Part shown: piece after piece, positions 1 to 64,000 of the stretch
Layout: each line of letters opens with the position of its first letter
How positions within the stretch are numbered: position 1 is the first letter of the stretch
Notes under the pieces: model-generated
Seen by the model: only the letters and a program-made list of their open reading frames with translations
Told to the model about the DNA's origin: nothing
Databases searched by the model: none
NCBI GenBank assembly: GCA_965248695.1
Contig: CBDFKD010000002.1
Location: forward strand, 3,136,001-3,200,000
Length of the DNA: 64,000 nucleotides
Direction of reading: 5' to 3'
From: Acidobacteriota bacterium
GTDB lineage: Bacteria > Acidobacteriota > UBA890 > WLXD01
Position numbers and translations under genes: made by a program

Positions 1-1
1 C

Positions 2-154
2 CTGCGCGCGCATCTGGCCGCCAACATCTGGGGTCTCGAGGCCGGTCGTATTGTCCTGCTGGAGTACGACGGGCAGGTGCAGCAGTCGCTCGGCCTGGTG
101 CCGCAGGCTGCCGACCTCATGGATCTCAGGCCTCAGGTGGCCGCCGGCTTCTAG
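2..154 (+). CDS. 3' end of a gene entering the window, possibly an S41 (CtpA-like) peptidase tail
   Basis: Open frame ...LRAHLAANIWGLEAGRIVLLEYDGQVQQSLGLV...AAGF ends in TAG at 152-154; resembles the C-terminal tail of carboxy-terminal proteases. Partial only. Confidence 0.4.
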   Translation: MRAHLAANIWGLEAGRIVLLEYDGQVQQSLGLVPQAADLMDLRPQVAAGF

Positions 155-759
155 CAGGGTGCTGAAGAACTCCGGTGAGTCTGGTTACGGCGGCGCCACC
201 AGCGCGCCCATAGCAGGAACGGGCCCACGAGCACGAGCTCACGCCCCATCGCGCGCGCGTTGTGCATGGACAACAAGCTGCGCACGAACTCGCTCGCCGA
301 GGCCGGACCGCTGACCTTGTCGGCGCGATCGAACAACGGGTACAGCTGCACCCAGGCGTCGGACAGGGGCCACAGCATCTGCTCGCCCGCCGGCGGGCTC
401 GGGTCGGTTGTGAACGCGTCCAGCAGCACATGCGAGGCGAGCAGCACGGCGACGATGAATGCCGTTTGATACGGCCCTCTCAGTCGGTGCCCGCGGAGTC
501 TCCACTCCCAGCCGCGGGTCAGCCAGGCCAGCCAACCGAACAGCAGCCCAACCCCGAGCGCGGTGATCAGCGAGTGGCTCGCGCCACGGTGGAATCGGTT
601 AGGGTCGCCAATCAACAGACCCGGCAAGAGGTCGAGATCGGGGGCGTTGGCGACGCTGATCGCGATCACCAGGCGACGCCACCCGCCGCTCCCACCGTCC
701 TGGTCGAATGCGGTGTAGACGGCCGCCCCGGCCAGGCTATGGCTGATGGGCAGCGGCAC
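151..759 (-). CDS. Membrane-bound metal-dependent hydrolase (YdjM-like)
   Basis: Motifs SHSL, APDLD, HRGASHS, SHVLLD, LWP and hydrophobic helices. Confidence 0.85.
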   Translation of the reverse strand: MPLPISHSLAGAAVYTAFDQDGGSGGWRRLVIAISVANAPDLDLLPGLLIGDPNRFHRGASHSLITALGVGLLFGWLAWLTRGWEWRLRGHRLRGPYQTAFIVAVLLASHVLLDAFTTDPSPPAGEQMLWPLSDAWVQLYPLFDRADKVSGPASASEFVRSLLSMHNARAMGRELVLVGPFLLWARWWRRRNQTHRSSSAPC

Positions 760-897
760 GGTCTCGAGTCCGGTTCTTGCCCGCGGCAGTGGCGCTCGTT
801 AGCATTGTCGAGGCTCGGCTGAGATGCGCTCGGTCGTCGTCAATGATCTCATAGCAGACAGTCGGACAGCCGCCGCGCTTCCTTCCCCCTCCGGGCC

Positions 898-2778
898 TTG
901 GTACGCATCGTGAACCGGCTCCGTTTCGTTGCCGTCCTGGCGCTCGCGCTCAGCGGGAGCGTGGCCTGGCGCACGCCGGGGCTGGCTCCCCCCCCTGCGA
1001 CAGCTCCGTTAGCCTCGTCGATTCCTGCGGCCTCCACGATGCTCGGATTTCGGCCGGCCGTGGTAGTCGACCCGGTACGGGCCATGGCCTGGACCGCGCG
1101 CCGCGGCGAAGGCTCGCGCGTCGTGGCCGCGGTACCTGCCGACGCTCCACCGCGCACCGTGGGTCCGGCCTACGCCGGCGACGACGGAGCCCCGGCGATG
1201 GTATCGACAGGCACCGGCCTGCTGCTGGTAGCCGCGCGACGCAATGGCAACGGCAGCAACTTGTGGAGCCGCCAGTGGGAATCCGGGGCCTGGCGCCAGG
1301 CGGGCCGGATGCCGAGCGCCGGTCGAGAGAATCACCATCCGGCGGTGGCCGCCGACAACAACCTCGCATGGGTGGTCTGGGTGTCCGGAGAGACTGCCGC
1401 ACCGCAGGCCGGCGATCCTCTTTTCGTGGCCCGTTGGAACGGTCGGGAATGGTCCGACCCGGAGAGCTTGCCGGCCGCACCGGGCGAACCGATGGCACCG
1501 GTGATCGCACTCGACCGGAATGGACGACCGGCGGTGGTCTGGGCGGCGGGTGACGGCAACGACGCCGAGGTGTGGATCTCGCGCCGAACCGGCGCGGGCC
1601 GCTGGAGCGTGCCGGTCGCCCTCAGCGACAACGACGTTCCGGACATCCAGCCGTCGATCGCGCGCACCGGAGCCGGGAGCCTGCTGGTGGCCTGGTCAAC
1701 CTACACGCCCGGGGGCTACCAGGTAAGCGCTAGCTCCGAGCGCGGCAGCACGTTCCGGAGCAGACGAACCGTAGCGCCGGCGCCGGCGAGCAGCCCCATG
1801 GTGATCGGCGGAAGCTACGGAGAAGTGCTCTGGTCACGACCGCGGCCGGATGGCGGGTCACGATTGCGGAGCGTCAGCCTCGGGGGAAGAGGGTCGCGTC
1901 AACGCCGCGATCTCTTGACGATTTACAACAGCCGCTACGATGTCGCACTGGGCACCGACGGAGCGGTGATGGCCGCCTGGCAATCGCCCGACGGACTGCG
2001 TGCCGCCAGCGGATCGACCGACTCTGGCGGGCGCGTGTGGATCCGGGCTGCGCCAGCCGACCCGGCAACACCGGTAACCGCAAGCCTCAGCGTCCCCGGG
2101 GGTCTCTCGCTGCCGGGTACCTGGCGTGGGTTCGGAGACAGCATCACGCTCGGAGTCGAGGTCGACGAGAACCTCTTCGAGACGCCGGTTGACGGCTACA
2201 CCGTGCCACTGAGCAGCCATCTGTCCGAGTTTACCAACCACTCAATCGTGGTGATCAACAGCGGCGTCGGTGGCGAGGACACCGCCGCCGGACTCGGACG
2301 CCTCGCCGGTTTGATGGCCACCGCCCCGAAGCAGTACGTGCTCATCTTGTCGGGCGCCAACGACATCGCCGTGCTAGTCGACACGGCCACCATCATCCAG
2401 AACCTCACCGGCATGGTTCGGCAGGTACGACTGGCGGGCTGCTTGCCGCTCCTCGGAACGCTGACCCCGCGCCGCGAGGGTGGCTTCGTGAGCGGCCTCA
2501 ACGACCGCATCAACGAGATCAACGCGAGCCTGCTAGGAATCGCCACCTTCGAAGGCGCCCTCTTTGTTGATCTGCATGCGTCGCTCATCAACCATCCGGA
2601 CTTCTATTCCGACCTCATTCACCCGAATCAGGCCGGCTACGACGCGCTGGCAGAAGGATGGTTCCGCAGCATCGCTCCGTTGCTGACGCGGTTGTTCGAG
2701 AAAGAGGACACCGAGCGCGATGTCGATCGGGCGCGATTGTTCGAGCCGCGAGCGCGATCCGTCCACGGCCAGCAGTGA
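898..2778 (+). CDS. Exported protein with N-terminal beta-propeller-like repeats and C-terminal SGNH/GDSL hydrolase
   Basis: Signal peptide; repeated HPAVA/APVIA/QPSIA...VVW units; SGNH blocks FGDSIT, NSGVGG, GAND, DLIHPN. Confidence 0.8.
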   Translation: MVRIVNRLRFVAVLALALSGSVAWRTPGLAPPPATAPLASSIPAASTMLGFRPAVVVDPVRAMAWTARRGEGSRVVAAVPADAPPRTVGPAYAGDDGAPAMVSTGTGLLLVAARRNGNGSNLWSRQWESGAWRQAGRMPSAGRENHHPAVAADNNLAWVVWVSGETAAPQAGDPLFVARWNGREWSDPESLPAAPGEPMAPVIALDRNGRPAVVWAAGDGNDAEVWISRRTGAGRWSVPVALSDNDVPDIQPSIARTGAGSLLVAWSTYTPGGYQVSASSERGSTFRSRRTVAPAPASSPMVIGGSYGEVLWSRPRPDGGSRLRSVSLGGRGSRQRRDLLTIYNSRYDVALGTDGAVMAAWQSPDGLRAASGSTDSGGRVWIRAAPADPATPVTASLSVPGGLSLPGTWRGFGDSITLGVEVDENLFETPVDGYTVPLSSHLSEFTNHSIVVINSGVGGEDTAAGLGRLAGLMATAPKQYVLILSGANDIAVLVDTATIIQNLTGMVRQVRLAGCLPLLGTLTPRREGGFVSGLNDRINEINASLLGIATFEGALFVDLHASLINHPDFYSDLIHPNQAGYDALAEGWFRSIAPLLTRLFEKEDTERDVDRARLFEPRARSVHGQQ

Positions 2779-4202
2779 GTGGCGCGGACCGCATCGATCG
2801 CCGCCGTTTCGTACTGGGAGCACTCGGAAGCGCGTCGCTGCTTCACCGGCCGCGGGCCAAACGACAAGCGCGTGCAGCGACTCGGTGGCACTGGCCGCTC
2901 GACCTCGACGGTGACGGTGTCATCTCGGCGGCCGACCGCGCGTTGCTCGCCGGCCTTCAAGAATCGACCCGCGGCAGCCGACTACGTCCGCGCGGCGCGT
3001 GGGACACACGCCTCGATTTTCTCGCCCGTGGCCGCATCGGCGCCGATCAACTACGCCTATACGACAGCTTGCGTCCGACACTCGGGACGCGGCTTTCGCC
3101 CCGACCCATCGTGGCGTGCTGGCACTACGGCTGGTACCGGCCGGGCCGCCGGCGGGGCGAGCCGCCCACGATCCGTTACCTGGGTGGCAGCTACCTGTCG
3201 CGCGATCGGCGCACCGAAGAGGAGTTCAATGCCCTCAAGGAAGAGTTCGGCATCAGCGCCGATCTGTTGTCGTGGACCGACGAGCGCCTGTTGTTGCAAA
3301 CGTACGAGCGCGCCTACTTCGGTGCTTCGAACCACGACCGACGGCAATTCGGATTGCTCTACGAGAGCAACATCAGCCTCGGTACCACGAAACGAATCGA
3401 CCTGGCGCCGGACAAGCCGGCGTTCGACAAGCTGGTGCGGGACTTCCGACGCATGGGTAGTTGGCTGGCGGATCTCGGCAGTGACCGGTTGCTACGATTC
3501 GACGGGCGGCCGGTGGTCTTCGTTTTCGGATCCCATACGTTCGGGCCCGAGCGGCGCGACCTGCCGCACGTTGGCAGCGCGCTCGAACAAGCCCGCAGTG
3601 CCTTCGCCGAGGCGTTCGGCACCGCGCCTTGGCTGATCGGGGATGAGGCGCTCTTCCCTGCCGATCCGGGGGTCGGGCCTGATCGCCTGTTTCGTGCCGC
3701 CTATTTCGATGCGGTATCGCGCTACCACCACTACGACGCCGGTCAGATACGAGCCCTCGGGAACGGCCGCGCCGTGCGACTCGACGCCGCTCATCGCAGG
3801 CGACTGGTAGCCAACGAAGCTCGCACGATGGCGGGGTACCGTTCGGTGCGCAACCACTACAGCCGCCGGCCGCTGCTGGTGGTCCCGTCGAGCGCGGCGG
3901 GCTTCGCCAAGGCAAAGCTGCCTTCGCTGGTTGCCAGCCGCGACGACTACAGCGCACTGCTGGCGGCAATGCAGCAACTCACCGACGATCACCTCGCGGA
4001 TCGACACGCCAAGCAGGTCGGCACGGCGACGATTCCCGCGCCGCTGGTGATCGCCGGCTCCTGGAATGAAGAGTTCGAGGGGCACGCGCTCATGCCGGCG
4101 GCGTCGAACCGCGCGCTGATCGAGAAGCGCGACGGCGGTTTCGACTGGCTGCAGGCGCTCAAGTCGATCTATGGCTCGGATAGTCGGGCCGGGCGAAGCT
4201 AG
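2775..4202 (+). CDS. Tat-exported GH99/GH71-like glycoside hydrolase with EF-hand/dockerin-like motif
   Basis: GTG overlaps upstream stop (GTGA); RRRFVLG twin-Arg leader; DLDGDGVISAAD; WHYGWY, DGRPVVFVF and SWNEEFEG resemble GH99-type motifs. Confidence 0.6.
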   Translation: MSGADRIDRRRFVLGALGSASLLHRPRAKRQARAATRWHWPLDLDGDGVISAADRALLAGLQESTRGSRLRPRGAWDTRLDFLARGRIGADQLRLYDSLRPTLGTRLSPRPIVACWHYGWYRPGRRRGEPPTIRYLGGSYLSRDRRTEEEFNALKEEFGISADLLSWTDERLLLQTYERAYFGASNHDRRQFGLLYESNISLGTTKRIDLAPDKPAFDKLVRDFRRMGSWLADLGSDRLLRFDGRPVVFVFGSHTFGPERRDLPHVGSALEQARSAFAEAFGTAPWLIGDEALFPADPGVGPDRLFRAAYFDAVSRYHHYDAGQIRALGNGRAVRLDAAHRRRLVANEARTMAGYRSVRNHYSRRPLLVVPSSAAGFAKAKLPSLVASRDDYSALLAAMQQLTDDHLADRHAKQVGTATIPAPLVIAGSWNEEFEGHALMPAASNRALIEKRDGGFDWLQALKSIYGSDSRAGRS

Positions 4203-4215
4203 TAAACTGCGCGCC

Positions 4216-4503
4216 ATGGCAGGACCGGAGCGTATCCAACGCGTCGCCGAGCTCGCTCGGCTCGAGCTTTCGGCCGCCGAGTGCGAACAGCTGGCGCCAC
4301 AGATCGACAGCATCCTCGCCTACGTCGATCAGCTTCGGCAGATCGACGTAACCGAGGTCGCACACACCCGCAACCTGCGAGAAGACGCGGACGTGCGACG
4401 CGCCGACGAGGCCCGGCCCTCGTTGCCCCGCGAGCGCACCTTCGAGGGTGCCCCCGAGATTGTCGACGAGCAGTTCGCCCTGCCGCGCGTGATCCCGGGG
4501 TAG
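4216..4503 (+). CDS. gatC: Asp-tRNA(Asn)/Glu-tRNA(Gln) amidotransferase subunit C
   Basis: VAELARLEL...ILAYVDQL...RADE...FALPRVI; directly upstream of gatA. Confidence 0.93.
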   Translation: MAGPERIQRVAELARLELSAAECEQLAPQIDSILAYVDQLRQIDVTEVAHTRNLREDADVRRADEARPSLPRERTFEGAPEIVDEQFALPRVIPG

Positions 4504-4517
4504 GCGGTGGTACGCAG

Positions 4518-5954
4518 ATGAGCGGCGAGCTCGGGGATCTCTCGGTGACGGCGACGGTGGACGGGGTCCAGCGCGGCACGATCAGCGCCCTGGATCGTGT
4601 CGACTCGGCGCTCGATCGTATCGCGGAGCGCAACTCGACCGTGCACGCGTTCCTCGAAGTATGGCCGGAGGAGGCGCGCGACGCCGCCCGCACGATCGAC
4701 ACCAGCTCCGAGAAGCAAGACCTGCCGCTCGCCGGGGTTCCGGTGGCGCTCAAGGACAATCTCTGTCTCCAGGGTCACATCGCGTCGGCCGGCTCCAGAA
4801 TCCTCCGCGACTGGGTATCGCCCTATTCGGCAACCGCCGTGCAACGACTGCTCGACGCCGGCGCCATTCCGGTCGGGCGCGCCAACATGGATGAATTCGC
4901 CATGGGCTCGTCGACGGAGAACTCCTCCGTCGGACCGACCGATAACCCGGTGGCGCCTGGCCGGGTTCCGGGGGGCAGCAGCGGCGGGCCGGCAGCAGCC
5001 GTCGCCGCCGGCATGGTTCCGGCAGCGCTGGGCTCCGACACCGGCGGCTCGGTACGCCAGCCAGCCTCGTTTTGCGGCATCGTCGGGCTCAAGCCGACGT
5101 ACGGTCGGGTCTCGCGCTACGGTCTCATCGCCTTCGCTTCGTCGCTCGATCAGATCGGCCCGCTGTGCACCGATGTCGGCGACACCGCCCACGTGCTCAA
5201 GGCGATCGCCGGACACGATCACTGCGACGCCACTAGCCTCGACAGTCCGGTCGACGACTACCCGACGCTGCTGTCGGATGCGGCCACACCGGTGCGCCTC
5301 GGAGTCGCCTCCGACTGGCGCGGCGAAGGAATCGACGTAGAGGTCGCCGGCCGCTTCGAAGCCACCCTCCAAACGCTATCAAACCAGGGCGTCGAGATAG
5401 AGACCATCGAGCTTCCGCACGCCGCCTACGCCGTGGCGACCTACTACGTCATCGCCACTGCCGAGGCGAGCTCGAACCTGGCACGCTACGACGGCGTGCG
5501 CTATGGGCATCGCGCCGACGCCGACGACCCGATCGAGATGCTGCGCCGGAGCCGCAGCGAGGGGTTCGGCGCCGAGGTCAAGCGACGCATCCTGCTCGGC
5601 ACCTTCGTGTTGTCGGCCGGCTATCACGACGAGTACTACGGTCGCGCCCAGCGCGTGCGCACGCTCGTGTGCCGCGACTTCGACGCCGCCTTCGCCAACG
5701 TCGACGCCATCATCGGCCCTACAAGCCCGACGGTGGCCTTCGAGCTCGGCGAGCGCACCGCCGATCCGCTGGCCATGTACTTGAGCGATATCTACACCGT
5801 GCCGGCGAGCCTCGCCGGGCTGCCGGCGATTTCCGTCCCTGCTGCCGGCGATGGCGATGCCCTGCCCGTCGGCATCCAGCTGGTCGGACCGCAGCTGTCC
5901 GAAGCGCGGCTGCTGCAGATCGCGCACCGGGTCGAAACCGCCCTCCGTAGCTGA
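4518..5954 (+). CDS. gatA: Asp-tRNA(Asn)/Glu-tRNA(Gln) amidotransferase subunit A
   Basis: Amidase signature GGSSGG, GSDTGGSVRQPA; GatA-specific SSNLARYDGVRYG and EVKRRILLGT. Confidence 0.96.
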   Translation: MSGELGDLSVTATVDGVQRGTISALDRVDSALDRIAERNSTVHAFLEVWPEEARDAARTIDTSSEKQDLPLAGVPVALKDNLCLQGHIASAGSRILRDWVSPYSATAVQRLLDAGAIPVGRANMDEFAMGSSTENSSVGPTDNPVAPGRVPGGSSGGPAAAVAAGMVPAALGSDTGGSVRQPASFCGIVGLKPTYGRVSRYGLIAFASSLDQIGPLCTDVGDTAHVLKAIAGHDHCDATSLDSPVDDYPTLLSDAATPVRLGVASDWRGEGIDVEVAGRFEATLQTLSNQGVEIETIELPHAAYAVATYYVIATAEASSNLARYDGVRYGHRADADDPIEMLRRSRSEGFGAEVKRRILLGTFVLSAGYHDEYYGRAQRVRTLVCRDFDAAFANVDAIIGPTSPTVAFELGERTADPLAMYLSDIYTVPASLAGLPAISVPAAGDGDALPVGIQLVGPQLSEARLLQIAHRVETALRS

Positions 5955-6044
5955 TCGGCTCCGGGACCATCGCCTCCTCCTCTCTCCTGGCCTGCGCCTC
6001 GCAAAACCCTGTCGCCAGACCCACCACACTTTCACCACAGCCTG

Positions 6045-6842
6045 CTAGATCCCGAAGAACGTGCGGCAGTTGGCAGCGGTGATCGTGGCGACCTCCTCTG
6101 GGTCGACGCCATGAATCGTCGCCAGGCATGCGGCCACCGCACCAACGAACGCCGGCTCGTTGCGCCTGCCGCGGTGCGGCACCGGCGCAAGATAGGGGGC
6201 GTCGGTCTCGATCAGCGTGCGCTCCAGCGGCACCACAGCGGCGCTGCGCCGAACCGGCTCGGCGTTGGGGAAGGTCACGATACCCGAGAACGAGACGTAG
6301 AAACCGGCATCGACGGCCGCCGCAGCCATCGCTTCGCTCTCTGTAAAGCAGTGGATGACGCCGCCCAGGCGTGACTTCTCCGGATCCCCATCGGCGCCCG
6401 CATCGAGAATCATCGCCACCACGTCGTCCTCGGCCTCGCGACTGTGCACCACCACCGGCAGCTGGCGCTCCACCGCCCACTGGAGTTGCTCGCCGAACAG
6501 GTCGCGCTGCTCGTCGGGTGGCATGTCGTAGTGGTAGTCGAGACCGATCTCGCCCACCGCGACGATGCGCGGTCGGGTCAGCAACTGTTGCACCTCGGCT
6601 CGGGCGCTCGCGTGCGCCTCGGCTACGTTGTGCGGTGCGAAGCCCACGGTGCCGTACAGCGCCGGTGACGCTACCGGAGGACGGACGGCCACCAGCTCTG
6701 CCACCTGATGGCTCGACTCGAGGTTGTAGCCGATCACCACCACAGCCTCGACGCCAGCCGCTGCGGCGCGCCGCAGCGTCTCGTCGCGGTCCTCGTCGAA
6801 GCGCTCATCCGTCAAGTGAGCGTGCGAATCGATGAGCTTCAA
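6045..6842 (-). CDS. tatD: TatD family hydrolase/DNase
   Basis: IDSHAH, AVGEIGLDY, VHSREA, IHCF, ETDAPYLAP; TTG start overlaps upstream stop. Confidence 0.92.
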   Translation of the reverse strand: MKLIDSHAHLTDERFDEDRDETLRRAAAAGVEAVVVIGYNLESSHQVAELVAVRPPVASPALYGTVGFAPHNVAEAHASARAEVQQLLTRPRIVAVGEIGLDYHYDMPPDEQRDLFGEQLQWAVERQLPVVVHSREAEDDVVAMILDAGADGDPEKSRLGGVIHCFTESEAMAAAAVDAGFYVSFSGIVTFPNAEPVRRSAAVVPLERTLIETDAPYLAPVPHRGRRNEPAFVGAVAACLATIHGVDPEEVATITAANCRTFFGI

Positions 6843-7159
6843 CGCACCCGTTGCCCGGCCGGCATCCAACCATCGAACGTCGCCAGCATCGGGCTGCCAT
6901 CGACGTCGGCGGCCAGCACCATGCCCTGCGATTCGACACCACGAATCGTCGCTGGCTCGAGGTTGGCCACGACGATGATCTTCTTGCCCGGCAGCTCGGC
7001 AGCGTCGTACACCGCGGCGATCCCGGCAACCAGGGTGCGTTTCTCGTCGCCCAGGTCGACGGTGAGCTTCAGCAGCTTGTCCGTATTCGGAACGCGCTCG
7101 GCGGTCTCGATACGGGCGGTCCGTAGCTCGATTTCCATGAAGTCCTTGATCGAGATCAT
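6839..7159 (-). CDS. Stand-alone tRNA-binding OB-fold protein (MetG C-terminal/Trbp111/CsaA-like)
   Basis: ISIKDF...DKLLKLTVDLG...VANLEPATIRGVESQGMVLAA. Confidence 0.88.
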   Translation of the reverse strand: MISIKDFMEIELRTARIETAERVPNTDKLLKLTVDLGDEKRTLVAGIAAVYDAAELPGKKIIVVANLEPATIRGVESQGMVLAADVDGSPMLATFDGWMPAGQRVR

Positions 7160-7280
7160 TGGCGTTCCTACTCGCTGTTCCGAATTGAGGTGGCTCGGTT
7201 TCTCACGGCAGACACGGCGGCGCTCCTTGAAGCAGGCGAGAACCCGCCGCGCCGACAACCGGGTAATTGTGGAACAAATC

Positions 7281-7295
7281 GTTACAGGCCACTAG
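7281..7295 (-). repeat. Solo copy of the MITE terminal sequence (GTTACAGGCCACTAG) overlapping the radC stop codon
   Basis: Reverse complement CTAGTGGCCTGTAAC is identical to 40319-40333. Confidence 0.6.
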
Positions 7296-8026
7296 AGCAG
7301 CCCGCGCTCCCGGAAGCTCACGAAACCCTCGGCGCCGACCACGAGGTGATCGAGCACGCGGATGCCCAGCATCTCGCCGGCCTCGAGGAGTTGCCGCGTG
7401 ATGCCGACGTCCTCTCGACTTGGCGTCGGATCGCCCGAGGGGTGGTTGTGGAACAACACGAGCGCCGGCGCAGCGGCCAGCAGGCTGTGTCGAAAGACCT
7501 CGCGGGGTCGGACGACGCTGGCGCTCCAGCCGCCTCGCGACAGGACGCGCTCGCGCAGGTAACGGTTGCGACCGTCCAGCAGCACCACACCGAAGCACTC
7601 GGCGCGCTCGGCGCCGTAGCGCAGCATCAGGTGACGTCCGAGCTCGCGTGGACGGCGGATGACGTGGCCCCGGGCCGGCGCCGGCCCCGCCAGCCGGCGC
7701 GCCATCTCGAACAGCGCCGCCAGCCGCGCCGCCGAGGCCACCCCTACCCCGGGCTCCGCCCGCCACTCCTGCGGTTCCCGGCGAGCGAGCTCCCGAAGGC
7801 CCCCATCGCGCAGCAGCGACCGCGCCACTACGGCGCCAGATCGACCCCGGTAGCCGTGCCCGATGACCAGCGTCAGCAACTCGGCGTCGCTCAGCGACCG
7901 CGCCCCGAGCTCGTCAAGGCGTTCTCGTGGACGATCGGCGGGACCCAACACGGTCCTGTCGCCCGGTGCATCAAGCTCCCGACGCCAGTCTCCCTGAGAC
8001 CCGGTGTCCTCGGGCCCCGATTCCAC
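7292..8026 (-). CDS. radC: RadC/UPF0758 JAB-domain protein
   Basis: RPRERL...LSDAELL; PREVF; HNHPSGDPTPSRED; LDHLVV. Start approximate. Confidence 0.92.
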   Translation of the reverse strand: MESGPEDTGSQGDWRRELDAPGDRTVLGPADRPRERLDELGARSLSDAELLTLVIGHGYRGRSGAVVARSLLRDGGLRELARREPQEWRAEPGVGVASAARLAALFEMARRLAGPAPARGHVIRRPRELGRHLMLRYGAERAECFGVVLLDGRNRYLRERVLSRGGWSASVVRPREVFRHSLLAAAPALVLFHNHPSGDPTPSREDVGITRQLLEAGEMLGIRVLDHLVVGAEGFVSFRERGLL

Positions 8027-8229
8027 CTTTGATAGAATTCCTCCAGCGTGCGACCTGTCCGTTGCGATGATGGCCCCCGCGCGGTTTGCCGTCGGGTCCG
8101 CCCGGCCCGGGATCGCTTCCTGGCGGTTATCGTCCACTAGACGGGCGCTGTGGCCTGCGATCCGGCGCAAACGCAGGTTTCATCGACTTTCTTCGCCTCT
8201 CCGACGTCCCATTCTTTGGAGACACGAGA

Positions 8230-8847
8230 ATGGTAAGGGCCTCTGGAACACAAATGGCAGAAGCGCCCGTAGCTCCCAGTGACGAACAACTCGTGGCCCG
8301 ATCTGTCGGCGGCGACGTCGGGGCGTTCAACGAGCTCGTGGTGCGCTGGGAGGGGCCACTGTACAAGTTCGTCTACCGCTATATGGGCGACGGCGAGGAG
8401 GCGCGCGACGTCTGCCAGGAAGCGTTCCTGCGCGCCTATTCGAACCTTGACCGATTTCGCAGCAAGGCGAAGTTCTCGTCGTGGCTGTACCAGATCGCGC
8501 TCAATCAGTGCCGCAGTCAGTTTCGCCGCAAGCAGTCGCGGCCGACGGTGGCGCTGGACGACGACGACAACCAGCACCAGTTGCGGCTGGTACAGGACTC
8601 CGCCGAGGCGCCGGATCGTGAGGCCATGGGACGGCAGCGCTCGAAAGTACTCGCGGCCGCCGTCGCGCAGCTACCCGATTCGCAGCGCGAAGTGATACTT
8701 CTCAAGCAGTACCACGGGCTGAAATTCCGCGAGATCGCGGAAATGCTCGGAACACCTGAAAGCACAGTGAAGTCCCGCCTCTACCACGGCCTCGAAACAC
8801 TGGCCAAGAGCCTGGGGCACTTGAAGACCGAGGGGTTGGAGATATGA
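8230..8847 (+). CDS. ECF sigma-70 family RNA polymerase sigma factor
   Basis: ARDVCQEAFLRAY, FSSWLYQIALN, region 4 EIAEMLGTPESTVKSRL. Confidence 0.95.
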   Translation: MVRASGTQMAEAPVAPSDEQLVARSVGGDVGAFNELVVRWEGPLYKFVYRYMGDGEEARDVCQEAFLRAYSNLDRFRSKAKFSSWLYQIALNQCRSQFRRKQSRPTVALDDDDNQHQLRLVQDSAEAPDREAMGRQRSKVLAAAVAQLPDSQREVILLKQYHGLKFREIAEMLGTPESTVKSRLYHGLETLAKSLGHLKTEGLEI

Positions 8848-9830
8848 GCGGCGAGCACAAGGACCTACAGGAGCTACTGGTCGAGCTCGAGTACGGCGAG
8901 CTCGATGCGGCGGATCGCGACGCAGCGCAGGCACGGATCGACGAGCATCCCGAGCTCGTGCGCATGCAGCAAGCGTTCCGCGCCGTGCGCGAGGATCTGT
9001 CGACCTGGGACGAGATCGAGGGGCAGCCGGCACGCATCGCCTTCGTGACCATGCCCGGCGAAGGGCGCAGCAGCGCCGGTACGACGTTCGGCGCCGGCAG
9101 CACATTCGGCTGGATGAAAGGCGCCGCCATGGCGGCCAGCTTCGTGTTCGGTATCCTGCTCGCTGCGGCGTTCGCCAGCACCAGCCTGACGCGTACCGAG
9201 ACCGGCTGGACGCTCAGCACCGGGTTCTCGCGCGCCGCAGCAACATCGCCAGTCGCACCGTCGCCGGCGGAACGGTCGCCAGCGCAGCCAGGATCGGAGC
9301 CGACCGCCGCCAACTCGGTCGGCAATTCCGCTGGCCAGGCTTCACTCGGTCAGGTGCCTGTGGGCACCGTTCCGAGCGGCACAGTTCCGAGCGGCTCAGT
9401 TCCCTCCGGCCCGATTTCCAGCAGCCCAGTCGGCAACAGCCCTGTAATGGGCACCGTCTCCGGCGTCCGTACGGTCTCGGGCGGGCAGGCACAGCCGTTC
9501 CGTATGTCTCGCAGCCAGTTCGGCATCGACCCGATGCTGGGCGAGGTGCCCGGTGATCGCGAGCAGCAGCTTCGCGCCTTGGTGCGCGAGATGGTCACCG
9601 CCGCCGAACAACGCCAGCGCCTACAGATGGACAGCCTGCTGACCGACCTTTACCAGACCTTCGACACCCAGCGCACCAGCGACCTGAGCGTGGTGTTCGA
9701 CGAGCTGGGGCTGCTGCGCTCGTCCACCGGACTCGAGCTGCAGCGCACCAACGAGGTCATCGACTTCCTGGTCACGCGGATGGGCAACGACCTCGAGGTA
9801 CAGGTGCCGGAGCAACGCGATGACGACTGA
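8844..9830 (+). CDS. Putative membrane anti-sigma factor
   Basis: ATGA-coupled to the ECF sigma; N-terminal LLVELEYGELD anti-sigma-like helix bundle; one TM segment; low-complexity linker. Confidence 0.7.
   Translation: MSGEHKDLQELLVELEYGELDAADRDAAQARIDEHPELVRMQQAFRAVREDLSTWDEIEGQPARIAFVTMPGEGRSSAGTTFGAGSTFGWMKGAAMAASFVFGILLAAAFASTSLTRTETGWTLSTGFSRAAATSPVAPSPAERSPAQPGSEPTAANSVGNSAGQASLGQVPVGTVPSGTVPSGSVPSGPISSSPVGNSPVMGTVSGVRTVSGGQAQPFRMSRSQFGIDPMLGEVPGDREQQLRALVREMVTAAEQRQRLQMDSLLTDLYQTFDTQRTSDLSVVFDELGLLRSSTGLELQRTNEVIDFLVTRMGNDLEVQVPEQRDDD
9363..9407 (+). repeat. Intragenic 15-bp tandem repeat x3 (GTVPS/GSVPS)
   Basis: ggcaccgttccgagc ggcacagttccgagc ggctcagttccctcc. Confidence 0.8.
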
Positions 9831-10929
9831 GCGCATCGGCAAGCTCGCGGTAGCCGCGGCGGTCGCGCTGCTGGTAGCCGGAGGCGGCGTCCAAGCCGAA
9901 CCCGAGGGTCAGCAAGACCAGCGGCGGCGCCAACTCGAGGTGTTCGAAGGTCTGCTGACGGATCTGGTGCAGGAGCGCGTCACGCTACGGGTTAATTCCA
10001 CCATCGACCTGGAGCGCAGCGGCGACACCAACGGCGACGGCGCTATCGAGGTCGACGGCAATGTCGGCATCCTCGCCCTGGAACCGGTCGTAGTGAAGGT
10101 GGGCCGACCTCTCGCCGCCCATGGCTTCTACCTCGACGGCTACGGTGTGGTGTTTTCGATCCAAACGCCGCAGGTAGCGGTGCTGCCGCGCAGCTTCAAC
10201 GCCCGCATGGAAGCGCCGATCACCATGCTGCGCACCGGCCCGAACCTGTGGTCCGAACAGCGCAAAGTTGCCCCCGGCCTGATCGACATCCGCGCCGACA
10301 TGCTCATGCGCTCCATCGGCGACCTGCGCGTGCTCATCGAACGCGACGCTGCCGAGGACAACGACGCTGCCCTGCACGAGCTCGCCAAGTTCGAGGACAC
10401 ACTGGAGCAGATTCGCCATGCCGTAGCTCCGCGCGCCGACGCCCCGCACGCTGACGACCAGGTAGAAGCAGCGGTTTTCGACCGTGAGCTCGAGGAAACC
10501 GAGCGCGCCCGCCGCGCCTACGAGGTGGCCGTCGTCCGGCCGCGCCAGCGCGACGCTCGTGCATACTTCCGCGGCGCCATCGAGCAGCAGCGCAGCCTCA
10601 AGCAGATCCTCGAGCGCGACCACCAGCAGATCGCCGACGCGGTCAACGAAGCCGCTATTGAAGCGCTGGCCCAGTTCGGAACCGTCCTGCGCGGCCTAGA
10701 CTCCGACGACCAGGTGTCGATCATGGTGCTACCGCCCAACGAGTGGAACCTCGCGCGGCGACACGGTGTAGGTGTGGACCAGGGCGAGTACGTCATCTCG
10801 ATCCGCTACAAGGACATCCGCGACTACGGCAACGAGAAGATCGACATGGACAAGTTCCGCGAGCGCGTCGAGATCCACAACCGCCTGGGCATCCAGCTCG
10901 AGATTAAGATCGTCACCGACGAGCAGTAG
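9820..10929 (+). CDS. Exported hypothetical protein of the ECF operon
   Basis: Signal peptide; GFYLDGYGVVF motif; overlaps upstream gene. Confidence 0.75.
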   Translation: MTTERIGKLAVAAAVALLVAGGGVQAEPEGQQDQRRRQLEVFEGLLTDLVQERVTLRVNSTIDLERSGDTNGDGAIEVDGNVGILALEPVVVKVGRPLAAHGFYLDGYGVVFSIQTPQVAVLPRSFNARMEAPITMLRTGPNLWSEQRKVAPGLIDIRADMLMRSIGDLRVLIERDAAEDNDAALHELAKFEDTLEQIRHAVAPRADAPHADDQVEAAVFDRELEETERARRAYEVAVVRPRQRDARAYFRGAIEQQRSLKQILERDHQQIADAVNEAAIEALAQFGTVLRGLDSDDQVSIMVLPPNEWNLARRHGVGVDQGEYVISIRYKDIRDYGNEKIDMDKFRERVEIHNRLGIQLEIKIVTDEQ

Positions 10930-10944
10930 CGCGGTGTTCGGGCA

Positions 10945-12108
10945 TCATTCCGTCTGAACAACCTCGTAGCGCCCCTCGTCGAACGCCGCGTTGTGCCCGC
11001 ACATCAGTTTGCGCTTCGCTCCCCAACAATAGGCTTGACTGCGACGGCCCCGAACGACAAACGTTCGAATCCCCAAGGCCCTGTAGTTTTGGACCACTGT
11101 CTTGCTGGGGTGTGTTAAACGCCCCAGGATTCGACGGTACGTAGACACGGCGAAGCGCGGCCCATCAAGCTGACTCTTAAGCACCGCGGACATGAATGGG
11201 TACGTACTGGAAGTCCTGGAGCCGTGATGGGGAACCTTGAGAACGTTGGCGCGGAGGTCAATCCTGGGGTCCGTAACCAGCTTCCTCTCGATATCGATGA
11301 TCGGCAGCTCGCGATAGCCACGACTCCTGAGACGCCCATTGATGTCTCCGGTGAATAGGAACCGGTGCTTTTTCTGTAGTTCGACCTTCAGCACGATTGA
11401 CGCGTTGTTTACCTGATAGGCACAGTTGCGCCTGTTCTCGGTTGACGCGTCCTCCTCGGCGCTCAGGATCGTTAGTCGCATCCCCCACTTGTCGATCGGC
11501 TCGTTGAAGGAGTACCGCCCGTCGGCGAGTAGAGGGCGGACATAGTTGTCTAGGGTCTTATTCCGCTCAGCACGCTCGAAAACACGTCTGCTGATCCAAT
11601 ACGAATCCCGCAACCACTCGTCGAGTCCGGTGGGATTGCAGCGATCGTTGTAGTTGTAGCCAGGGTCCCATAGTTCGCCGACCTTCCTGCTTTGGACGAG
11701 GCGCCTGAGCCCACGGTGGTGATCTCGGTCGGGATGCGTCATGACGACCAGATCTACCTTCCTCTTGGGGCCGAACCGTTCGCGGATTCTGGCCTCGAGG
11801 AATCCCCGTTTCGATCCGCCGTCGATGACCGCAAGAGCGTCCGGCGTCTCGATGATGATCGCGTCGCCGTCTACTCCGAGGAAGTGGACGAGGAAATCAA
11901 GTTTCGCCACCGATCCATCGTCGGGGAGTATCCCGTGGGCTATCTTCAGCGCTGCTACATCGTCCTGAAGCGTCGACACATCCTCACGCAGCGTCGAAGC
12001 ACAGGAAACGGCCAGCGCAGACACCATCGAACTTATCGCGATTCGCGCGATGCTAGAACTCCGCACTTGCCTGTGTCCCGAGGATGTTCCCGTGGAAGCA
12101 ACCTGCAC
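10945..12108 (-). CDS. ComEC/Rec2-type metallo-beta-lactamase-fold hydrolase, probable lipoprotein
   Basis: GDAIII, IDGG, THPDRDHH, NNASIVL, FTGD, KVPHHGS; lipobox-like LAVSC. Start uncertain. Confidence 0.8.
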   Translation of the reverse strand: MQVASTGTSSGHRQVRSSSIARIAISSMVSALAVSCASTLREDVSTLQDDVAALKIAHGILPDDGSVAKLDFLVHFLGVDGDAIIIETPDALAVIDGGSKRGFLEARIRERFGPKRKVDLVVMTHPDRDHHRGLRRLVQSRKVGELWDPGYNYNDRCNPTGLDEWLRDSYWISRRVFERAERNKTLDNYVRPLLADGRYSFNEPIDKWGMRLTILSAEEDASTENRRNCAYQVNNASIVLKVELQKKHRFLFTGDINGRLRSRGYRELPIIDIERKLVTDPRIDLRANVLKVPHHGSRTSSTYPFMSAVLKSQLDGPRFAVSTYRRILGRLTHPSKTVVQNYRALGIRTFVVRGRRSQAYCWGAKRKLMCGHNAAFDEGRYEVVQTE

Positions 12109-12184
12109 GAGGAAACTACATTCAGGCCCTTTTTCCGACAGCAGGACGGAGGGTCGATCGCGCTAGGCCTGGTACGGTCGCCGA

Positions 12185-12193
12185 TGCTATTCT
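12185..12193 (+). promoter_or_regulatory. Possible extended -10 promoter of ssrA
   Basis: TGcTATTCT about 65 nt upstream of the mature tmRNA 5' end. Confidence 0.35.
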
Positions 12194-12259
12194 GAACCTA
12201 TCGACTTCGGATCCGGGTAGTGCCGGACAGCGCCTACTCGCGCTGCTTGCCGCATAGTC

Positions 12260-12612
12260 GGGGGCGTCAGGGTTCGACGGGAACACTGAAGCCGAGGCTG
12301 CATGTCGAGCGTCCGCGAATGCTCGTTAATCCCACGCGGAAACCAACACAACTGCCAACACACCGGTAGCTCTGGCGGCTTAAACACCCGTCAGCGTTCC
12401 CCGACCCGGGCCTGCAAGGGTCGGAGCGAACGCCATTCAGCAGGCTGGTCGTCTAGCTCTGTTCGGGGGCGAGGCGACGAGACACTACCCGGACTAGCGC
12501 TACGCCAGCTGGCCCGCCGGGTCGGCGCGGCGCGAATCCTTTCGGCGGGATAAGCATGTAGACGCTTCGTGCGGATGGTTTTCGGACGCGGGTTCAATTC
12601 CCGCCGCCTCCA
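12260..12612 (+). ncRNA. ssrA: tmRNA; tag peptide (A)ANTPVALAA
   Basis: 5' GGGGGCG...GGTTCGAC; 3' T-arm GCGGGTTCAATTCCCGC then CGCCTCCA acceptor strand; tag reading frame 12354-12383 ends ALAA-TAA. Confidence 0.95.
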
Positions 12613-12614
12613 CT

Positions 12615-12723
12615 GCTTCAGGCCCGAGAAGGGGTCATCTGCGGCGTTGCCGAAGCCTTGAAGGTCGCCATGACCGTCGGCGGCTTCGGCGCCTGGCATC
12701 TGACCCCTTCTCGGGCCTGAAGC
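12615..12723. repeat. 109-nt inverted-repeat hairpin immediately 3' of tmRNA
   Basis: Perfect 23-bp arms 12615-12637 and 12701-12723; inner stem GCCGAAGCC (12649-12657)/GGCTTCGGC (12682-12690). Confidence 0.85.
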
Positions 12724-12765
12724 TTGTGAAATGGCGCGGCGCGAGCGCGAGACCAGCGACCGCGG

Positions 12766-13131
12766 CTACTTCTTCTTCTTCGGCTTCTTGGTCGGCTTCG
12801 GGGGGAGCGACGACACGTAGTCGTAGGACATCGCGAGGTAGGGTCCGAGCGCGCCGGTGTCATCGAGCAGGTCGTCGGGGACCGTGACGTACTCGGGCAT
12901 ATTGTGATCGTACGACCTGAGGATCGTCGTCTCGAACCGGTCGAGGAACGCCTCGCGTTCTTCCTTCGGCAGACGAATCCCGAGCTTCGCCTCGGTAGAG
13001 AACACGGTGAACATGTGACCGTTAACGGACGTGTAGAGGAGGTTCTTCCCTTTCCGCTCGATCTGCGGGTGCGTTCCGATGAGCCGGTCGTACGCGGCCT
13101 TTTGCTCGTCGCTGACGGCCTTCTTCTCCAT
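12766..13131 (-). CDS. Small TfoX/Sxy N-terminal-like protein
   Basis: VNGHMF, MPEYVTVP, SYDYVSSLPPK and basic tail; GGAG RBS upstream. Confidence 0.65.
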   Translation of the reverse strand: MEKKAVSDEQKAAYDRLIGTHPQIERKGKNLLYTSVNGHMFTVFSTEAKLGIRLPKEEREAFLDRFETTILRSYDHNMPEYVTVPDDLLDDTGALGPYLAMSYDYVSSLPPKPTKKPKKKK

Positions 13132-13228
13132 TCCGGAGCTCCTTGAGTCACGTGAGCGCGGGCTAGGGTCGGTTGTAATGTCGACGGAGGACGAGACCTC
13201 GGGCGGCAGGGAAAGTCCCCCAGAAGTG

Positions 13229-13960
13229 CTAGGACACCGCTATCAGGCTCGTCACCCCGATCAATCCCACCACGAGCCCGAGTGCGCGTATGGCGGCAGT
13301 ATGTCGCGGGCCATATCGATGCGCGAGGCGTTGCGTGAACGCAAAGGCGCCCAGTGCTACCAGGACCTGAACGACAGCCAATCCCGCTAGGTAGCCGGCC
13401 ACTGGCGTAGGTTCCGCTCCGACGATTGAGTCGCCGTAGGCGAACCCGTGCGTCAGGCCCGCGAGTGCGAAGCCGACCGCCAAGCGCGCGTAGCTCGTCC
13501 TCGAGCCAGCGATCAGCAAGAGGGCCACAGCCAGCAGCGATGCCGCAACTCCCACTTCCGCATACAGACTGGACCCTCCGGCAAGGAACCCGCTACAGCC
13601 CACGAGAGAAGCGCCCACGAAAGCCAGCGGCAGAAACCGTCTGGCCGGACGCGAAATCCAAGCCCCCCGACCGGCCTCGCGGGGAGCGGCTGTCGACGCG
13701 ACAGCGGCAAGCACACCTATGGCGATCAAGAACACCAAGTGGTCCGGACCGATCACCGGATGGGCAAGGCCTGAAAGCAGGCCGCCCATCAATGTGTTCG
13801 GGACAGCGCCGTCGAGCATGTGGTGCGCCAGTGCTTCGCGAGGCGCTCCCACGAGGATCGCAATGAGGCACGCCGACAGCGTCGCTGTGAGGCCGCGCGC
13901 GTCGAGAAACCCGGGCGCCCTGAACGCGCGCGGCATCGGGGAGCGGTGGGGACAGGTCAT
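13229..13960 (-). CDS. HupE/UreJ family Ni/Co transporter
   Basis: Signal then AHH; SGLAHPVIGPDHL; HGFAYG; last gene of the NHase operon. Confidence 0.88.
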   Translation of the reverse strand: MTCPHRSPMPRAFRAPGFLDARGLTATLSACLIAILVGAPREALAHHMLDGAVPNTLMGGLLSGLAHPVIGPDHLVFLIAIGVLAAVASTAAPREAGRGAWISRPARRFLPLAFVGASLVGCSGFLAGGSSLYAEVGVAASLLAVALLLIAGSRTSYARLAVGFALAGLTHGFAYGDSIVGAEPTPVAGYLAGLAVVQVLVALGAFAFTQRLAHRYGPRHTAAIRALGLVVGLIGVTSLIAVS

Positions 13961-13970
13961 CCTCATCTCC

Positions 13971-14351
13971 TCAATCCGACGGGCGCAGCTGCACCGGCTG
14001 GCCGTGTGGGGTGTGGCGGTAGGCATCGGCCCAGTCGTCCCTGCGCTCCGTCAGGGCCGCGGCGTCGGTCAGCCCGCCGGCGGTAACCAGGCGTTCGAGC
14101 GCCGCCACCCAGTGATGGTAGTAGCACGAGCCGTCGTCGGGCTCGCCGCGCGCTGCTGCCTCGGCAAGCTCGGCGCCCAGCGTCTCGGACCACTCCTTCC
14201 AGGTGAAGTGCCCCTCCTCGGACAGATTCACCGCCAACGCGAACGCCTGCGCTTGCCAGGGCTCCGCAAATACCGGTCCCTCTTCATCGCGCGGCAGCGG
14301 CGGCAACTGCGCCAGGCGTGCATCATCGAGCTTTGCCTCAGGCGGGCTCAA
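13971..14351 (-). CDS. Nitrile hydratase accessory/activator protein
   Basis: PVFAEPWQAQAFA, YYHHWVAALE, TPHGQP. Confidence 0.92.
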   Translation of the reverse strand: MSPPEAKLDDARLAQLPPLPRDEEGPVFAEPWQAQAFALAVNLSEEGHFTWKEWSETLGAELAEAAARGEPDDGSCYYHHWVAALERLVTAGGLTDAAALTERRDDWADAYRHTPHGQPVQLRPSD

Positions 14352-14985
14352 GGTAGCCCTCCCAGAGATCGACGTAGACCACGTCGCCGGCGACGGCGCG
14401 GTTTCCCCAGAGCTCGTCGGAGGTGAACTTCACCGTGTAGACGTACTGCGGCTCGCGGCTCAGCCGATAGCCCTCTGTATCGGTGTCCTGCAGGCGGTGC
14501 AGGCCGTGGTGGCGCACGACGGTGCCGCGTCGACCGCGCACGTAGGCCGGCAGACGGATGTGGCCGCGGCGCTGGAGGTTGCGGGCGCGCACGTCCTGTT
14601 GCGGGGAATAGCGTGGCGACGGAACGTCGTCCTGCGCCGGCGACTCCTGCGGACCCGCCGATTCCTCCGAGCCATCCGCGCCATCGACCGCGGGCGCCGA
14701 GCCGGGCTCGGCGCGACCGCTCTCCAGCTCCGCCGCCGTGATGACACCGTCGCGAATCAGGTTGGCAACCAGCCCGGTGAACCATCGCTGGTAATACGGC
14801 ATCCGCAGGTAGTCGGCCGCCGGGATGTTCTCGATGGCGTAGCGGAAGCTGCGGTCGCCCAGCACGCCCATGAACAGCAGCCCCAGCACGCGGCCTTCCC
14901 AGGGCTCGTGGAAGACGGGCTCGTCGGCCTCGGGCTCGATCGGCCCCAGGCCGTCCATGCCGCCCATGTCGTGGATGCCGTTCAT
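14338..14985 (-). CDS. nthB: Nitrile hydratase subunit beta
   Basis: [37 protein letters not shown]. Confidence 0.95.
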
Positions 14986-15761
14986 GCGGCGCCCCCGTCC
15001 TCATCGCCGGCCGGCGCGGCGATCTTCGCCACCCCGATCATGGCGTCGCGCGAGACGATCTCGGCCAGCTGCTCTTCGGTCATGTCCTCGGTGCCCGCTG
15101 GTCGCTCCGGCAGCACCAGGTAGCGGATGTCGGCGGTGCTGTCCCACACCCGCACCTCGATGTCGTCGGCCAGCTCGAGGCCGAAGCCCCGGAGCACCCC
15201 GCGCGGATCGATCACCGCCTGCGAGCGGAAGCCGGCGGACTTGTACCAGACCGGCGGTAGGCCCAGCGTCGGCCACGGGTAACAGGAGCACAGGGTGCAG
15301 ACCACCAGGTGGTGCACCTCGGGCGTGTTCTCAACTACCACCATGTACTCGCCCTCGGCGCCCGCGAATCCGAGCTCGGCAATCGCCGCGGTGCCGTCTT
15401 GCAGCAGTCGAGCCTTGTACTCGGCGTCGGCCCAAGCACGCGCCACTACCTGGGCTCCGTTGCGCGGCCCGATCTTGTTCTCGTACAGGTCGACCACCTC
15501 GTCGAGCGCCGCCGGATCGACCAGCTCCTTTTCTACCAACAGTGACTCCAGCGCCCGCACGCGCAGGGCGATGTCGGACGGCACGTCCTGGTGCTCGTGG
15601 CCGTGTTCGTGATCGTGGTCATGCACTTCGGTCGATTCCTGCTCGGTGGTCGATTTCGGGGTAGCGCCGACGTGCCCCTCGCCGACGATCGATGCGGCGG
15701 CCGCAGCCGCGCCCTTCAGGAACTTCCGTCGTCCGGTGCCGTCCTCGTCGCTCTTCGACAT
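14982..15761 (-). CDS. nthA: Cobalt-type nitrile hydratase subunit alpha with Tat-like leader and His-rich linker
   Basis: [10 protein letters not shown] (Co-type CTLCSC-Y); GRRKFLK leader; [11 protein letters not shown]; GGAG RBS 9 nt upstream of ATG. Confidence 0.95.
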
Positions 15762-16014
15762 GGCAAATTGCTCCGCCCGGGTGGCTCCTCGCTCGAGAGA
15801 GGCCGAGTATACCGCTCACATTCCGGGCCGCGGAGGGGGTGCCGGAGCGGCCGGCCGAAACCGCCCGAGCCAGACGCTCAACTGGAGATCGGCGGGCCAG
15901 CGCCTGGTCAATCGCCCGCACACGCGTACAATCTGCGCGCGAGCCGCTGTCACTATCGAACGCCGGTTGGCATCGCTCCTAGTAGGACTCGACACGAACG
16001 ACCGGAGGTGGATC

Positions 16015-17148
16015 ATGCAGGCAGCACCGGCGCTCCGCTTTTTGTCCGTCGCGCTGACGGCCCTGGCCCTGGCGGCATGCGGGGGCGGCGTCCAGCCTGA
16101 GCCCGAGGCCGACTCGACTGCCGCGGTCGATCCGGCCGACGTCACCGATCCTGTGCTTGCCGGTGACCTGCCGGATCCTACTTCCGAAGTGATCAAGGCC
16201 TGGGGCCCGCTGCCCGATGGACGCGCCTGGGGATCTACCGCGGGAGTGGATATCGATCCCAATGACGGACACATATGGGCTTACGATCGCTGCGGCGCGT
16301 ACGCTCTGGCCGGCGGATGCGACGTTTCCGACGTCGATCCCGTTCTCAAGTTCGATCGGAACACGGGCGAGGTGCTGGCGAGCTTCGGTGCCGGACTGTT
16401 CGTGTTGCCGCACGGAATCCACGTGGACGCCGAGGGCAACGTCTGGATCACGGACTCGATGGGGAACGAGGCGGGGACGAAAGGGCATCAGGTAATCAAG
16501 TTCAGCCCGGAAGGCGAGGTCCTTCTGACGCTGGGCCAACCGGGAGTAGCGGGCAGCGGACCCGGCCTGCTGAGCGAGCCGTGCGACGTGATCACCGCCC
16601 CGAACGGCGACATCTTCGTGTCGGATGGACACAGCGGCCAGAGCGCCGATCCCCCAGAGGGGACCACCGGCCGCGTGATCAAGTTCAACGCGGCAGGCGA
16701 ATACATCACCGAGTGGGGTCAGATGGGATCGGGTCCGGGTGAGTTCCGTACGCCGCATGCGCTGGCGTTCGATTCGCAAGGGCGGCTCTTCGTTGCCGAC
16801 CGCGGCAACCACCGCATCCAGATCTACGATCAGGACGGCAACCACATCGATACCTACTATCAGTTCGGTCGTATCAGCGGCATGTTCTTCGACGCCGACG
16901 ACACCCTGTACACCATCGATTCCGAGTCCAGCCCGAACTCCCACTCCGACTGGTCAACTGGTATCCGGATCGGGCACGCCTCACGCGACGAGGTGACGGC
17001 GTTCGTGCCGCCCCATGAGTCCGACGACCCGCAGGGCGAGGCTGGCGAGGGCGTCGCCGTGGATGCCGACGGCAACATCTACGCAGCCGAAGGGCCCAAC
17101 TCGCGTGACGCGGCCGAGGGAGGCCTGACGAAGTACATCCGACGCTAG
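16015..17148 (+). CDS. NHL-repeat beta-propeller lipoprotein (PAL-like family)
   Basis: Lipobox LAAC; PHGIHVD, GEFRTPHALAFD, VADRGNHRIQ. Confidence 0.88.
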   Translation: MQAAPALRFLSVALTALALAACGGGVQPEPEADSTAAVDPADVTDPVLAGDLPDPTSEVIKAWGPLPDGRAWGSTAGVDIDPNDGHIWAYDRCGAYALAGGCDVSDVDPVLKFDRNTGEVLASFGAGLFVLPHGIHVDAEGNVWITDSMGNEAGTKGHQVIKFSPEGEVLLTLGQPGVAGSGPGLLSEPCDVITAPNGDIFVSDGHSGQSADPPEGTTGRVIKFNAAGEYITEWGQMGSGPGEFRTPHALAFDSQGRLFVADRGNHRIQIYDQDGNHIDTYYQFGRISGMFFDADDTLYTIDSESSPNSHSDWSTGIRIGHASRDEVTAFVPPHESDDPQGEAGEGVAVDADGNIYAAEGPNSRDAAEGGLTKYIRR

Positions 17149-17185
17149 CGGGCAATGATCGGTTGGCCCTTCCGGATCGACAGCG

Positions 17186-17209
17186 GCTAACCGGGCTTGC
17201 CCGGTTAGC
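17186..17209. terminator. Stem-loop downstream of NHL gene
   Basis: Perfect 11-bp stem GCTAACCGGGC-TT-GCCCGGTTAGC; no U-tract. Confidence 0.4.
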
Positions 17210-17259
17210 TGGGCCTAGGAGATAAGGGGAACGCCCCACCGGGGCGTTTCGGTGCACCG

Positions 17260-19632
17260 GTGCTCGTTCCCGAATCGACTCAAGAACCTGTTCTGGATGA
17301 GCTGCTGCGCTGTCTGTCAGTGGCACCGCCGGAGTTCAGCTCGGTTGACGCTACGGCGATCGCGGCCGAAGCCTTCGGGTTCGCGGGAGAAGCTGAATCG
17401 CTCGGTGGGGAACGCGATCAGAACTTCTTGCTCACCGGTGTCGATGATCGGCGCGTCCTCAAGATTGGCAACCGGGCGGATTCGACCGCGCTGATCGACC
17501 TCCAGTGCACGGTTCTGCAGCGGCTCGCAGCGCTGGCGCCGGAGCTGCCCGTGCCACGTTTGTTCGAGGCCAACACGGGCGCCCCCCGGATCGATGTGCT
17601 CGACGACCAGGGCCGCTCGCACCACGTCCGATTGCTCAGCTACTTGCCGGGCATGCTGGTCGGGGACGCACCCGACGATCCGCGGCTAATGCACCAGTTG
17701 GGCGCCGTCACGGCCAAGATCGACGTCGGCCTGCGCGGGCTGTTTCATACTGCCGCGGACCATCCGCTAGCCTGGGATATCAAGCGGGCAGGCCGGATCG
17801 GCGAGCTGGCGGGCGGAATTGCCGATGACCGACATCGGGCGTTGGCAGAAGCTGCGTTCGAGGCCTTCGATCGCACCGCGGCGCCGCGGCTGAACAGCTT
17901 GCGCGCCCAGATCATTCACAACGACGTCTCGTTCCATAACGCGCTGGTTGATCCCGATCGCCCCTGGAGCGTCGCCGGTGTCTACGACTTCGGCGACGTG
18001 ATCTACGCCCCGCTGATTCAGGATCTCGCCATCGCGGCGGCGGAGATCCCGGCCAGCCGTAAGGGCGAGCTAGCGCTGAGTGCGCGGATCGTCGCGGGGT
18101 ATCACTCGGTCACGCCGTTGGAGCCGATCGAGATCGAGCTGCTGCCGGTACTGGCAGCCACCCGGCTGGCGATGTGGCTCGCGATCGATTCGTGGAAGCC
18201 GTTCCCGGATGAGCGCGATCACTACGACGACTCCGAAGAGGAACTCGCCCGCTCACTCGAGGTCATGCAGGCCGCTGGTCATGAAGAAGTAGCGCATCTG
18301 TATCGAAGCGCCTGCGGGACGTCCCCGACGACGATGACGGTGCCGGAGGAGATGGACACGACGGCTTTGCAGCAGCGACGGGCTGCACGCCTCGGCAGCG
18401 GCTACGAGCTGTCGTACGAGACACCGGTCCACACGGTGCGCGGAGAGGGTGTGTGGCTGTACGGCCCTGACGAGACCGCCTATCTGGACTGCTACAACAA
18501 TGTCCCGCAGGTGGGGCACTGCCATCCGAGCGTGGTGAGCGCAATCGCACGTCAGGCGGCGACGCTGAACACCAACACGCGCTACTTGTACGAGCAGATT
18601 GTCGCGTTCGGCGATCGATTGGTGGCGACGCTGCCCGATGAGCTCGAAGTGTGCATGCTGGTTTCGTCGGGGAGCGAGGCCAACGACCTGGCGTGGCGCA
18701 TCGCCACCACCTGTACTGGGCACAGCGGAGCCCTGGTAACACGCAACGCGTATCACGGTGTGACCCAGGTCACTCACGATCTGTCACCTTCGGGCCGCGA
18801 CGATGATCTGGCCGCCTATGTCGAGACCATCGAGCCGCCCGACGATTACCGCGGTCGATGGCGTAGAGACGACCCGGATCGCGGCGCGAAGTTCGCCGCC
18901 GACGCCGATACGGCCATCGATCGCCTGGGTGCCAAGGGTCACGAGCCCGCGATGTTCCTCGTTGACACGGCCCTCAGCAGCGACGGGATCTTGGAAATCC
19001 CGGCCGGGTTCCTGTCGGGTGTCTTCGACCGGGTGCGCGCTGCCGGGGGCCTGTGCGTTGCCGACGAGGTCCAAGCGGGTTTCGGGCGCACCGGAAAGCA
19101 CATGTGGGGCTTCGAGGTAGACGGTGTGGTCCCCGACATCGTCACGCTCGGCAAGCCAATCGGCAACGGTCACCCCATTGGCGCGGTGGTGACGCGGCGA
19201 GAGCTGGCAGAGGAGTTCCAGAATACCAGCGACTTCTTCAGCACCACTGGCGGCAACCCGGTGTCGTGCGCCGCGGCGACGGCCGTCTTGGATGTGATCG
19301 AGGACGAAGAGCTGCAGGAGAACGCTCAGCGCGTCGGCGCCGAGTTGCGCACGGCCTTGGAAGAACTGGCGCAGCGTCACGCGGTGATCGGAGACGTACG
19401 CGGCGCGGGGCTGTTCATCGGTGTGGAGCTGGTGCTCGACCGAAGCACACAAGAGCCGGCGCCGATGGAAACACATCGGGTGGTGAACCAGCTGCGCGAG
19501 CGCGGCGTGCTGGTCGGACGCGAAGGTCCGCACGGCAACGTGCTGAAGATCCGTCCCCCGATCGTCTTCGCATCAAGTCACGTCAAGCAACTGGTGGCGA
19601 CGCTCGATGCGGTCCTCGATTCGATGGCCTGA
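17260..19632 (+). CDS. Aminoglycoside-phosphotransferase-like kinase fused to class III aminotransferase-fold enzyme (hydroxylysine kinase/phospho-lyase type)
   Basis: GERDQNF, HNDVSFHN, YDFGD in the N-terminal part; YLDCYNNV, ADEVQAGFGR, VTLGKPIGNG in the C-terminal part. Confidence 0.88.
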   Translation: MLVPESTQEPVLDELLRCLSVAPPEFSSVDATAIAAEAFGFAGEAESLGGERDQNFLLTGVDDRRVLKIGNRADSTALIDLQCTVLQRLAALAPELPVPRLFEANTGAPRIDVLDDQGRSHHVRLLSYLPGMLVGDAPDDPRLMHQLGAVTAKIDVGLRGLFHTAADHPLAWDIKRAGRIGELAGGIADDRHRALAEAAFEAFDRTAAPRLNSLRAQIIHNDVSFHNALVDPDRPWSVAGVYDFGDVIYAPLIQDLAIAAAEIPASRKGELALSARIVAGYHSVTPLEPIEIELLPVLAATRLAMWLAIDSWKPFPDERDHYDDSEEELARSLEVMQAAGHEEVAHLYRSACGTSPTTMTVPEEMDTTALQQRRAARLGSGYELSYETPVHTVRGEGVWLYGPDETAYLDCYNNVPQVGHCHPSVVSAIARQAATLNTNTRYLYEQIVAFGDRLVATLPDELEVCMLVSSGSEANDLAWRIATTCTGHSGALVTRNAYHGVTQVTHDLSPSGRDDDLAAYVETIEPPDDYRGRWRRDDPDRGAKFAADADTAIDRLGAKGHEPAMFLVDTALSSDGILEIPAGFLSGVFDRVRAAGGLCVADEVQAGFGRTGKHMWGFEVDGVVPDIVTLGKPIGNGHPIGAVVTRRELAEEFQNTSDFFSTTGGNPVSCAAATAVLDVIEDEELQENAQRVGAELRTALEELAQRHAVIGDVRGAGLFIGVELVLDRSTQEPAPMETHRVVNQLRERGVLVGREGPHGNVLKIRPPIVFASSHVKQLVATLDAVLDSMA

Positions 19633-19806
19633 GCATCTCGGGTTTGTCGCTCTCGGCAGCCTTGCGCCGCATCTGGTTGATATGCCAGGGTCCGGCATCG
19701 ATGGGCTGAGAACTCTAGAGAGAGTCTCGCGCGAGGTCAGAGTACCGGTGCGCGATCAACCCGTGGACACCCGCACGGGGTGAATCATCTGATCGGAGGC
19801 AAGCGA

Positions 19807-20496
19807 ATGAGCCGCAAGCAACTCGCAAAGTTCTTGGTGATCGGACTGGCAGTGCTGGCGGTGGCGGTCCAGATCACGGCAGTTCGGGCGATCGCGCAGC
19901 AGGAGGAAGAGCCGGAATCGATGGGTTTCTTCATCACCAGCGTTGGTCCAGGCAATGGCGCCAACCTCGGAGGCCTGTCGGGAGCGGATGCTCATTGCCA
20001 GTCGCTCGCCGAGGCAGTGGGCGCCGACAACCGAACCTGGAGGGCGTACCTGAGCGCCCAGGCGGCGGGCGGCCAGCCGGCCGTGAACGCACGTGACCGG
20101 ATCGGCGTCGGGCCCTGGGCCAACTCCGAGGGGCTCGTGATCGCGACCGATGTCGACGAGCTGCACTACAACAATTCCGCCATCCGCTACGAGTACGCGC
20201 TCAACGAGCGCGGCGAGCGGGTGAACTCCGGGGCGTCGGGCGACTCACCGAGCATGCACGACATCCTGACCGGGTCGGGGCTCTACGGCACCGCCTTTCC
20301 GCCCGGTGAGGATCGCACCTGCGGCAACTGGACAAGCAGCGGCGAGGGCAGCGCGATGCTGGGACATCACGACCGCTTCCGCTTCACCACGCCGGGTAGC
20401 CCGTGGAACATGGCGCATCCGTCGCGCGGCTGCAGCCAGGAGGATCTGGTGGCTACCGGAGGAAACGGGCTCTTCTACTGCTTTGCCGCTGAGTAG
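19807..20496 (+). CDS. Exported lectin-fold (DUF1554/endostatin-like) protein
   Basis: Signal peptide; NLGGLSGADAHCQ, WRAYLS, ARDRIG, CGNWTS, GLFYCFA. Confidence 0.8.
   Translation: MSRKQLAKFLVIGLAVLAVAVQITAVRAIAQQEEEPESMGFFITSVGPGNGANLGGLSGADAHCQSLAEAVGADNRTWRAYLSAQAAGGQPAVNARDRIGVGPWANSEGLVIATDVDELHYNNSAIRYEYALNERGERVNSGASGDSPSMHDILTGSGLYGTAFPPGEDRTCGNWTSSGEGSAMLGHHDRFRFTTPGSPWNMAHPSRGCSQEDLVATGGNGLFYCFAAE
20465..20494 (+). repeat. Direct repeat copy 1 (3' end of lectin gene)
   Basis: acgggctcttctactgctttgccgctgagt; 27/30 identical to 21174-21203. Confidence 0.8.
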
Positions 20497-20501
20497 ACCG
20501 G

Positions 20502-21134
20502 GTGTCCCCGTACAAGGGCCTGAGCGCGATCAGCGACGCGTCGACGCGTGAACTCGAAGCCCTCTACGATGACTGGGCGAGTGATTACGATGCCGACCTC
20601 ACCGCCTGGGGCTATCGAGCGCCAGCCGCCGTCGCCGCCCGGCTGGCCGCCCGTGAGATCGAATCGAGTCGAACCATGCTGGATGTCGGTTGTGGCACCG
20701 GGCAGTCGGGGGCGGCCCTTCGCGCGGCGGGGTTCACGAACCTCGTAGGTATCGACCTGTCGCGACCCTCCCTTGCACGGGCGCGGGCGCGTGGCGTCTA
20801 TCGGAGCCTGAGCTGCGTTGACCTGACTCGATCCTTGCCATTCGCCGACCATCGGTTCGAGGCCGTGGCCAGCGCGGGTGTGTTCACCCACGTACTGGAT
20901 GGCCACCAGCTTCTGACCGAGCTGCTCCGGGTCGTCCGCCCAGGCGGGTCCATTGTCTTCAGCCAGCGCGATGATCTGTGGCTCGAGCGCGCGTACGAGG
21001 ATCTGCTCTCTGGTCTCGAACGCCAGGGACGCTGTTCCGTCAGCTGGTCGGAACCGGAGCCCTACGTCCCCGGCCACCCGGAGTACGGTGACAAGATCCA
21101 GGCGATCTATGTTGAGATGGAAGCGATCGCCTGA
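20502..21134 (+). CDS. Class I SAM-dependent methyltransferase
   Basis: YDDWASDYD, LDVGCGTG, GIDLS, RVVRPGG. Confidence 0.9.
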   Translation: MSPYKGLSAISDASTRELEALYDDWASDYDADLTAWGYRAPAAVAARLAAREIESSRTMLDVGCGTGQSGAALRAAGFTNLVGIDLSRPSLARARARGVYRSLSCVDLTRSLPFADHRFEAVASAGVFTHVLDGHQLLTELLRVVRPGGSIVFSQRDDLWLERAYEDLLSGLERQGRCSVSWSEPEPYVPGHPEYGDKIQAIYVEMEAIA

Positions 21135-21173
21135 AGGCCACGGCCCGGTGCCCGGGTAAGCTTGTCCGCTCGG

Positions 21174-21203
21174 ACGGGCTCCACCACTGCTTTGCCGCTG
21201 AGT
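21174..21203 (+). repeat. Direct repeat copy 2
   Basis: acgggctccaccactgctttgccgctgagt. Confidence 0.8.
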
Positions 21204-21346
21204 GAACGAATCGACATAGAGCGGCAAACGGCTGTTCAGCAATTCCTAAGGAGATCGTCAGGACTCTCTTCAGACCGGCACCTACGTTACCCGCGTCCAT
21301 TGAAGACCGGCTGGGTGCAACGCCGCTCCCGGCCATAGCGGGGAGA

Positions 21347-21796
21347 GTGTCGATGACACGATCACGTCCGAGAATCCCGAGCGCTGTCCACCGAGAGCCG
21401 ACGGCTCTCATACTCCTGCTTGCATTGCTCCCGCACGTCGCTGGATGCGCCAGCACGAGAGTGGCCAGAGTCGACCCGGCCGCGGCGACGAAGGATCAGC
21501 TCCGCGAGATCTATGGGGTCACCACGGTCAACAACGACGAGGTGCCGTTCGTGCGGCCCGGGGAGGTCAAAGACGAGACGGTCCTCGGCAACGTTGCGAT
21601 CGCCTCGTCGGGCAATCGCACGGTTGCGCGACCGTACGAGATTCCCTTGTCGGAGGTGGCACTCCTGTGGCTCGAGGACGCCGAGTCAGCTTCTGGCAGC
21701 TCGATCAGCCCGTTGGCCGCGGGAGCTATCTTGGCTGCAGTCCTTCTCACGTTAGGGCTGCTGAGCTTCGAGATCGACCTGGGGCAATCGAAGTGA
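21347..21796 (+). CDS. Hypothetical lipoprotein with C-terminal hydrophobic segment
   Basis: Lipobox VAGC; C-terminal TM-like helix. Confidence 0.6.
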   Translation: MSMTRSRPRIPSAVHREPTALILLLALLPHVAGCASTRVARVDPAAATKDQLREIYGVTTVNNDEVPFVRPGEVKDETVLGNVAIASSGNRTVARPYEIPLSEVALLWLEDAESASGSSISPLAAGAILAAVLLTLGLLSFEIDLGQSK

Positions 21797-21871
21797 CATG
21801 GCGGGTTCTAGTGCGGCGGTTATACCGAGACGGCGCGGCTGAGGCCGACCTCGTGTGTCACGCGCGTGCCC

Positions 21872-23497
21872 CTACGGAGGCCGGATCTCGTCCAGGTCGA
21901 CGGTCATCAGCACACCGGTCAGCTGCGTCATCGTGTGTGCTTGGGCCTCGAACAGCTCCTTGTTCCAGCGCTCGATGCCGGACGCAGTCGTCCAGTAGAG
22001 GCCGAGAAACCCGCCGAGGCCGAAGCCGGGCAGGTCGAGGCACTGCCGGCAGTCGCGTAGCGCGCGGGATCCAACACCCCACCACACCTGTTGCAGGCCG
22101 CCGTTGATGCCTGGGCGCTCGGGTGCCACCACCTGCACTCGCTCCCATCCGTGTTCTTGGGCGGCAGCGATGGCGGCGTCGATGAGCACCGGGTTGTTGC
22201 GCGACCAGAGGTACGACTGCTCGGCGAGCCCGACCGGCTCCACAACACCGTCAACCTCACGGTAGTCCATCTCGCCCATGTGCTCGGTCTGGATGAGGCC
22301 CACCAGAGGCTCCTTCGCCTCGGGGTTGCGCACCAGCCAGCTGACATCGTGGGAGGCGCGCTCCTGCCCCGGGTAGTAGTGGCGGTTGTCGAGGAAGACG
22401 GTGAGGGTGCGCGGCCGGTGCTGCTGCGAGATGTTGGAGAAGTACTTGACGATCGCCAACAGCCCTAGGGCGCCGTTGTCCTGGGTGATCGACGGTCCGT
22501 CGGTGTGGTTGATCAGCAGTATCTGCTCGTCGGCGAGGGTGCCGTAGTCGCGACCCGGAAGGTAGGCGATCGTCTGGTAGGCCTCGGACTCCTCGACCGT
22601 GGCCTCGAGCCGCAGGGTCGCGGTCTTGCCCGCCTTAGCGTCGGCGATCACCTTGGCACCGTCCTCGCGGCTCAGCTGCAGCCCGGGTAGCTGGTACAGG
22701 GGCGGTATCGGCCGCGCCAGCAGTCCCTCGGTGCGTTCGAAGGCCATGTCGTAGACGATCACATGGCCCGCGGCACCGCCGTCCCTGGCGATCTCCCAGA
22801 GGCGCTGCCGCAGCTGCCACCAGATGTCGAAGGTGATGGAGAACTCCGGCGGCACAAACTCGAACAGCTCCCAGTAGGTGTCGTCGTCAGCGCGCCACTC
22901 ATAGTCGTTGAAGGTGAAGTTGACGATGTAGTTGTCGTCGTACGGGGGCTCGGGGTGCGGCCGCGTCGGGATCACCACGATCTTGCCCTCGATCGACTCC
23001 GGCGGATCGTCGTGGTCGTAGTAGACCAGCTCCGCTGTGATGCCCTCCGGGCCCGTGCTGCCGGAGTTCATGGCGTAGTGGGCCACGCGTACCGGGTCTC
23101 CGTCCGATACCAGCGACCAGCCGCTGCTGTCCCTGGTAGTCGACCAACGGTCGTACATCCAACTATTGCGGTGCATATCGACGACGCCGTACTCCAGCAG
23201 CTTGGCCTCCAGGAACCGGACGTAGTTGTTCCACTTGGGGCTACCGGTCATCGCTGGCAGGTTGGCGTCCTTCACCAGCGCCCACTCGTAGCCTTCGTCG
23301 GCGGTCACTGCCCACGCCAGGTCGACGCTGGTGAACTTGTCTTCGTACGGGCTCCCGGCCGCGCTGCAGCCGACGAGCGGCGACATGGCAAGCGCGATAG
23401 CCAGAGCCGGTACGAACACGTAGGGAAGTCCGGATCTCGGCGGGCTCAGGCGCTGATCAGGCGTCGGATTGGACACGGGATTCGAATGCGCCTCCAT
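21872..23497 (-). CDS. Lipoprotein, M28-peptidase-like fold with PA-like insert
   Basis: Lipobox LVGC; GITAELVY and IEGKIVV (PA-like); NHTDG, QDNG, EHMG metal-ligand-like motifs. Confidence 0.65.
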   Translation of the reverse strand: MEAHSNPVSNPTPDQRLSPPRSGLPYVFVPALAIALAMSPLVGCSAAGSPYEDKFTSVDLAWAVTADEGYEWALVKDANLPAMTGSPKWNNYVRFLEAKLLEYGVVDMHRNSWMYDRWSTTRDSSGWSLVSDGDPVRVAHYAMNSGSTGPEGITAELVYYDHDDPPESIEGKIVVIPTRPHPEPPYDDNYIVNFTFNDYEWRADDDTYWELFEFVPPEFSITFDIWWQLRQRLWEIARDGGAAGHVIVYDMAFERTEGLLARPIPPLYQLPGLQLSREDGAKVIADAKAGKTATLRLEATVEESEAYQTIAYLPGRDYGTLADEQILLINHTDGPSITQDNGALGLLAIVKYFSNISQQHRPRTLTVFLDNRHYYPGQERASHDVSWLVRNPEAKEPLVGLIQTEHMGEMDYREVDGVVEPVGLAEQSYLWSRNNPVLIDAAIAAAQEHGWERVQVVAPERPGINGGLQQVWWGVGSRALRDCRQCLDLPGFGLGGFLGLYWTTASGIERWNKELFEAQAHTMTQLTGVLMTVDLDEIRPP

Positions 23498-23529
23498 GCG
23501 CTCCTGTCTCGGTGCGGAGTAGGGTTTCC

Positions 23530-24009
23530 TCAGCGGCTATCCGATCTGGAGGAGGAGGTGTGGCCGCCCACGATTCGCCAGCCGGTCGACCCCTTCTCGA
23601 GCACGAACGAGATCATGCCGCCGAATTCGTAGGCCGACGGGCCTTCCCCGATCACCGTGCGGAACCCCATGGACGCGCTGGCGCCAGACGCGCCGACCGG
23701 AGCGATCACGGTGCGATCGTACTCGGCGTGGATCACGAGGTCGCCCGACAGTGCGCCAAGCGCTGCTACGACTTCGTCGGGTGAGCGGTATCGGACGCTG
23801 CCGTCCTCGATCCACTGGAAGCGGCCATCGTCGACGTACATGGCTCGCAGTGCCGTCGTGTCGCGCGTCTCGATCGCCAGACGATAGGACTCCAGGAATC
23901 GCGTCAGTTGGTCGTCGATACCGTCGGTGATGGGCCGCGGCGCTTCCTCTATGTTGCCGCAGGCCAGAATACCGAGGACGAGAGCGGCCGGGAGCATCTT
24001 CTTAGTCAT
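23530..24009 (-). CDS. NTF2/SnoaL-like (DUF4440) lipoprotein
   Basis: Lipobox ILAC; C-terminal GWRIVGGHTS. Confidence 0.75.
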   Translation of the reverse strand: MTKKMLPAALVLGILACGNIEEAPRPITDGIDDQLTRFLESYRLAIETRDTTALRAMYVDDGRFQWIEDGSVRYRSPDEVVAALGALSGDLVIHAEYDRTVIAPVGASGASASMGFRTVIGEGPSAYEFGGMISFVLEKGSTGWRIVGGHTSSSRSDSR

Positions 24010-24282
24010 GTGGGGTCCTCGCCCGGGCGCACTCGCCATCTGGCTGGCACGACCACCGAGCCTGGGGTCCCCGCATAGTCCATGAACCTGTGGGCCATTG
24101 CAAAGAACCCGTCCGCGCGGACGTCGCCGTCGAGGCAATCCTTCGCATCGTCGGCGAGAGCCAGCCCTGACGGAGGCGCCTCGTATTCGACCTCACGCCG
24201 CGCACCTGCCGCAGACTGTCGTTCCAAGCGCTCGACGTGGGATGAACCCAGACGAAGTGTCGACGCCCGGCGAGCTTGTGGT

Positions 24283-24318
24283 TTAGTCTAGGCTAACTTC
24301 TGGATTAGCCTTGATAAA
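24283..24318. promoter_or_regulatory. Tandem DtxR/MntR-like operator boxes
   Basis: TTAG-TCTAGG-CTAA (24283-24296) and degenerate TTAG-CCTTGA-TAAA (24305-24318) in an AT-rich patch upstream of the porin. Confidence 0.5.
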
Positions 24319-24427
24319 CTTACAAGAACCGATCTCGGCGCGGTGGGATCTGCCCAATGAAAACCAATGCCAGGAAACTGCCAGGAACTGAGCCTTCGCA
24401 GAACTCGAACTTTGGTCAGGGGACCTC

Positions 24428-25564
24428 ATGAGGATCCTTCGTGTCGGCCTCGTGCTGGCGCCGCTACTGCTTGCCGGAACGGCGTATGCGCAGGGCAACT
24501 CCAGCGCTAGTACGTCCCAGACAGGGCCGATCTCCGGCTACATGGAGATGCACTACAACCGGCCGATCGGCGATCCGTTCGCCCCGCCGATGCTGGACTT
24601 CCACCGCTTCGTCCTGTTGGTGTCGCATCGTTTCAGCGACCGCATCCATTTTTTTGGCGAGATCGAGCTCGAGCACAGCATCGTCGAGGGGCTGGAGGAG
24701 AAGGGCGAGCTCGAGCTGGAGCAGGCGTACGTCGATTTCCTGGTGACACCCGAGCTGAACTTTCGCGCCGGGATGATGCTGGCGCCCATGGGGATCATCA
24801 ACGAGCGCCACGAGCCGCCGACGTTCTATGGCGTCGAGCGGCCCTTCGTCGACACGTTCATCATTCCGACGACCTGGTTCGATGTCGGCGCCGGGATCCA
24901 CGGCACGATCGGCGGCAACCTTCGCTATCGCGCCTATGTCATGGCACCCCTCGATTCGGTCGAGTTCTCCGCCGAGGAGGGGTTCCGCGGCGCGGCGCAG
25001 AACGGCAGCAACGCGCAAGCCCGTCGTATGGCGATAACCGGACGCCTAGAGTACGTCGGGTTCCGTGGTCTGACGCTCGGCGCCAGCTTCTGGCAGGGCG
25101 ACAGCAGCGTCACCCTGGTGCGCCTCGAAACTCCCACCTCGATGATCGCCGCCGACGCGCGCTATCGGCGCGGGCGCTTCGAAGGTCGCGTTCAGTACGC
25201 TCACGGATTCGTGGGGAACGCGGCCGAGTTGAACGACGCGGTGTTCCGACTGACCGGCGTCGATCCCAACGTCGGGAGTCAGATTCGTGGGTTCTACCTC
25301 GAGGGGGCATACAGCGTCCTGCCGCGCGACTTCCCGCACGAGCTCGGTCTGTTCGTACGCTACGAGGACTTCGACACCCAGTTCCGCATGGACCAGGGCA
25401 ACGTGATGCTGCCCGAATTCGACCGCGACGCGTGGGTCGTCGGCGCCAACTACTGGCTGGACCCCGACGTGGTCTTGAAGGTCGACTACTCGCACGTACG
25501 ATCGCACAGCGACGTCCTTGGTGGACCGCGTTCGCTCAACCTCGGAATCGGATGGTGGTTCTGA
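24428..25564 (+). CDS. Outer-membrane porin (OprO/P-like beta-barrel)
   Basis: Signal peptide; DFHRFVL, EIELEH, ELEQAYVDF, NERHEPPTF; terminal GIGWWF. Confidence 0.85.
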   Translation: MRILRVGLVLAPLLLAGTAYAQGNSSASTSQTGPISGYMEMHYNRPIGDPFAPPMLDFHRFVLLVSHRFSDRIHFFGEIELEHSIVEGLEEKGELELEQAYVDFLVTPELNFRAGMMLAPMGIINERHEPPTFYGVERPFVDTFIIPTTWFDVGAGIHGTIGGNLRYRAYVMAPLDSVEFSAEEGFRGAAQNGSNAQARRMAITGRLEYVGFRGLTLGASFWQGDSSVTLVRLETPTSMIAADARYRRGRFEGRVQYAHGFVGNAAELNDAVFRLTGVDPNVGSQIRGFYLEGAYSVLPRDFPHELGLFVRYEDFDTQFRMDQGNVMLPEFDRDAWVVGANYWLDPDVVLKVDYSHVRSHSDVLGGPRSLNLGIGWWF

Positions 25565-26058
25565 TGAAGAGGCACGCCACGATGCGTTGTTCGGTGATCC
25601 TGTGTGGCGTCTTGCTCTGCGCGCCAGTGCAGCCGGGGCCAACCCACCCGACTCCAGATCAGCCGCCTCACGTCGAGCCGTTCCGCGCTCACCCGATCGC
25701 ACGGCAGGACGCAGCCGATCAGCCCGAGCCTGACCGAGTGGTCGAGATCGTCATCGAGCGTTTCCTGTTCACGCCCTCCAAGGTCACCATCGAGGCCGGC
25801 ACCACGGTGGAGTTCCGACTCACGAGCGAGGACACCGACCACGGGTTCCGCATCGTCGGCCCCGGAGACACCGACATCGACGTAGACATTCCGAAGCGCA
25901 ATCGCGGCACGGCGAGCGTGTACTTCGCGCCCACCGAGCCGGGCGAGTATCGCTTCGAGTGCTCGCGCATCTGCGGCGCCGGTCATCTCTACATGAGCGG
26001 CGTCATCGAGGTAACGGCGGCTTCCTCCGAGACCCCGGCGGAAAGAGGCTCCCGGTGA
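25564..26058 (+). CDS. Exported cupredoxin with CuA (COX II-type) site
   Basis: DTDHGF and CSRICGAGHLYM; signal peptide; no other TM helix. Confidence 0.85.
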   Translation: MKRHATMRCSVILCGVLLCAPVQPGPTHPTPDQPPHVEPFRAHPIARQDAADQPEPDRVVEIVIERFLFTPSKVTIEAGTTVEFRLTSEDTDHGFRIVGPGDTDIDVDIPKRNRGTASVYFAPTEPGEYRFECSRICGAGHLYMSGVIEVTAASSETPAERGSR

Positions 26059-27254
26059 AGAAGGCACTCGTTGTGGGGGGTGTGGCGATCGTCCTGCTGA
26101 CGGCGTTCTCCTGGCAGGCCAATGGCCAGCTGGCTCCCGTCCCCGTGGGCCAGCCGCTCGCCGGCATCACGCCCGACGAGTTCGAGCGTTTCCGCCTCGG
26201 CCTGGAGGATTTTCTCGAGGTAGAGAACGCCGAGGAGGGCCTCGGGCCCGCCTACAACGGCACCAGCTGCGGCGTCTGCCACAGCATCCCCGCGGTCGGC
26301 GGCAGTGGGCTCACCACCGAGCTGCGCTTCGGTACCCTCAACGCCGCGGGAGACTTCCAGCCGCCCCTGCTACCGGATGGCACTCCCGGTGACACGCTGT
26401 TCCAGGTGTTCTCTACCCCGGACCACGCCTGCCAGCCCGTTCCCCCGACAGACGTCAACGTGGCGGCGCGGCGCATTCCGATTCCGTTGTTCGGTGCCGG
26501 CCTGGTGAATGCGATTACCGACGCCGATATCGCCGCGGGGGCCGATCCGGACGACCTCGACCTCGACGGCATCAGCGGACGGGCGGCGCTGGTACAGGAC
26601 GTCGAGACGGGTCAGATGCGTATCGGACGCTTCGGGTGGAAAGCGCAGATCGCGACCCTGCGAACGTTCGCCGGCGATGCCTACCGCAACGAGATGGGCA
26701 TCACCAACGAGATCTTCCCACTGGAGCTCGCCTTCGGGATTCCGGCCGAGAAGATGATTCTCTGCGACCCCTTCCCTGATCCGGAGGACGTCCCCGATCC
26801 GGTGACCGGCTTGAGCGGCGTCGACAACTTCGCCGCCTTCATGCAGTTCCTCGCACCGCCGCCACGCGCCGCAGCAACCGGTGCATCACAGCAGGGGGAA
26901 GACGTTTTCGCATCGATCGGATGTTCCGGCTGCCATGTGCCAACGCTGCGCACCGGCCCGTCCGACAACCGTCTGTTCGACCGGCAGCCGGTGCCGCTGT
27001 TCTCGGATCTGTTGCTGCACGATATCGGCACCGGCGACGGCATCGGCCAGGCTGACGCGGGACCAAACGAGATTCGCACCCCGGCGCTCTGGGGGCTGAG
27101 ATTTCGCCGCATCCTGCTGCACGACGGCTCTGCCGGATCGATCGGCGCCGCCATCCAACGGCATGGGGTAGAGGCCGTCGCCGCCCGCAAGGCGTTTCGG
27201 CGACTGGACAGAAGCAGCCGACAGGCGTTGCTGGAGTTCCTGCGATCCCTCTAG
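26055..27254 (+). CDS. Di-heme oxidoreductase family (DHOR/DUF1111) protein
   Basis: GLGPAYN, CGVCH, GRFGWKA, EMGITN, CSGCH, SDLLLHD, RTPALWG, HDG. Confidence 0.9.
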   Translation: MKKALVVGGVAIVLLTAFSWQANGQLAPVPVGQPLAGITPDEFERFRLGLEDFLEVENAEEGLGPAYNGTSCGVCHSIPAVGGSGLTTELRFGTLNAAGDFQPPLLPDGTPGDTLFQVFSTPDHACQPVPPTDVNVAARRIPIPLFGAGLVNAITDADIAAGADPDDLDLDGISGRAALVQDVETGQMRIGRFGWKAQIATLRTFAGDAYRNEMGITNEIFPLELAFGIPAEKMILCDPFPDPEDVPDPVTGLSGVDNFAAFMQFLAPPPRAAATGASQQGEDVFASIGCSGCHVPTLRTGPSDNRLFDRQPVPLFSDLLLHDIGTGDGIGQADAGPNEIRTPALWGLRFRRILLHDGSAGSIGAAIQRHGVEAVAARKAFRRLDRSSRQALLEFLRSL

Positions 27255-27401
27255 TCGCAGTCTCGGCGTTGGCCGAGATCGCCCCGGGCACCTGCCATCG
27301 GCGCCGCTCACGCCTGATAGATTCGCTCTCTCGTGATGCGGTCGGTCACGAGCCGCCCGTTGTCCGCGCCCTGTTGATCCACCGCTCACAGGAACGACCC
27401 C

Positions 27402-28436
27402 GTGATCCGCACCCACGCCCTCTCGAAGATCTACAACGTGCCGATCAAGGAGCCGGGGCTGTGGAACTCGGTGCGCTCACTGTTCAATCGCGAGTACCGA
27501 GATGTACGCGCCGTCGACGAGATCGAGCTGGAGATCCAGCCCGGCGAGCGGGTCGGCTTCCTGGGGCCCAATGGCGCCGGCAAGACAACGACGCTGAAGA
27601 TGCTCACGGGCCTGCTGTACCCCACCTCGGGTAGCTGCGAGGTAGCGGGTTACACACCCTCGGACCGGCATCCGGATTTCCTCAAGTCGGTAACCCTGGT
27701 GATGGGACAGAAGCAGCAGCTGCTGTGGGATCTGGCCCCGACCGAGACGTTCGCGCTGAACCGCGCGCTGTTCGATGTACCGCACGCGGAGTTTCAAGAG
27801 ATCCGCGACGAGCTCGTGGAGCTGCTCGATCTCGCAGAGTTCATGGACCAGCCGGCGCGCAACCTCTCGCTCGGGCAGCGCATGCGCTGTGAGCTGGCGG
27901 CGTCGCTGCTGCATCGGCCCGCGGTGCTGTTCCTCGACGAGCCGACGATCGGGCTCGACGTGCAGGTACAGCGAACCGTGCGTAGGTTCGTGAAGGCCTA
28001 TCAGCAACGATACGGAGCGACGGTCATGCTCACGAGCCATGACATGGCGGACGTCGGGGCCATCGCTGAGCGCATCGTCCTCATCGATCAGGGGGTGATC
28101 CGATTCGACGGCCGCCTGGAGGCGTTCCAGCAGACCTTCGGTGGTGGGCGACGCGTGGTGACACGCAGCTCCGACGGCCTCCAAGACCTCGGTTTCATCG
28201 CCGACGAACCCGGGCGTTGGGTGGCCACCGTCCGACCCGAAGAGGTCAACAGCCTGCTCGGGGAGGTGCTGCGGCGGCATCCCGATGCCGACGTTACGAT
28301 CGAGGATCCGCCGCTGGAGGAGGTGCTAGCCACCGCTTTCGCTCGTGAGAGCGGTTCGGACGAGTCAGCGGTGACTCCATCACCCGCACCCGAAGTGTCG
28401 CAGTCAGAGTCCACGGGCGCTCTGGAGGAGCCGTGA
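27402..28436 (+). CDS. ABC transporter ATP-binding protein
   Basis: GPNGAGKTT, LSLGQ, FLDEPT, SH switch. Confidence 0.95.
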   Translation: MIRTHALSKIYNVPIKEPGLWNSVRSLFNREYRDVRAVDEIELEIQPGERVGFLGPNGAGKTTTLKMLTGLLYPTSGSCEVAGYTPSDRHPDFLKSVTLVMGQKQQLLWDLAPTETFALNRALFDVPHAEFQEIRDELVELLDLAEFMDQPARNLSLGQRMRCELAASLLHRPAVLFLDEPTIGLDVQVQRTVRRFVKAYQQRYGATVMLTSHDMADVGAIAERIVLIDQGVIRFDGRLEAFQQTFGGGRRVVTRSSDGLQDLGFIADEPGRWVATVRPEEVNSLLGEVLRRHPDADVTIEDPPLEEVLATAFARESGSDESAVTPSPAPEVSQSESTGALEEP

Positions 28437-29236
28437 GCATCGTCCGCGTGAGCCGCGCGATGCCGGCAATGTTTCGCATTGGCTTCGCGGAGCTGGTCGC
28501 CTATCGAGCCGAGATGGTGATCTGGATCCTCACGGCGACCATGCCGCTGATCATGCTGGCGCTGTGGAACTCGGTCGTCGCGGAGGCGCCGGTCGCCGGT
28601 TATGGCCCGACCGAGATCACGCGCTACTTCGCAGCAACATTGGTGGTGCGACAGCTGACATCGGGCTGGGTGCTGTGGCACCTGAACTGGATGATCCGCA
28701 CCGGCGGCCTGTCAACGAAGCTACTACGCCCCATCAATCCGCTGGTCTACGAAGCCGTGACCATGATCACGGCGATGCCGGTGCGACTGGTTGTCGTCGC
28801 CCCGATGATTGTGGGGCTGGTCCTATGGCGTCCGGAGCTGCTCGCCTGGCCGGGGTTGGAGGCACTGGCGCTGTTCGCGCTCAGCGTGCTGCTGGCGTGG
28901 CTCATGACGTTCCAGGTGCAGGCGCTGTTCGGCATGCTGGCGTTCTGGACCGATCAGAGCGAGGGCATGTTCGGCGTCTGGTTCGTGATGTGGATGCTGT
29001 TGTCAGGCTACCTGGCGCCGCTCGACATGTTCCCCGAACCGATGCAGGCGATTTTCGACTGGCTACCGTTCCGCGGCATGATCGCGGTTCCGGTCGAGCT
29101 GCTCGGTGGCTTCCTGGCGCCCCGGGAGGCGCTCTTCGACATCGGCGTGCAGGTGATGTGGGTGACGGTGCTGGGCGCAGCTTCAGCAGCCACCTGGCGT
29201 CGCGGCATCCGCCGCTATGGAGCGTTCGGTGCCTGA
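28433..29236 (+). CDS. ABC-2 family permease
   Basis: YRAE, IRTGGLS..LLRP, six TM helices. Confidence 0.9.
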   Translation: MSIVRVSRAMPAMFRIGFAELVAYRAEMVIWILTATMPLIMLALWNSVVAEAPVAGYGPTEITRYFAATLVVRQLTSGWVLWHLNWMIRTGGLSTKLLRPINPLVYEAVTMITAMPVRLVVVAPMIVGLVLWRPELLAWPGLEALALFALSVLLAWLMTFQVQALFGMLAFWTDQSEGMFGVWFVMWMLLSGYLAPLDMFPEPMQAIFDWLPFRGMIAVPVELLGGFLAPREALFDIGVQVMWVTVLGAASAATWRRGIRRYGAFGA

Positions 29237-30023
29237 GCTACTACGCCAGCTCCGCGCGGTCAGGGCGCTGCTGCGTGTGTCGCTGGCGACGGTGATGCAG
29301 TACCGCAGCAACTTCCTGCTCGAGATGGCGACCGGCGTGCTGCGCTCCGTCGGCAGCGTCGCCCCGCTGGCACTGGTGTTTTGGCACCGCGACAGCATCG
29401 GCGGGTGGGAGCTGCCGCACGCTCTGCTGGTGATAGCGTTTTTCATGGTGATGAGCGGCATCCAGTCGGGCATCTTCGAGCCCAACCTGGGCGAGGCGGT
29501 CGAGTCGATCCGCACCGGCACCCTCGACTTGATGCTCATGAAACCGGTCGACGCGCAGCTGCTGGTGAGCCTGCGAAAGTTCCACGCCGCGGCGGTGTGG
29601 GACCTGGTCGCGGGCGTGGTGGTCGCGGTCGTCGCCAGCGCCTCGCTACCGACGGCGGGGATCGCGGACCTGGCGTTGGCCGTAGCCCTGTTCGGCACCG
29701 GCGTGGTGGCGATGTATGGACTCTGGCTGCTGGCGATCTGCGTCAGCTTCTTCTTCGTGCGCGTCGACAACCTGCGCTTTCTGTTGTGGGCAGTCACCGA
29801 TGCCGGCCGCTGGCCGATCGACGTGTTCACCGGAATGGCGCGCTTCCTGCTGGTCGCGCTGGTGCCGGTAGCATTAATCACCAGCTTCCCTGCCGACGCC
29901 GTGCGTGGCACCTGGTCGCTGCAGACTCTGGCGGTCGCCGGCACCGTGTCGCTGGCGTTCCTGGTGGGCTCGCGCTGGGCATGGAAACGAAGCCTGGCGA
30001 ACTACACCTCGGCCAGCTCGTAG
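29229..30023 (+). CDS. ABC-2 family permease
   Basis: QYRSNF, IRTGTLD..LMKP, terminal YTSASS. Confidence 0.9.
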   Translation: MPELLRQLRAVRALLRVSLATVMQYRSNFLLEMATGVLRSVGSVAPLALVFWHRDSIGGWELPHALLVIAFFMVMSGIQSGIFEPNLGEAVESIRTGTLDLMLMKPVDAQLLVSLRKFHAAAVWDLVAGVVVAVVASASLPTAGIADLALAVALFGTGVVAMYGLWLLAICVSFFFVRVDNLRFLLWAVTDAGRWPIDVFTGMARFLLVALVPVALITSFPADAVRGTWSLQTLAVAGTVSLAFLVGSRWAWKRSLANYTSASS

Positions 30024-30060
30024 CGGTGCAGATTCGCCCTGGCCAGCGTAGCGGCCTGAC

Positions 30061-30243
30061 CTAACCGGCGCGCTCTTGCTATCGAGGGCAGTACGCTCGT
30101 TTCGCTACGGCGTCAGCCCGGCGGACCCGATGTCGTTCGTTGTCGTCGTCGCCCTGCTGGCCGCGATCACGGCGCTCGCCGCCTGGTTGCCGGCACGGCG
30201 CGCCGCACGCATCGACCCCGTTCGAGCGCTCGGCAAAGACTAG
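30061..30243 (+). pseudogene. Orphan C-terminal fragment of a FtsX/ADOP-type permease
   Basis: Translates to LTGALLLSRAVRSFRYGVSPADPMSF...AAWLPARRAARIDPVRALGKD*; N-terminal part absent. Confidence 0.75.
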
Positions 30244-30282
30244 CGGTCCCTTCAGGAGGGTACCGGCGGCGAAAACCGCACC

Positions 30283-30930
30283 CTACTGGGCGTCGTCGAA
30301 GTCGACATTCCAGTGGGTACCGTCACAGAACGGCTTGTTCTTCGACCCCCCGCATCTGCAGAGCGTGAAGGGCCCGTCGAGAGCACCCTCGGCCCGCGGC
30401 ACATCGACGAGCTCGCAGTCTCCGGTGAGCACGTAGGGACCACCGCCAACGACAGCGATGCGCGGCTCGTCCTGCGCGCCGCGTTGCTCAACGCCATCGA
30501 TTGAATAGCTCAGGGCACCGGACGGACACTGCCCCACCGTGGCGATCACCTCGTCCGCTGTGGCCCCATCGGCATCGATCCAGGGCTCCTGCCGAAGCCG
30601 GAACACGGACGGGAGGCCGTCGGTACAACGGCCGGCATGGGCGCAGATGCTGCGGTTGTCGTGCACCGTGATCTCCGCGCCGACATACGTGTCTCGCCTG
30701 TTCTTGGCGGCATCGGCGGTGTTGTCGCCCGAGAACCCGTTGCGTGAGTGCGTTCCGTCGCAGAACGGTTTGCTGTTCGAGCCGCCGCACCGACACAGCG
30801 CAATCGTGCCGCTCGTTTCAAGCTCGCCCGAGGCAGTGGCGACATGCTCGAAATTTTTGGCGAGATACGGGCCGTCTTCCTTGACGCTGATCGTCGGCTT
30901 GTTGTCTGTCACCGATTCCTCCGTGGTCAT
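30283..30930 (-). CDS. CDGSH iron-sulfur protein with central YjdI/Fer4_19 domain
   Basis: Two LCRCGGS..KPFCDGTH motifs flank CAHAGRC...CPSGAL. Confidence 0.92.
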   Translation of the reverse strand: MTTEESVTDNKPTISVKEDGPYLAKNFEHVATASGELETSGTIALCRCGGSNSKPFCDGTHSRNGFSGDNTADAAKNRRDTYVGAEITVHDNRSICAHAGRCTDGLPSVFRLRQEPWIDADGATADEVIATVGQCPSGALSYSIDGVEQRGAQDEPRIAVVGGGPYVLTGDCELVDVPRAEGALDGPFTLCRCGGSKNKPFCDGTHWNVDFDDAQ

Positions 30931-30940
30931 CGCGTGTCGG

Positions 30941-31282
30941 TCAGGGCGCGAACATCTGCGCTAGCACACGTAGCGAGCTGTCCAGCGCCTTGGTGGAGAG
31001 CGTACCGAGTCGTTTGATCAGGCGGCGGCTATCTACCGTACGGATCTGATCGATTACGACGTGCCCGGATCGCGACTGAAAACGGCACGGCACCCGGAAC
31101 GGGTAGCTGTGACTGCTTGTCGTCAGGGGAGCGACGATGTGGGTGCGGAGGTGCGCGTTCAACTCGTCTGGTGAAACCACCACACACGGTCGGGTCTTGC
31201 GAATCTCGTCGCCGCGCGTCGGGTCGAGGTCGATCAGATAAACGTCACCGCGCCGAACCTTGGCGGCGCCTACCAATGCCAT
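30941..31282 (-). CDS. Type II toxin, MazF/PemK family
   Basis: RGDVY..DLDPTRGDEIRKTRPCVVVS, DQIRTVD. Confidence 0.93.
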   Translation of the reverse strand: MALVGAAKVRRGDVYLIDLDPTRGDEIRKTRPCVVVSPDELNAHLRTHIVAPLTTSSHSYPFRVPCRFQSRSGHVVIDQIRTVDSRRLIKRLGTLSTKALDSSLRVLAQMFAP

Positions 31283-31518
31283 TCGCCGCGGTCGAAGTCC
31301 GTCGGCTGCGCTTCATCGAATTCGGAATCCCGCCCTACGGTTGCCAGCGCTGCAGCGGCGTCAGACCAGCCGTTGCGAGCCGTCGCTGGGCGGGCGATCA
31401 CAATCTCCCCCTCGCGCACGACGAGCTCAACTTCCTCGTCGAGGCCAGCCTGCTCGATGAGCAGCTTCGGCAACCGCACACCGCGGGAATTGCCAATCCG
31501 TACGAGTCTGCTTTTCAC
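31270..31518 (-). CDS. Antitoxin, AbrB/MazE family
   Basis: RIGNSRGVRLPK; overlaps toxin start. Confidence 0.93.
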   Translation of the reverse strand: MKSRLVRIGNSRGVRLPKLLIEQAGLDEEVELVVREGEIVIARPATARNGWSDAAAALATVGRDSEFDEAQPTDFDRGEWHW

Positions 31519-31536
31519 TTCAATCTCCGCGTCAAC

Positions 31537-31557
31537 GTAATTACATAGTAATTACAT
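31537..31557. promoter_or_regulatory. TA operator: two GTAATTAC palindromes
   Basis: GTAATTAC at 31537-31544 and 31548-31555, about 20 nt upstream of the antitoxin start. Confidence 0.7.
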
Positions 31558-31670
31558 CTGTCGCGAGCATCAAGCTGCAACGGAAGCAGCGGCCGTCCGA
31601 AGACTCTCCTGTTCCCGACGGCCACGGCGCGGTAACCTGCCCGACCTTCGGCCGGACCCAGGAGACGTCG

Positions 31671-34600
31671 ATGCGCGTGCTGTCTTTCGCTCTGCTGTTG
31701 ATGTTGCTGACCCTCCAGGCTTTGACGCCATCGTTCGGTCATGCGATCGCCCCGCAAGAAAGCTCAGACACCGACCTCGAAGAACTGTTCGGCGACCTCG
31801 CCTGGCGCTCCATTGGCCCCGCCTTCATGGGTGGACGCACCGTCGACCTGGCCGGCGTGCCCGGACGGCCGAACATGCTCTACATGGCCACTGCCTCCGG
31901 CGGCCTGTGGCGCACCGAGGATCGGGGCACCACGTGGGAGTCGATCTTCGACGACGGCGGGACGCTGTCACTCGGCGCGGTTGCCATTGCCCCATCGGAC
32001 CCGAACGTCGTCTACATCGGCACCGGCGAGCACAACCCGCGCAACTCGACCTCGTTCGGAGATGGCGTCTATCGGTCCGACGACGGCGGCGACACGTGGC
32101 GTCATCTCGGCCTGGCGGCTACCGAGCGCGTCGCCCGCATCCGCGTGCATCCGACCGATCCTGACCACGTATACGTGGGCGCGATGGGGCACGCCTGGGG
32201 AACGAACGAGGAGCGCGGCGTGTACCGCAGCCGCGACGGCGGCGACACCTGGGACAAGGTGCTCTACGTCGACTACACCACCGGGGTGTCGGACCTGGCG
32301 ATGGACGCCGCCAACCCGCGCATCCTGTACGCCGGCATGTGGGACTTCCAGCGTCGGCCGTGGCACTTCCGTTCCGGCGGCCCAGGCAGCGGGCTGTACA
32401 TGAGCCGCGACGGTGGCGACAGCTGGACCAACCTCACCGGTGGGGAGCTCGACAACGGTCTGCCGACGGGCGTTCTCGGCCGTATCGGCGTAGGCGTTGC
32501 GGTCTCGGACCACGACGTCGTCTACGCCATGATCGAGTCGAAGGATGGAGCATTGTGGCGTAGCGCTGACGGTGGCGATACCTGGACGCACGTGAGCGCC
32601 GATCGCGCCATCGCCTCGCGACCCTTCTACTACAACGACTTCCGCATCGATCCGTCGGACGAGAATCGCATCTACATGGTCGGCGGGCGTCTGAACCTGT
32701 CGACCGATGGCGGCCGTACCTGGGAACGGATCGCCAGGACGCATCACGGCGATCATCAGTCGTTCTGGATCAACCCCGAAGACCCGATGATGGTGGTCGA
32801 CGGTAACGACGGCGGCATCGCCTATTCCTACAACGGCGGCGAGACCTGGGAGCTTGTCAACAACCTGCCGCTGCAGCAGGTGTATCAGCTCGGCGCCGAC
32901 ATGCGGGATCCCTACTTCGTGTGCGCCGGCTTCCAGGACAACGACGCCTGGTGCGGCCCCAGCAACACGATGACCACTACCGGCATCCTGGAGGCCGACT
33001 GGTATCACGTGCAATACGGCGACGGCACCTACATTCAACCCGACCCGAGCGACCACAACATCGTCTACGCCGGCTCGCAGGGCGGCAGCATTCTGCGCAT
33101 CGACCTGCGCACCAACGAGAACCGCTCCATCCGGCCCTATCCGTTCTCCGGCGGAGCGGTTGGCGAGCACCCCTACCGGTTCAACTGGAACTCGCCGATC
33201 CACATCTCGCCGCACGACCCCAAGACGGTCTATCTGGGCGGCAACGTGGTGTTCAGAACCCGCGACGGCGGTGAGTCGTGGGAGGAGATCAGCCCGGATC
33301 TGACCACCAACGACGAGGAGAAACAGGCTCCTTCGGGCGGCCCCATCACCCCCGACAACACCACCGCCGAGTACCACACGACCATCTATACGATCGCCGA
33401 GTCACCGGTTCAGCCCGGGGTGATCTGGGCTGGCACCGACGACGGCTACGTGCAGATCACGCGCGACGACGGCGCCACCTGGACCAACGTGATCGGCAAT
33501 ATCCCCGTGCCGACCGAGTCATGGGTGTCGCGTATCGAGGCGTCCCGGCGTGACGCGGGCACCGCCTACGTCGCCTTCGACCGCCACCGCCTGGACGATT
33601 TCGCGCCCTACTTGTTCATGACCACCGACTTCGGCGACACGTGGTCCGACATCGGCGCCGGCCTGCCCGATCCCGGCCACCTGCACGTCGTGCGCGAGGA
33701 TCCTCGCAACCCTGACCTGCTATTCGTCGGTACCGAGCTCGGTATCTTCGCCTCGTGGGGCGCGCAGCCAGGAGGCGACGCGCGCGCGTGGACCTCGCTC
33801 CGCCTCGGTCTACCGCCCGTAGCGGTGCGCGACATCCTGATTCACCCGCGCGACAACGACCTGATCATCGGCACACACGGGCGCTCGATCCTCATCCTCG
33901 ACGACATCACGCCGCTGCAGCAGCTGCCCACCGCCACCTCCAACGACGACTCCGTCCACCTGTTCGACATTCGCACCGCGACACGCTTTCAGCCGTACAC
34001 CCGCGAGCTACGCGTCGACCTGGGCGACAAGGTCTTCGTCGGCGCCAACCCGCCCTACGGCGCCCTGATCTCGTACTTCGTCCCCCCCGAGCTGGCCTCT
34101 GACGAGCCCGTCAAGGAAGACGCCGAGGAGGACGCCGAGCCGGCGATCACCATAGAGATCCAGGCCGCCGATGGCGAGGTCGTCCGTACGCTCGAAGCAC
34201 CGGCCAACGCCGGCATCAACCGCGTGGCCTGGAACCTACGCCAGCAATCCGATGAGGAGCAGTCAGCCGCGGCGACCTTCCCGGGATCCGGGCCCACGGC
34301 GCCGCTGGTCATCCCGGGCAACTACCAGGTGGCTCTGCAGACGGCGGGAAACGAATCGACCACCGCGCTCGAGGTGCGCCTGGACCCGCGCATCGACGTT
34401 TCAGTGCAAGACCTCCATACCCAACGTGACGCACTTCTGCGACTGGCCGATTTGCGCACCAGATCACAGAAAGGAATCGAGCTCATCGACCGACTAGTGG
34501 AGCAACTGCAGGCGCTCAGCGATCGGATCGGCGATGCCGAGGCAACGGAACCGCTTGCCAGCGCTGCGGACGATATCTCGACGCGGCTCGACGCGATCAG

Positions 34601-34877
34601 GTCGCGGATCACGAGCCAGCCGCGCGCCAGCGCTGCCAGCGGGCCGACGGGTCCCTACATCTCGGGCCCGGAGATCCACGAGAAGCTGCGAACGCTGGCG
34701 TCGGCCGTCGGACGCGCCTCCACCGCGCCGACACGGGCTCAGGCGGACTGGCTCGAGCGACTGGATACCGACCTCGAGGCCGCCCTCGCCGACTTGGACG
34801 CGTTGGTCCAGGAACAACTCGCTGCCCTCAACCGCAGCATTATCGAGGCGAATATCCCGTTCATTCAGCAGCGCTGA
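31671..34877 (+). CDS. Exported BNR/Asp-box (VPS10/sortilin-like) glycosyl hydrolase-like protein
   Basis: WRSIGP..MGGR; many SxDGGxTW boxes; YRFNWNSP; THGRS; C-terminal coiled coil. Confidence 0.9.
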   Translation: MRVLSFALLLMLLTLQALTPSFGHAIAPQESSDTDLEELFGDLAWRSIGPAFMGGRTVDLAGVPGRPNMLYMATASGGLWRTEDRGTTWESIFDDGGTLSLGAVAIAPSDPNVVYIGTGEHNPRNSTSFGDGVYRSDDGGDTWRHLGLAATERVARIRVHPTDPDHVYVGAMGHAWGTNEERGVYRSRDGGDTWDKVLYVDYTTGVSDLAMDAANPRILYAGMWDFQRRPWHFRSGGPGSGLYMSRDGGDSWTNLTGGELDNGLPTGVLGRIGVGVAVSDHDVVYAMIESKDGALWRSADGGDTWTHVSADRAIASRPFYYNDFRIDPSDENRIYMVGGRLNLSTDGGRTWERIARTHHGDHQSFWINPEDPMMVVDGNDGGIAYSYNGGETWELVNNLPLQQVYQLGADMRDPYFVCAGFQDNDAWCGPSNTMTTTGILEADWYHVQYGDGTYIQPDPSDHNIVYAGSQGGSILRIDLRTNENRSIRPYPFSGGAVGEHPYRFNWNSPIHISPHDPKTVYLGGNVVFRTRDGGESWEEISPDLTTNDEEKQAPSGGPITPDNTTAEYHTTIYTIAESPVQPGVIWAGTDDGYVQITRDDGATWTNVIGNIPVPTESWVSRIEASRRDAGTAYVAFDRHRLDDFAPYLFMTTDFGDTWSDIGAGLPDPGHLHVVREDPRNPDLLFVGTELGIFASWGAQPGGDARAWTSLRLGLPPVAVRDILIHPRDNDLIIGTHGRSILILDDITPLQQLPTATSNDDSVHLFDIRTATRFQPYTRELRVDLGDKVFVGANPPYGALISYFVPPELASDEPVKEDAEEDAEPAITIEIQAADGEVVRTLEAPANAGINRVAWNLRQQSDEEQSAAATFPGSGPTAPLVIPGNYQVALQTAGNESTTALEVRLDPRIDVSVQDLHTQRDALLRLADLRTRSQKGIELIDRLVEQLQALSDRIGDAEATEPLASAADDISTRLDAIRSRITSQPRASAASGPTGPYISGPEIHEKLRTLASAVGRASTAPTRAQADWLERLDTDLEAALADLDALVQEQLAALNRSIIEANIPFIQQR

Positions 34878-34878
34878 G

Positions 34879-34944
34879 TTCCCGACCTGGTCTTGGGACG
34901 TCGACAACGACGGCGCACGTGACCTGCAGGTGAACAACTACGGG
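34879..34944 (+). pseudogene. Orphan FG-GAP repeat fragment
   Basis: Translates to FPTWSWDVDNDGARDLQVNNYG. Confidence 0.5.
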
Positions 34945-35001
34945 GTGCCCGACGGACACCGTGGTCCGCGCGTGGCTCCGGGTGCGCCGATCACTGACGA
35001 G

Positions 35002-36237
35002 CTACTGCTCCTCCTCCGACATCTCCTCCTCGTAGACGCTCGAGGCAGTCTGCACCGCAGCGAGCGCATCGGCGAACTGAGCCCGATCGGACGGAGGCGC
35101 TCGGCGCAACGTGCGGTATAGGAGATAAACGCCGAAGGCGATATGGACGCCGGCGGTGAACAGATAGAGACCGCCGGGCGCCAGCCGCGTCATCATGGCG
35201 GAGGCAATGAACGGCCCGATGACGGCGCCGACGCCATACATGAGCAACAGGCCGCTCGACACCAGTACGAACTCGTCAGGCTCAGCGTAGTCGTTGGCGT
35301 GGGCAGCGGAGATCGAGTATATGGGGAACGAGACGGCGCCCCAGACAGCGGTGAGCGCGATGATCCCGATTGGCGAGAGCTGCGGAGTCATGAGCCACAT
35401 AGTGGCGCCAATGCCAGCCGCAACGAGGGTGATCACGGCCATCACCAGGCGTCGGTCGACGCGATCAGACCAGAAGCCGAGGGGCCACTGGCACACCGCC
35501 CCACCGAGCACGGTGGCGGTCATGAACGTCGCCGCCAGGCCCACGTCGGACGACTGCGCCGCCGTGAACAGCGGCGCTAGCGACCAGAACGATCCCGCCG
35601 ACAACCCCGCCGCGAGGCTGCCGGTCACGCCGGCCGGCGACAGTCGATACAGCCGCGGCAGGTCGACTTCGACGGTATCCGGTTGCAGCGGCGCCGAGGA
35701 GTTCGACAGCACCACCGGCACGGCGGCCAGCGACACCAGCGCCGAGGCAATCGCGAACAGCGCCATGCGATGCGGATCGTAGAGCAGCAGCATCTGCTGG
35801 CCAACGGCGAGGACCGTAAGGGTGATCAGCACGTAGGCGGAGAACACCGTTCCGCGGGTCTCGTTGGTGGCGTGCTCGTTGAGCCAGCTCTCGATGACGA
35901 CGTAAAGCACAGCGAAACAGTAGCCGGAGATCACGCGCAGGATGGCCCAAGCCCAGGCGACAGCCCACAGTCCGTGCAGCAGCGGCGCCGCCGATGCTAC
36001 TGCGGTCATGGCAGCGAACACCCGCACGTGCCCCACTCGGCGCACCAGATCCCCACCGCGTAAACAGCCAAACGTGAACCCGAGAAAATACGCCCCGCCC
36101 ATCAGGCCGATGGAGAAGGTCGAGAATTCCTCCAGCGCCGCGCGCACCGGGATAAGGACGCCCTGCAGGCCCTGGCCAGCGAGCAGAATGGCGACACCGA
36201 ACAGCAGCGCCGCAACGGGAGCGAAGGAGCGGATCAA
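35002..36237 (-). CDS. MFS transporter (YcaD-like)
   Basis: Twelve TM; RVGHVRVFA, ESWLN, WSDRVDRR. Confidence 0.9.
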   Translation of the reverse strand: MIRSFAPVAALLFGVAILLAGQGLQGVLIPVRAALEEFSTFSIGLMGGAYFLGFTFGCLRGGDLVRRVGHVRVFAAMTAVASAAPLLHGLWAVAWAWAILRVISGYCFAVLYVVIESWLNEHATNETRGTVFSAYVLITLTVLAVGQQMLLLYDPHRMALFAIASALVSLAAVPVVLSNSSAPLQPDTVEVDLPRLYRLSPAGVTGSLAAGLSAGSFWSLAPLFTAAQSSDVGLAATFMTATVLGGAVCQWPLGFWSDRVDRRLVMAVITLVAAGIGATMWLMTPQLSPIGIIALTAVWGAVSFPIYSISAAHANDYAEPDEFVLVSSGLLLMYGVGAVIGPFIASAMMTRLAPGGLYLFTAGVHIAFGVYLLYRTLRRAPPSDRAQFADALAAVQTASSVYEEEMSEEEQ

Positions 36238-36240
36238 GGC

Positions 36241-36492
36241 TCAACCGTGCTGGTCGTGACTCTCTTCGTATTTGCGCTGCTCGACGGCCCGGTCCGTAGC
36301 GAGCGCCCGGTCGCGCTTCTTGGCAGCTCGCATCGCCATGCGGTGCGTACCCTCTGATTGGACCGCCGGCGTGGAGATCAGGCGCTCGAGGTCTCGGCCG
36401 CTACAGGAGGGACACTCGGGTGTCGTGCCCTTCAGCACGAGGACCTCGAACTCGCTATCGCAGGCCTTGCACGAGTACTCATAGATTGGCAT
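36241..36492 (-). CDS. FmdB-family zinc ribbon protein
   Basis: MPIYEYSCKAC...CPSC...RLIS. Confidence 0.9.
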   Translation of the reverse strand: MPIYEYSCKACDSEFEVLVLKGTTPECPSCSGRDLERLISTPAVQSEGTHRMAMRAAKKRDRALATDRAVEQRKYEESHDQHG

Positions 36493-36540
36493 CGTCGACT
36501 CCTCTCCGAGAGGACTCCAATTCTCGCACGTTCGCAGCCG

Positions 36541-37959
36541 CTACCTCGGACGGGTGACGTTGCCGGCCGGCCGATAGCCGGGGTCGGTCGCCGGGTCGAA
36601 CTCGAGCAACTGCCGATCGACTACGTCGCCACGCTGAACGACCATGAAGATGTTCCGCGTGTCGGCAATGCGACTGGCCGGATTGCCATCGACGATCAGC
36701 AGATCGGCGCGCTTGCCAGGCTCGAGCGTTCCCCAGTCATCTGCCTGCATCAGCACAGCGGCGTTGCGCGTCGCCGTGCCAATCGCCTGCAGCGGAGTCA
36801 ACCCCGCGTCGACCAGCAACTCGAGCTCGCGATGCAAGCCTTCACCGAAGAACAAGCCGGGAGCCGGTGTGTCGGTGCCCGCCACCAGCAATACCCCGGC
36901 GTCGAACATGCGCTTGGCGTTCTCGAGCACCGTCTGCAGCTGGTCGTCCCAGCCACTGCCATAGGACGTACCCTGCCCCCGAATGACAACGTCGGTCAGC
37001 GGCTCGAACACCCATGGCGGGGTAACTGTTCCAACCAGCGGTGCTGTCTCGAAGTCGCCGCCGCGCTCCTGCCAGCGCGCTCGCGCCTCCGACAAGGACG
37101 CGGTGGTGATGGTGGCCACACTTTCTCGGACCATCACCTCGATCGCCTCGTCGGTAACCTCGGAGTCGCCAAGATGGGCGAACGCAGTGATACCCGTGGA
37201 CGCCGTGCCGACCGATCCGTTGCGGCCCCATACGTCGACGATGGTCGGGAGTCCCTCGCGCGCCGCGGCCTCCACCAGGTGAACGATCATTTCGTCCGAC
37301 AGCCCGCTGTAGCCCTTGATCACATGCACGCCAGCGGCCTTTAGCTTGCGGACATAGCCCTGCATCTGCGGCACCGAGGAGATCGCATAGGTGCTCTCCG
37401 GCCAGGCTGGCTCGGGCCCATCGAGAAGAGGGCCAGCGAAGTACACCTTGGGGCCCGAGACCCTGCCGGCTTCGATCTCGTCGTGCAGTTGGTGGATGTG
37501 CGGCCCGGGGTCACCCAGAGTCAACACCGTGGTGACGCCGGCATAGAGAAGCGCGTCGAGATAGCGCTGGAAACCCAGAAGGTCGGCCGTTGTTCCGTCC
37601 CAGCCGCCCTGCCCCACGTGGACGTGCATGTCCGCCAGACCAGGGAGAACCGTGCGGCCGGTCGCGTCGATGACTTGCGCGTCATCGGGTACCGCTGTGG
37701 AGCTCGCCGGCCCAACCGCCTCGATGAGCTCGCCACGGATGACGATGACGCCATCCGTCAGCGGCTCGCCGCCGTTGCCGTCGATGATGCGGGCACCGAT
37801 GATCACCGTAGCCGCGGACTGCGCCGCAACGTCAGTCTGGGGCGCGACAACGGACGGCACTGCACTGCTGCCGCCACCGTCGCCGCATCCGGCTGCTGCC
37901 AGAGACAGGACGGCGAGCGCCAGGAAGGCGACCACGCGTCGGTGGCAGGGATCGCTCAT
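36541..37959 (-). CDS. Amidohydrolase family lipoprotein
   Basis: Lipobox AAGC; PGLADMHVH, GVTTV, AGTD, GKRADL. Confidence 0.9.
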   Translation of the reverse strand: MSDPCHRRVVAFLALAVLSLAAAGCGDGGGSSAVPSVVAPQTDVAAQSAATVIIGARIIDGNGGEPLTDGVIVIRGELIEAVGPASSTAVPDDAQVIDATGRTVLPGLADMHVHVGQGGWDGTTADLLGFQRYLDALLYAGVTTVLTLGDPGPHIHQLHDEIEAGRVSGPKVYFAGPLLDGPEPAWPESTYAISSVPQMQGYVRKLKAAGVHVIKGYSGLSDEMIVHLVEAAAREGLPTIVDVWGRNGSVGTASTGITAFAHLGDSEVTDEAIEVMVRESVATITTASLSEARARWQERGGDFETAPLVGTVTPPWVFEPLTDVVIRGQGTSYGSGWDDQLQTVLENAKRMFDAGVLLVAGTDTPAPGLFFGEGLHRELELLVDAGLTPLQAIGTATRNAAVLMQADDWGTLEPGKRADLLIVDGNPASRIADTRNIFMVVQRGDVVDRQLLEFDPATDPGYRPAGNVTRPR

Positions 37960-38178
37960 TCGAGCTCCGCAGCATGAGGACGATTCGCCCCCGCATGTGG
38001 GGGCTGTCAGTAAACGCCGGCACTCAACCACAGGCCAGCCGCTTTCGCCACGGGAACCGCCACGGCAGCTGCGACTTGCGAGCCCTCGCCCCCGCAGCGT
38101 TTCGCACAGTACGGTAGGTCGCCCGGAGACGATGTGGACTCGTTTTCTTGCCAACCCGCACCAGCCGAGGACGATCGC

Positions 38179-38559
38179 ATGGATGAAGGACTGTTCGAGA
38201 AAGGACTCCAGCACCGCCGCGCGACGCTGGGGAAGGACTATGTGAACAACAGTCTGACCAGCGCCGATGACCTGACACGGCCCTTCCAGGAAGCCATGAC
38301 CGCGTGGTGCTGGGGCTTCGGCTGGGGCGACGACGCCATCGACGCCAAGACCCGATCGATGATGAACCTCGCCATGATCGGTGCCCTCGGGAGGATGCAT
38401 GAGTGGGAGCTGCACTGTCGTGGCGCAATCACCAACGGCGTGAGCTTCGAGGAGATCCGCGCCATCGTTCACGTGGTTGGGATTTACTGCGGCGTGCCGC
38501 AGGCACTCGAGTGCTTCCGCGTCGCGCGTCAGGTCCTGGAGGAGCACGACATGATCTAG
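38179..38559 (+). CDS. Carboxymuconolactone decarboxylase family protein
   Basis: RRATLGKDYV, KTRSMMNL, HCRGAITNG, IYCGVP. Confidence 0.88.
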   Translation: MDEGLFEKGLQHRRATLGKDYVNNSLTSADDLTRPFQEAMTAWCWGFGWGDDAIDAKTRSMMNLAMIGALGRMHEWELHCRGAITNGVSFEEIRAIVHVVGIYCGVPQALECFRVARQVLEEHDMI

Positions 38560-38786
38560 CGGGGCTGCGAGCGCTGGGTGCCAGCGCACCCGGGCGGGTC
38601 TGGCCGGCAGGTCAAAGGCCCATCAGAGCTCTTCAGCGTCCTGCTACAATGAGACGCGTACTTCGGAGCCAGAGTGGGGTGGCATCCGACGCTGGATCGA
38701 GCGTGTTGATCCGCGTCGCGACGCCGGGAGGCAGCCGCATGATGGACGGCTCGCGAAGAGGCGCTGACCACGTCGCCGGATCGACC

Positions 38787-39674
38787 ATGCATAGCCTCCG
38801 CTGGAAGTTCGCCGTGCCGATCGACGCGCAAACCTCTCACCGTGGGCCAACCAGCAGCCTCATCTACCTGCCGGTCGCCGCACTGGTCGCGATCGCGCTC
38901 CTGTTCACCGGCAACCCGACACCGGCGGCAGACGGGCCGCTCGACACGGCGGAACAGACTCCGGCATTCGGCGGCGGCCTACGCACCATCGCGATCGACC
39001 CTGGGCACGGCGGCCGCGCCGCCGGGGCGCCGGGCATAGGCGGGCTGTCAGAGAAGGACATTACCCTGGATATCGCCGTGCGCGTGCGCGAGCTCATCTA
39101 CCGGCGGCTCGGCCTGCAGGTGTTCATGACGCGCGAGGACGATGTTGATCTGGATCTGGATTCGCGCACCGAGAAGGCCAACAACTGGGAGGCCGACCTG
39201 TTCGTCTCCATCCATGCGAATGCCTACAGGGTGGACAACGTGCGCGGCCCGGAAACCTATTTCCTGTCGGATACCGCCAGCGACACGATCGCCAGCGGGG
39301 TGGCGCAACGCGAGAACGACGATGATCCGGAGGCAGTGCGCGGGGTCGACGGCGAGGCGCTCGACTTCATCCTGTGGGATCTGGCCCACACCCAGCACCT
39401 GCGCGAGAGCAGTCTGCTGGCCGAAGAGATCCAGCAGGCGATGAACGGCGTGTGGCAGCTGCGCGACCGCGGCGTCAAGCAGGCGCCGCTGCGGGTGCTC
39501 AAGGGCGCCACGATGCCCGCCGTGCTGGTGGAGCTCGGCTACCTGTCGAATCCCCAGGATGCAGCGATGATGGCCGACCCTGGGTTCAGACAGCAGCTGG
39601 CCGAGGCGGTGTTTCGCGGCATCAACAGCTTCCGTCAGCAGCACGCCGTGCTCGCCGGCGCACCCAATCCGTAG
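38787..39674 (+). CDS. N-acetylmuramoyl-L-alanine amidase (Amidase_3)
   Basis: IDPGHGG, EKDITL, FVSIHAN, PAVLVELGY. Start uncertain. Confidence 0.92.
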   Translation: MHSLRWKFAVPIDAQTSHRGPTSSLIYLPVAALVAIALLFTGNPTPAADGPLDTAEQTPAFGGGLRTIAIDPGHGGRAAGAPGIGGLSEKDITLDIAVRVRELIYRRLGLQVFMTREDDVDLDLDSRTEKANNWEADLFVSIHANAYRVDNVRGPETYFLSDTASDTIASGVAQRENDDDPEAVRGVDGEALDFILWDLAHTQHLRESSLLAEEIQQAMNGVWQLRDRGVKQAPLRVLKGATMPAVLVELGYLSNPQDAAMMADPGFRQQLAEAVFRGINSFRQQHAVLAGAPNP

Positions 39675-39698
39675 AGCCACTCGGCGTAAACATCGGCC

Positions 39699-40322
39699 AT
39701 GGCCTCCAGCGCTCGCTCCTTCCCGATTCGAGTCACCGTTATCGCCGCGACAATCACCGTTGGGCTCGCCGTGTTACTGCTGGCCGTCAACCGACTTGGG
39801 CGCCCAACGGCGGAGACCGAGCCCATCCCCGCCGAAGAACTCGTCGCCAATCTGGGTCCCGATGGCGACCCGGATGCCACACCCGCAGACGACCTGGCAA
39901 CGGCGGCAACCGAGCCAGTCACGCTGCAGCTGTTTCTGATCGATTCCGTCAATCGACGCCTGGTATCGCGCATCCAGCGGCTCGAGGCGCCGATGACGCT
40001 GGCGGCCAAGGCCCAGCTGGCCGTCGAACGGTTGATCGACGCTGTAGGCTCACCGTTGCCGGCCGGCACCGTCGTACGCGAAGTCTGGATATCGACGGCC
40101 GGCGTTGCCTATGTCGACTTCAGTGCCGACCTGCCGGACTCGCTGCCCCGGGGAAGCCTGGCGGAAATTCACGCCGTGTACGGTGTGGTCGGGACCTTGA
40201 CGTCATCGTTTCCGCAGATACGAGCAGTGCAGTTCCTGGTCGACGGTAACGGCGTGGACACGCTCACTGGCCATTTCGACCTCGCTGGCCCGATCTCGCC
40301 GCATCGCGACTGGCTGTACTAG
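39699..40322 (+). CDS. GerMN domain protein
   Basis: N-terminal TM; LPAGT, AYVDFS, VQFLVDG..DTLTGH. Confidence 0.88.
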   Translation: MASSARSFPIRVTVIAATITVGLAVLLLAVNRLGRPTAETEPIPAEELVANLGPDGDPDATPADDLATAATEPVTLQLFLIDSVNRRLVSRIQRLEAPMTLAAKAQLAVERLIDAVGSPLPAGTVVREVWISTAGVAYVDFSADLPDSLPRGSLAEIHAVYGVVGTLTSSFPQIRAVQFLVDGNGVDTLTGHFDLAGPISPHRDWLY

Positions 40323-40606
40323 TGGCCTGTAACAGATGAACGTTGCCTATCGTGGTGGCGAAATGGGCTCGGATGCCAGGCGCTACGACGAGACGATGTT
40401 GGCCCATCTTCGAGGAGGAGCAACGGGGCAGACGGGTCCATTTCGCCACTGTTCTCTTGATGGGCCTACGGACAGATGGGCAGTTGCGGGCGATATCGGC
40501 GTTGCACCTCGTCGACGATGCTCACTGCATCGCCGTCCTCGCCGCGCCTTGATCTCACCCGCAAATCCCATCTGCGATAGGCAACGTTCATCTGTTACAG
40601 GCCACT
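40321..40606. mobile_element. MITE-like element with 32-bp perfect terminal inverted repeats
   Basis: AGTGGCCTGTAACAGATGAACGTTGCCTATCG (40321-40352) and exact reverse complement (40575-40606); two internal hairpins; no credible ORF. Confidence 0.8.
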
Positions 40607-40633
40607 TAGTGGCCTGTAGGCAGCACTGACGCC

Positions 40634-41239
40634 GTGGACCTGCTCATCGGCACCCACAATCACGGCAAGATCGAGGAGATCTCAGCGCTCCTCGAAGGGG
40701 GGCCGTGGCGCTGTCGTCCGCTCCCCGAGGACGCCTCCGAGTATCCCGAGGCGGGCACTACCTTCGAGGACAACGCGCGCGGCAAGGCGCTGTTCTACGC
40801 TCGACTCACCGGCCTCATCACGCTTGCCGACGACTCGGGCCTGGAGATCGATGCGCTCGACGGCGAGCCCGGAGTCTATTCGGCGCGCTACATCGATCCG
40901 AACCTGTCACAGCAGCAGCGCAACCACGCCGTGCTCGAACGCCTTGCGAATGTCGCACCTCCTGATCGCCAGGCCCGATTCGTGTGCCACGCGGCGCTGG
41001 CGCGCCCGGATGGGCTGGTACACGAGTGCCGCGGTACGTGCAGCGGCAGTATTACCCGACAGCCTCGCGGCGAAGGAGGCTTTGGCTACGACCCGATCTT
41101 CCAGTGCACCGGCGACGAGCGCACTTTTGCGCAGCTCAGCCGCCAGGAGAAGTCTCGACGCTCCCATCGCGGCAAGGCCATCACGGCGATGATCGAGTTT
41201 CTACGCGACTGGACACCGACCGACCAGGCGGGCTCGTAG
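40634..41239 (+). CDS. rdgB: Non-canonical purine NTP pyrophosphatase
   Basis: THNHGK, TFEDNA, ADDSGL, PGVYSAR, GFGYDPIF, SHRGKA. Confidence 0.95.
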   Translation: MDLLIGTHNHGKIEEISALLEGGPWRCRPLPEDASEYPEAGTTFEDNARGKALFYARLTGLITLADDSGLEIDALDGEPGVYSARYIDPNLSQQQRNHAVLERLANVAPPDRQARFVCHAALARPDGLVHECRGTCSGSITRQPRGEGGFGYDPIFQCTGDERTFAQLSRQEKSRRSHRGKAITAMIEFLRDWTPTDQAGS

Positions 41240-41345
41240 TGCACGGCTGGACACCGACCGGCTCGGCGGGCTCATGGCGCGCGTCGAAACGGTTTCGGCG
41301 TTGTATTCTGACGCCGGGCGGGCGCTTGTTCGTGCGCCTGATTTT

Positions 41346-41419
41346 CGGGGTGTGGCGCAGCTTGGAAGCGCACCTGCTTTGGGAGCAGGGGGCCGGAGGT
41401 TCAAATCCTCTCACCCCGA
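41346..41419 (+). tRNA. tRNA-Pro (TGG), CCA not encoded
   Basis: CGGGGTG/CACCCCG acceptor; CCTGC-TTTGGGA-GCAGG anticodon arm; GGAGGTTCAAATCCTCT T-arm. Confidence 0.95.
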
Positions 41420-41465
41420 CTTGGAATTCCTTTATCTCGTGGTCACATACGACGACACGCAGGGA

Positions 41466-41497
41466 TCGAGTCACCATAGAGTCACCGCAAGAGAGGT
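41466..41497 (+). repeat. Arm-type tandem motif copy A (GAGTCACCATAGAGTCACC)
   Basis: 11-bp-period tandem; near-identical to 44299-44331. Confidence 0.65.
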
Positions 41498-41600
41498 CGA
41501 ACCCCGCCGAGAACCCACAAAATAGCGACTGCCTTCAGCCCGATCGGCGCGCGGCGAAGCCGATGATCGGGATTATTGGGGTTTACAAGACCCCCAATAA

Positions 41601-41643
41601 AACTCATAACCCGAAGGTCGCAGGTTCAAATCCTGCCCCCGCT
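41601..41643 (+). repeat. 3' half of initiator tRNA-fMet, copy 1 (att-core-like)
   Basis: AACTCATAACCCGAAGGTCGCAGGTTCAAATCCTGCCCCCGCT; no 5' half upstream. Confidence 0.85.
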
Positions 41644-41783
41644 GTGCACAGGGGCTATCCCCTCCGCCCGATACTCAATGGTTCGTACGCATTCCTTGAT
41701 TGATCCCTGAGATCGTCGGCACGACCCGGACTGACCGGGATCGAGACGACTCGCTCCGAGACCACTGGCTTCAGAGTCGACTA

Positions 41784-42599
41784 CTAGCTCGAGAGTTGGC
41801 GATCGGCGCGCCGATCTCTGTACAGCGCCGCGGCTGCGACGAGCGTGGCCGCCGCGTACACCAGGTGACCGACCCACATGCCGTGCCACTCGCCCAGAGG
41901 GTGCGGATCGTTGCGCAGGATGTCGACCGCAAAGCGGATCAGGCCGTAGCCGCCGACGAACAACCACAGCACCGTGCCATCGCGCGCTCGCCTCAGAAAC
42001 ACCCACATCAGAAGCGCGAACAGCGCCAGTCCGGCACCGGCCTCGTAGAGCTGCGTCGGGTGTATCGCTACCCCTAGCGGCGCACCCCGTGGGTAGGGGA
42101 GCAGGAGGAAGTTGTAGGTGACAGCCCACGGAAGCTGCGTTGGTGCGCCGTAGCAGCATCCTGCCGCGGAGCAGCCGATCCGTTGGATCGGGATAGCGAG
42201 GCACGCGCTCAGGGCCACGACGTCGAGGCCCTTGAGAGCCGGGATGCCGTAGAGTCGCGAGTAAAGCAGCATGGCAAGCAGGGCGACGGGCAGGGCGATC
42301 AGACTGCTGCTTCCCGTCTCCTGAAGACTCTCGACCAGCGTCGTCCACACTGCGCCGCCCTGCTGTACTTGGGCGACGAAGCGGCCGAGCCCGAAGCTCG
42401 AAGCGACGATCAGCGTGATTGGCGCCACCCAGAGGAACGCCATGTAGGCGTGGTCAGGATCGATGCCTCGTCGCCTGAAGCCGAACCGCCAGATCAGCAA
42501 TCCGACGACAACAGCGACCCCACGGGCGAAGCCGTAGGTGAAAATTGGTAACACATCGCCGCCGGGCAATGGCACCACGTACAGAATCGGCGGAAGCAT
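41784..42599 (-). CDS. Prolipoprotein diacylglyceryl transferase family protein (Lgt paralog)
   Basis: TYG, RIGCSAAGCCYG, HPTQLYE, YGLIRF; multiple TM. Confidence 0.88.
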   Translation of the reverse strand: MLPPILYVVPLPGGDVLPIFTYGFARGVAVVVGLLIWRFGFRRRGIDPDHAYMAFLWVAPITLIVASSFGLGRFVAQVQQGGAVWTTLVESLQETGSSSLIALPVALLAMLLYSRLYGIPALKGLDVVALSACLAIPIQRIGCSAAGCCYGAPTQLPWAVTYNFLLLPYPRGAPLGVAIHPTQLYEAGAGLALFALLMWVFLRRARDGTVLWLFVGGYGLIRFAVDILRNDPHPLGEWHGMWVGHLVYAAATLVAAAALYRDRRADRQLSS

Positions 42600-42735
42600 G
42601 CCGTAAATCGTATGCCGTGCGCGACCGCCGGCGAAATCGCCGGCGGCGAGGATTCTATCGGGAGCGGCGGTTCGCCCCTTGTACGAACCGAGCGACTGAG
42701 CGTAGGCTGCGGCCTTTGGGTAACAGGGAACGTGC

Positions 42736-43839
42736 ATGAGTACCGACCAGCCGGCCGACGAACACACGACGTTCTGCTTGCCGTCCAGCCGCGGCGTCCT
42801 GCGCGCCGTGGTCGTGGGCTGTTTGCTACCGCTGGTTCTTATCGGGGCGTCGACCACCGGGAGCGGCTGTTGCGGATGCTCGATCGATTCCGCATCGTTC
42901 AGTTCGCGGGGCACGGGCGCGGCCGATCCCTACTCGCTGAGCTTCCTCGGCGGCACGGCCGCGATCTCCTTTCCCGACCCGGACGGTAGCGAGATCGTCG
43001 CCAACAACGCGCGCACGCTGATCACGACCATTACTCCCGGATTGCCCGTCTTGTTCCCGGAGGGGACCCTGACCGTGACCGGCACCGCTGCCAAGGTGGC
43101 GGGGCGAGGCGGGGCGCCGCCCAAGAAACTCCTGATGGACGCGGATCACAAGGCAGCAGGCGAGTCCGCAGCCAAGGTCTTCTCCACGGTCCTGAAGATC
43201 AAGAACGGAAAGATCAAACAGACCAAGGACCAGGTCGACGGCTTCACGGCGCAGCCGGGTGAACGGGTGAGGGTGTTCCTGCGGCCCAGGGGCGGCGCCG
43301 TGACGAACGATCAGACGTACGACCTCACCTACAACTACGCCCCCACACCCGCGGGGCTGGCGGCGGCGATGCGCGAATACGGTTGGACAGCGCTGAGTGC
43401 GATCGAGACGGGGCGCCGCCTGTTGTCGACGGTGCCGGATGGCGCCGGAGCACTGCCTCTATTGTTCCGGGCCAACCGCACGATCGAGGCGAAGGCGAAG
43501 CAGGACGTAGTGAGTGTCGTGTACGGCGTTGCCTTCGAAACGGCAGCTTTCGACCTGGCGGTCGGCGCTGGCTTCTTCGGGCAGGGCGCCAGTAAGTCGT
43601 TGGCGCCCAAGCGCGTCACGGTATTCGTGGTAATACGTGACGCCGAAGGTAACACGAAGCTGTCGGTGACCTACAAGCTCGCGGTCCAGAACAACAACGT
43701 CGCTCTGGTCACCAAGGCGATCGAAGCGCTGAGCATCGAACCCGGCGACGAGCTCGATATTCAGATGAAGCTCAATGGCGGAGACGTCAACCCGGGCGAC
43801 GGCGTGTTCATTTTCCTCACCGCCACGCCGAGTCCTTGA
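42736..43839 (+). CDS. Hypothetical exported protein, Cys-rich N-terminus and two internal beta-rich repeats
   Basis: Hydrophobic leader followed by GSGCCGC; repeats PPKK...QPGERV...GG...APTP and APKR...EPGDEL...GG...ATPSP. Confidence 0.7.
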   Translation: MSTDQPADEHTTFCLPSSRGVLRAVVVGCLLPLVLIGASTTGSGCCGCSIDSASFSSRGTGAADPYSLSFLGGTAAISFPDPDGSEIVANNARTLITTITPGLPVLFPEGTLTVTGTAAKVAGRGGAPPKKLLMDADHKAAGESAAKVFSTVLKIKNGKIKQTKDQVDGFTAQPGERVRVFLRPRGGAVTNDQTYDLTYNYAPTPAGLAAAMREYGWTALSAIETGRRLLSTVPDGAGALPLLFRANRTIEAKAKQDVVSVVYGVAFETAAFDLAVGAGFFGQGASKSLAPKRVTVFVVIRDAEGNTKLSVTYKLAVQNNNVALVTKAIEALSIEPGDELDIQMKLNGGDVNPGDGVFIFLTATPSP

Positions 43840-43973
43840 CGAGGACGGCTGGCAGCTCCTCTCCCTACGCGGTGCGCGTCTTCGCGGCCCGAATCTGCCT
43901 GAATCGCCTGGCATCACTCACTGCGACCAGTACTAGCAGGCTCGGCTCGCGCTGCCGTCCAGCGGGGTCCGAT

Positions 43974-44019
<46 letters not shown>

Positions 44020-44178
44020 CCAGAACGTCCCGAATGGCGCAGCGATTTTTCCCCGTGCTCGTCACCGGGGCTTTCTGCGTCGCGGGTCGATATCTAACAG
44101 CCATCTAACGATCGATAGCGATTGACAGTCCGCACGTCCCAGATCGATCGGAAGAAGGCGACCCCACGTTGCTGATCG

Positions 44179-44231
44179 GAGCAACTGATCCGTAATCAGC
44201 AGGTCCGCGGTTCGAATCCGCGCGCCGGCTC
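44179..44231 (+). repeat. 3' part of a tRNA-Thr(CGT) (att-core-like fragment)
   Basis: GAGCAA-CTGAT-CCGTAAT-CAG...CGCGGTTCGAATCCGCG-CGCCGGC-T; no matching GCCGGCG 5' strand upstream. Confidence 0.8.
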
Positions 44232-44247
44232 TTTGTAAGCCTCGCAG

Positions 44248-44260
44248 AATCAATATCTTG
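44248..44260 (+). promoter_or_regulatory. IHF-consensus site
   Basis: AATCAA-TATC-TTG matches WATCAA-N4-TTR exactly. Confidence 0.55.
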
Positions 44261-44298
44261 CGGGGCTCCAGCTTCTTGTTTGCCTAGGGCGGTCTAAG

Positions 44299-44331
44299 TC
44301 GAGTGACCATAGAGTGACCACGCGGAGAGGT
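44299..44331 (+). repeat. Arm-type tandem motif copy B (GAGTGACCATAGAGTGACC)
   Basis: tcgagtgaccatagagtgaccacgcggagaggt vs tcgagtcaccatagagtcaccgcaagagaggt. Confidence 0.65.
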
Positions 44332-44590
44332 TTCGCTGTCGGTTTCAGCGCCCCTAGAAGGCTTGCGCGCTCATCGCTTGGCGGTCACTTAGCCGCCTGC
44401 TACGCGACCTCACGCCTGATCCGGTAGAGCGTGCGCTCGTGCACATCGAGGCGGATACGGCGCTGGCTGAGGTGCGGCTCGCCTCACTCATGGCGTAATG
44501 CATAGGGTCGCCAGCGCTCGATAAAGGCATCCTGATGGCATTCATTCAAACAACCTCGGGCACCGCACTCCGGCGTCGCTACTTGCCTAT

Positions 44591-45988
44591 TTAGGCATCA
44601 CCCGCGACGACGTTCGGAAGGCCAGCGAGCGCATCGAGATTTGACGCTGGGTGAACGCTACCCAGCGCCTGTTTCGGCTTGACGAAGAACGTCGCCACCC
44701 GCAGCTCACTACTCGTCGCCGACGTGGTCTGCTCCCACGCGACGATGCCGTTGGGGTCGTCGTCCAGGAAGGTGGAGCGATTGTCGGCGCGCAGCATCAG
44801 CATCTCCATCGTGTCGAGGTTGCCGCCATGCGACGCGATGGTCGTCTTCTTGCCGAAGGGCTTGGCGTTAGTGGCCATCTTCCGGTGAACGATGTTGCCA
44901 CCTCGCTCTGCAACAACTACCGGACCCAGGCTCTCCTTCGGAGCCTCGGCTCGGGCCGGTACCAAGAACGGGTCCGGGAGTGCCAAAAGGGCGGCAAATC
45001 CCTTGGAACTCGAGCCGGCGAAGACGAGACTGAGGTCACCTCCGGCCAGGTCGACCTGCCCGACATACGTGAAGGAAACGAGAGACCGGTTCTTTAGTCC
45101 GCTGACTGTGATGCCGAATAATCCGTCACTCCTCGTCTCGATGCGAGACGCGATGACAAGATCGAAACCGCCGTCATTACCCAATCTGTGGATCTCTTGA
45201 AACTGGTCTGTATCCGTATCACGGATCCCAAAGACCAAGTCCGTAGTTTCGGTATCGCGGTATAGCAGCATCTGGTACTGACCAGGACGGCCCGTCTCCG
45301 TCTTGAACTCACTGACATCGAGCACTTCCGCGCTGGGCACTAGGGCGACCGCTGGGGCTGTCTTGTATTTCTTGTCCTGCCGAAGTACGCGGGAAACCAG
45401 GGTAACAACCTTGGCCGCCCCCCTTCCCGCCACGCCGAACTGCGAGTAATATAGGGTAACGTCGACACCCTCGTCGTGTTCATCGACGAGCAGACGGGAC
45501 AGCCCGTTCAAGATCCCGTCCGAGACCAGCGTGCGCAGCTTACCCAGCTTCCCCTTTCTGCTGATCGTTCGGCTTTCCAGCGGGCCGCGTTGGAAGTCCG
45601 TCCAGACAACGAGGTACTCGCGCCGGTCGGGAATCCACGCTACCGCCGGCTCGTTGCGGAACGCCCCTTTGGCACTCAGCCGGTGCAGCGGCCCCGGCTC
45701 GTAGGTCGCCGTTGACCCGCGCCCCGAGCCTCCCTTTCTCGTAAGCAGGCGAGCACGTACCTCGCTGAGCTGAGCGGAGTCCGTGTGCGTCCACACGACG
45801 AGCACGTCGCCGTTGTCGGGATTGGCGGCCAGCTCCGGCAGCGTGTTCTGGAATTGCAGCCCATCGCTGATGACGCTGCCGTCGTCGGCTCCGCTGGCCT
45901 GGTGCCCGGAGCTATCGACCGGCTGCGCCTGTAGACCGATGCTTGCAGCAAGCAACGCCACCGTGACGATACGACCAGGGGCTTTCAT
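44591..45988 (-). CDS. Hypothetical exported protein (propeller-like P.LA...LVVW repeats)
   Basis: 465-aa ORF; signal peptide; GGAGG RBS upstream. Confidence 0.75.
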   Translation of the reverse strand: MKAPGRIVTVALLAASIGLQAQPVDSSGHQASGADDGSVISDGLQFQNTLPELAANPDNGDVLVVWTHTDSAQLSEVRARLLTRKGGSGRGSTATYEPGPLHRLSAKGAFRNEPAVAWIPDRREYLVVWTDFQRGPLESRTISRKGKLGKLRTLVSDGILNGLSRLLVDEHDEGVDVTLYYSQFGVAGRGAAKVVTLVSRVLRQDKKYKTAPAVALVPSAEVLDVSEFKTETGRPGQYQMLLYRDTETTDLVFGIRDTDTDQFQEIHRLGNDGGFDLVIASRIETRSDGLFGITVSGLKNRSLVSFTYVGQVDLAGGDLSLVFAGSSSKGFAALLALPDPFLVPARAEAPKESLGPVVVAERGGNIVHRKMATNAKPFGKKTTIASHGGNLDTMEMLMLRADNRSTFLDDDPNGIVAWEQTTSATSSELRVATFFVKPKQALGSVHPASNLDALAGLPNVVAGDA

Positions 45989-46182
45989 CGATGACCTCCG
46001 GCGAGTGCGTTTGCATCCAGGCGTCTCTACGAGCGCCAGGAGAGACTCAGCCTACAGGCGTGGCCTGGGTGTGAACACTCGCAGAGTCAGAACAGTCGGC
46101 ACGGTCGAGTCCTAGCCCCGCTGCCGCGCGCCTCCTTGCACCTCCTCCCGTTGTATTGGCTGTGCGATTCGGCAAGGATGGC

Positions 46183-47545
46183 GGATCCGGCCCGAGTCCT
46201 GTGGAAATAAAGATGGCGTAACCTCCGAGTAGGAAAAACACAAAGCCGCCACGAGCGGCAGGAGGCTACGCCGTGAAGCAGGTTAGCACGGAGGGAACCG
46301 GGCTCGTCGAGTTCCGGCAGGACGTACAGGCGCTGTTGCGCACCAGGATCCGCGAGGCGATCCAGATGACGCTTGACGAGGAGCTCACCGAGGCGCTGGG
46401 TTGCGACCGATACGAGCGCAACGGGCAGCGGCGAGGCTACCGCAACGGCAGCCAAAGGCGTCGGGTGACGACAGCCCAAGGGCTCCAGGAGCTGGACATA
46501 CCGCGGGGGCGCATCGTGGGGCAAGACGGCAGCACCCGAGAGTTCCGCAGCGCGATCCTGCCACGGTACGCACGGCGAGCCCGGCAGGTGGACGAGGCGA
46601 TCCTGGGAGCATACCTGGCGGGAGCCAACACCCGGCGGATCCGCAAGGCGCTCTCTCCGCTGCTGGGCAAGGCGCACCTGACCAAGAGCACGATCTCCAG
46701 GGTGGTGGGGCGCCTGAAGGCGTACTTCGAGCGCTGGAGACAGCGAGATGTGTCAGGCGAGCGGTACTGGATCCTGTATTTGGACGGGTTCCATCTGAAG
46801 GTCAGGCTGGCGAGGCGGGTCGTGTCGGCGCCGGTACTGGCGGTGCTCGGGGTCCAGCCCGACGGCCAGAAGGTGTTGGTAGCGTTGCAGTTGGCGGTCT
46901 CGGAGGCAGCGGTGCACTGGCAAGGACTGATCGAGTCGCTGGTGAGACGAGGGCTGCAGGCGCCGGAGGTGCTGATCGCCGACGGCCACAAGGGCCTGGC
47001 CAAGGCGATCGAGGTATGGCCCGATGTGTCGGTGCAGCGGTGCACACAACACAAGTGGAGCAACTTACGCGACCACTGCCCGGTTCATGCACGTGCGGAG
47101 ATGAAGCGGGACTGGGATGCGATCGTCCGGGCCGATGACGGCAACCAGGCCAGAGCCGCCTACGCCGCCTTCGTACGCAAGTGGTCGACCCTCGTGCCCG
47201 CCGTGGCCCGGAGCCTGCAGGAGGCCGGCTTGAACCTGCTGACTTTCTACCAGTTCCCGAAGCCGATGTGGAAGACGCTGCGCACCACCAACGCCCTCGA
47301 GAACCTGAACCGGGAGTTCCGTCGTCGTACCAAGACGCAGGGCTCGTTCTCGACCGAGGCCGCTGGGGTGACGTTGCTGTGGAGCCTGGTCGCCTTCGGC
47401 CAGATCCGCATGCGACGCATCGATGGCCACCGGTTCTTGGCTCAGCTCACGTGCGGCCCCGACAAACAGGCCGCCTAACCGATAGGATCATCCGTCGTCG
47501 CGGAGGAGACGCTCATCCAATTTCCACGACATTCGGGGCACATCC
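46183..47545 (+). mobile_element. IS256-family insertion sequence
   Basis: Imperfect ~40-bp terminal IRs (GGAT...CCCGA..GTGGAAAT...GATG..CGT..CCTCC) around the transposase; no target duplication seen. Confidence 0.85.
46273..47478 (+). CDS. IS256 family (Mutator) transposase
   Basis: GYRNG, IPRGR, YLDG, ADGHKGL, QRCTQH, RTTNALENLNREFRRRTK. Confidence 0.96.
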   Translation: MKQVSTEGTGLVEFRQDVQALLRTRIREAIQMTLDEELTEALGCDRYERNGQRRGYRNGSQRRRVTTAQGLQELDIPRGRIVGQDGSTREFRSAILPRYARRARQVDEAILGAYLAGANTRRIRKALSPLLGKAHLTKSTISRVVGRLKAYFERWRQRDVSGERYWILYLDGFHLKVRLARRVVSAPVLAVLGVQPDGQKVLVALQLAVSEAAVHWQGLIESLVRRGLQAPEVLIADGHKGLAKAIEVWPDVSVQRCTQHKWSNLRDHCPVHARAEMKRDWDAIVRADDGNQARAAYAAFVRKWSTLVPAVARSLQEAGLNLLTFYQFPKPMWKTLRTTNALENLNREFRRRTKTQGSFSTEAAGVTLLWSLVAFGQIRMRRIDGHRFLAQLTCGPDKQAA

Positions 47546-47712
47546 CCTGGGGCGGAGACGACTACACAGCTCACTGCGGCGGGCGTTCTTCTGGGCACCC
47601 CGGCGTTCGCGTCGCCCGAGCAGCTCCGAGGAGACCGGGACCTGGACGTCCGGTCCGATATCTACTCCGTCGGGGCCACCCTCTTCTGGTTGCTGACCGG
47701 GCGGCCACGCTC
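47546..47712 (+). pseudogene. Remnant of a Hanks-type Ser/Thr protein kinase (subdomains VIII-IX)
   Basis: Translates to QLTAAGVLLGTPAFASPEQLRGDRDLDVRSDIYSVGATLFWLLTGRP. Confidence 0.8.
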
Positions 47713-47921
47713 TTTAGATTCAATAAGTTATAGCCAGTCACTCTGGACACTTCCGTGTAGGGGGTCGGTATGGGGGTCGGCGAGTGACTTACGGATCGAC
47801 GTTGTTGGTGCCGGCTACGCTCCGCTCCGCCGGCTCCAACAATCTCTTGTCAGCACAGATTCTATGAGTTACGAAGTGGCCTCAACACTTGGGGCAGGTC
47901 ATAGGAGCCTAAGAAGAGGGC

Positions 47922-47954
47922 GGGGTCGGAGGTTCAAATCCTCTTACCCCGACT
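47922..47954 (+). repeat. Duplicated tRNA-Pro 3' end (attR-like)
   Basis: GGGGTCGGAGGTTCAAATCCTCTTACCCCGACT, two mismatches to 41389-41421. Confidence 0.85.
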
Positions 47955-48074
47955 CAACAAGCGGTTTCCGCGGGCGGAGATCTGGCCTGACGGACGAGCC
48001 TACCGGGCGCGCGCGCGCCCGACGGCGGCGGTCCCGAGAGCGCGAACGCTTCAAATCACAAGGGAGGAGGGCCC

Positions 48075-49058
48075 ATGTTTGTCCCAGAAACGTTTGCCAT
48101 CGCCATGGTGATGATGATCACGAGCACCGTGTGTTGGGGTTCGTGGGCAAACACGTCCAAGCTCACCACGGACTACCGATTCGAGCTGTTCTACTGGGAC
48201 TATGCGCTCGGCATCTTTCTCGTCTCCCTGATCCTCGCCTTCACCATGGGCTCGACCGGCGGCGAGGGCGAGGGTTTTCTGGCCAATGTGGCGGTCGCCG
48301 ACCGGGGCAACATCGTCTCGGCCCTGATCGGCGGGTTCATCTTCAACATCGCGAATCTGCTTCTTGTCGCTGGCATCGACCTCGCAGGCCTGGCAGTGGC
48401 TTTCCCGGTTTCGATCGGTATCGCTCTGGTCGTCGGAGTCGTCATGAGTTACGCCATCCAGCCGGTTGGCGATCCGATGCTCCTTGGCCTCGGCGTGGCC
48501 CTCGCGATCATCGCGGTGATCCTGATCGGCAAGGCGTACGGCCGCCTCGCAACCGATGGTGAGGCGGTCTCCCGCAGGAGCCTGATGATCTGTGTGATCT
48601 CGGGGCTCCTGATGGGCTCCTTCGCGCCGTTCGTGACCAGTGCACTCACCGCAGGACATCCCTTGAGTCCTTACAGCATCGCCGTGTTCTTCACCCTCGG
48701 CGCTCTTCTCTGCTGTTTTGTGGTCAACGTGTATTTCATGAAGAAGCCCCTGGTCGGGACACCGGTCAATTTCTCGGGCTTCTTCTCGGCCGGCCCCAGA
48801 AACCATGCGCTCGGAATTCTGGGTGGCTTCATCTGGGGTACCGGCACGGTGTTCAACTTCGTCGCGGCGAGCCTCGTCGGCGTGCCGATCTCGTATGCCG
48901 TCGGTCAGGCAGCCCCGATGGTGGCGGCGACCTGGGGGGTCTTCGTATGGCATGAATTCAAGGGCGCGGACAAGAAGGCGAAGCAATACCTCACGTTCAT
49001 GTTCCTCTTCTACATTCTCGCGCTGGTCGCCATCGCGAGCGCCTACAACGCGGGCTAG
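48075..49058 (+). CDS. GRP/ureide-permease-like sugar transporter (DMT superfamily), probably ribose uptake
   Basis: CWGSWAN, FELFYWDY, ten TM, WGVFVWHEF; directly upstream of ribokinase. Confidence 0.82.
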   Translation: MFVPETFAIAMVMMITSTVCWGSWANTSKLTTDYRFELFYWDYALGIFLVSLILAFTMGSTGGEGEGFLANVAVADRGNIVSALIGGFIFNIANLLLVAGIDLAGLAVAFPVSIGIALVVGVVMSYAIQPVGDPMLLGLGVALAIIAVILIGKAYGRLATDGEAVSRRSLMICVISGLLMGSFAPFVTSALTAGHPLSPYSIAVFFTLGALLCCFVVNVYFMKKPLVGTPVNFSGFFSAGPRNHALGILGGFIWGTGTVFNFVAASLVGVPISYAVGQAAPMVAATWGVFVWHEFKGADKKAKQYLTFMFLFYILALVAIASAYNAG

Positions 49059-49060
49059 AT

Positions 49061-49993
49061 ATGACAAAGACTTCTCATGTCGCCGTCGTCGGCAGCGCCA
49101 ACATCGATCTCACGACCTTCAACGACCGCTGGCCCCGCGGCGGCGAGACCATCTTCGGCGAGAGCTTCGACATCGGCTTCGGCGGCAAAGGCGCCAACCA
49201 GGCCGTGGCGGCCAAGCTCTGCGGCGCCGACGTTTCGATGGTCGCCTGCGTCGGCAACGATCTGTTCGGACCCTCGACGGTCGAGAACTTCGAAGCCCAG
49301 GGCATCAACGCCGACCACGTCCAGATCGTCGAGGGAATCTCGAGCGGCGTGGCACCTATTTTCGTGGACACGGCCTCGGGTCAAAACCGGATCCTGGTCG
49401 TTCCGGGAGCCAACAACAAGGTGCTCCCGGCCACGGTCGATGCGGCCTCGGAACTGCTCAAGACAGCGGACTGCATCGTCCTTCAGTTCGAGATTCCGCT
49501 CGAGACCGTCTACTACGCGATTCGCTTTGCCCACGAGAACGGCATCCGCTGCATTCTCAACCCGGCACCGGGCCAGGCGGTCGATATGGAGCAGGTCGCG
49601 AAACTCGATTACTTCGTGCCCAACGAGACCGAGGCTGAAGCGGTCACTGGCATTGAGGTCAAGAGCGTCGACGACGCCAAGCGCTGCGCCGAGAAGCTAC
49701 TCGGAGCCGGCATCAAGCGCGTCATCATCACCCTCGGTTCGATGGGCTCTCTCCTCGCAGGCGCGGAAGGCATGGAGCACGTTCCGGCCTTCGAAGTGAA
49801 CGCGGTCGACACCACCGGAGCGGGTGACGCTTTCATCGGCAGCTTCTCGGTATTCCTTGGCGAAGGTCTGGATGAAATGGGGGCCGTGAGACGGGCGAAT
49901 CTCTACGCCGGCCTCTCGACGACGGGCGTGGGCACCCAGAAGTCGTTCTTGAATCGAGCCGCTTTCGACGCTGCGTGGGCCGAACGGAAGTGA
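49061..49993 (+). CDS. rbsK: Ribokinase
   Basis: VVGSANID, GGKGANQA, NPAP, PNETE, DTTGAGDAF. Confidence 0.93.
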   Translation: MTKTSHVAVVGSANIDLTTFNDRWPRGGETIFGESFDIGFGGKGANQAVAAKLCGADVSMVACVGNDLFGPSTVENFEAQGINADHVQIVEGISSGVAPIFVDTASGQNRILVVPGANNKVLPATVDAASELLKTADCIVLQFEIPLETVYYAIRFAHENGIRCILNPAPGQAVDMEQVAKLDYFVPNETEAEAVTGIEVKSVDDAKRCAEKLLGAGIKRVIITLGSMGSLLAGAEGMEHVPAFEVNAVDTTGAGDAFIGSFSVFLGEGLDEMGAVRRANLYAGLSTTGVGTQKSFLNRAAFDAAWAERK

Positions 49994-49994
49994 A

Positions 49995-51056
49995 TTACGG
50001 CTGCGCCGGAGGCCGCCGCATAAGCTCGACAAACAACCTCTCGAAACGCTCCAAGTCGATGTCCGTTTGCACCGTCCAGGTGTTGCCGGCAAACCACGGC
50101 TCGGTGCCATCGGATGTCCAGACCGTCTTGCCATAGCTCGGTCCCGGCAGGTAGTCCACGTCTAGCCGCAGCTCTTCGGTCTCGGTGATGATTCCGGGAT
50201 CGATTATCGCGGCCGCGGCCAGCTCGTCACACATATAGCTATAGCCACGGTCCAACTCGAGATAGCTCACCCGCAGGAACTCCGCCAGCGGCGTGCCCGC
50301 ATCCGCGATCTGCTCGATCATCTCTTTGGTCATGTAGGTCTTCGGACAGACGTCGATCGGCGTCAGGTGCCGTTCCTTCCAGGGCGCGCGAACGTGAATG
50401 AACGCCGCTTCAGCGTCCCACCAGAAGTTGAATCGCTGATTGGTGTGGATGTGTCCGCCCATGGTGTAGACGGCTTTGATCTTGTCGACGATGTCGGGCG
50501 CCAGGCGAATCGCGAGCGCTATGTTCGTGAGCGGTCCCGCCGTGTGGAGTACCAGCTCACCCGGATACCTTCGAGCCATCTCGATCAGGAGCTCAGCAGC
50601 GGTCTTGTCGACCACTCTCAGCTTGACCGGGCCTCCGGGCTCTTGGTCGATAACTTCCCTGGGGTCCACCCACTCGCCCCAGTTGCCGTGCCAACCGTCA
50701 CCGCCCTTGTCGCCCCAGAGCTCTTCGCGTCGCTTCATCATCTCTTGCGAGTTCAAAAGCGGCACTTCCGAGCCCGCCGCGACCGGCACCTGTGTCTGGC
50801 CTGTCAACTCGACGATCTTGAGTGTGTGATAGACGGCCTGATCGAGCCACGCATCGCCGGCTACCACGCCGATACCGACGACCTCGATGTTGGGCGCCTG
50901 CAGCAGCATGGCGATCGAAACCGAGTCCGTCCCAGCCGGGCCGGACGTGTCCTGATCGATGAAAACCTTGACACGCTCGTGATCGTCGGCACGAACCGGA
51001 GCCGTAGGTGCGAAAACCAACCCGATCGCCAGGCAAGAAAGTGCGAAACGACACAT
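49995..51056 (-). CDS. Exported nucleoside hydrolase (IUNH family)
   Basis: Signal peptide; IDQDTSGPAGTD, GPLTNIALA, MGG, FNFWWDAEAA. Confidence 0.88.
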   Translation of the reverse strand: MCRFALSCLAIGLVFAPTAPVRADDHERVKVFIDQDTSGPAGTDSVSIAMLLQAPNIEVVGIGVVAGDAWLDQAVYHTLKIVELTGQTQVPVAAGSEVPLLNSQEMMKRREELWGDKGGDGWHGNWGEWVDPREVIDQEPGGPVKLRVVDKTAAELLIEMARRYPGELVLHTAGPLTNIALAIRLAPDIVDKIKAVYTMGGHIHTNQRFNFWWDAEAAFIHVRAPWKERHLTPIDVCPKTYMTKEMIEQIADAGTPLAEFLRVSYLELDRGYSYMCDELAAAAIIDPGIITETEELRLDVDYLPGPSYGKTVWTSDGTEPWFAGNTWTVQTDIDLERFERLFVELMRRPPAQP

Positions 51057-51159
51057 GGAGCTTCTCCTGTCTCCGCCGTTGAGCCGCGAGTGCATCGCGG
51101 CCTTTCTTGAGGCGGCCGCATAATTCGCTCGCGAGAATGCATGATGGAACCCGGTCCGG

Positions 51160-52365
51160 CTAGCCGAGCTTCCTGAGGATCATGCACTTCAGGTAGCGGC
51201 TCTCGGGCATACCGATGCGAATCGGGTGATCGCTACTCTGGCCCCCCCGATGCACGAGGATCAGCTCGGCTCGCACATCAGCGGCCGCCTGCTCGATCAA
51301 TTCCAGGAAATCTGCCTCGCTGATGTGATAGGAGCAGCTCGAAGTCACCAGGTAGCCGCCGGGCCGCAGCAGCTTGAGGGCACGCAGGTTGATCTCCTTG
51401 TAGCCACCGCGCGCACTTTCTACCGCCGCCTTGTTCTTGGCGAACGCCGGCGGATCGAGCACGATCGTGTCGAAGCTTTCTCCGCGATCGACGAGCTCGC
51501 GTAGGTGATCGAAGACGTTGACGGCTCGCGCGTCGATGCTGGCCTCGTTGATGGCGGCGTTGCGCTCGATCGCCGCTACTGCTTCTTCGGAAATGTCGAG
51601 CGCCACCACCTCGTCACAGCTTGGAGCGAGCTGCAGCGCGAAGGCTCCCTGGTAGCTGAAGCAATCCAGTAGCCGTCCGCGGGCAACGGTGGCGGCAGCG
51701 GCGCGATTCTCCCGCTGATCAAGAAACAGACCGGTCTTCTGGCCGCCGTGGAGATCGACTTCCAGCTGCGCCTGGCCGTCGCGGATCTGCACGCGATCTG
51801 GAATCTCGCCATGCACAACATCCACACGGCGCTCCAACCCCTCGAGCGTACGTACCCGTCCATCGTTGCGCGCCAGGACGCCGGCCGGCGACAGGAGATC
51901 CACCAGCAACTCGACGATCTCGTCGGTGCGGCGGTCGATGCCCTGGGCGAGCGTCTGCACCACCAAATAGTCGCCGTAGCGGTCGACGATCAGCGCCGGC
52001 AGCCAATCAGCTTCGGCGTGCACCAGCCGGTAGGCGTCGGCGTCGATCTCGAGCGCCTGGCGGTAGTCGATCGCCGCCTGCAGGCGCTCGCGCCACAGCC
52101 GCAGATCCGGCCGCGGTCCGCGATCACAGAAGCGGCGTAGCGCGATCTGCGACGCGTCGCTATAGAGCGCGTAGCCGACGTCACGGCCGCGCGGTCCCCT
52201 AACGCGAACGAGATCTCCGGACGCCGCTTTGATCTCGTGCAGATCGCTACGGTAGATCCACGGGTGCGACCCGTTGGCACGGCGGGCGCCTCGACGGGTA
52301 AGCACGACCTGAGGCTGCGTCGGCGTCTCGACGTGGGTTTCGCTCTCGGCGCTCGGCTCGACCAT
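51160..52365 (-). CDS. RlmI-like class I SAM-dependent rRNA methyltransferase with PUA domain
   Basis: HPWIY, HAEAD.LP.LIVDRY, GQKTGLFLDQRENR, LDPPAF, SSCS. Confidence 0.92.
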   Translation of the reverse strand: MVEPSAESETHVETPTQPQVVLTRRGARRANGSHPWIYRSDLHEIKAASGDLVRVRGPRGRDVGYALYSDASQIALRRFCDRGPRPDLRLWRERLQAAIDYRQALEIDADAYRLVHAEADWLPALIVDRYGDYLVVQTLAQGIDRRTDEIVELLVDLLSPAGVLARNDGRVRTLEGLERRVDVVHGEIPDRVQIRDGQAQLEVDLHGGQKTGLFLDQRENRAAAATVARGRLLDCFSYQGAFALQLAPSCDEVVALDISEEAVAAIERNAAINEASIDARAVNVFDHLRELVDRGESFDTIVLDPPAFAKNKAAVESARGGYKEINLRALKLLRPGGYLVTSSCSYHISEADFLELIEQAAADVRAELILVHRGGQSSDHPIRIGMPESRYLKCMILRKLG

Positions 52366-52440
52366 GATGGCGCCACACTAGCACCCCCGGCGAACGCGAC
52401 TTCACACGTTGTCGGGCGACGCGTTGCCGGGATCGAAACG

Positions 52441-55152
52441 CTACTCGGATCGCAGTGCCTGAACCGGATCCACCCGTGACGCCCCTCGCGCCGGGAGCCA
52501 GTTCGCCACCAGAGCTGTGACTAGCAACAGGGCGATGCCACCACCGAACGCAACCGGGTCGAGCGGGCTGATGCCGAAGAGTAGGCTGCGCAGGAAACGC
52601 GTCAGCAGCAAAGCGAGGACGAGGCCCATGCCGAGCCCGATCAACGGAGCGCGCATCCCCTGCCCGACCATCAAGCGGCGCACGTCGGAGACATCGGCGC
52701 CGAGCGCCATTCGCACGCCGATCTCGCGCGTGCGCTGGCCGGCGACCTGCGCGGTGACCCCGTACATGCCCACCGCCGCCAGCAACATGGCTACGATCCC
52801 CAGCAATCCACCGACGATGGCGGCAACGCGCTGCGGGAGGTAGGCGATCTCGACGTACTCCCGTAGCGACAGCACCTGTAACACGGGCATGTCCGGGGCC
52901 AACTCGTGCGCGAAGCTCCGTACCTGTGCCAGCGCGAGCTGCGGTGTCTCCGTCAGGCGCACCAGCAAGTTGGTCTGCGGTCGGTAGGCCTGGGCGACGG
53001 GGAGGTAAACGAAGAACTCCGGATCCTCGGTCAGGGAGGCGTATTTCGCGTCTGCAGCCACGCCGCGGACGGTGTACATGGCGCCTCCCATGTCGAACTC
53101 CTGTCCCGGCGCTTGCCGGCCGGGCCAGAAAAACTCGGCCGTGCGGGCATTGATGACCGCCATGGAAAGCGTTCCATCGATGTCGCCATCATCGAAGTCT
53201 CCGCCCTGCACCAGCGGCATGTCGACGGTCTCGAAGTAGCCGGGCGATACGATGTTGACGTTCGCTGGCCAGGCGCCGTCGTCAACAGGCGGATCGACAC
53301 CGTCGACGGTGATGCCGCCAAACCCGATCCTGGCGCTGAGCCCGAGCGGCAGCAGCGCCGTGAACGACGCCGCCTCCACACCGGGGAGCCCCAGAGTGCG
53401 TCGGCGAAGCTCCCGCAGCATATCCAGCGCCTCCGTCGGCTCGAGTCCACTGAGGTTTCCGTTCAGCGCCAGCGCATAGACATCCGTCGGGTCGAAGCCG
53501 ATCTGAATCGAAGCCGCGTCGTTCAGTGCCCGCAAGAAGAGCCCCGAGCCGACGATCAACAGCACCGTCAACGCGACCTGAGCTACGACCAGCGCCCGGC
53601 GCCCGCGCGCGCGGTCGGTAACCACCCAGCTGCCGCCGTCCTTGAGCGCACCGACCAGCTCGCCGCGGGAGGCACGCAGTGCCGGTCCGAGACCGAACAA
53701 CACGCCGGTGAGCACGGTGACGGCGAGCGAGAAGCCCAGCACGCGGGCGTCGATCGATGCGTCGAACACCACGTCGAAGGGCGGTGGCGTCGGAGGATCG
53801 AACGCCAGCAGCAGCCGTGTGGACCAGAACGCCGCCAGCACGCCGACGGCGCCACCTGCACCGAACAGCACCAGGTTTTCGGTGAGCAACTGGCGCAGCA
53901 ATCGGCCGCGGCTGGCGCCCACCGCAAGTCGGACGGCCACCTCGCGCCCGCGCTCCAGTGAGCGGGCCAGCATCATGCCGGCCACGTTGACGCAGGCAAC
54001 CAACAGCACCAGACCGACAACCACCATCATCACGAGCATGAAGATGCGGGCACCGGAGCGCGCCATAACCGGCAAGGTGCCGAGCACGTTGACCACCGCC
54101 CCCTGGCCCTCCAGGGCCTCCGGATGCTCAGCGACCGCAGCCGCCATGATCTCGCCAAGCTCGGCTTGGGACGCTTCGATAGAGAAGTCGTCTCTCAGCT
54201 TGCCCACCGCGAGCAGGAAGTTGCTCGGCCAGCTCTCGAGCGACGCGTCGGTAATCAGACCCGACGCCTGCATCCCTATCGGCACCCAGGCGTCGACATG
54301 CAGCAACGAGAACGTTCCGGCGAATCCCGCTTCGGCGATGCCGACGACAACCGCCGGAACGCCGTTGATACGAACCTCACGCCCGACGACTTCGGGGTCG
54401 CGCTGATAGCGGCGCGCCCACAACGAATCGCTGATCACGACCAGCGCGACGCCGCTCCCGGGGCCCGTCTCCTCCGGTCTGAAGGCGCGCCCCTGGGTGA
54501 GCTGAACACCGAGCACGTCGAAGTAGTTGTCGGTCACCTGGGCGCCCAGCACCGCCTCGGCCGCGGATCCGCCGCCGATGGCCATCGGTGCCAGTGTCCA
54601 GCCGGCGATCTCGGTCGTGCGACTGCCGGTCCGGAGAGCATCGAGGGACGGGTAGCCGAAGGTGTCGGAATCGCGCCCGTCCTGACTCCGACCGACCTCG
54701 AGGAGACACTCAGGCTCGGCTACGCCCGGCAGCGGGCGCAGCAGGATACCGTTCGCCAGACTGAAGATCGTCGTGTTGGCGCCGACGCCGACGGCGACGC
54801 ACAGAACCGCGGCCACGGTAAATCCAGGGCTCGCCGCCAGCCGCCGCACGGCGTATCTGAGATCACTCGACAGCGGGTCCACGCTGTACTCCTTCGAGTC
54901 GGCGACGGTGATTTTCGGTGACGTCAGCGATCGTCGGGTCGAGCCCGATGACGTGAGGTATCGGCGCGTCTGTCGCAGCGATCCGAGAACGTGCCGCCAG
55001 TACCAGAGCCGGGCGCGGAGCCAGCCACGTCGCGGTAGCACGTCGCGGCGGAACTCCTCTTCGATGTCGCCAAGCACGAACTCGTGGGCGTCGGGCCGCG
55101 CTAGCAGACGGAACAGCAGACGGACGATCCGGTTGCTCGATCGGGGTCGCAA
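52441..55152 (-). CDS. Duplicated orphan ABC permease (ADOP, MacB/FtsX x2)
   Basis: GDIEEEF prefix; DLRYAVRRL; two FtsX halves (REVAVRLAVGA, REIGVRMALGA); PARGASRVDP. Confidence 0.92.
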   Translation of the reverse strand: MRPRSSNRIVRLLFRLLARPDAHEFVLGDIEEEFRRDVLPRRGWLRARLWYWRHVLGSLRQTRRYLTSSGSTRRSLTSPKITVADSKEYSVDPLSSDLRYAVRRLAASPGFTVAAVLCVAVGVGANTTIFSLANGILLRPLPGVAEPECLLEVGRSQDGRDSDTFGYPSLDALRTGSRTTEIAGWTLAPMAIGGGSAAEAVLGAQVTDNYFDVLGVQLTQGRAFRPEETGPGSGVALVVISDSLWARRYQRDPEVVGREVRINGVPAVVVGIAEAGFAGTFSLLHVDAWVPIGMQASGLITDASLESWPSNFLLAVGKLRDDFSIEASQAELGEIMAAAVAEHPEALEGQGAVVNVLGTLPVMARSGARIFMLVMMVVVGLVLLVACVNVAGMMLARSLERGREVAVRLAVGASRGRLLRQLLTENLVLFGAGGAVGVLAAFWSTRLLLAFDPPTPPPFDVVFDASIDARVLGFSLAVTVLTGVLFGLGPALRASRGELVGALKDGGSWVVTDRARGRRALVVAQVALTVLLIVGSGLFLRALNDAASIQIGFDPTDVYALALNGNLSGLEPTEALDMLRELRRRTLGLPGVEAASFTALLPLGLSARIGFGGITVDGVDPPVDDGAWPANVNIVSPGYFETVDMPLVQGGDFDDGDIDGTLSMAVINARTAEFFWPGRQAPGQEFDMGGAMYTVRGVAADAKYASLTEDPEFFVYLPVAQAYRPQTNLLVRLTETPQLALAQVRSFAHELAPDMPVLQVLSLREYVEIAYLPQRVAAIVGGLLGIVAMLLAAVGMYGVTAQVAGQRTREIGVRMALGADVSDVRRLMVGQGMRAPLIGLGMGLVLALLLTRFLRSLLFGISPLDPVAFGGGIALLLVTALVANWLPARGASRVDPVQALRSE

Positions 55153-55156
55153 GGGG

Positions 55157-55513
55157 TCAACTCTCCACGGGCGGATCAGCCGCCGGGACCGCCCGATAAA
55201 GCTCCTCGAGCATCCCATCCGCCATGGCGTGCAGCTGATCGTAGGAGCGCTGCAGCATCGCTGCTCCGACGGCTGTCGGGCGGTAGTATTTGCGGCGGCG
55301 ACCGCCGCGCAACGCCGTCGGCTCGCCGACGCGTGAGCTCACGAACCCGCGCGCCTCCAGGCGTCCGAGAGCCGTGTAGATCGCACCGGCGGTGACCGAT
55401 CGGCCGGTGCGCGCCTCGATCTCCTGACGCACCGTGACCCCGTACGCGTCGTCACGCAATCGTAGCAACGCAAACAGAATAAGCTGCTCGAACTCACCGA
55501 GATGACTGGCCAC
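55157..55513 (-). CDS. PadR family transcriptional regulator
   Basis: LGEFEQLIL, AYG, GAIYTALGRLE, GGRRRKYY. Confidence 0.93.
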   Translation of the reverse strand: MASHLGEFEQLILFALLRLRDDAYGVTVRQEIEARTGRSVTAGAIYTALGRLEARGFVSSRVGEPTALRGGRRRKYYRPTAVGAAMLQRSYDQLHAMADGMLEELYRAVPAADPPVES

Positions 55514-55524
55514 AGATCCTCATA

Positions 55525-55562
55525 ACTACAGTGTAGGGATTATATATCAACCACACTGTAGT
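55525..55562. promoter_or_regulatory. Probable PadR operator pair
   Basis: ACTACAGTGT (55525-55534) and ACACTGTAGT (55553-55562) in inverted orientation, each within a CTACA-N-TGTAG-like palindrome, around an AT-rich core. Confidence 0.65.
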
Positions 55563-55686
55563 CCTTATACTGAGCCTGAGCAAGTGACCCACGCGACACC
55601 ATCGGCTGAGCCCGACGATGGCGCCAGCGTTGTCGCCTGAGCCCCGACGATGCGGCTGCGTTGAACGAGCTATCGAAACTGTCGCC

Positions 55687-55828
55687 GGGCGGAGAGGACA
55701 CGCATCGCCCTACGGCAACATCGCCAAACCAATCGCTCGACCACTGACACCCAGGACGCGCGAGCAAGAGCACTCACCAGCCACCAAACGATGACGTTGC
55801 CTTAGGGCGATGCGTGTCCTCTCCGCCC
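55687..55828. repeat. Inverted REP doublet (REPIN-like)
   Basis: 36-bp arms 55687-55722 and 55793-55828 (34/36); unit reads (G/T)TAG-GGCG...CGCCC. Confidence 0.75.
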
Positions 55829-55853
55829 CAGCAACCCGTCCGCGAACCACCGA

Positions 55854-56924
55854 CTAGCCGTCGCCTCCCCAATACCTCGAGATCACCTGCCGCATAGCCG
55901 GGCTCGACATCTCGAAGTCACGCGGGCGCGCATCGCCGGGGAACCACTTCCACAGGAATCCCCCCACGACGCTCGGCTCGGCCTGCATGGCCTGCAACGC
56001 AGCACGCATGCACCGACGCTGCAGCTCGTCGGCGTTCGGCCCGCCGACCTCGTAGGCCCAGGGCTCGTACGGTGCCCGGGCCGAGCGGTTGTAACCCAGC
56101 TCGGTGAACACGACCGTCTTGCCATACCGCTCGCTGAAGGCGCGCATGCGGTGCATGATGCGCGTCCAACCGGCGTCGAACGCCTCTTGCGGCGGTAGGC
56201 CAGCGAGATCCCTACCATCCTCGAGTACTGGAAAGTACGCCTGCACGCCGATGGCATCGAGGGCGTCCCAGAACGGGATGCGCTCGTAGTCCGTCCAGTT
56301 GGCCGCATAGGTGAGCGGCCCGGTGTACTGCGTCCGAACCGCGCGGATCACCTCGCGCCAGTCGGCCTCGTGGCCCACTGTCTTGTCGAGCTCGGTTCCC
56401 ACCGCGAACCCGTCGGCGTCGTGGCTGAACCGGGCGATCTCCGCTACCCAGCGGCGGTAGTCATCGAAAAACCTGCGCCAATCGGCGTCGCTATCGAAGG
56501 CGATCTCACCGCGCCAGGAGAAATTCCCCCAGTGACCCAGGTGCGGCTTGATGAAGATCTTCAGGCCCTGACGATGGGCTTCCTCGATCGGCCGCCGCAA
56601 CCAGATCGGCGCGCTCGAGGCATCCTCACCGGTGCGCCTCCAGGTGACCGAGCCGTCGTGGCCAATGCGCGCATACGGGTGGATGGAGATCCAGTTCACC
56701 CCGAGCTGCTTGAGCTCGGAAATGGTGCCGACGATCGCGTCCTTGCCCCACTCGGCGCTGCCGCGCGGGGTCGAGACGGTCATGCCGTTGATGTTCTCTC
56801 CCTGCACCGCAAGCGACGCTGGAGAATCGGCGCCGGTGACCCCCGCTCCGGGGAGCAAAAGGGCGCCCAGCAGCAGCAGCAGCGTGCCGATAGCCCGGAC
56901 CTGGCGACAACGGCGTTTGACCAT
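55854..56924 (-). CDS. Exported GH113-like glycoside hydrolase
   Basis: IKPHL, WRGEI, GTEL, TYAANW, AYFP, FTELGY, FLWKW. Confidence 0.85.
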   Translation of the reverse strand: MVKRRCRQVRAIGTLLLLLGALLLPGAGVTGADSPASLAVQGENINGMTVSTPRGSAEWGKDAIVGTISELKQLGVNWISIHPYARIGHDGSVTWRRTGEDASSAPIWLRRPIEEAHRQGLKIFIKPHLGHWGNFSWRGEIAFDSDADWRRFFDDYRRWVAEIARFSHDADGFAVGTELDKTVGHEADWREVIRAVRTQYTGPLTYAANWTDYERIPFWDALDAIGVQAYFPVLEDGRDLAGLPPQEAFDAGWTRIMHRMRAFSERYGKTVVFTELGYNRSARAPYEPWAYEVGGPNADELQRRCMRAALQAMQAEPSVVGGFLWKWFPGDARPRDFEMSSPAMRQVISRYWGGDG

Positions 56925-56994
56925 GACGGCTGAGGATATCAGCCGGGCAGCGACACACGAGCACCGGGGGTCCTTCGTGCCAGGGCGGGGGCCT

Positions 56995-57021
56995 TGCAAC
57001 CTCGGGCCGCTGACCGGCGTC
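56995..57021 (+). promoter_or_regulatory. Putative ECF sigma promoter
   Basis: TGCAAC-N17-CGTC about 40 nt upstream of the DUF4097 start. Confidence 0.5.
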
Positions 57022-57060
57022 CAACTTGCAGAGACCACGCCCCAGACCATGGAGCAAACC

Positions 57061-58080
57061 ATGCCTCGTAGCCGTGCCGCCCGTTCACGCCTGATGGGAG
57101 TCGCCGCGACCACTGTTGGTGCGTTGCTGTTCGCCGCGCCGGCGCCGGCGCGGGAGACTCGCGAGCTCGTCATGAGCGCCGAGTTCGACACCCGGCCCGG
57201 TGGTCGCTTGACGATCGACGTTCCCGACGCCGACCTGGTGCTGCGCAACGGTGCCGGCGACCAGGTGGCGTTCGAGATCTACGTCACCGCGCGCGACATG
57301 CAGCGCGGCCGCGCTCGGTTCGAGGCGATGAACTTCCGCGCCGATGGGTAATGCCGACGAGGTCAGCCTGCGGGCCGACAGGGAACGCAACGTCGACTGG
57401 GACTGGCGCAACTGGGGCGGCTTTACGATCACCGTCGAGGTCACGTTGCCCGAGGAGTACAACGCCGACGTACGCACCGAAGATGAAGCGACGTTGCGGT
57501 TCAGAGCCTGCGGGGCGATGTTCGGTTGCGGTCCTCGGATGGCGACATCAGCGCCGATAGCCTCACCGGCGACATCGTCATTCACACTTCGGACGGGGAT
57601 ATTGGCGTGCGCCGGATGGTCGGCGGCCAAATCGAGATCGCTACGTCCGACGGCGATGTGAGCCTCGGTGATCTGCAGGCAACCCGCATCGTGATCGATA
57701 CGTCCGACGGAGACATCAGCAGCGATCGCCTGGCGGCGGATGGGATCGAGGCGCATACCAGCGACGGGGATATCGTGGTGAGCGCGGTTGCCGGACCGAT
57801 CGAGGCGGAAACCAACGACGGCAACATCCACATCGGTATCGAACGACTCGGCGACACTAACCTCAGCAGCGGTGACGGCGACATCACCATTCGCGCCACG
57901 GACGGGCTGGCCGCCGACCTGGACATCCGCGGCTCGGACCTTTCGATGCGCAGTGAAGTACGCTTCGATGGCACGCTGGAACGCCGCGTCATCCGCGGCG
58001 CGCTCAACGGCGGCGGCCCGACGCTGACCGCCCGCACTCGCGACGGCAGCATCGTTCTGCGACTCCGCGAGCCGGAGTAG
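57061..58080 (+). pseudogene. DUF4097 beta-strand-repeat protein, split by two frameshifts
   Basis: Signal peptide and TSDGD repeats spread over three frames; shifts near 57347 and 57486. Confidence 0.8.
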
Positions 58081-58131
58081 CGATAGGTCCGCAGCGGTGA
58101 GGGGCGTGACAGCCTGAACCAGGCCGCCAGC

Positions 58132-58647
58132 TCAGTCGGCCGCGGTCGAGTCGAAAACCTCGCGTGCCCTCTGGTGCAGGCGCTCCTGCGCCTCCTCGAC
58201 CTCGCGCAGCGCCTCGCGCAGCCGCTCGAGCTCGTCGGCCCGGACAGCGAGCCCCTCGCGTATGAACAGCGCCGCCGCCTCGGAGCGGCTCTTCACCGCG
58301 CCGGTCTTGACCCAGTCGTCGAGCCGGTTACGGGTCTCCTCGTCGACCCGCACCATGACCACCTGATCACGCTGCGTCTCGCTCATCTCCTCGGCGCTTG
58401 ACTTCAGGTCGGGCGACACGCAGACCACTTTGATCGCGTCGCCGATTTCGCCCAGGTCAACCAGCAGGTCGTCGAGGTTGTCGATCCCGAGGTCCTCTAA
58501 GCCGCGGCCGGCGCTCACTTCGATGTACACGCCGTTATCGGCGAGCTTGCGGCGAATCCGCCTCCAGAGACTGTCGGGCTGGTCGTTCGAATGGCCGCTG
58601 TGCTGACCCTGTCCTTGTTCTTCCGTCTGACGCGTCTTGTCGGTCAT
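58132..58647 (-). CDS. Ribbon-helix-helix (CopG-like) domain protein with C-terminal coiled coil
   Basis: QVVMVRVDEETRNRLDDWVKTGAVKSRSEAAALFIREG. Confidence 0.8.
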   Translation of the reverse strand: MTDKTRQTEEQGQGQHSGHSNDQPDSLWRRIRRKLADNGVYIEVSAGRGLEDLGIDNLDDLLVDLGEIGDAIKVVCVSPDLKSSAEEMSETQRDQVVMVRVDEETRNRLDDWVKTGAVKSRSEAAALFIREGLAVRADELERLREALREVEEAQERLHQRAREVFDSTAAD

Positions 58648-58773
58648 GCGCCGCTCTCCGTTGGCATCCGGGCTGGACGGCAATCCCGCGATGTCCAGAA
58701 CTCGGTGTGGCGAAAACTCCGCTGTGGCAAATCCTCTTGATGCTGGTATCGACGTATCTTGCATGTTTGTATT

Positions 58774-58796
58774 ATGTAATTACATTACAACTGTAA
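58774..58796. promoter_or_regulatory. Palindromic operator pair between divergent RHH and S9 genes
   Basis: ATGTAATTACAT (58774-58785) and TTACAACTGTAA (58785-58796). Confidence 0.6.
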
Positions 58797-58928
58797 CGGA
58801 GGCGCGCCACGTCGTCAAGCGGGCGAGCCCTGCTAACCTGGCGGGCCAACCTCCTGGGGCGCTTGCTTCGACGCCGTCCGGTGCCCCAGGACGGCAAACC
58901 GAAGAACCTGCCTCCGGAGGACCCCTCG

Positions 58929-60971
58929 ATGCACCGAGCACTCTTTGTCGTCTGTCTTTGCCTCGCGCCGGGCCTCAACAGCGTCGCCGTCGAGGGTGTC
59001 GCCCAGGACGATGTCTCGCGGCTCACGCTGCGCGATCTGTTCGAGCTCGAAACCGTCAGCGACCCCCAGATCTCGCCGGACGGGTCACGCGTGGTGTACG
59101 TGCGTCGGTTCGCCGATATCCAGACGGACCGCTTCTACAGCAATCTGTGGATCGTCGATGTCAACGGTGCCAACCACCGTCCATTGACGACAGGCAAGCA
59201 AAATGACGCCTCGCCCCGCTGGTCACCTTCCGGGGATCGCCTCGCCTACGTGTCGGCGGCGGAGGGCTCCTCGCAGATCTGGCTGCGCTACATGGATACC
59301 GGCCAGACGTCCGAGCTGACCCATCACGATCAGGCTCCGAGCGGTCTGGCATGGTCGCCGGACGGCGAGCAGCTGGCGTTCTCGGCGTTGGTGGCCGTAG
59401 CACCTCCGCAGATCGCCGATCTCCTTGCCGCCCCGGAGGGCGCTGAATGGGCCGCGCCGGCGAAGGTGATCGACCGGCTGTTCTACCGCTTCGACCCGGT
59501 CGGGTTCTTGCCGCGCGGCGACTGGAAGCTGTTCGTCGTCCCGGCCGAGGGCGGTACTGCCCGCCAAGTCACTCAGGGCCCGGGCTCGTTCGGCGGCCCA
59601 GGCTTCGGCGGCTCGCAGATCGTCTGGTCCGCCGACGCCGCTTCGCTGTTGATCTCGGCAAACCTGAGACCCGAAGCCGACCTCGAGCCGCTCGACTACG
59701 AGGTGTACGAGGTCGATCTCACCTCCGGCGCGGCGACCGCGCTGACGAGTCGACACGGCCCAGACAACTCGATCGCCCGTTCCCCGGACGGCGACACGAT
59801 CGCCTACGTAGGCTTTGACGACCGGTACCAGGGCTACCAGCTGACCGAGCTGTATGTGGCCGATGGGGACGGCGGCTCAGCACGCGTGTTGACCGGAGAT
59901 CTCGGGAGAAGCGTCGCGTCGCCGCAATTCTCCGCCGATGGCCGTGAGATCTTCTTCACCTACACCTCGGAAGGACGCAGCCGGCTCGCCAGCATCGACC
60001 TCGACGGCGAGATGATGGACCACGTGAGCGACGCTGGCGGCGGCTGGAGCGCCTACGCCGGGGGGCCCGGCTACAGCCTGGCGAACGACGGTACCTTCGC
60101 CTTCGTGATGTCGAGCGCCGAATCACCCGGAGATATCGCGGTCGGCCGGCGCGGTGTGCCAGCGCGGCGCCTCACCGAAGTCAACTCAGACGTCCTGAGG
60201 CACAAGGAGCAGGGCGAGCTCGAGGAGATTTGGTTTGACTCGTCGCACGACGGGCGGCGAGTACAGGGTTGGATTCTGAAGCCGCCGGGATTCGATCCAG
60301 CGCGGAGATACCCGCTCATCCTCGAGATTCACGGCCCGCGATGGGATGCGGAGAAGCAGCTCATGGCGGCGTCGGGATACGTCGTGCTCTACACCAACCC
60401 GCGTGGGAGCACGAGCTACGGCGAGGAGTTCGGCAACCTCATCCACCACGCCTACCCGGGCGACGATTTCCACGACCTGATGTCGGGTGTGGACGCCGTC
60501 ATCCAGCGCGGCTACGTTGATCCGGACCAGCTTTTCGTCACCGGTGGCAGCGGCGGCGGTGTGCTGACCTCCTGGATCATCGGTCGTACGGACCGTTTCC
60601 GTGCCGCGGTCACCGTTTACCCGGTGATCAACTGGTACAGCTGGGTGCTGAGCGCAGACATCTCGGCGTTCGGGGTCAAGTACTGGTTCCCCGGTCTACC
60701 CTGGGACTACCCGGAGCACTACGAGCAACGCAGCCTGCTGTCGGTGGTCAAGAACGTGACCACGCCGACAATGGTGCTCACCGGAGAGTCAGATTACCGC
60801 ACCCCCATGTCCGAGTCTGAGCAATACTTCGCGGCACTGAAGCTGCTCGACGTAGAGTCGGTGCTGGTTCGCGTCCCCGGCGAGAGCCACGGCATCCGAG
60901 GGCGACCGAGCCATTTCATGCAGAAGGTGGCGTACATCGTCGGCTGGATGGACAAACACGGCGGCGAGTAG
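58929..60971 (+). CDS. S9 family (prolyl oligopeptidase/acylaminoacyl) peptidase
   Basis: PD40-type propeller repeats; NPRGS; GGSGGG nucleophile; DYRTP; ESHG. Confidence 0.93.
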   Translation: MHRALFVVCLCLAPGLNSVAVEGVAQDDVSRLTLRDLFELETVSDPQISPDGSRVVYVRRFADIQTDRFYSNLWIVDVNGANHRPLTTGKQNDASPRWSPSGDRLAYVSAAEGSSQIWLRYMDTGQTSELTHHDQAPSGLAWSPDGEQLAFSALVAVAPPQIADLLAAPEGAEWAAPAKVIDRLFYRFDPVGFLPRGDWKLFVVPAEGGTARQVTQGPGSFGGPGFGGSQIVWSADAASLLISANLRPEADLEPLDYEVYEVDLTSGAATALTSRHGPDNSIARSPDGDTIAYVGFDDRYQGYQLTELYVADGDGGSARVLTGDLGRSVASPQFSADGREIFFTYTSEGRSRLASIDLDGEMMDHVSDAGGGWSAYAGGPGYSLANDGTFAFVMSSAESPGDIAVGRRGVPARRLTEVNSDVLRHKEQGELEEIWFDSSHDGRRVQGWILKPPGFDPARRYPLILEIHGPRWDAEKQLMAASGYVVLYTNPRGSTSYGEEFGNLIHHAYPGDDFHDLMSGVDAVIQRGYVDPDQLFVTGGSGGGVLTSWIIGRTDRFRAAVTVYPVINWYSWVLSADISAFGVKYWFPGLPWDYPEHYEQRSLLSVVKNVTTPTMVLTGESDYRTPMSESEQYFAALKLLDVESVLVRVPGESHGIRGRPSHFMQKVAYIVGWMDKHGGE

Positions 60972-61043
60972 AACGCGACAGAACCGCCAGCAGAAACCAC
61001 CCGGACCACGGCACGCGGAGCGCAACCCCAGGAGTCGATTCGA

Positions 61044-61787
61044 ATGCTGAACGAACGCCAAGAAGCCCTGTGTTCCACGAGTCAATGGGACTTCTCCGAC
61101 CTGAATGCGCTGATCTTCAACTGCACGCTCAAGCGCACGCCCGAGATGTCACACACCCAGGGCCTGATCGACGTCGCGGCGGCGATCATGGAGAAGAACG
61201 GTGTCAGCGTCGAAACCATCCGACCGGTCGACTACTACCTCGCGCCCGGTGTGTATCCCGACATGACCGAGCAGGGGTTCGACAGGGACGACTGGCCGGC
61301 GCTGTACGAGAAGGTCAAGGAGGCCGAGATTCTCATCATCACCTCGCCCATCTGGCTGGGGGTGAAATCGTCCACCTGTACGGCGACTATCGAGCGGTTG
61401 TATGCCAGCTCCGGCGACCTAAACGAGAACGGCCAATACGCCTACTACGGCAAGGTCGGCGGATGCCTCATCACCGACAACGACGACGGCGCCAAGCACT
61501 GCGCCATGGACATCCTCTATTGCCTGCAGCACCTCGGCTACGTCATCCCGCCGCAGGCCGATGCATGCTGGTTGGGTGAGGCCGGGCCCGGACCTTCGTA
61601 TCTCGACGAGGGGTCCGGTGGGCCGGAGAACGACTTCACCCAGCGAAATACCACGTTCCTGACCTGGAATTTGCTGCACATGGCGCGCATGCTCAAGGAC
61701 GCTGGCGGCATCCCGGCACACGGAAACCAGCGCTCCGCCTGGGAGGCCGGCTGCCGCTTCGACCACCCGAACCCGGAGTACCGCTGA
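61044..61787 (+). CDS. Flavodoxin-fold NADPH-dependent FMN reductase family protein
   Basis: NCTLK, SHT, SPIWLG, ERL, GKVGG. Confidence 0.85.
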   Translation: MLNERQEALCSTSQWDFSDLNALIFNCTLKRTPEMSHTQGLIDVAAAIMEKNGVSVETIRPVDYYLAPGVYPDMTEQGFDRDDWPALYEKVKEAEILIITSPIWLGVKSSTCTATIERLYASSGDLNENGQYAYYGKVGGCLITDNDDGAKHCAMDILYCLQHLGYVIPPQADACWLGEAGPGPSYLDEGSGGPENDFTQRNTTFLTWNLLHMARMLKDAGGIPAHGNQRSAWEAGCRFDHPNPEYR

Positions 61788-61871
61788 GAAAGTGCTTTCG
61801 ACCGCGGCAGCCACTCAGGGGAACGACCCAGCAGAAAACGGAGCACTACCCAAACCCGGAGGTCACACGCG

Positions 61872-63782
61872 ATGCGCCACGATTCGATCACCATCCTGCG
61901 GATCGCCGTTGTTGCGATGATGTGCGCGCCGGCCCTGGCCCTGCCCGCGACCCGGCAGCAGGCGTCCGAGCAGCAGGAGGGTGTGTTGACGACCATCGCT
62001 CCCTTCGGCAGCTTCGGACACATTTACGACGAGAACAGCATCGAGGGCATGCGACCGCGGATCATGGGGTCGCATGGGGCGATCTCCACCGGCCACTACC
62101 TCGCCACCACCGCAGGTCTGGAGATGCTCAAGGCCGGCGGCAACGCATTCGACGCCGGGGTCACCGCAGCGATGGCGTTGAAGGTGACGAAGATGGCCTA
62201 TGCCGGCTGGACGGGCGTCGCGCCGCTGATCCTCTACAGCGCCGAAGAAGACCGGGTGGTGACGCGCGTCGGCGCCGGTCGTAGCCCAGAGTTGGCGACG
62301 CTCGACCATTTCCTGCAACACGGCAAGACCGCGATCAACACCGCGCTGGTGCCGGCGGACGTCGACGTCTGGCTTGCGGCGCTCGACCGCTACGGGACCA
62401 TCAGCTTCGCCGAGTCGGCACGACCGGCGCTCGAGATCGCCGAGAACGGCTACCACCTGTACAAGATGCAGAAGTGGCTGGTGGAGGAGTACGCGGAGAA
62501 CATCCTGGAGTTCCCCTACAACGTCGACTTCTGGTTCCAGCACGGCGCGGGTCCACCGAAGCTCGGAGACCTCATGGTCAACGCCGATCTCGGCAAGCTG
62601 ATCCGCACGATGATCACCGCCGAGGAGAAGGCGCTGGCGAGCGGCGCCACTCGCTCAGCCGGTATTCGAGCCGCAAGGGACGTCTTCTACAAGGGCGAAC
62701 CGGCGCGCGCAGTTGATCGCTACTTCAGGGACCAGGACGGGCTGATGCGCTATGCGGACCTGGCGGACTACGAGGGTGCGTGGACGGAGCCGGTCCACAC
62801 TGAGTTCATGGGGTATGACGTTTACGTCGGCGATGGTTGGTCGCAGGGACCGAGGATGATCCTGTTTCTCAACATCCTCGAGAGCTTCGACCTGCGCTCG
62901 CTGGGGTACAACACGGCCGCCTACATTCACCTCATCTCGCAGGCGATCAACCTGGGAATGGCAGATTCCCACAAGTACGTCGGCGATCCGGAAATGGTCG
63001 ACATTCCGGACAACCTGTATTCAAAGGCCTACGCGCGTCGACGCGCCGAGCTCATCGACATGCACGAGGCGTTCGGCGACATGCCGCCGTGGGGAGATCC
63101 GGTCAACATGCTGGCGGTCGCGCCCGACTCTCCGGAGGACTTCCGCGCCGAGCCGTCGGCGGCCACGGAGCCTGCGGTCGGGAGCAGCCTGCCGGGGCTC
63201 GATACCACATCGCTGAACGTCATCGATGCGGCCGGCAACTTGTTCTCGATGACCGAGAGCGACGGCCATGCCGACACCCCGATGATCCCCGGATGGGGCT
63301 TCGGCCTCGGTGGCCGCATGGGGCAGTTCAACCTCGACCCGAGCGTCGCCAACGTCATGGCGCCCAGGAAACGGCCGCGCAACACCAACAGCCCGGTCTT
63401 GCTGATGCGAGACGGTGTGGCGTTCATGGGCCTCTCGACACCGGGTGGCGATCAGCAGATGCAGGCACTGCTGCAGGTCATCCTGAACGTCGTGCTGTGG
63501 GGAATGTCACCGGAACAGGCGCTAGACCAGCCGAGGTTCGGCAGCTACAACTTCCCGTCAACCGGCTCGGAGATCAACCGCAGTCCGGCGAAGCTGAGAA
63601 TCGAAGACCGCATCCCAGTCGAGACCGCTGATGCCCTCCGGAGCCTGGGACATGACGTCGAATCCTGGGGGCGCTGGAACTGGCGTGCCTGTGCCCCGAC
63701 GGTGAGCTATCGCGATCCGGACAGCGGCGTGTTGATCGCCGCCGGCGACGTGCGACGGGAAACGACGTCGCTCGCCTACTGA
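61872..63782 (+). CDS. Gamma-glutamyltransferase family protein
   Basis: GGNAFDAG, FYKG, catalytic DTTS, PRKRP, TPGGDQQ. Confidence 0.92.
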   Translation: MRHDSITILRIAVVAMMCAPALALPATRQQASEQQEGVLTTIAPFGSFGHIYDENSIEGMRPRIMGSHGAISTGHYLATTAGLEMLKAGGNAFDAGVTAAMALKVTKMAYAGWTGVAPLILYSAEEDRVVTRVGAGRSPELATLDHFLQHGKTAINTALVPADVDVWLAALDRYGTISFAESARPALEIAENGYHLYKMQKWLVEEYAENILEFPYNVDFWFQHGAGPPKLGDLMVNADLGKLIRTMITAEEKALASGATRSAGIRAARDVFYKGEPARAVDRYFRDQDGLMRYADLADYEGAWTEPVHTEFMGYDVYVGDGWSQGPRMILFLNILESFDLRSLGYNTAAYIHLISQAINLGMADSHKYVGDPEMVDIPDNLYSKAYARRRAELIDMHEAFGDMPPWGDPVNMLAVAPDSPEDFRAEPSAATEPAVGSSLPGLDTTSLNVIDAAGNLFSMTESDGHADTPMIPGWGFGLGGRMGQFNLDPSVANVMAPRKRPRNTNSPVLLMRDGVAFMGLSTPGGDQQMQALLQVILNVVLWGMSPEQALDQPRFGSYNFPSTGSEINRSPAKLRIEDRIPVETADALRSLGHDVESWGRWNWRACAPTVSYRDPDSGVLIAAGDVRRETTSLAY

Positions 63783-63810
63783 CCGTCTGCGGCGCTCGAC
63801 GGCGTCCGTG

Positions 63811-64000
63811 TTACCGGCGCTGATGGTCCAACCAGGCGTCGATGAGACTGCGCGAGATCGAGATCTGGGGCGACAGGCGCAGCGTACCGGCATCCACCGC
63901 GGTGGCGATCTCGTGGCGCGTGAACCAACGCGCGTCTTCGAGCTCCTGGTCGCCCAGCGTGATCGTGTCGGACTCGGCGACGGCCGCAAATCCCAGCATC
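63811..64000 (-). CDS. nudC: NAD(+) diphosphatase (NudC) C-terminal part, truncated by window
   Basis: MLGFAA...ELEDARWFTR...SISRSLIDAW. Confidence 0.85.
   Translation of the reverse strand, partial: MLGFAAVAESDTITLGDQELEDARWFTRHEIATAVDAGTLRLSPQISISRSLIDAWLDHQRR

Follow-up and report, generated by a model that had tools for sequence, protein, structure and literature searches.

The region directly 3' of the tRNA-Pro(TGG) gene in this Acidobacteriota genome raises the question of how remnants of two other tRNAs came to lie in a decayed island that encodes no integrase. The original prediction, made from the window (the whole 64,000-nt stretch of DNA analysed), proposed a multi-specificity landing pad or integron-like array in which small islets are captured at portable tRNA-derived att sites, and named an eroded stack of nested islands as its alternative. 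That alternative largely describes the present state of the locus. We consider that the region is probably a composite decayed island, formed at tRNA-Pro(TGG) by serial site-specific integration through tyrosine integrases since lost and then subject to decay. All tRNA pieces originally named were recovered on the plus strand by ARAGORN, Rfam and BLAST (tRNA-Pro, two fMet 3' halves, the Thr piece and the Pro 3' repeat), and the cargo was likewise as described: an LGT-family ORF, two ORFs matching no family, an IS256 transposase and a kinase stump. The features are:

41346-41420, plus: intact tRNA-Pro(TGG), left boundary of the island (attL side); ARAGORN, Rfam 63.7 bits
41421-41568, plus: Pro-side arm, 148 bp, with two GAGTCACC repeats at 41468-41486
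41569-41602, plus: 'Y' hairpin, 34 bp, flank on the element side, found ahead of fMet cores at attR sites of fMet
41603-41645, plus: fMet core 1 (anticodon loop to 3' end), 41/41 with initiator-type tRNA-Met nt 33-73
41646-43975: insert M, 2330 bp (2.3 kb), lgt paralog and P0001
about 41784-42599, minus: divergent lgt paralog, start inferred; LGT family PF01790, 1.2e-31
42736-43839, plus: P0001, 367 aa, with an N-terminal hydrophobic, Cys-rich segment
43976-44018, plus: fMet core 2, 38/39 by BLAST over 43980-44018 (E 3.3e-13) and 41/43 by eye
44019-44178, plus: X flank (to 44081), homologous to native sequence 3' of tRNA-fMet, then a spacer with two ATCTAAC repeats
44162-44231, plus: pseudo-tRNA-Thr(CGT), nt 21-73 being 51/53 identical to the real gene (44179-44231; BLAST, whole genome, E 3.5e-19)
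44232-47700: insert T, 3469 bp (3.5 kb), eroded; arm, 63-aa ORF, P0002, IS256 and kinase stump
44301: arm of insert T with two GAGTGACC repeats
44354-44545, minus: 63-aa ORF, no match
44591-45988, minus: P0002, exported protein, no family match
46182-47545: IS256-family element; transposase 46273-47478, plus (PF00872, 1.3e-82)
47549-47704, plus: Ser/Thr-kinase stump, 52 aa, the gene cut at both ends
47701-47796, plus: Thr 3'-end remnant (up to 12 nt) and right flank of the module (see below), the latter with two GGGGGTCGG repeats
47797-47901: MITE-like 105-bp repeat, inserted between module and Pro repeat
47922-47954, plus: Pro 3' repeat (attR side), 30/32 identical to tRNA-Pro nt 44-75 (BLAST, whole genome, 47922-47953, E 1.2e-6)

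We confirmed that no integrase is encoded here. None of the genome's 13 PF00589 hits falls in the window, and a tblastn search of 41300-51200 with 14 integrases recovered no remnant, its best match (E 0.004) lying inside a pfkB gene. A general Pfam search of the island ORFs gave no relaxase or conjugation match.

The fMet pieces retain clear marks of their origin. Core 1 matches tRNA-fMet over 41603-41643 (BLAST, whole genome, E 8.7e-17), the final two bases of the feature being mismatched, and Y with core 1 is 92% identical to the attR of the native tRNA-fMet locus in this genome, 89% to G003:C30 and 89% to G004:C15. A 94-nt 'tRNA-Cys(ACA)' reported by ARAGORN at 41552-41645 was rejected as core 1 plus its upstream hairpin, Rfam finding no tRNA there at E<=1. 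In core 2 the anticodon is changed to CGT and the Rfam tRNA score (25.8 bits) is below the gathering score of 29. The two cores differ at 4 of 43 positions, indicating that the events are old. The X flank shares 83-92% identity with the DNA that follows tRNA-fMet, or fragments of it, in G000, G003 and G004. Y, core and X stand together, unsplit, both at G003:C30 and at the native fMet locus of this genome.

The second fMet half and the Thr piece had been taken for separate scars; comparison with a congener joins them in one conserved block. A contiguous 378-bp block at G004:C15 aligns to the window as three collinear HSPs, 41569-41643 (89%), 43974-44234 (82%) and 47709-47802 (88%), with query ranges that overlap at two places, the fMet core and the Thr end, and the pattern is repeated with G004:C10 and G004:C14. 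This collinearity indicates that a dispersed double-att module (fMet/Thr) is present in the window, where insert M divides it at the fMet core and insert T where the Thr piece ends. Relative to the unsplit G004 copies, the breakpoints fall exactly at both cores, and the fMet core is duplicated.

The three unsplit copies in G004 stand in differing contexts. G004:C15 is enclosed by tRNA-Asp and a cognate Asp 3' fragment, 12.9 kb apart, G004:C10 adjoins a Leu(CAG) fragment beside tRNA-Lys/Glu, and at G004:C14 a 498-aa PF00589 integrase ends 160 bp upstream of the fMet core. The proposal of portable non-cognate att cores thus holds to the extent that the block recurs in or beside islands at other tRNAs of the genus, once inside an Asp-Asp bracket. 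The pattern was found in just one other species genome of a large genome collection and in none of the JGI metagenome contigs; module dispersal is therefore established within one genus only.

Insert M carries the lgt paralog, which is 35-39% identical to two further Lgt homologs elsewhere in the genome, and P0001, for which Pfam, NCBIfam and PHROGs gave no match. The pair is found in 3 of 26 genomes of the class; in G006 a 17-nt stretch after the pair exactly matches the beginning of the fMet core. The inner ends of insert M have no Y- or X-like arms, unlike other fMet elements.

On the Thr side, the pseudo-tRNA has a decayed 5' part and broken acceptor pairs, and Rfam aligns model positions 1-71 end to end at 26.5 bits. 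The junctions listed by the original prediction are present, with a fourth, at 47701-47796, having been missed: this region is identical at 88/99 positions in G004:C15 and 83/99 in G004:C10 to the sequence directly 3' of the Thr piece. The right copy of the Thr core comprises up to 12 nt, 10/12 of them identical; at this length a true Thr-Thr duplication is unsupported, and a deletion or a very short core could both account for it. Within insert T, P0002 gave no hit in a PHROGs search, and the IS256-family element is one of 10 copies in the genome at >=90% of its length.

Part of this side is found again in G003, the closest relative, where G003:C18 combines the Thr piece, the arm and the 46096-46187 segment, without P0002, at another locus. 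A kinase-like frame with frameshifts follows the segment (six-frame translation read by hand), and a full tRNA-fMet (62.5 bits) occupies the fMet position of the module. Since the fMet-Thr-T composite is common to both genomes at different loci, it probably moved as a block, and the Thr-side insert was probably not captured in place.

The outer frame of the island is provided by tRNA-Pro. Upstream lie a Germane-domain gene and rdgB/Ham1, both conserved together with the tRNA in G001-G004. The Pro 3' repeat has the same orientation as the gene (plus) and lies 6.5 kb away, the resulting direct repeat bracketing the whole composite. The Pro-side arm can be aligned with the Thr-side arm and with the G002 sequence 3' of tRNA-Pro. 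Its GAGTCACC motif occurs at only two sites genome-wide (<=2 mismatches), in this arm and 70 bp past the Thr piece, which suggests that a single element family supplied both arms. No recognisable body of the Pro-side carrier element remains.

The island had been taken to end at 47954. In G001 and G004 the site is empty, and about 85-105 bp separate tRNA-Pro from the convergent gene, which in the window begins at 51160; measured against this empty site, the inserted DNA extends from 41421 to 51159 and includes the following:

47955-51159: additional inserted DNA, its far end without a repeat, missing from the tRNA-Pro/convergent-gene interval of G001 and G004
48075-49058: RhaT/GlcU-type sugar transporter (Pfam and NCBIfam)
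49061-49993: pfkB kinase (Pfam and NCBIfam)
49995-51095, minus: nucleoside hydrolase (Pfam and NCBIfam)

Homologs of the transporter are found on other contigs in G001, G002 and G004. Because these 3.2 kb past the Pro repeat have no repeat of their own, a simple model in which the original flank follows attR fails against G001 and G004.

Could rearrangement alone, with no site-specific capture, have produced the same anatomy? Parts of an fMet locus (attR, flank, Thr pseudogene) and of other islands might have been carried to tRNA-Pro by deletions or by homologous recombination among scattered repeats such as att modules, IS256 and MITEs, the cores being old scars formed elsewhere. Repeats are abundant in this genome: besides the 10 near-full-length IS256 copies there are 73 BLAST hits to the 105-bp MITE-like repeat (18 at >=90% of full length) and 123 to a 288-bp repeat, and homologous recombination between dispersed module copies could shift pieces without an integrase. 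Orphan tRNA fragments also lie far from, or inverted to, their own genes: for example, a SeC 3' fragment is found on the opposite strand from its gene, 881 kb away, and the interval 4.08-4.11 Mb holds four Leu(CAA) fragments. The truncated edges of the island (Y of only 34 bp, the cut kinase) and the composite at another locus in G003 fit this explanation as well. However, breakpoints exactly at both cores together with a duplicated fMet core are a signature of site-specific integration, wherever it occurred, and the Pro direct repeat surrounds the whole composite. We therefore regard rearrangement without capture as possible, if unlikely.

An assembly artefact, in which repeated tRNA-like cores joined contigs of different loci or strains, was considered next to the short-read data. 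Several copies of the cores and of the X flank exist, the Logan contigs are interrupted at 44013/44052 and near the Pro repeat, and in one run contig depth varies from segment to segment, although such depths are flagged as not comparable. Against this, Logan contigs, which are independent k-mer contigs from four runs of a single sample, match the window without differences over 41395-41630, 41614-44013, 44052-46211 and 47518-47887. They bridge four junctions, namely tRNA-Pro/core 1, core 1-lgt cassette-core 2, spacer-Thr-insert T and IS end-kinase-flank-MITE. Misassembly at the tRNA-like repeats, which the original prediction said would refute it, is not seen at these junctions. The genome is assembled in 2 contigs, homologous sub-arrangements occur in G003 and G004, and we judge an artefact very improbable.

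We then asked whether the locus still operates as an active, selected landing pad of several specificities, integron-like in character, where integrases acting in trans load and unload integrase-less cassettes of 1-3 genes and the present content is a snapshot. Both module cores are occupied, interrupted exactly at the core by inserts of 1-2 genes, and the cargo units are small. The rdgB-tRNA-Pro site, compared across five congeners as originally advised, is a hotspot of variable content: besides the empty sites, a single FAD-oxidoreductase gene is found after tRNA-Pro in G003, and a kinase, a sulfatase and further genes in G002. The suggested search for integrases at tRNA cores succeeded in relatives, where integrases adjoin fMet, Thr and Arg cores in G002 and G004, and in G002 a PF00589 gene is directly next to the tRNA-Arg match. 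Elsewhere in the genome studied here, upstream of the tRNA-Arg(TCT) gene, 5' halves of that tRNA stand in a run, with conserved arms, and bracket seven islets of 2.5-6.4 kb, each with 1-3 cargo genes and no integrase.

In the genome itself, however, every fMet, Thr, Pro(TGG) or Arg(TCT) core lacks a neighbouring integrase, and the integrase adjacent to fMet in G004 has no close homolog, the best being 33% identical over 118 aa. The divergence of the fMet cores also speaks against current activity, as does insert T, which is badly degraded by IS256, has its kinase cut at both ends and is in part common to G003 at another locus. The cargo, on both strands, shares neither promoter nor orientation. 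No trustworthy excision joint was present among the Logan contigs of the one sample, which is not evidence of absence. The landing-pad idea thus has partial support; a currently active pad is improbable to us, and its integron-like component did not hold up. A wider proposal is that the genus runs a cassette economy based on tRNA att sites, in which travelling att-core blocks dock integrase-less islets of 1-3 genes through integrases held by some genomes, the fMet/Thr module and the Arg(TCT) run being one system functionally parallel to integrons; we find this doubtful.

For the composite decayed island that we favour, the following history may be proposed. At its core is the block of about 0.4 kb dispersed in the genus, made up of the 3' half of tRNA-fMet and the sequence natively downstream of it, then a spacer, the decayed tRNA-Thr(CGT) and the right flank, and most likely derived from an extra tRNA-fMet/tRNA-Thr gene pair on mobile DNA. 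With its att cores retained, the block could receive fMet-specific elements at the anticodon-loop site and Thr-specific ones at the 3'-end site, at a distance from the cognate chromosomal tRNA genes. One integration would have left the 2.3-kb lgt cassette flanked by a pair of fMet cores, and another would have added the 3.5-kb element where the Thr piece ends, the latter probably before arrival at the tRNA-Pro locus. IS256 and deletions that cut the kinase gene at both ends may later have struck the Thr-side element, and the island would now be immobile unless an integrase were supplied in trans. No recombination was observed, and it is thus the anatomy of the locus that points to this mechanism.

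Should mobile DNA regularly carry tRNA att cores, an integrase specific for a tRNA would not be bound to one chromosomal address. Islands at one tRNA could then gather cargo of other specificities, which would help to explain orphan tRNA fragments and mosaic islands. The unsplit G004 module, the filled module described here and the cognate integrases of relatives would offer natural substrates for tests of integrase specificity in a poorly studied soil phylum.

Integrons consist of an intI gene with an adjacent attI site and Pc promoter, followed by co-oriented cassettes that end in a folded attC. The island shares with them small cargo between repeated recombination sites and cassettes without their own recombinase. 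It differs in that the window has no PF00589 match, the repeats are direct tRNA segments and cargo is found on both strands.

Islander, as its report describes it, requires an integrase inside each island and considers cognate fragments only (PMC4383910). The locus has an intact tDNA and a co-oriented cognate 3' fragment 6.5 kb apart, within the 2-200 kb range, and the island is absent from the same site in G001 and G004; the crossover sublocations, at the anticodon loop for fMet and the T-stem/acceptor for Pro, are also comparable (PMC4383910). However, there is no tyrosine integrase inside, so that the island would fail the integrase filter, and its inner fragments are non-cognate. Finders that pair a tRNA with its own fragments and demand an integrase would therefore miss or mis-delimit such islands.

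[quoted passage not shown] Similarly, the island keeps its fMet-fMet and Pro-Pro brackets and part of a Thr bracket, and has no integrase. Compared with CIMEs as that source presents them, and by sequence alone, it differs in that its reused att sites are pieces of non-host tRNAs on a small dispersed block and that it combines three specificities (Pro, fMet, Thr) with no ICE or IME partner (PMC5704250).

The tycheposon islands of Prochlorococcus lie beside tRNA genes and grow by repeated integration, with elements divided only by partial tRNAs (bioRxiv 10.1101/2020.12.28.424599). Scattered degenerate remnants, extra partial tRNAs and small cargo modules are seen in both. There, the partial copies are of the island's own tRNA, and a portable block of non-cognate tRNAs is not described in the portions of that report used here (bioRxiv 10.1101/2020.12.28.424599). 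Tycheposons carry a tyrosine recombinase of their own type with a replication or packaging module beside an island tRNA. The island stands apart here too, having no PF00589 recombinase and no PHROGs match for P0001 or P0002, and it belongs to a different phylum. On our best reading, the locus resembles CIMEs or tycheposon islands rather than an integron-like machine.

All five tRNA-derived pieces of the island lie where the original prediction had placed them in the window (C2:3136001-3200000), and the matches are far beyond chance when the 59 ARAGORN calls are compared by BLAST with the whole genome (5.89 Mb, 65% G+C, two contigs). The fragments that accompany the complete tRNA-Pro(TGG) match their source genes as follows.

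tRNA-derived fragments of the island (BLAST of the 59 ARAGORN calls against the whole genome)
41603: fMet piece 1 (3' half from the anticodon loop), 41 of 41 positions matching
43976: fMet piece 2 (3' half from the anticodon loop), 38 of 39 positions matching
44179: Thr(CGT) piece, 51 of 53 positions matching
47922: Pro 3' repeat, 30 of 32 positions matching

The source gene of the fMet pieces (C2:3669783) shows initiator features: its 1:72 position is unpaired, and its anticodon stem contains three G-C pairs. tRNA-Pro alone exceeds the Rfam tRNA gathering score of 29 bits, with the Thr piece at 26.5 bits and fMet piece 2 at 25.8 bits. A 94-nt tRNA-Cys(ACA) called by ARAGORN was rejected, being the first fMet half plus a hairpin. 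A degenerate array of native tRNA genes was likewise rejected because the anticodon loop is the exact starting point of the fMet pieces, whose flanks and element-side sequences also occur at attR sites. Elsewhere in the window, a tmRNA gene occupies 12260-12613 (tag peptide ANTPVALAA).

The stretch 43975-44234, comprising the second fMet half, a 65-nt flank (X), a spacer and the Thr piece, forms a unit present in three copies in G004 (82-89% identity), one of four congeners (G001-G004), and in part in the other three. A contiguous 378-bp stretch of contig 15 of G004 (G004:C15) gives three collinear matches in the window.

Window matches of the contiguous G004:C15 stretch
41569-41643: match 1, hairpin flank Y and fMet core
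43974-44234: match 2, fMet core to the end of the Thr piece
47709-47802: match 3, end of the Thr piece and right flank

Within the query, matches 1 and 2 overlap over the fMet core, the final 7 nt of the Thr piece are common to matches 2 and 3, and the right flank is identical at 88 of 99 positions. Relative to this unsplit copy, the window carries 2330 bp extra with the 43-nt fMet core duplicated (insert M) and 3469 bp extra at the 3' end of the Thr piece (insert T). The unsplit order of Y, core and X is also found at this genome's own tRNA-fMet locus and at G003:C30. Once both inserts and the duplicate core are taken out, about 0.7 kb is left from tRNA-Pro to the end of the Pro repeat, nearly all of it att-like sequence plus a MITE. 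Judged from these alignments, the inner tRNA pieces are parts of one dispersed block, unsplit in G004, and the portable tRNA-derived att sites of the original prediction are borne out by this comparison. A search of the genome contigs for the block outside the genus, using an IUPAC pattern (fMet core, 160-185-nt gap, Thr core), returned only the three G004 copies, and a slightly looser pattern gave 0 matches in metagenome contigs.

Flank X is homologous to native sequence 3' of the chromosomal tRNA-fMet, and the Thr piece aligns to positions 1-71 of the tRNA model, its D-arm still recognisable and its acceptor stem broken. At G003:C18, a complete second tRNA-fMet (62.5 bits) sits in the place of the fMet half and is followed by the same Thr piece and arm. 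These three observations lead us to infer that an additional tRNA-fMet/tRNA-Thr(CGT) gene pair, borne on mobile DNA, was the ancestor of the block. Upstream on G003:C18, two ORFs match a terminase-large-subunit PHROG (2.7e-9 and 2.5e-6) and one matches a DNA methylase Pfam family at 0.0065, below the cut-off; that this extra tRNA-fMet might be phage-borne is a lead only. The G004 copies lie in the following contexts.

Contexts of the block copies in G004
G004:C15: inside the interval from tRNA-Asp to its cognate 3' fragment
G004:C10: abutting a Leu(CAG) fragment beside tRNA-Lys/Glu
G004:C14: 498-aa integrase ending 160 bp before the fMet core; IS6-like transposase after the Thr flank (read from the sequence, without a family search)

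At G004:C10 (10000-10980), less than 1 kb holds a dense stack of tRNA pieces. The Leu(CAG) 3' fragment adjoins, without a gap and on the opposite strand, the Thr piece and fMet core; after these come a tRNA-Lys truncated at its 5' end, an intact tRNA-Glu and a further Thr(CGT) fragment.

The left flank with tRNA-Pro(TGG) is kept in all four congeners. To the left of the island lie an amidase gene, a Germane-domain gene, a 288-bp repeat and rdgB/Ham1. BLAST returns 123 genomic hits for this MITE-like repeat (40319-40606, flanked by the Germane gene and rdgB), which is multi-copy in G002-G004, G007 and G013 as well. In G001 and G004, tRNA-Pro is followed after only about 85-105 bp by the end of the convergent gene that starts at 51160 in the window, and because the two nearly adjoin there, 41421-51159 is inserted DNA. 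The island end originally set at 47954 therefore stands as the limit of a 6.5-kb bracket closed by the Pro repeat at 47922, and not as the limit of the inserted DNA, which continues through a 3.2-kb distal cluster (transporter, pfkB, nucleoside hydrolase) without a repeat of its own. Inspection by eye revealed no decayed Pro repeat near 51100-51160. A second MITE-like repeat of 105 bp with a hairpin (47797-47901) has 73 hits, several of them adjoining tRNA fragments. The closest relative is G003 (89-91% identity in the flanks), where the site is occupied by 2.3 kb of unrelated inserted DNA encoding a single FAD-oxidoreductase; G002 carries different genes including a PD40 Ser/Thr kinase and a sulfatase. 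The tRNA-Pro site is thus a variable hotspot, and the invariance among relatives that would have spoken against the original prediction is not seen.

Insert M (41646-43975) holds the third, divergent lgt paralog of the genome, 35-39% identical to the two other Lgt homologs, and an adjoining, divergently transcribed gene for a 367-aa protein (P0001) with an N-terminal hydrophobic stretch followed by GSGCCGC. Neither P0001 nor P0002, a cargo protein of insert T, matches a Pfam, NCBIfam or PHROGs family. The lgt/P0001 pair (41784-43839) occurs in 3 of the 26 genomes of the class: in G006, which belongs to another genus, an exact 17-nt copy of the beginning of the fMet core comes after the pair, and in G003 the pair lies among ordinary genes without a core. 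A search of metagenome contigs for loci related to P0001 gave 287 pattern matches, 0 of them confirmed. Speculatively, the two genes could form a dedicated lipoprotein-modification pair.

Insert T (44232-47700) is eroded. It holds an IS256-family copy, one of 10 in the genome of at least 90% length, at whose ends no target duplication was seen by eye, and a kinase gene cut to 52 aa between the IS on one side and the Thr-remnant junction on the other. The Atlas search with P0002 yielded only weak matches, namely a BNR_4 cluster at 0.90 and unnamed clusters at 0.92-0.93, and recognition fell short of the mark. A 63-aa ORF at 44354-44545, considered as an HTH/excisionase remnant on the basis of a sequence motif, matched no family, and that reading was dropped. 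The opening arm of insert T and the 148 bp that follow tRNA-Pro have the GAGTSACCATAGAGTSACC motif in common. Its restriction to these two arms within the genome suggests a single element family with the 3' ends of Pro and Thr as its targets.

G003:C18, on a contig that stops 1.2 kb beyond the Thr piece, has that piece, the arm and segment 46096-46187, without P0002; a six-frame translation, read without a family search, shows a kinase-like frame with frameshifts after that segment. With these parts shared, the fMet-Thr-T composite appears to be older than, or to have moved independently of, its position beside tRNA-Pro. The same sharing would accommodate a rearrangement without local capture, which we nevertheless consider unlikely, the three collinear matches of G004:C15 being interrupted at the duplicated fMet core and at the Thr 3' end.

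The island lacks an integrase, as originally proposed: the window contains no PF00589 match, and no integrase remnant is detectable across 41300-51200. PF00589 matches number 13 in this genome, 35 in G002 and 29 in G004. In this genome, the 50 kb on either side of the fMet, Thr(CGT), Pro(TGG) and Arg(TCT) genes and fragments is free of such matches; the sole match less than 1 kb from any tRNA is a 139-aa fragment located on C1.

Integrases beside tRNA cores in the congeners
G004:C14: integrase gene beside the fMet core
G002:C8:444043: weak integrase match, below the Pfam cut-off, adjoining the fMet core at 443780
G002:C9:2987726: integrase gene about 0.9 kb from the Thr core at 2989079
G002:C7:598570: integrase gene directly before the tRNA-Arg(TCT) match at 599173

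Because integrases adjoin fMet, Thr and Arg cores in G002 and G004 and not in the genome under study, the enzymes that would act on these cores are present in the genus and absent from this genome.

The sequencing data comprise Logan contigs only, from 4 runs of one sample in one study, probably the source of the assembly. These short-read k-mer contigs are identical to the window across most junctions, while the core 2/X and Pro-repeat junctions are without bridging in the contig records shown; we consider an assembly artefact very improbable. Contig joints such as that from 41420 to 47922 rest on 20-22 letters per side, which falls short of the trust limit, and are not precise excision junctions, and two joints with intervening letters (41079/50975 and 51118/41345) are not interpretable. 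Contig depths by segment in run X1 were 13.8, 12.1, 6.9, 3.9 and 13, and such depths are not comparable.

Orphan and non-cognate tRNA fragments are common throughout this genome by the same BLAST comparison, including four Leu(CAA) fragments at 4.08-4.11 Mb. A paralogous second Germane-rdgB-tRNA-Pro(TGG) locus (C2:2836726-2838514; 73-78% identical, with an identical tRNA) has a 55-nt tRNA-Phe 3' fragment 230 bp on and an IS256 copy about 2 kb further, and no Pro repeat within 15 kb. In the 16.6 kb between tRNA-fMet and a convergent tRNA-Val(CAC) (C2:3669783-3686438), an fMet fragment, a Thr fragment, a Lys(TTT) piece and two Val(CAC) fragments are found; stacking of islets seems to have proceeded from both tRNAs. 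Within C2:4678307-4690597, the second tRNA-SeC called by ARAGORN is a 3' fragment of 76 nt whose 5' end is unrelated; it is separated from the real gene by 881 kb and has the opposite orientation. An orphan fMet core with flank X lies 12 kb beyond it (4690490), near short stretches resembling window 44416-44476 and 46119-46187, and the locus may be another fragment-rich island or a rearrangement.

Upstream of the intact tRNA-Arg(TCT) gene, seven 39-42-nt copies of its 5' half are arrayed at spacings of 2.5-6.4 kb (C2:2452044-2479157), with an eighth copy at 2394505. Conserved arms (82-95% identical) flank most of the copies on either side, and the halves bracket seven islets of 1-3 cargo genes each, encoding PQQ dehydrogenases, a PD40 Ser/Thr kinase, amidohydrolases and Calx-beta proteins. 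The islets contain no PF00589 gene, the integrase gene directly before the tRNA-Arg match being in G002. In the set of 3919 islands given by Islander (PMC4383910), tandems of at least three number only 4, and 5' fragments mark 159 islands.

Taken together, the island probably arose by serial site-specific accretion and nesting followed by decay, and would now be a fossil composite. The att sites used again during accretion would be non-cognate tRNA pieces carried on a small dispersed block. We read the composite as a fossil because its cores have diverged, it is eroded, it is held in common with G003 and integrases are absent. The same evidence lends no support to an integron-like array or to current capture by integrases in trans, as had been proposed, and an active landing pad at this variable site is in our view decidedly improbable.

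In the literature searched, no description of a portable non-cognate tRNA block was found; tables of tycheposon examples and of tRNA fragments (PMC9897764) might hold such cases. Serial accretion with nesting and later decay, which the anatomy of the present island fits, corresponds to the CIME/accretion model (PMC5704250) and to the growth mode of tycheposon islands (bioRxiv 10.1101/2020.12.28.424599). The present island would differ from both in that its reused att sites are non-cognate tRNA pieces on a dispersed block.
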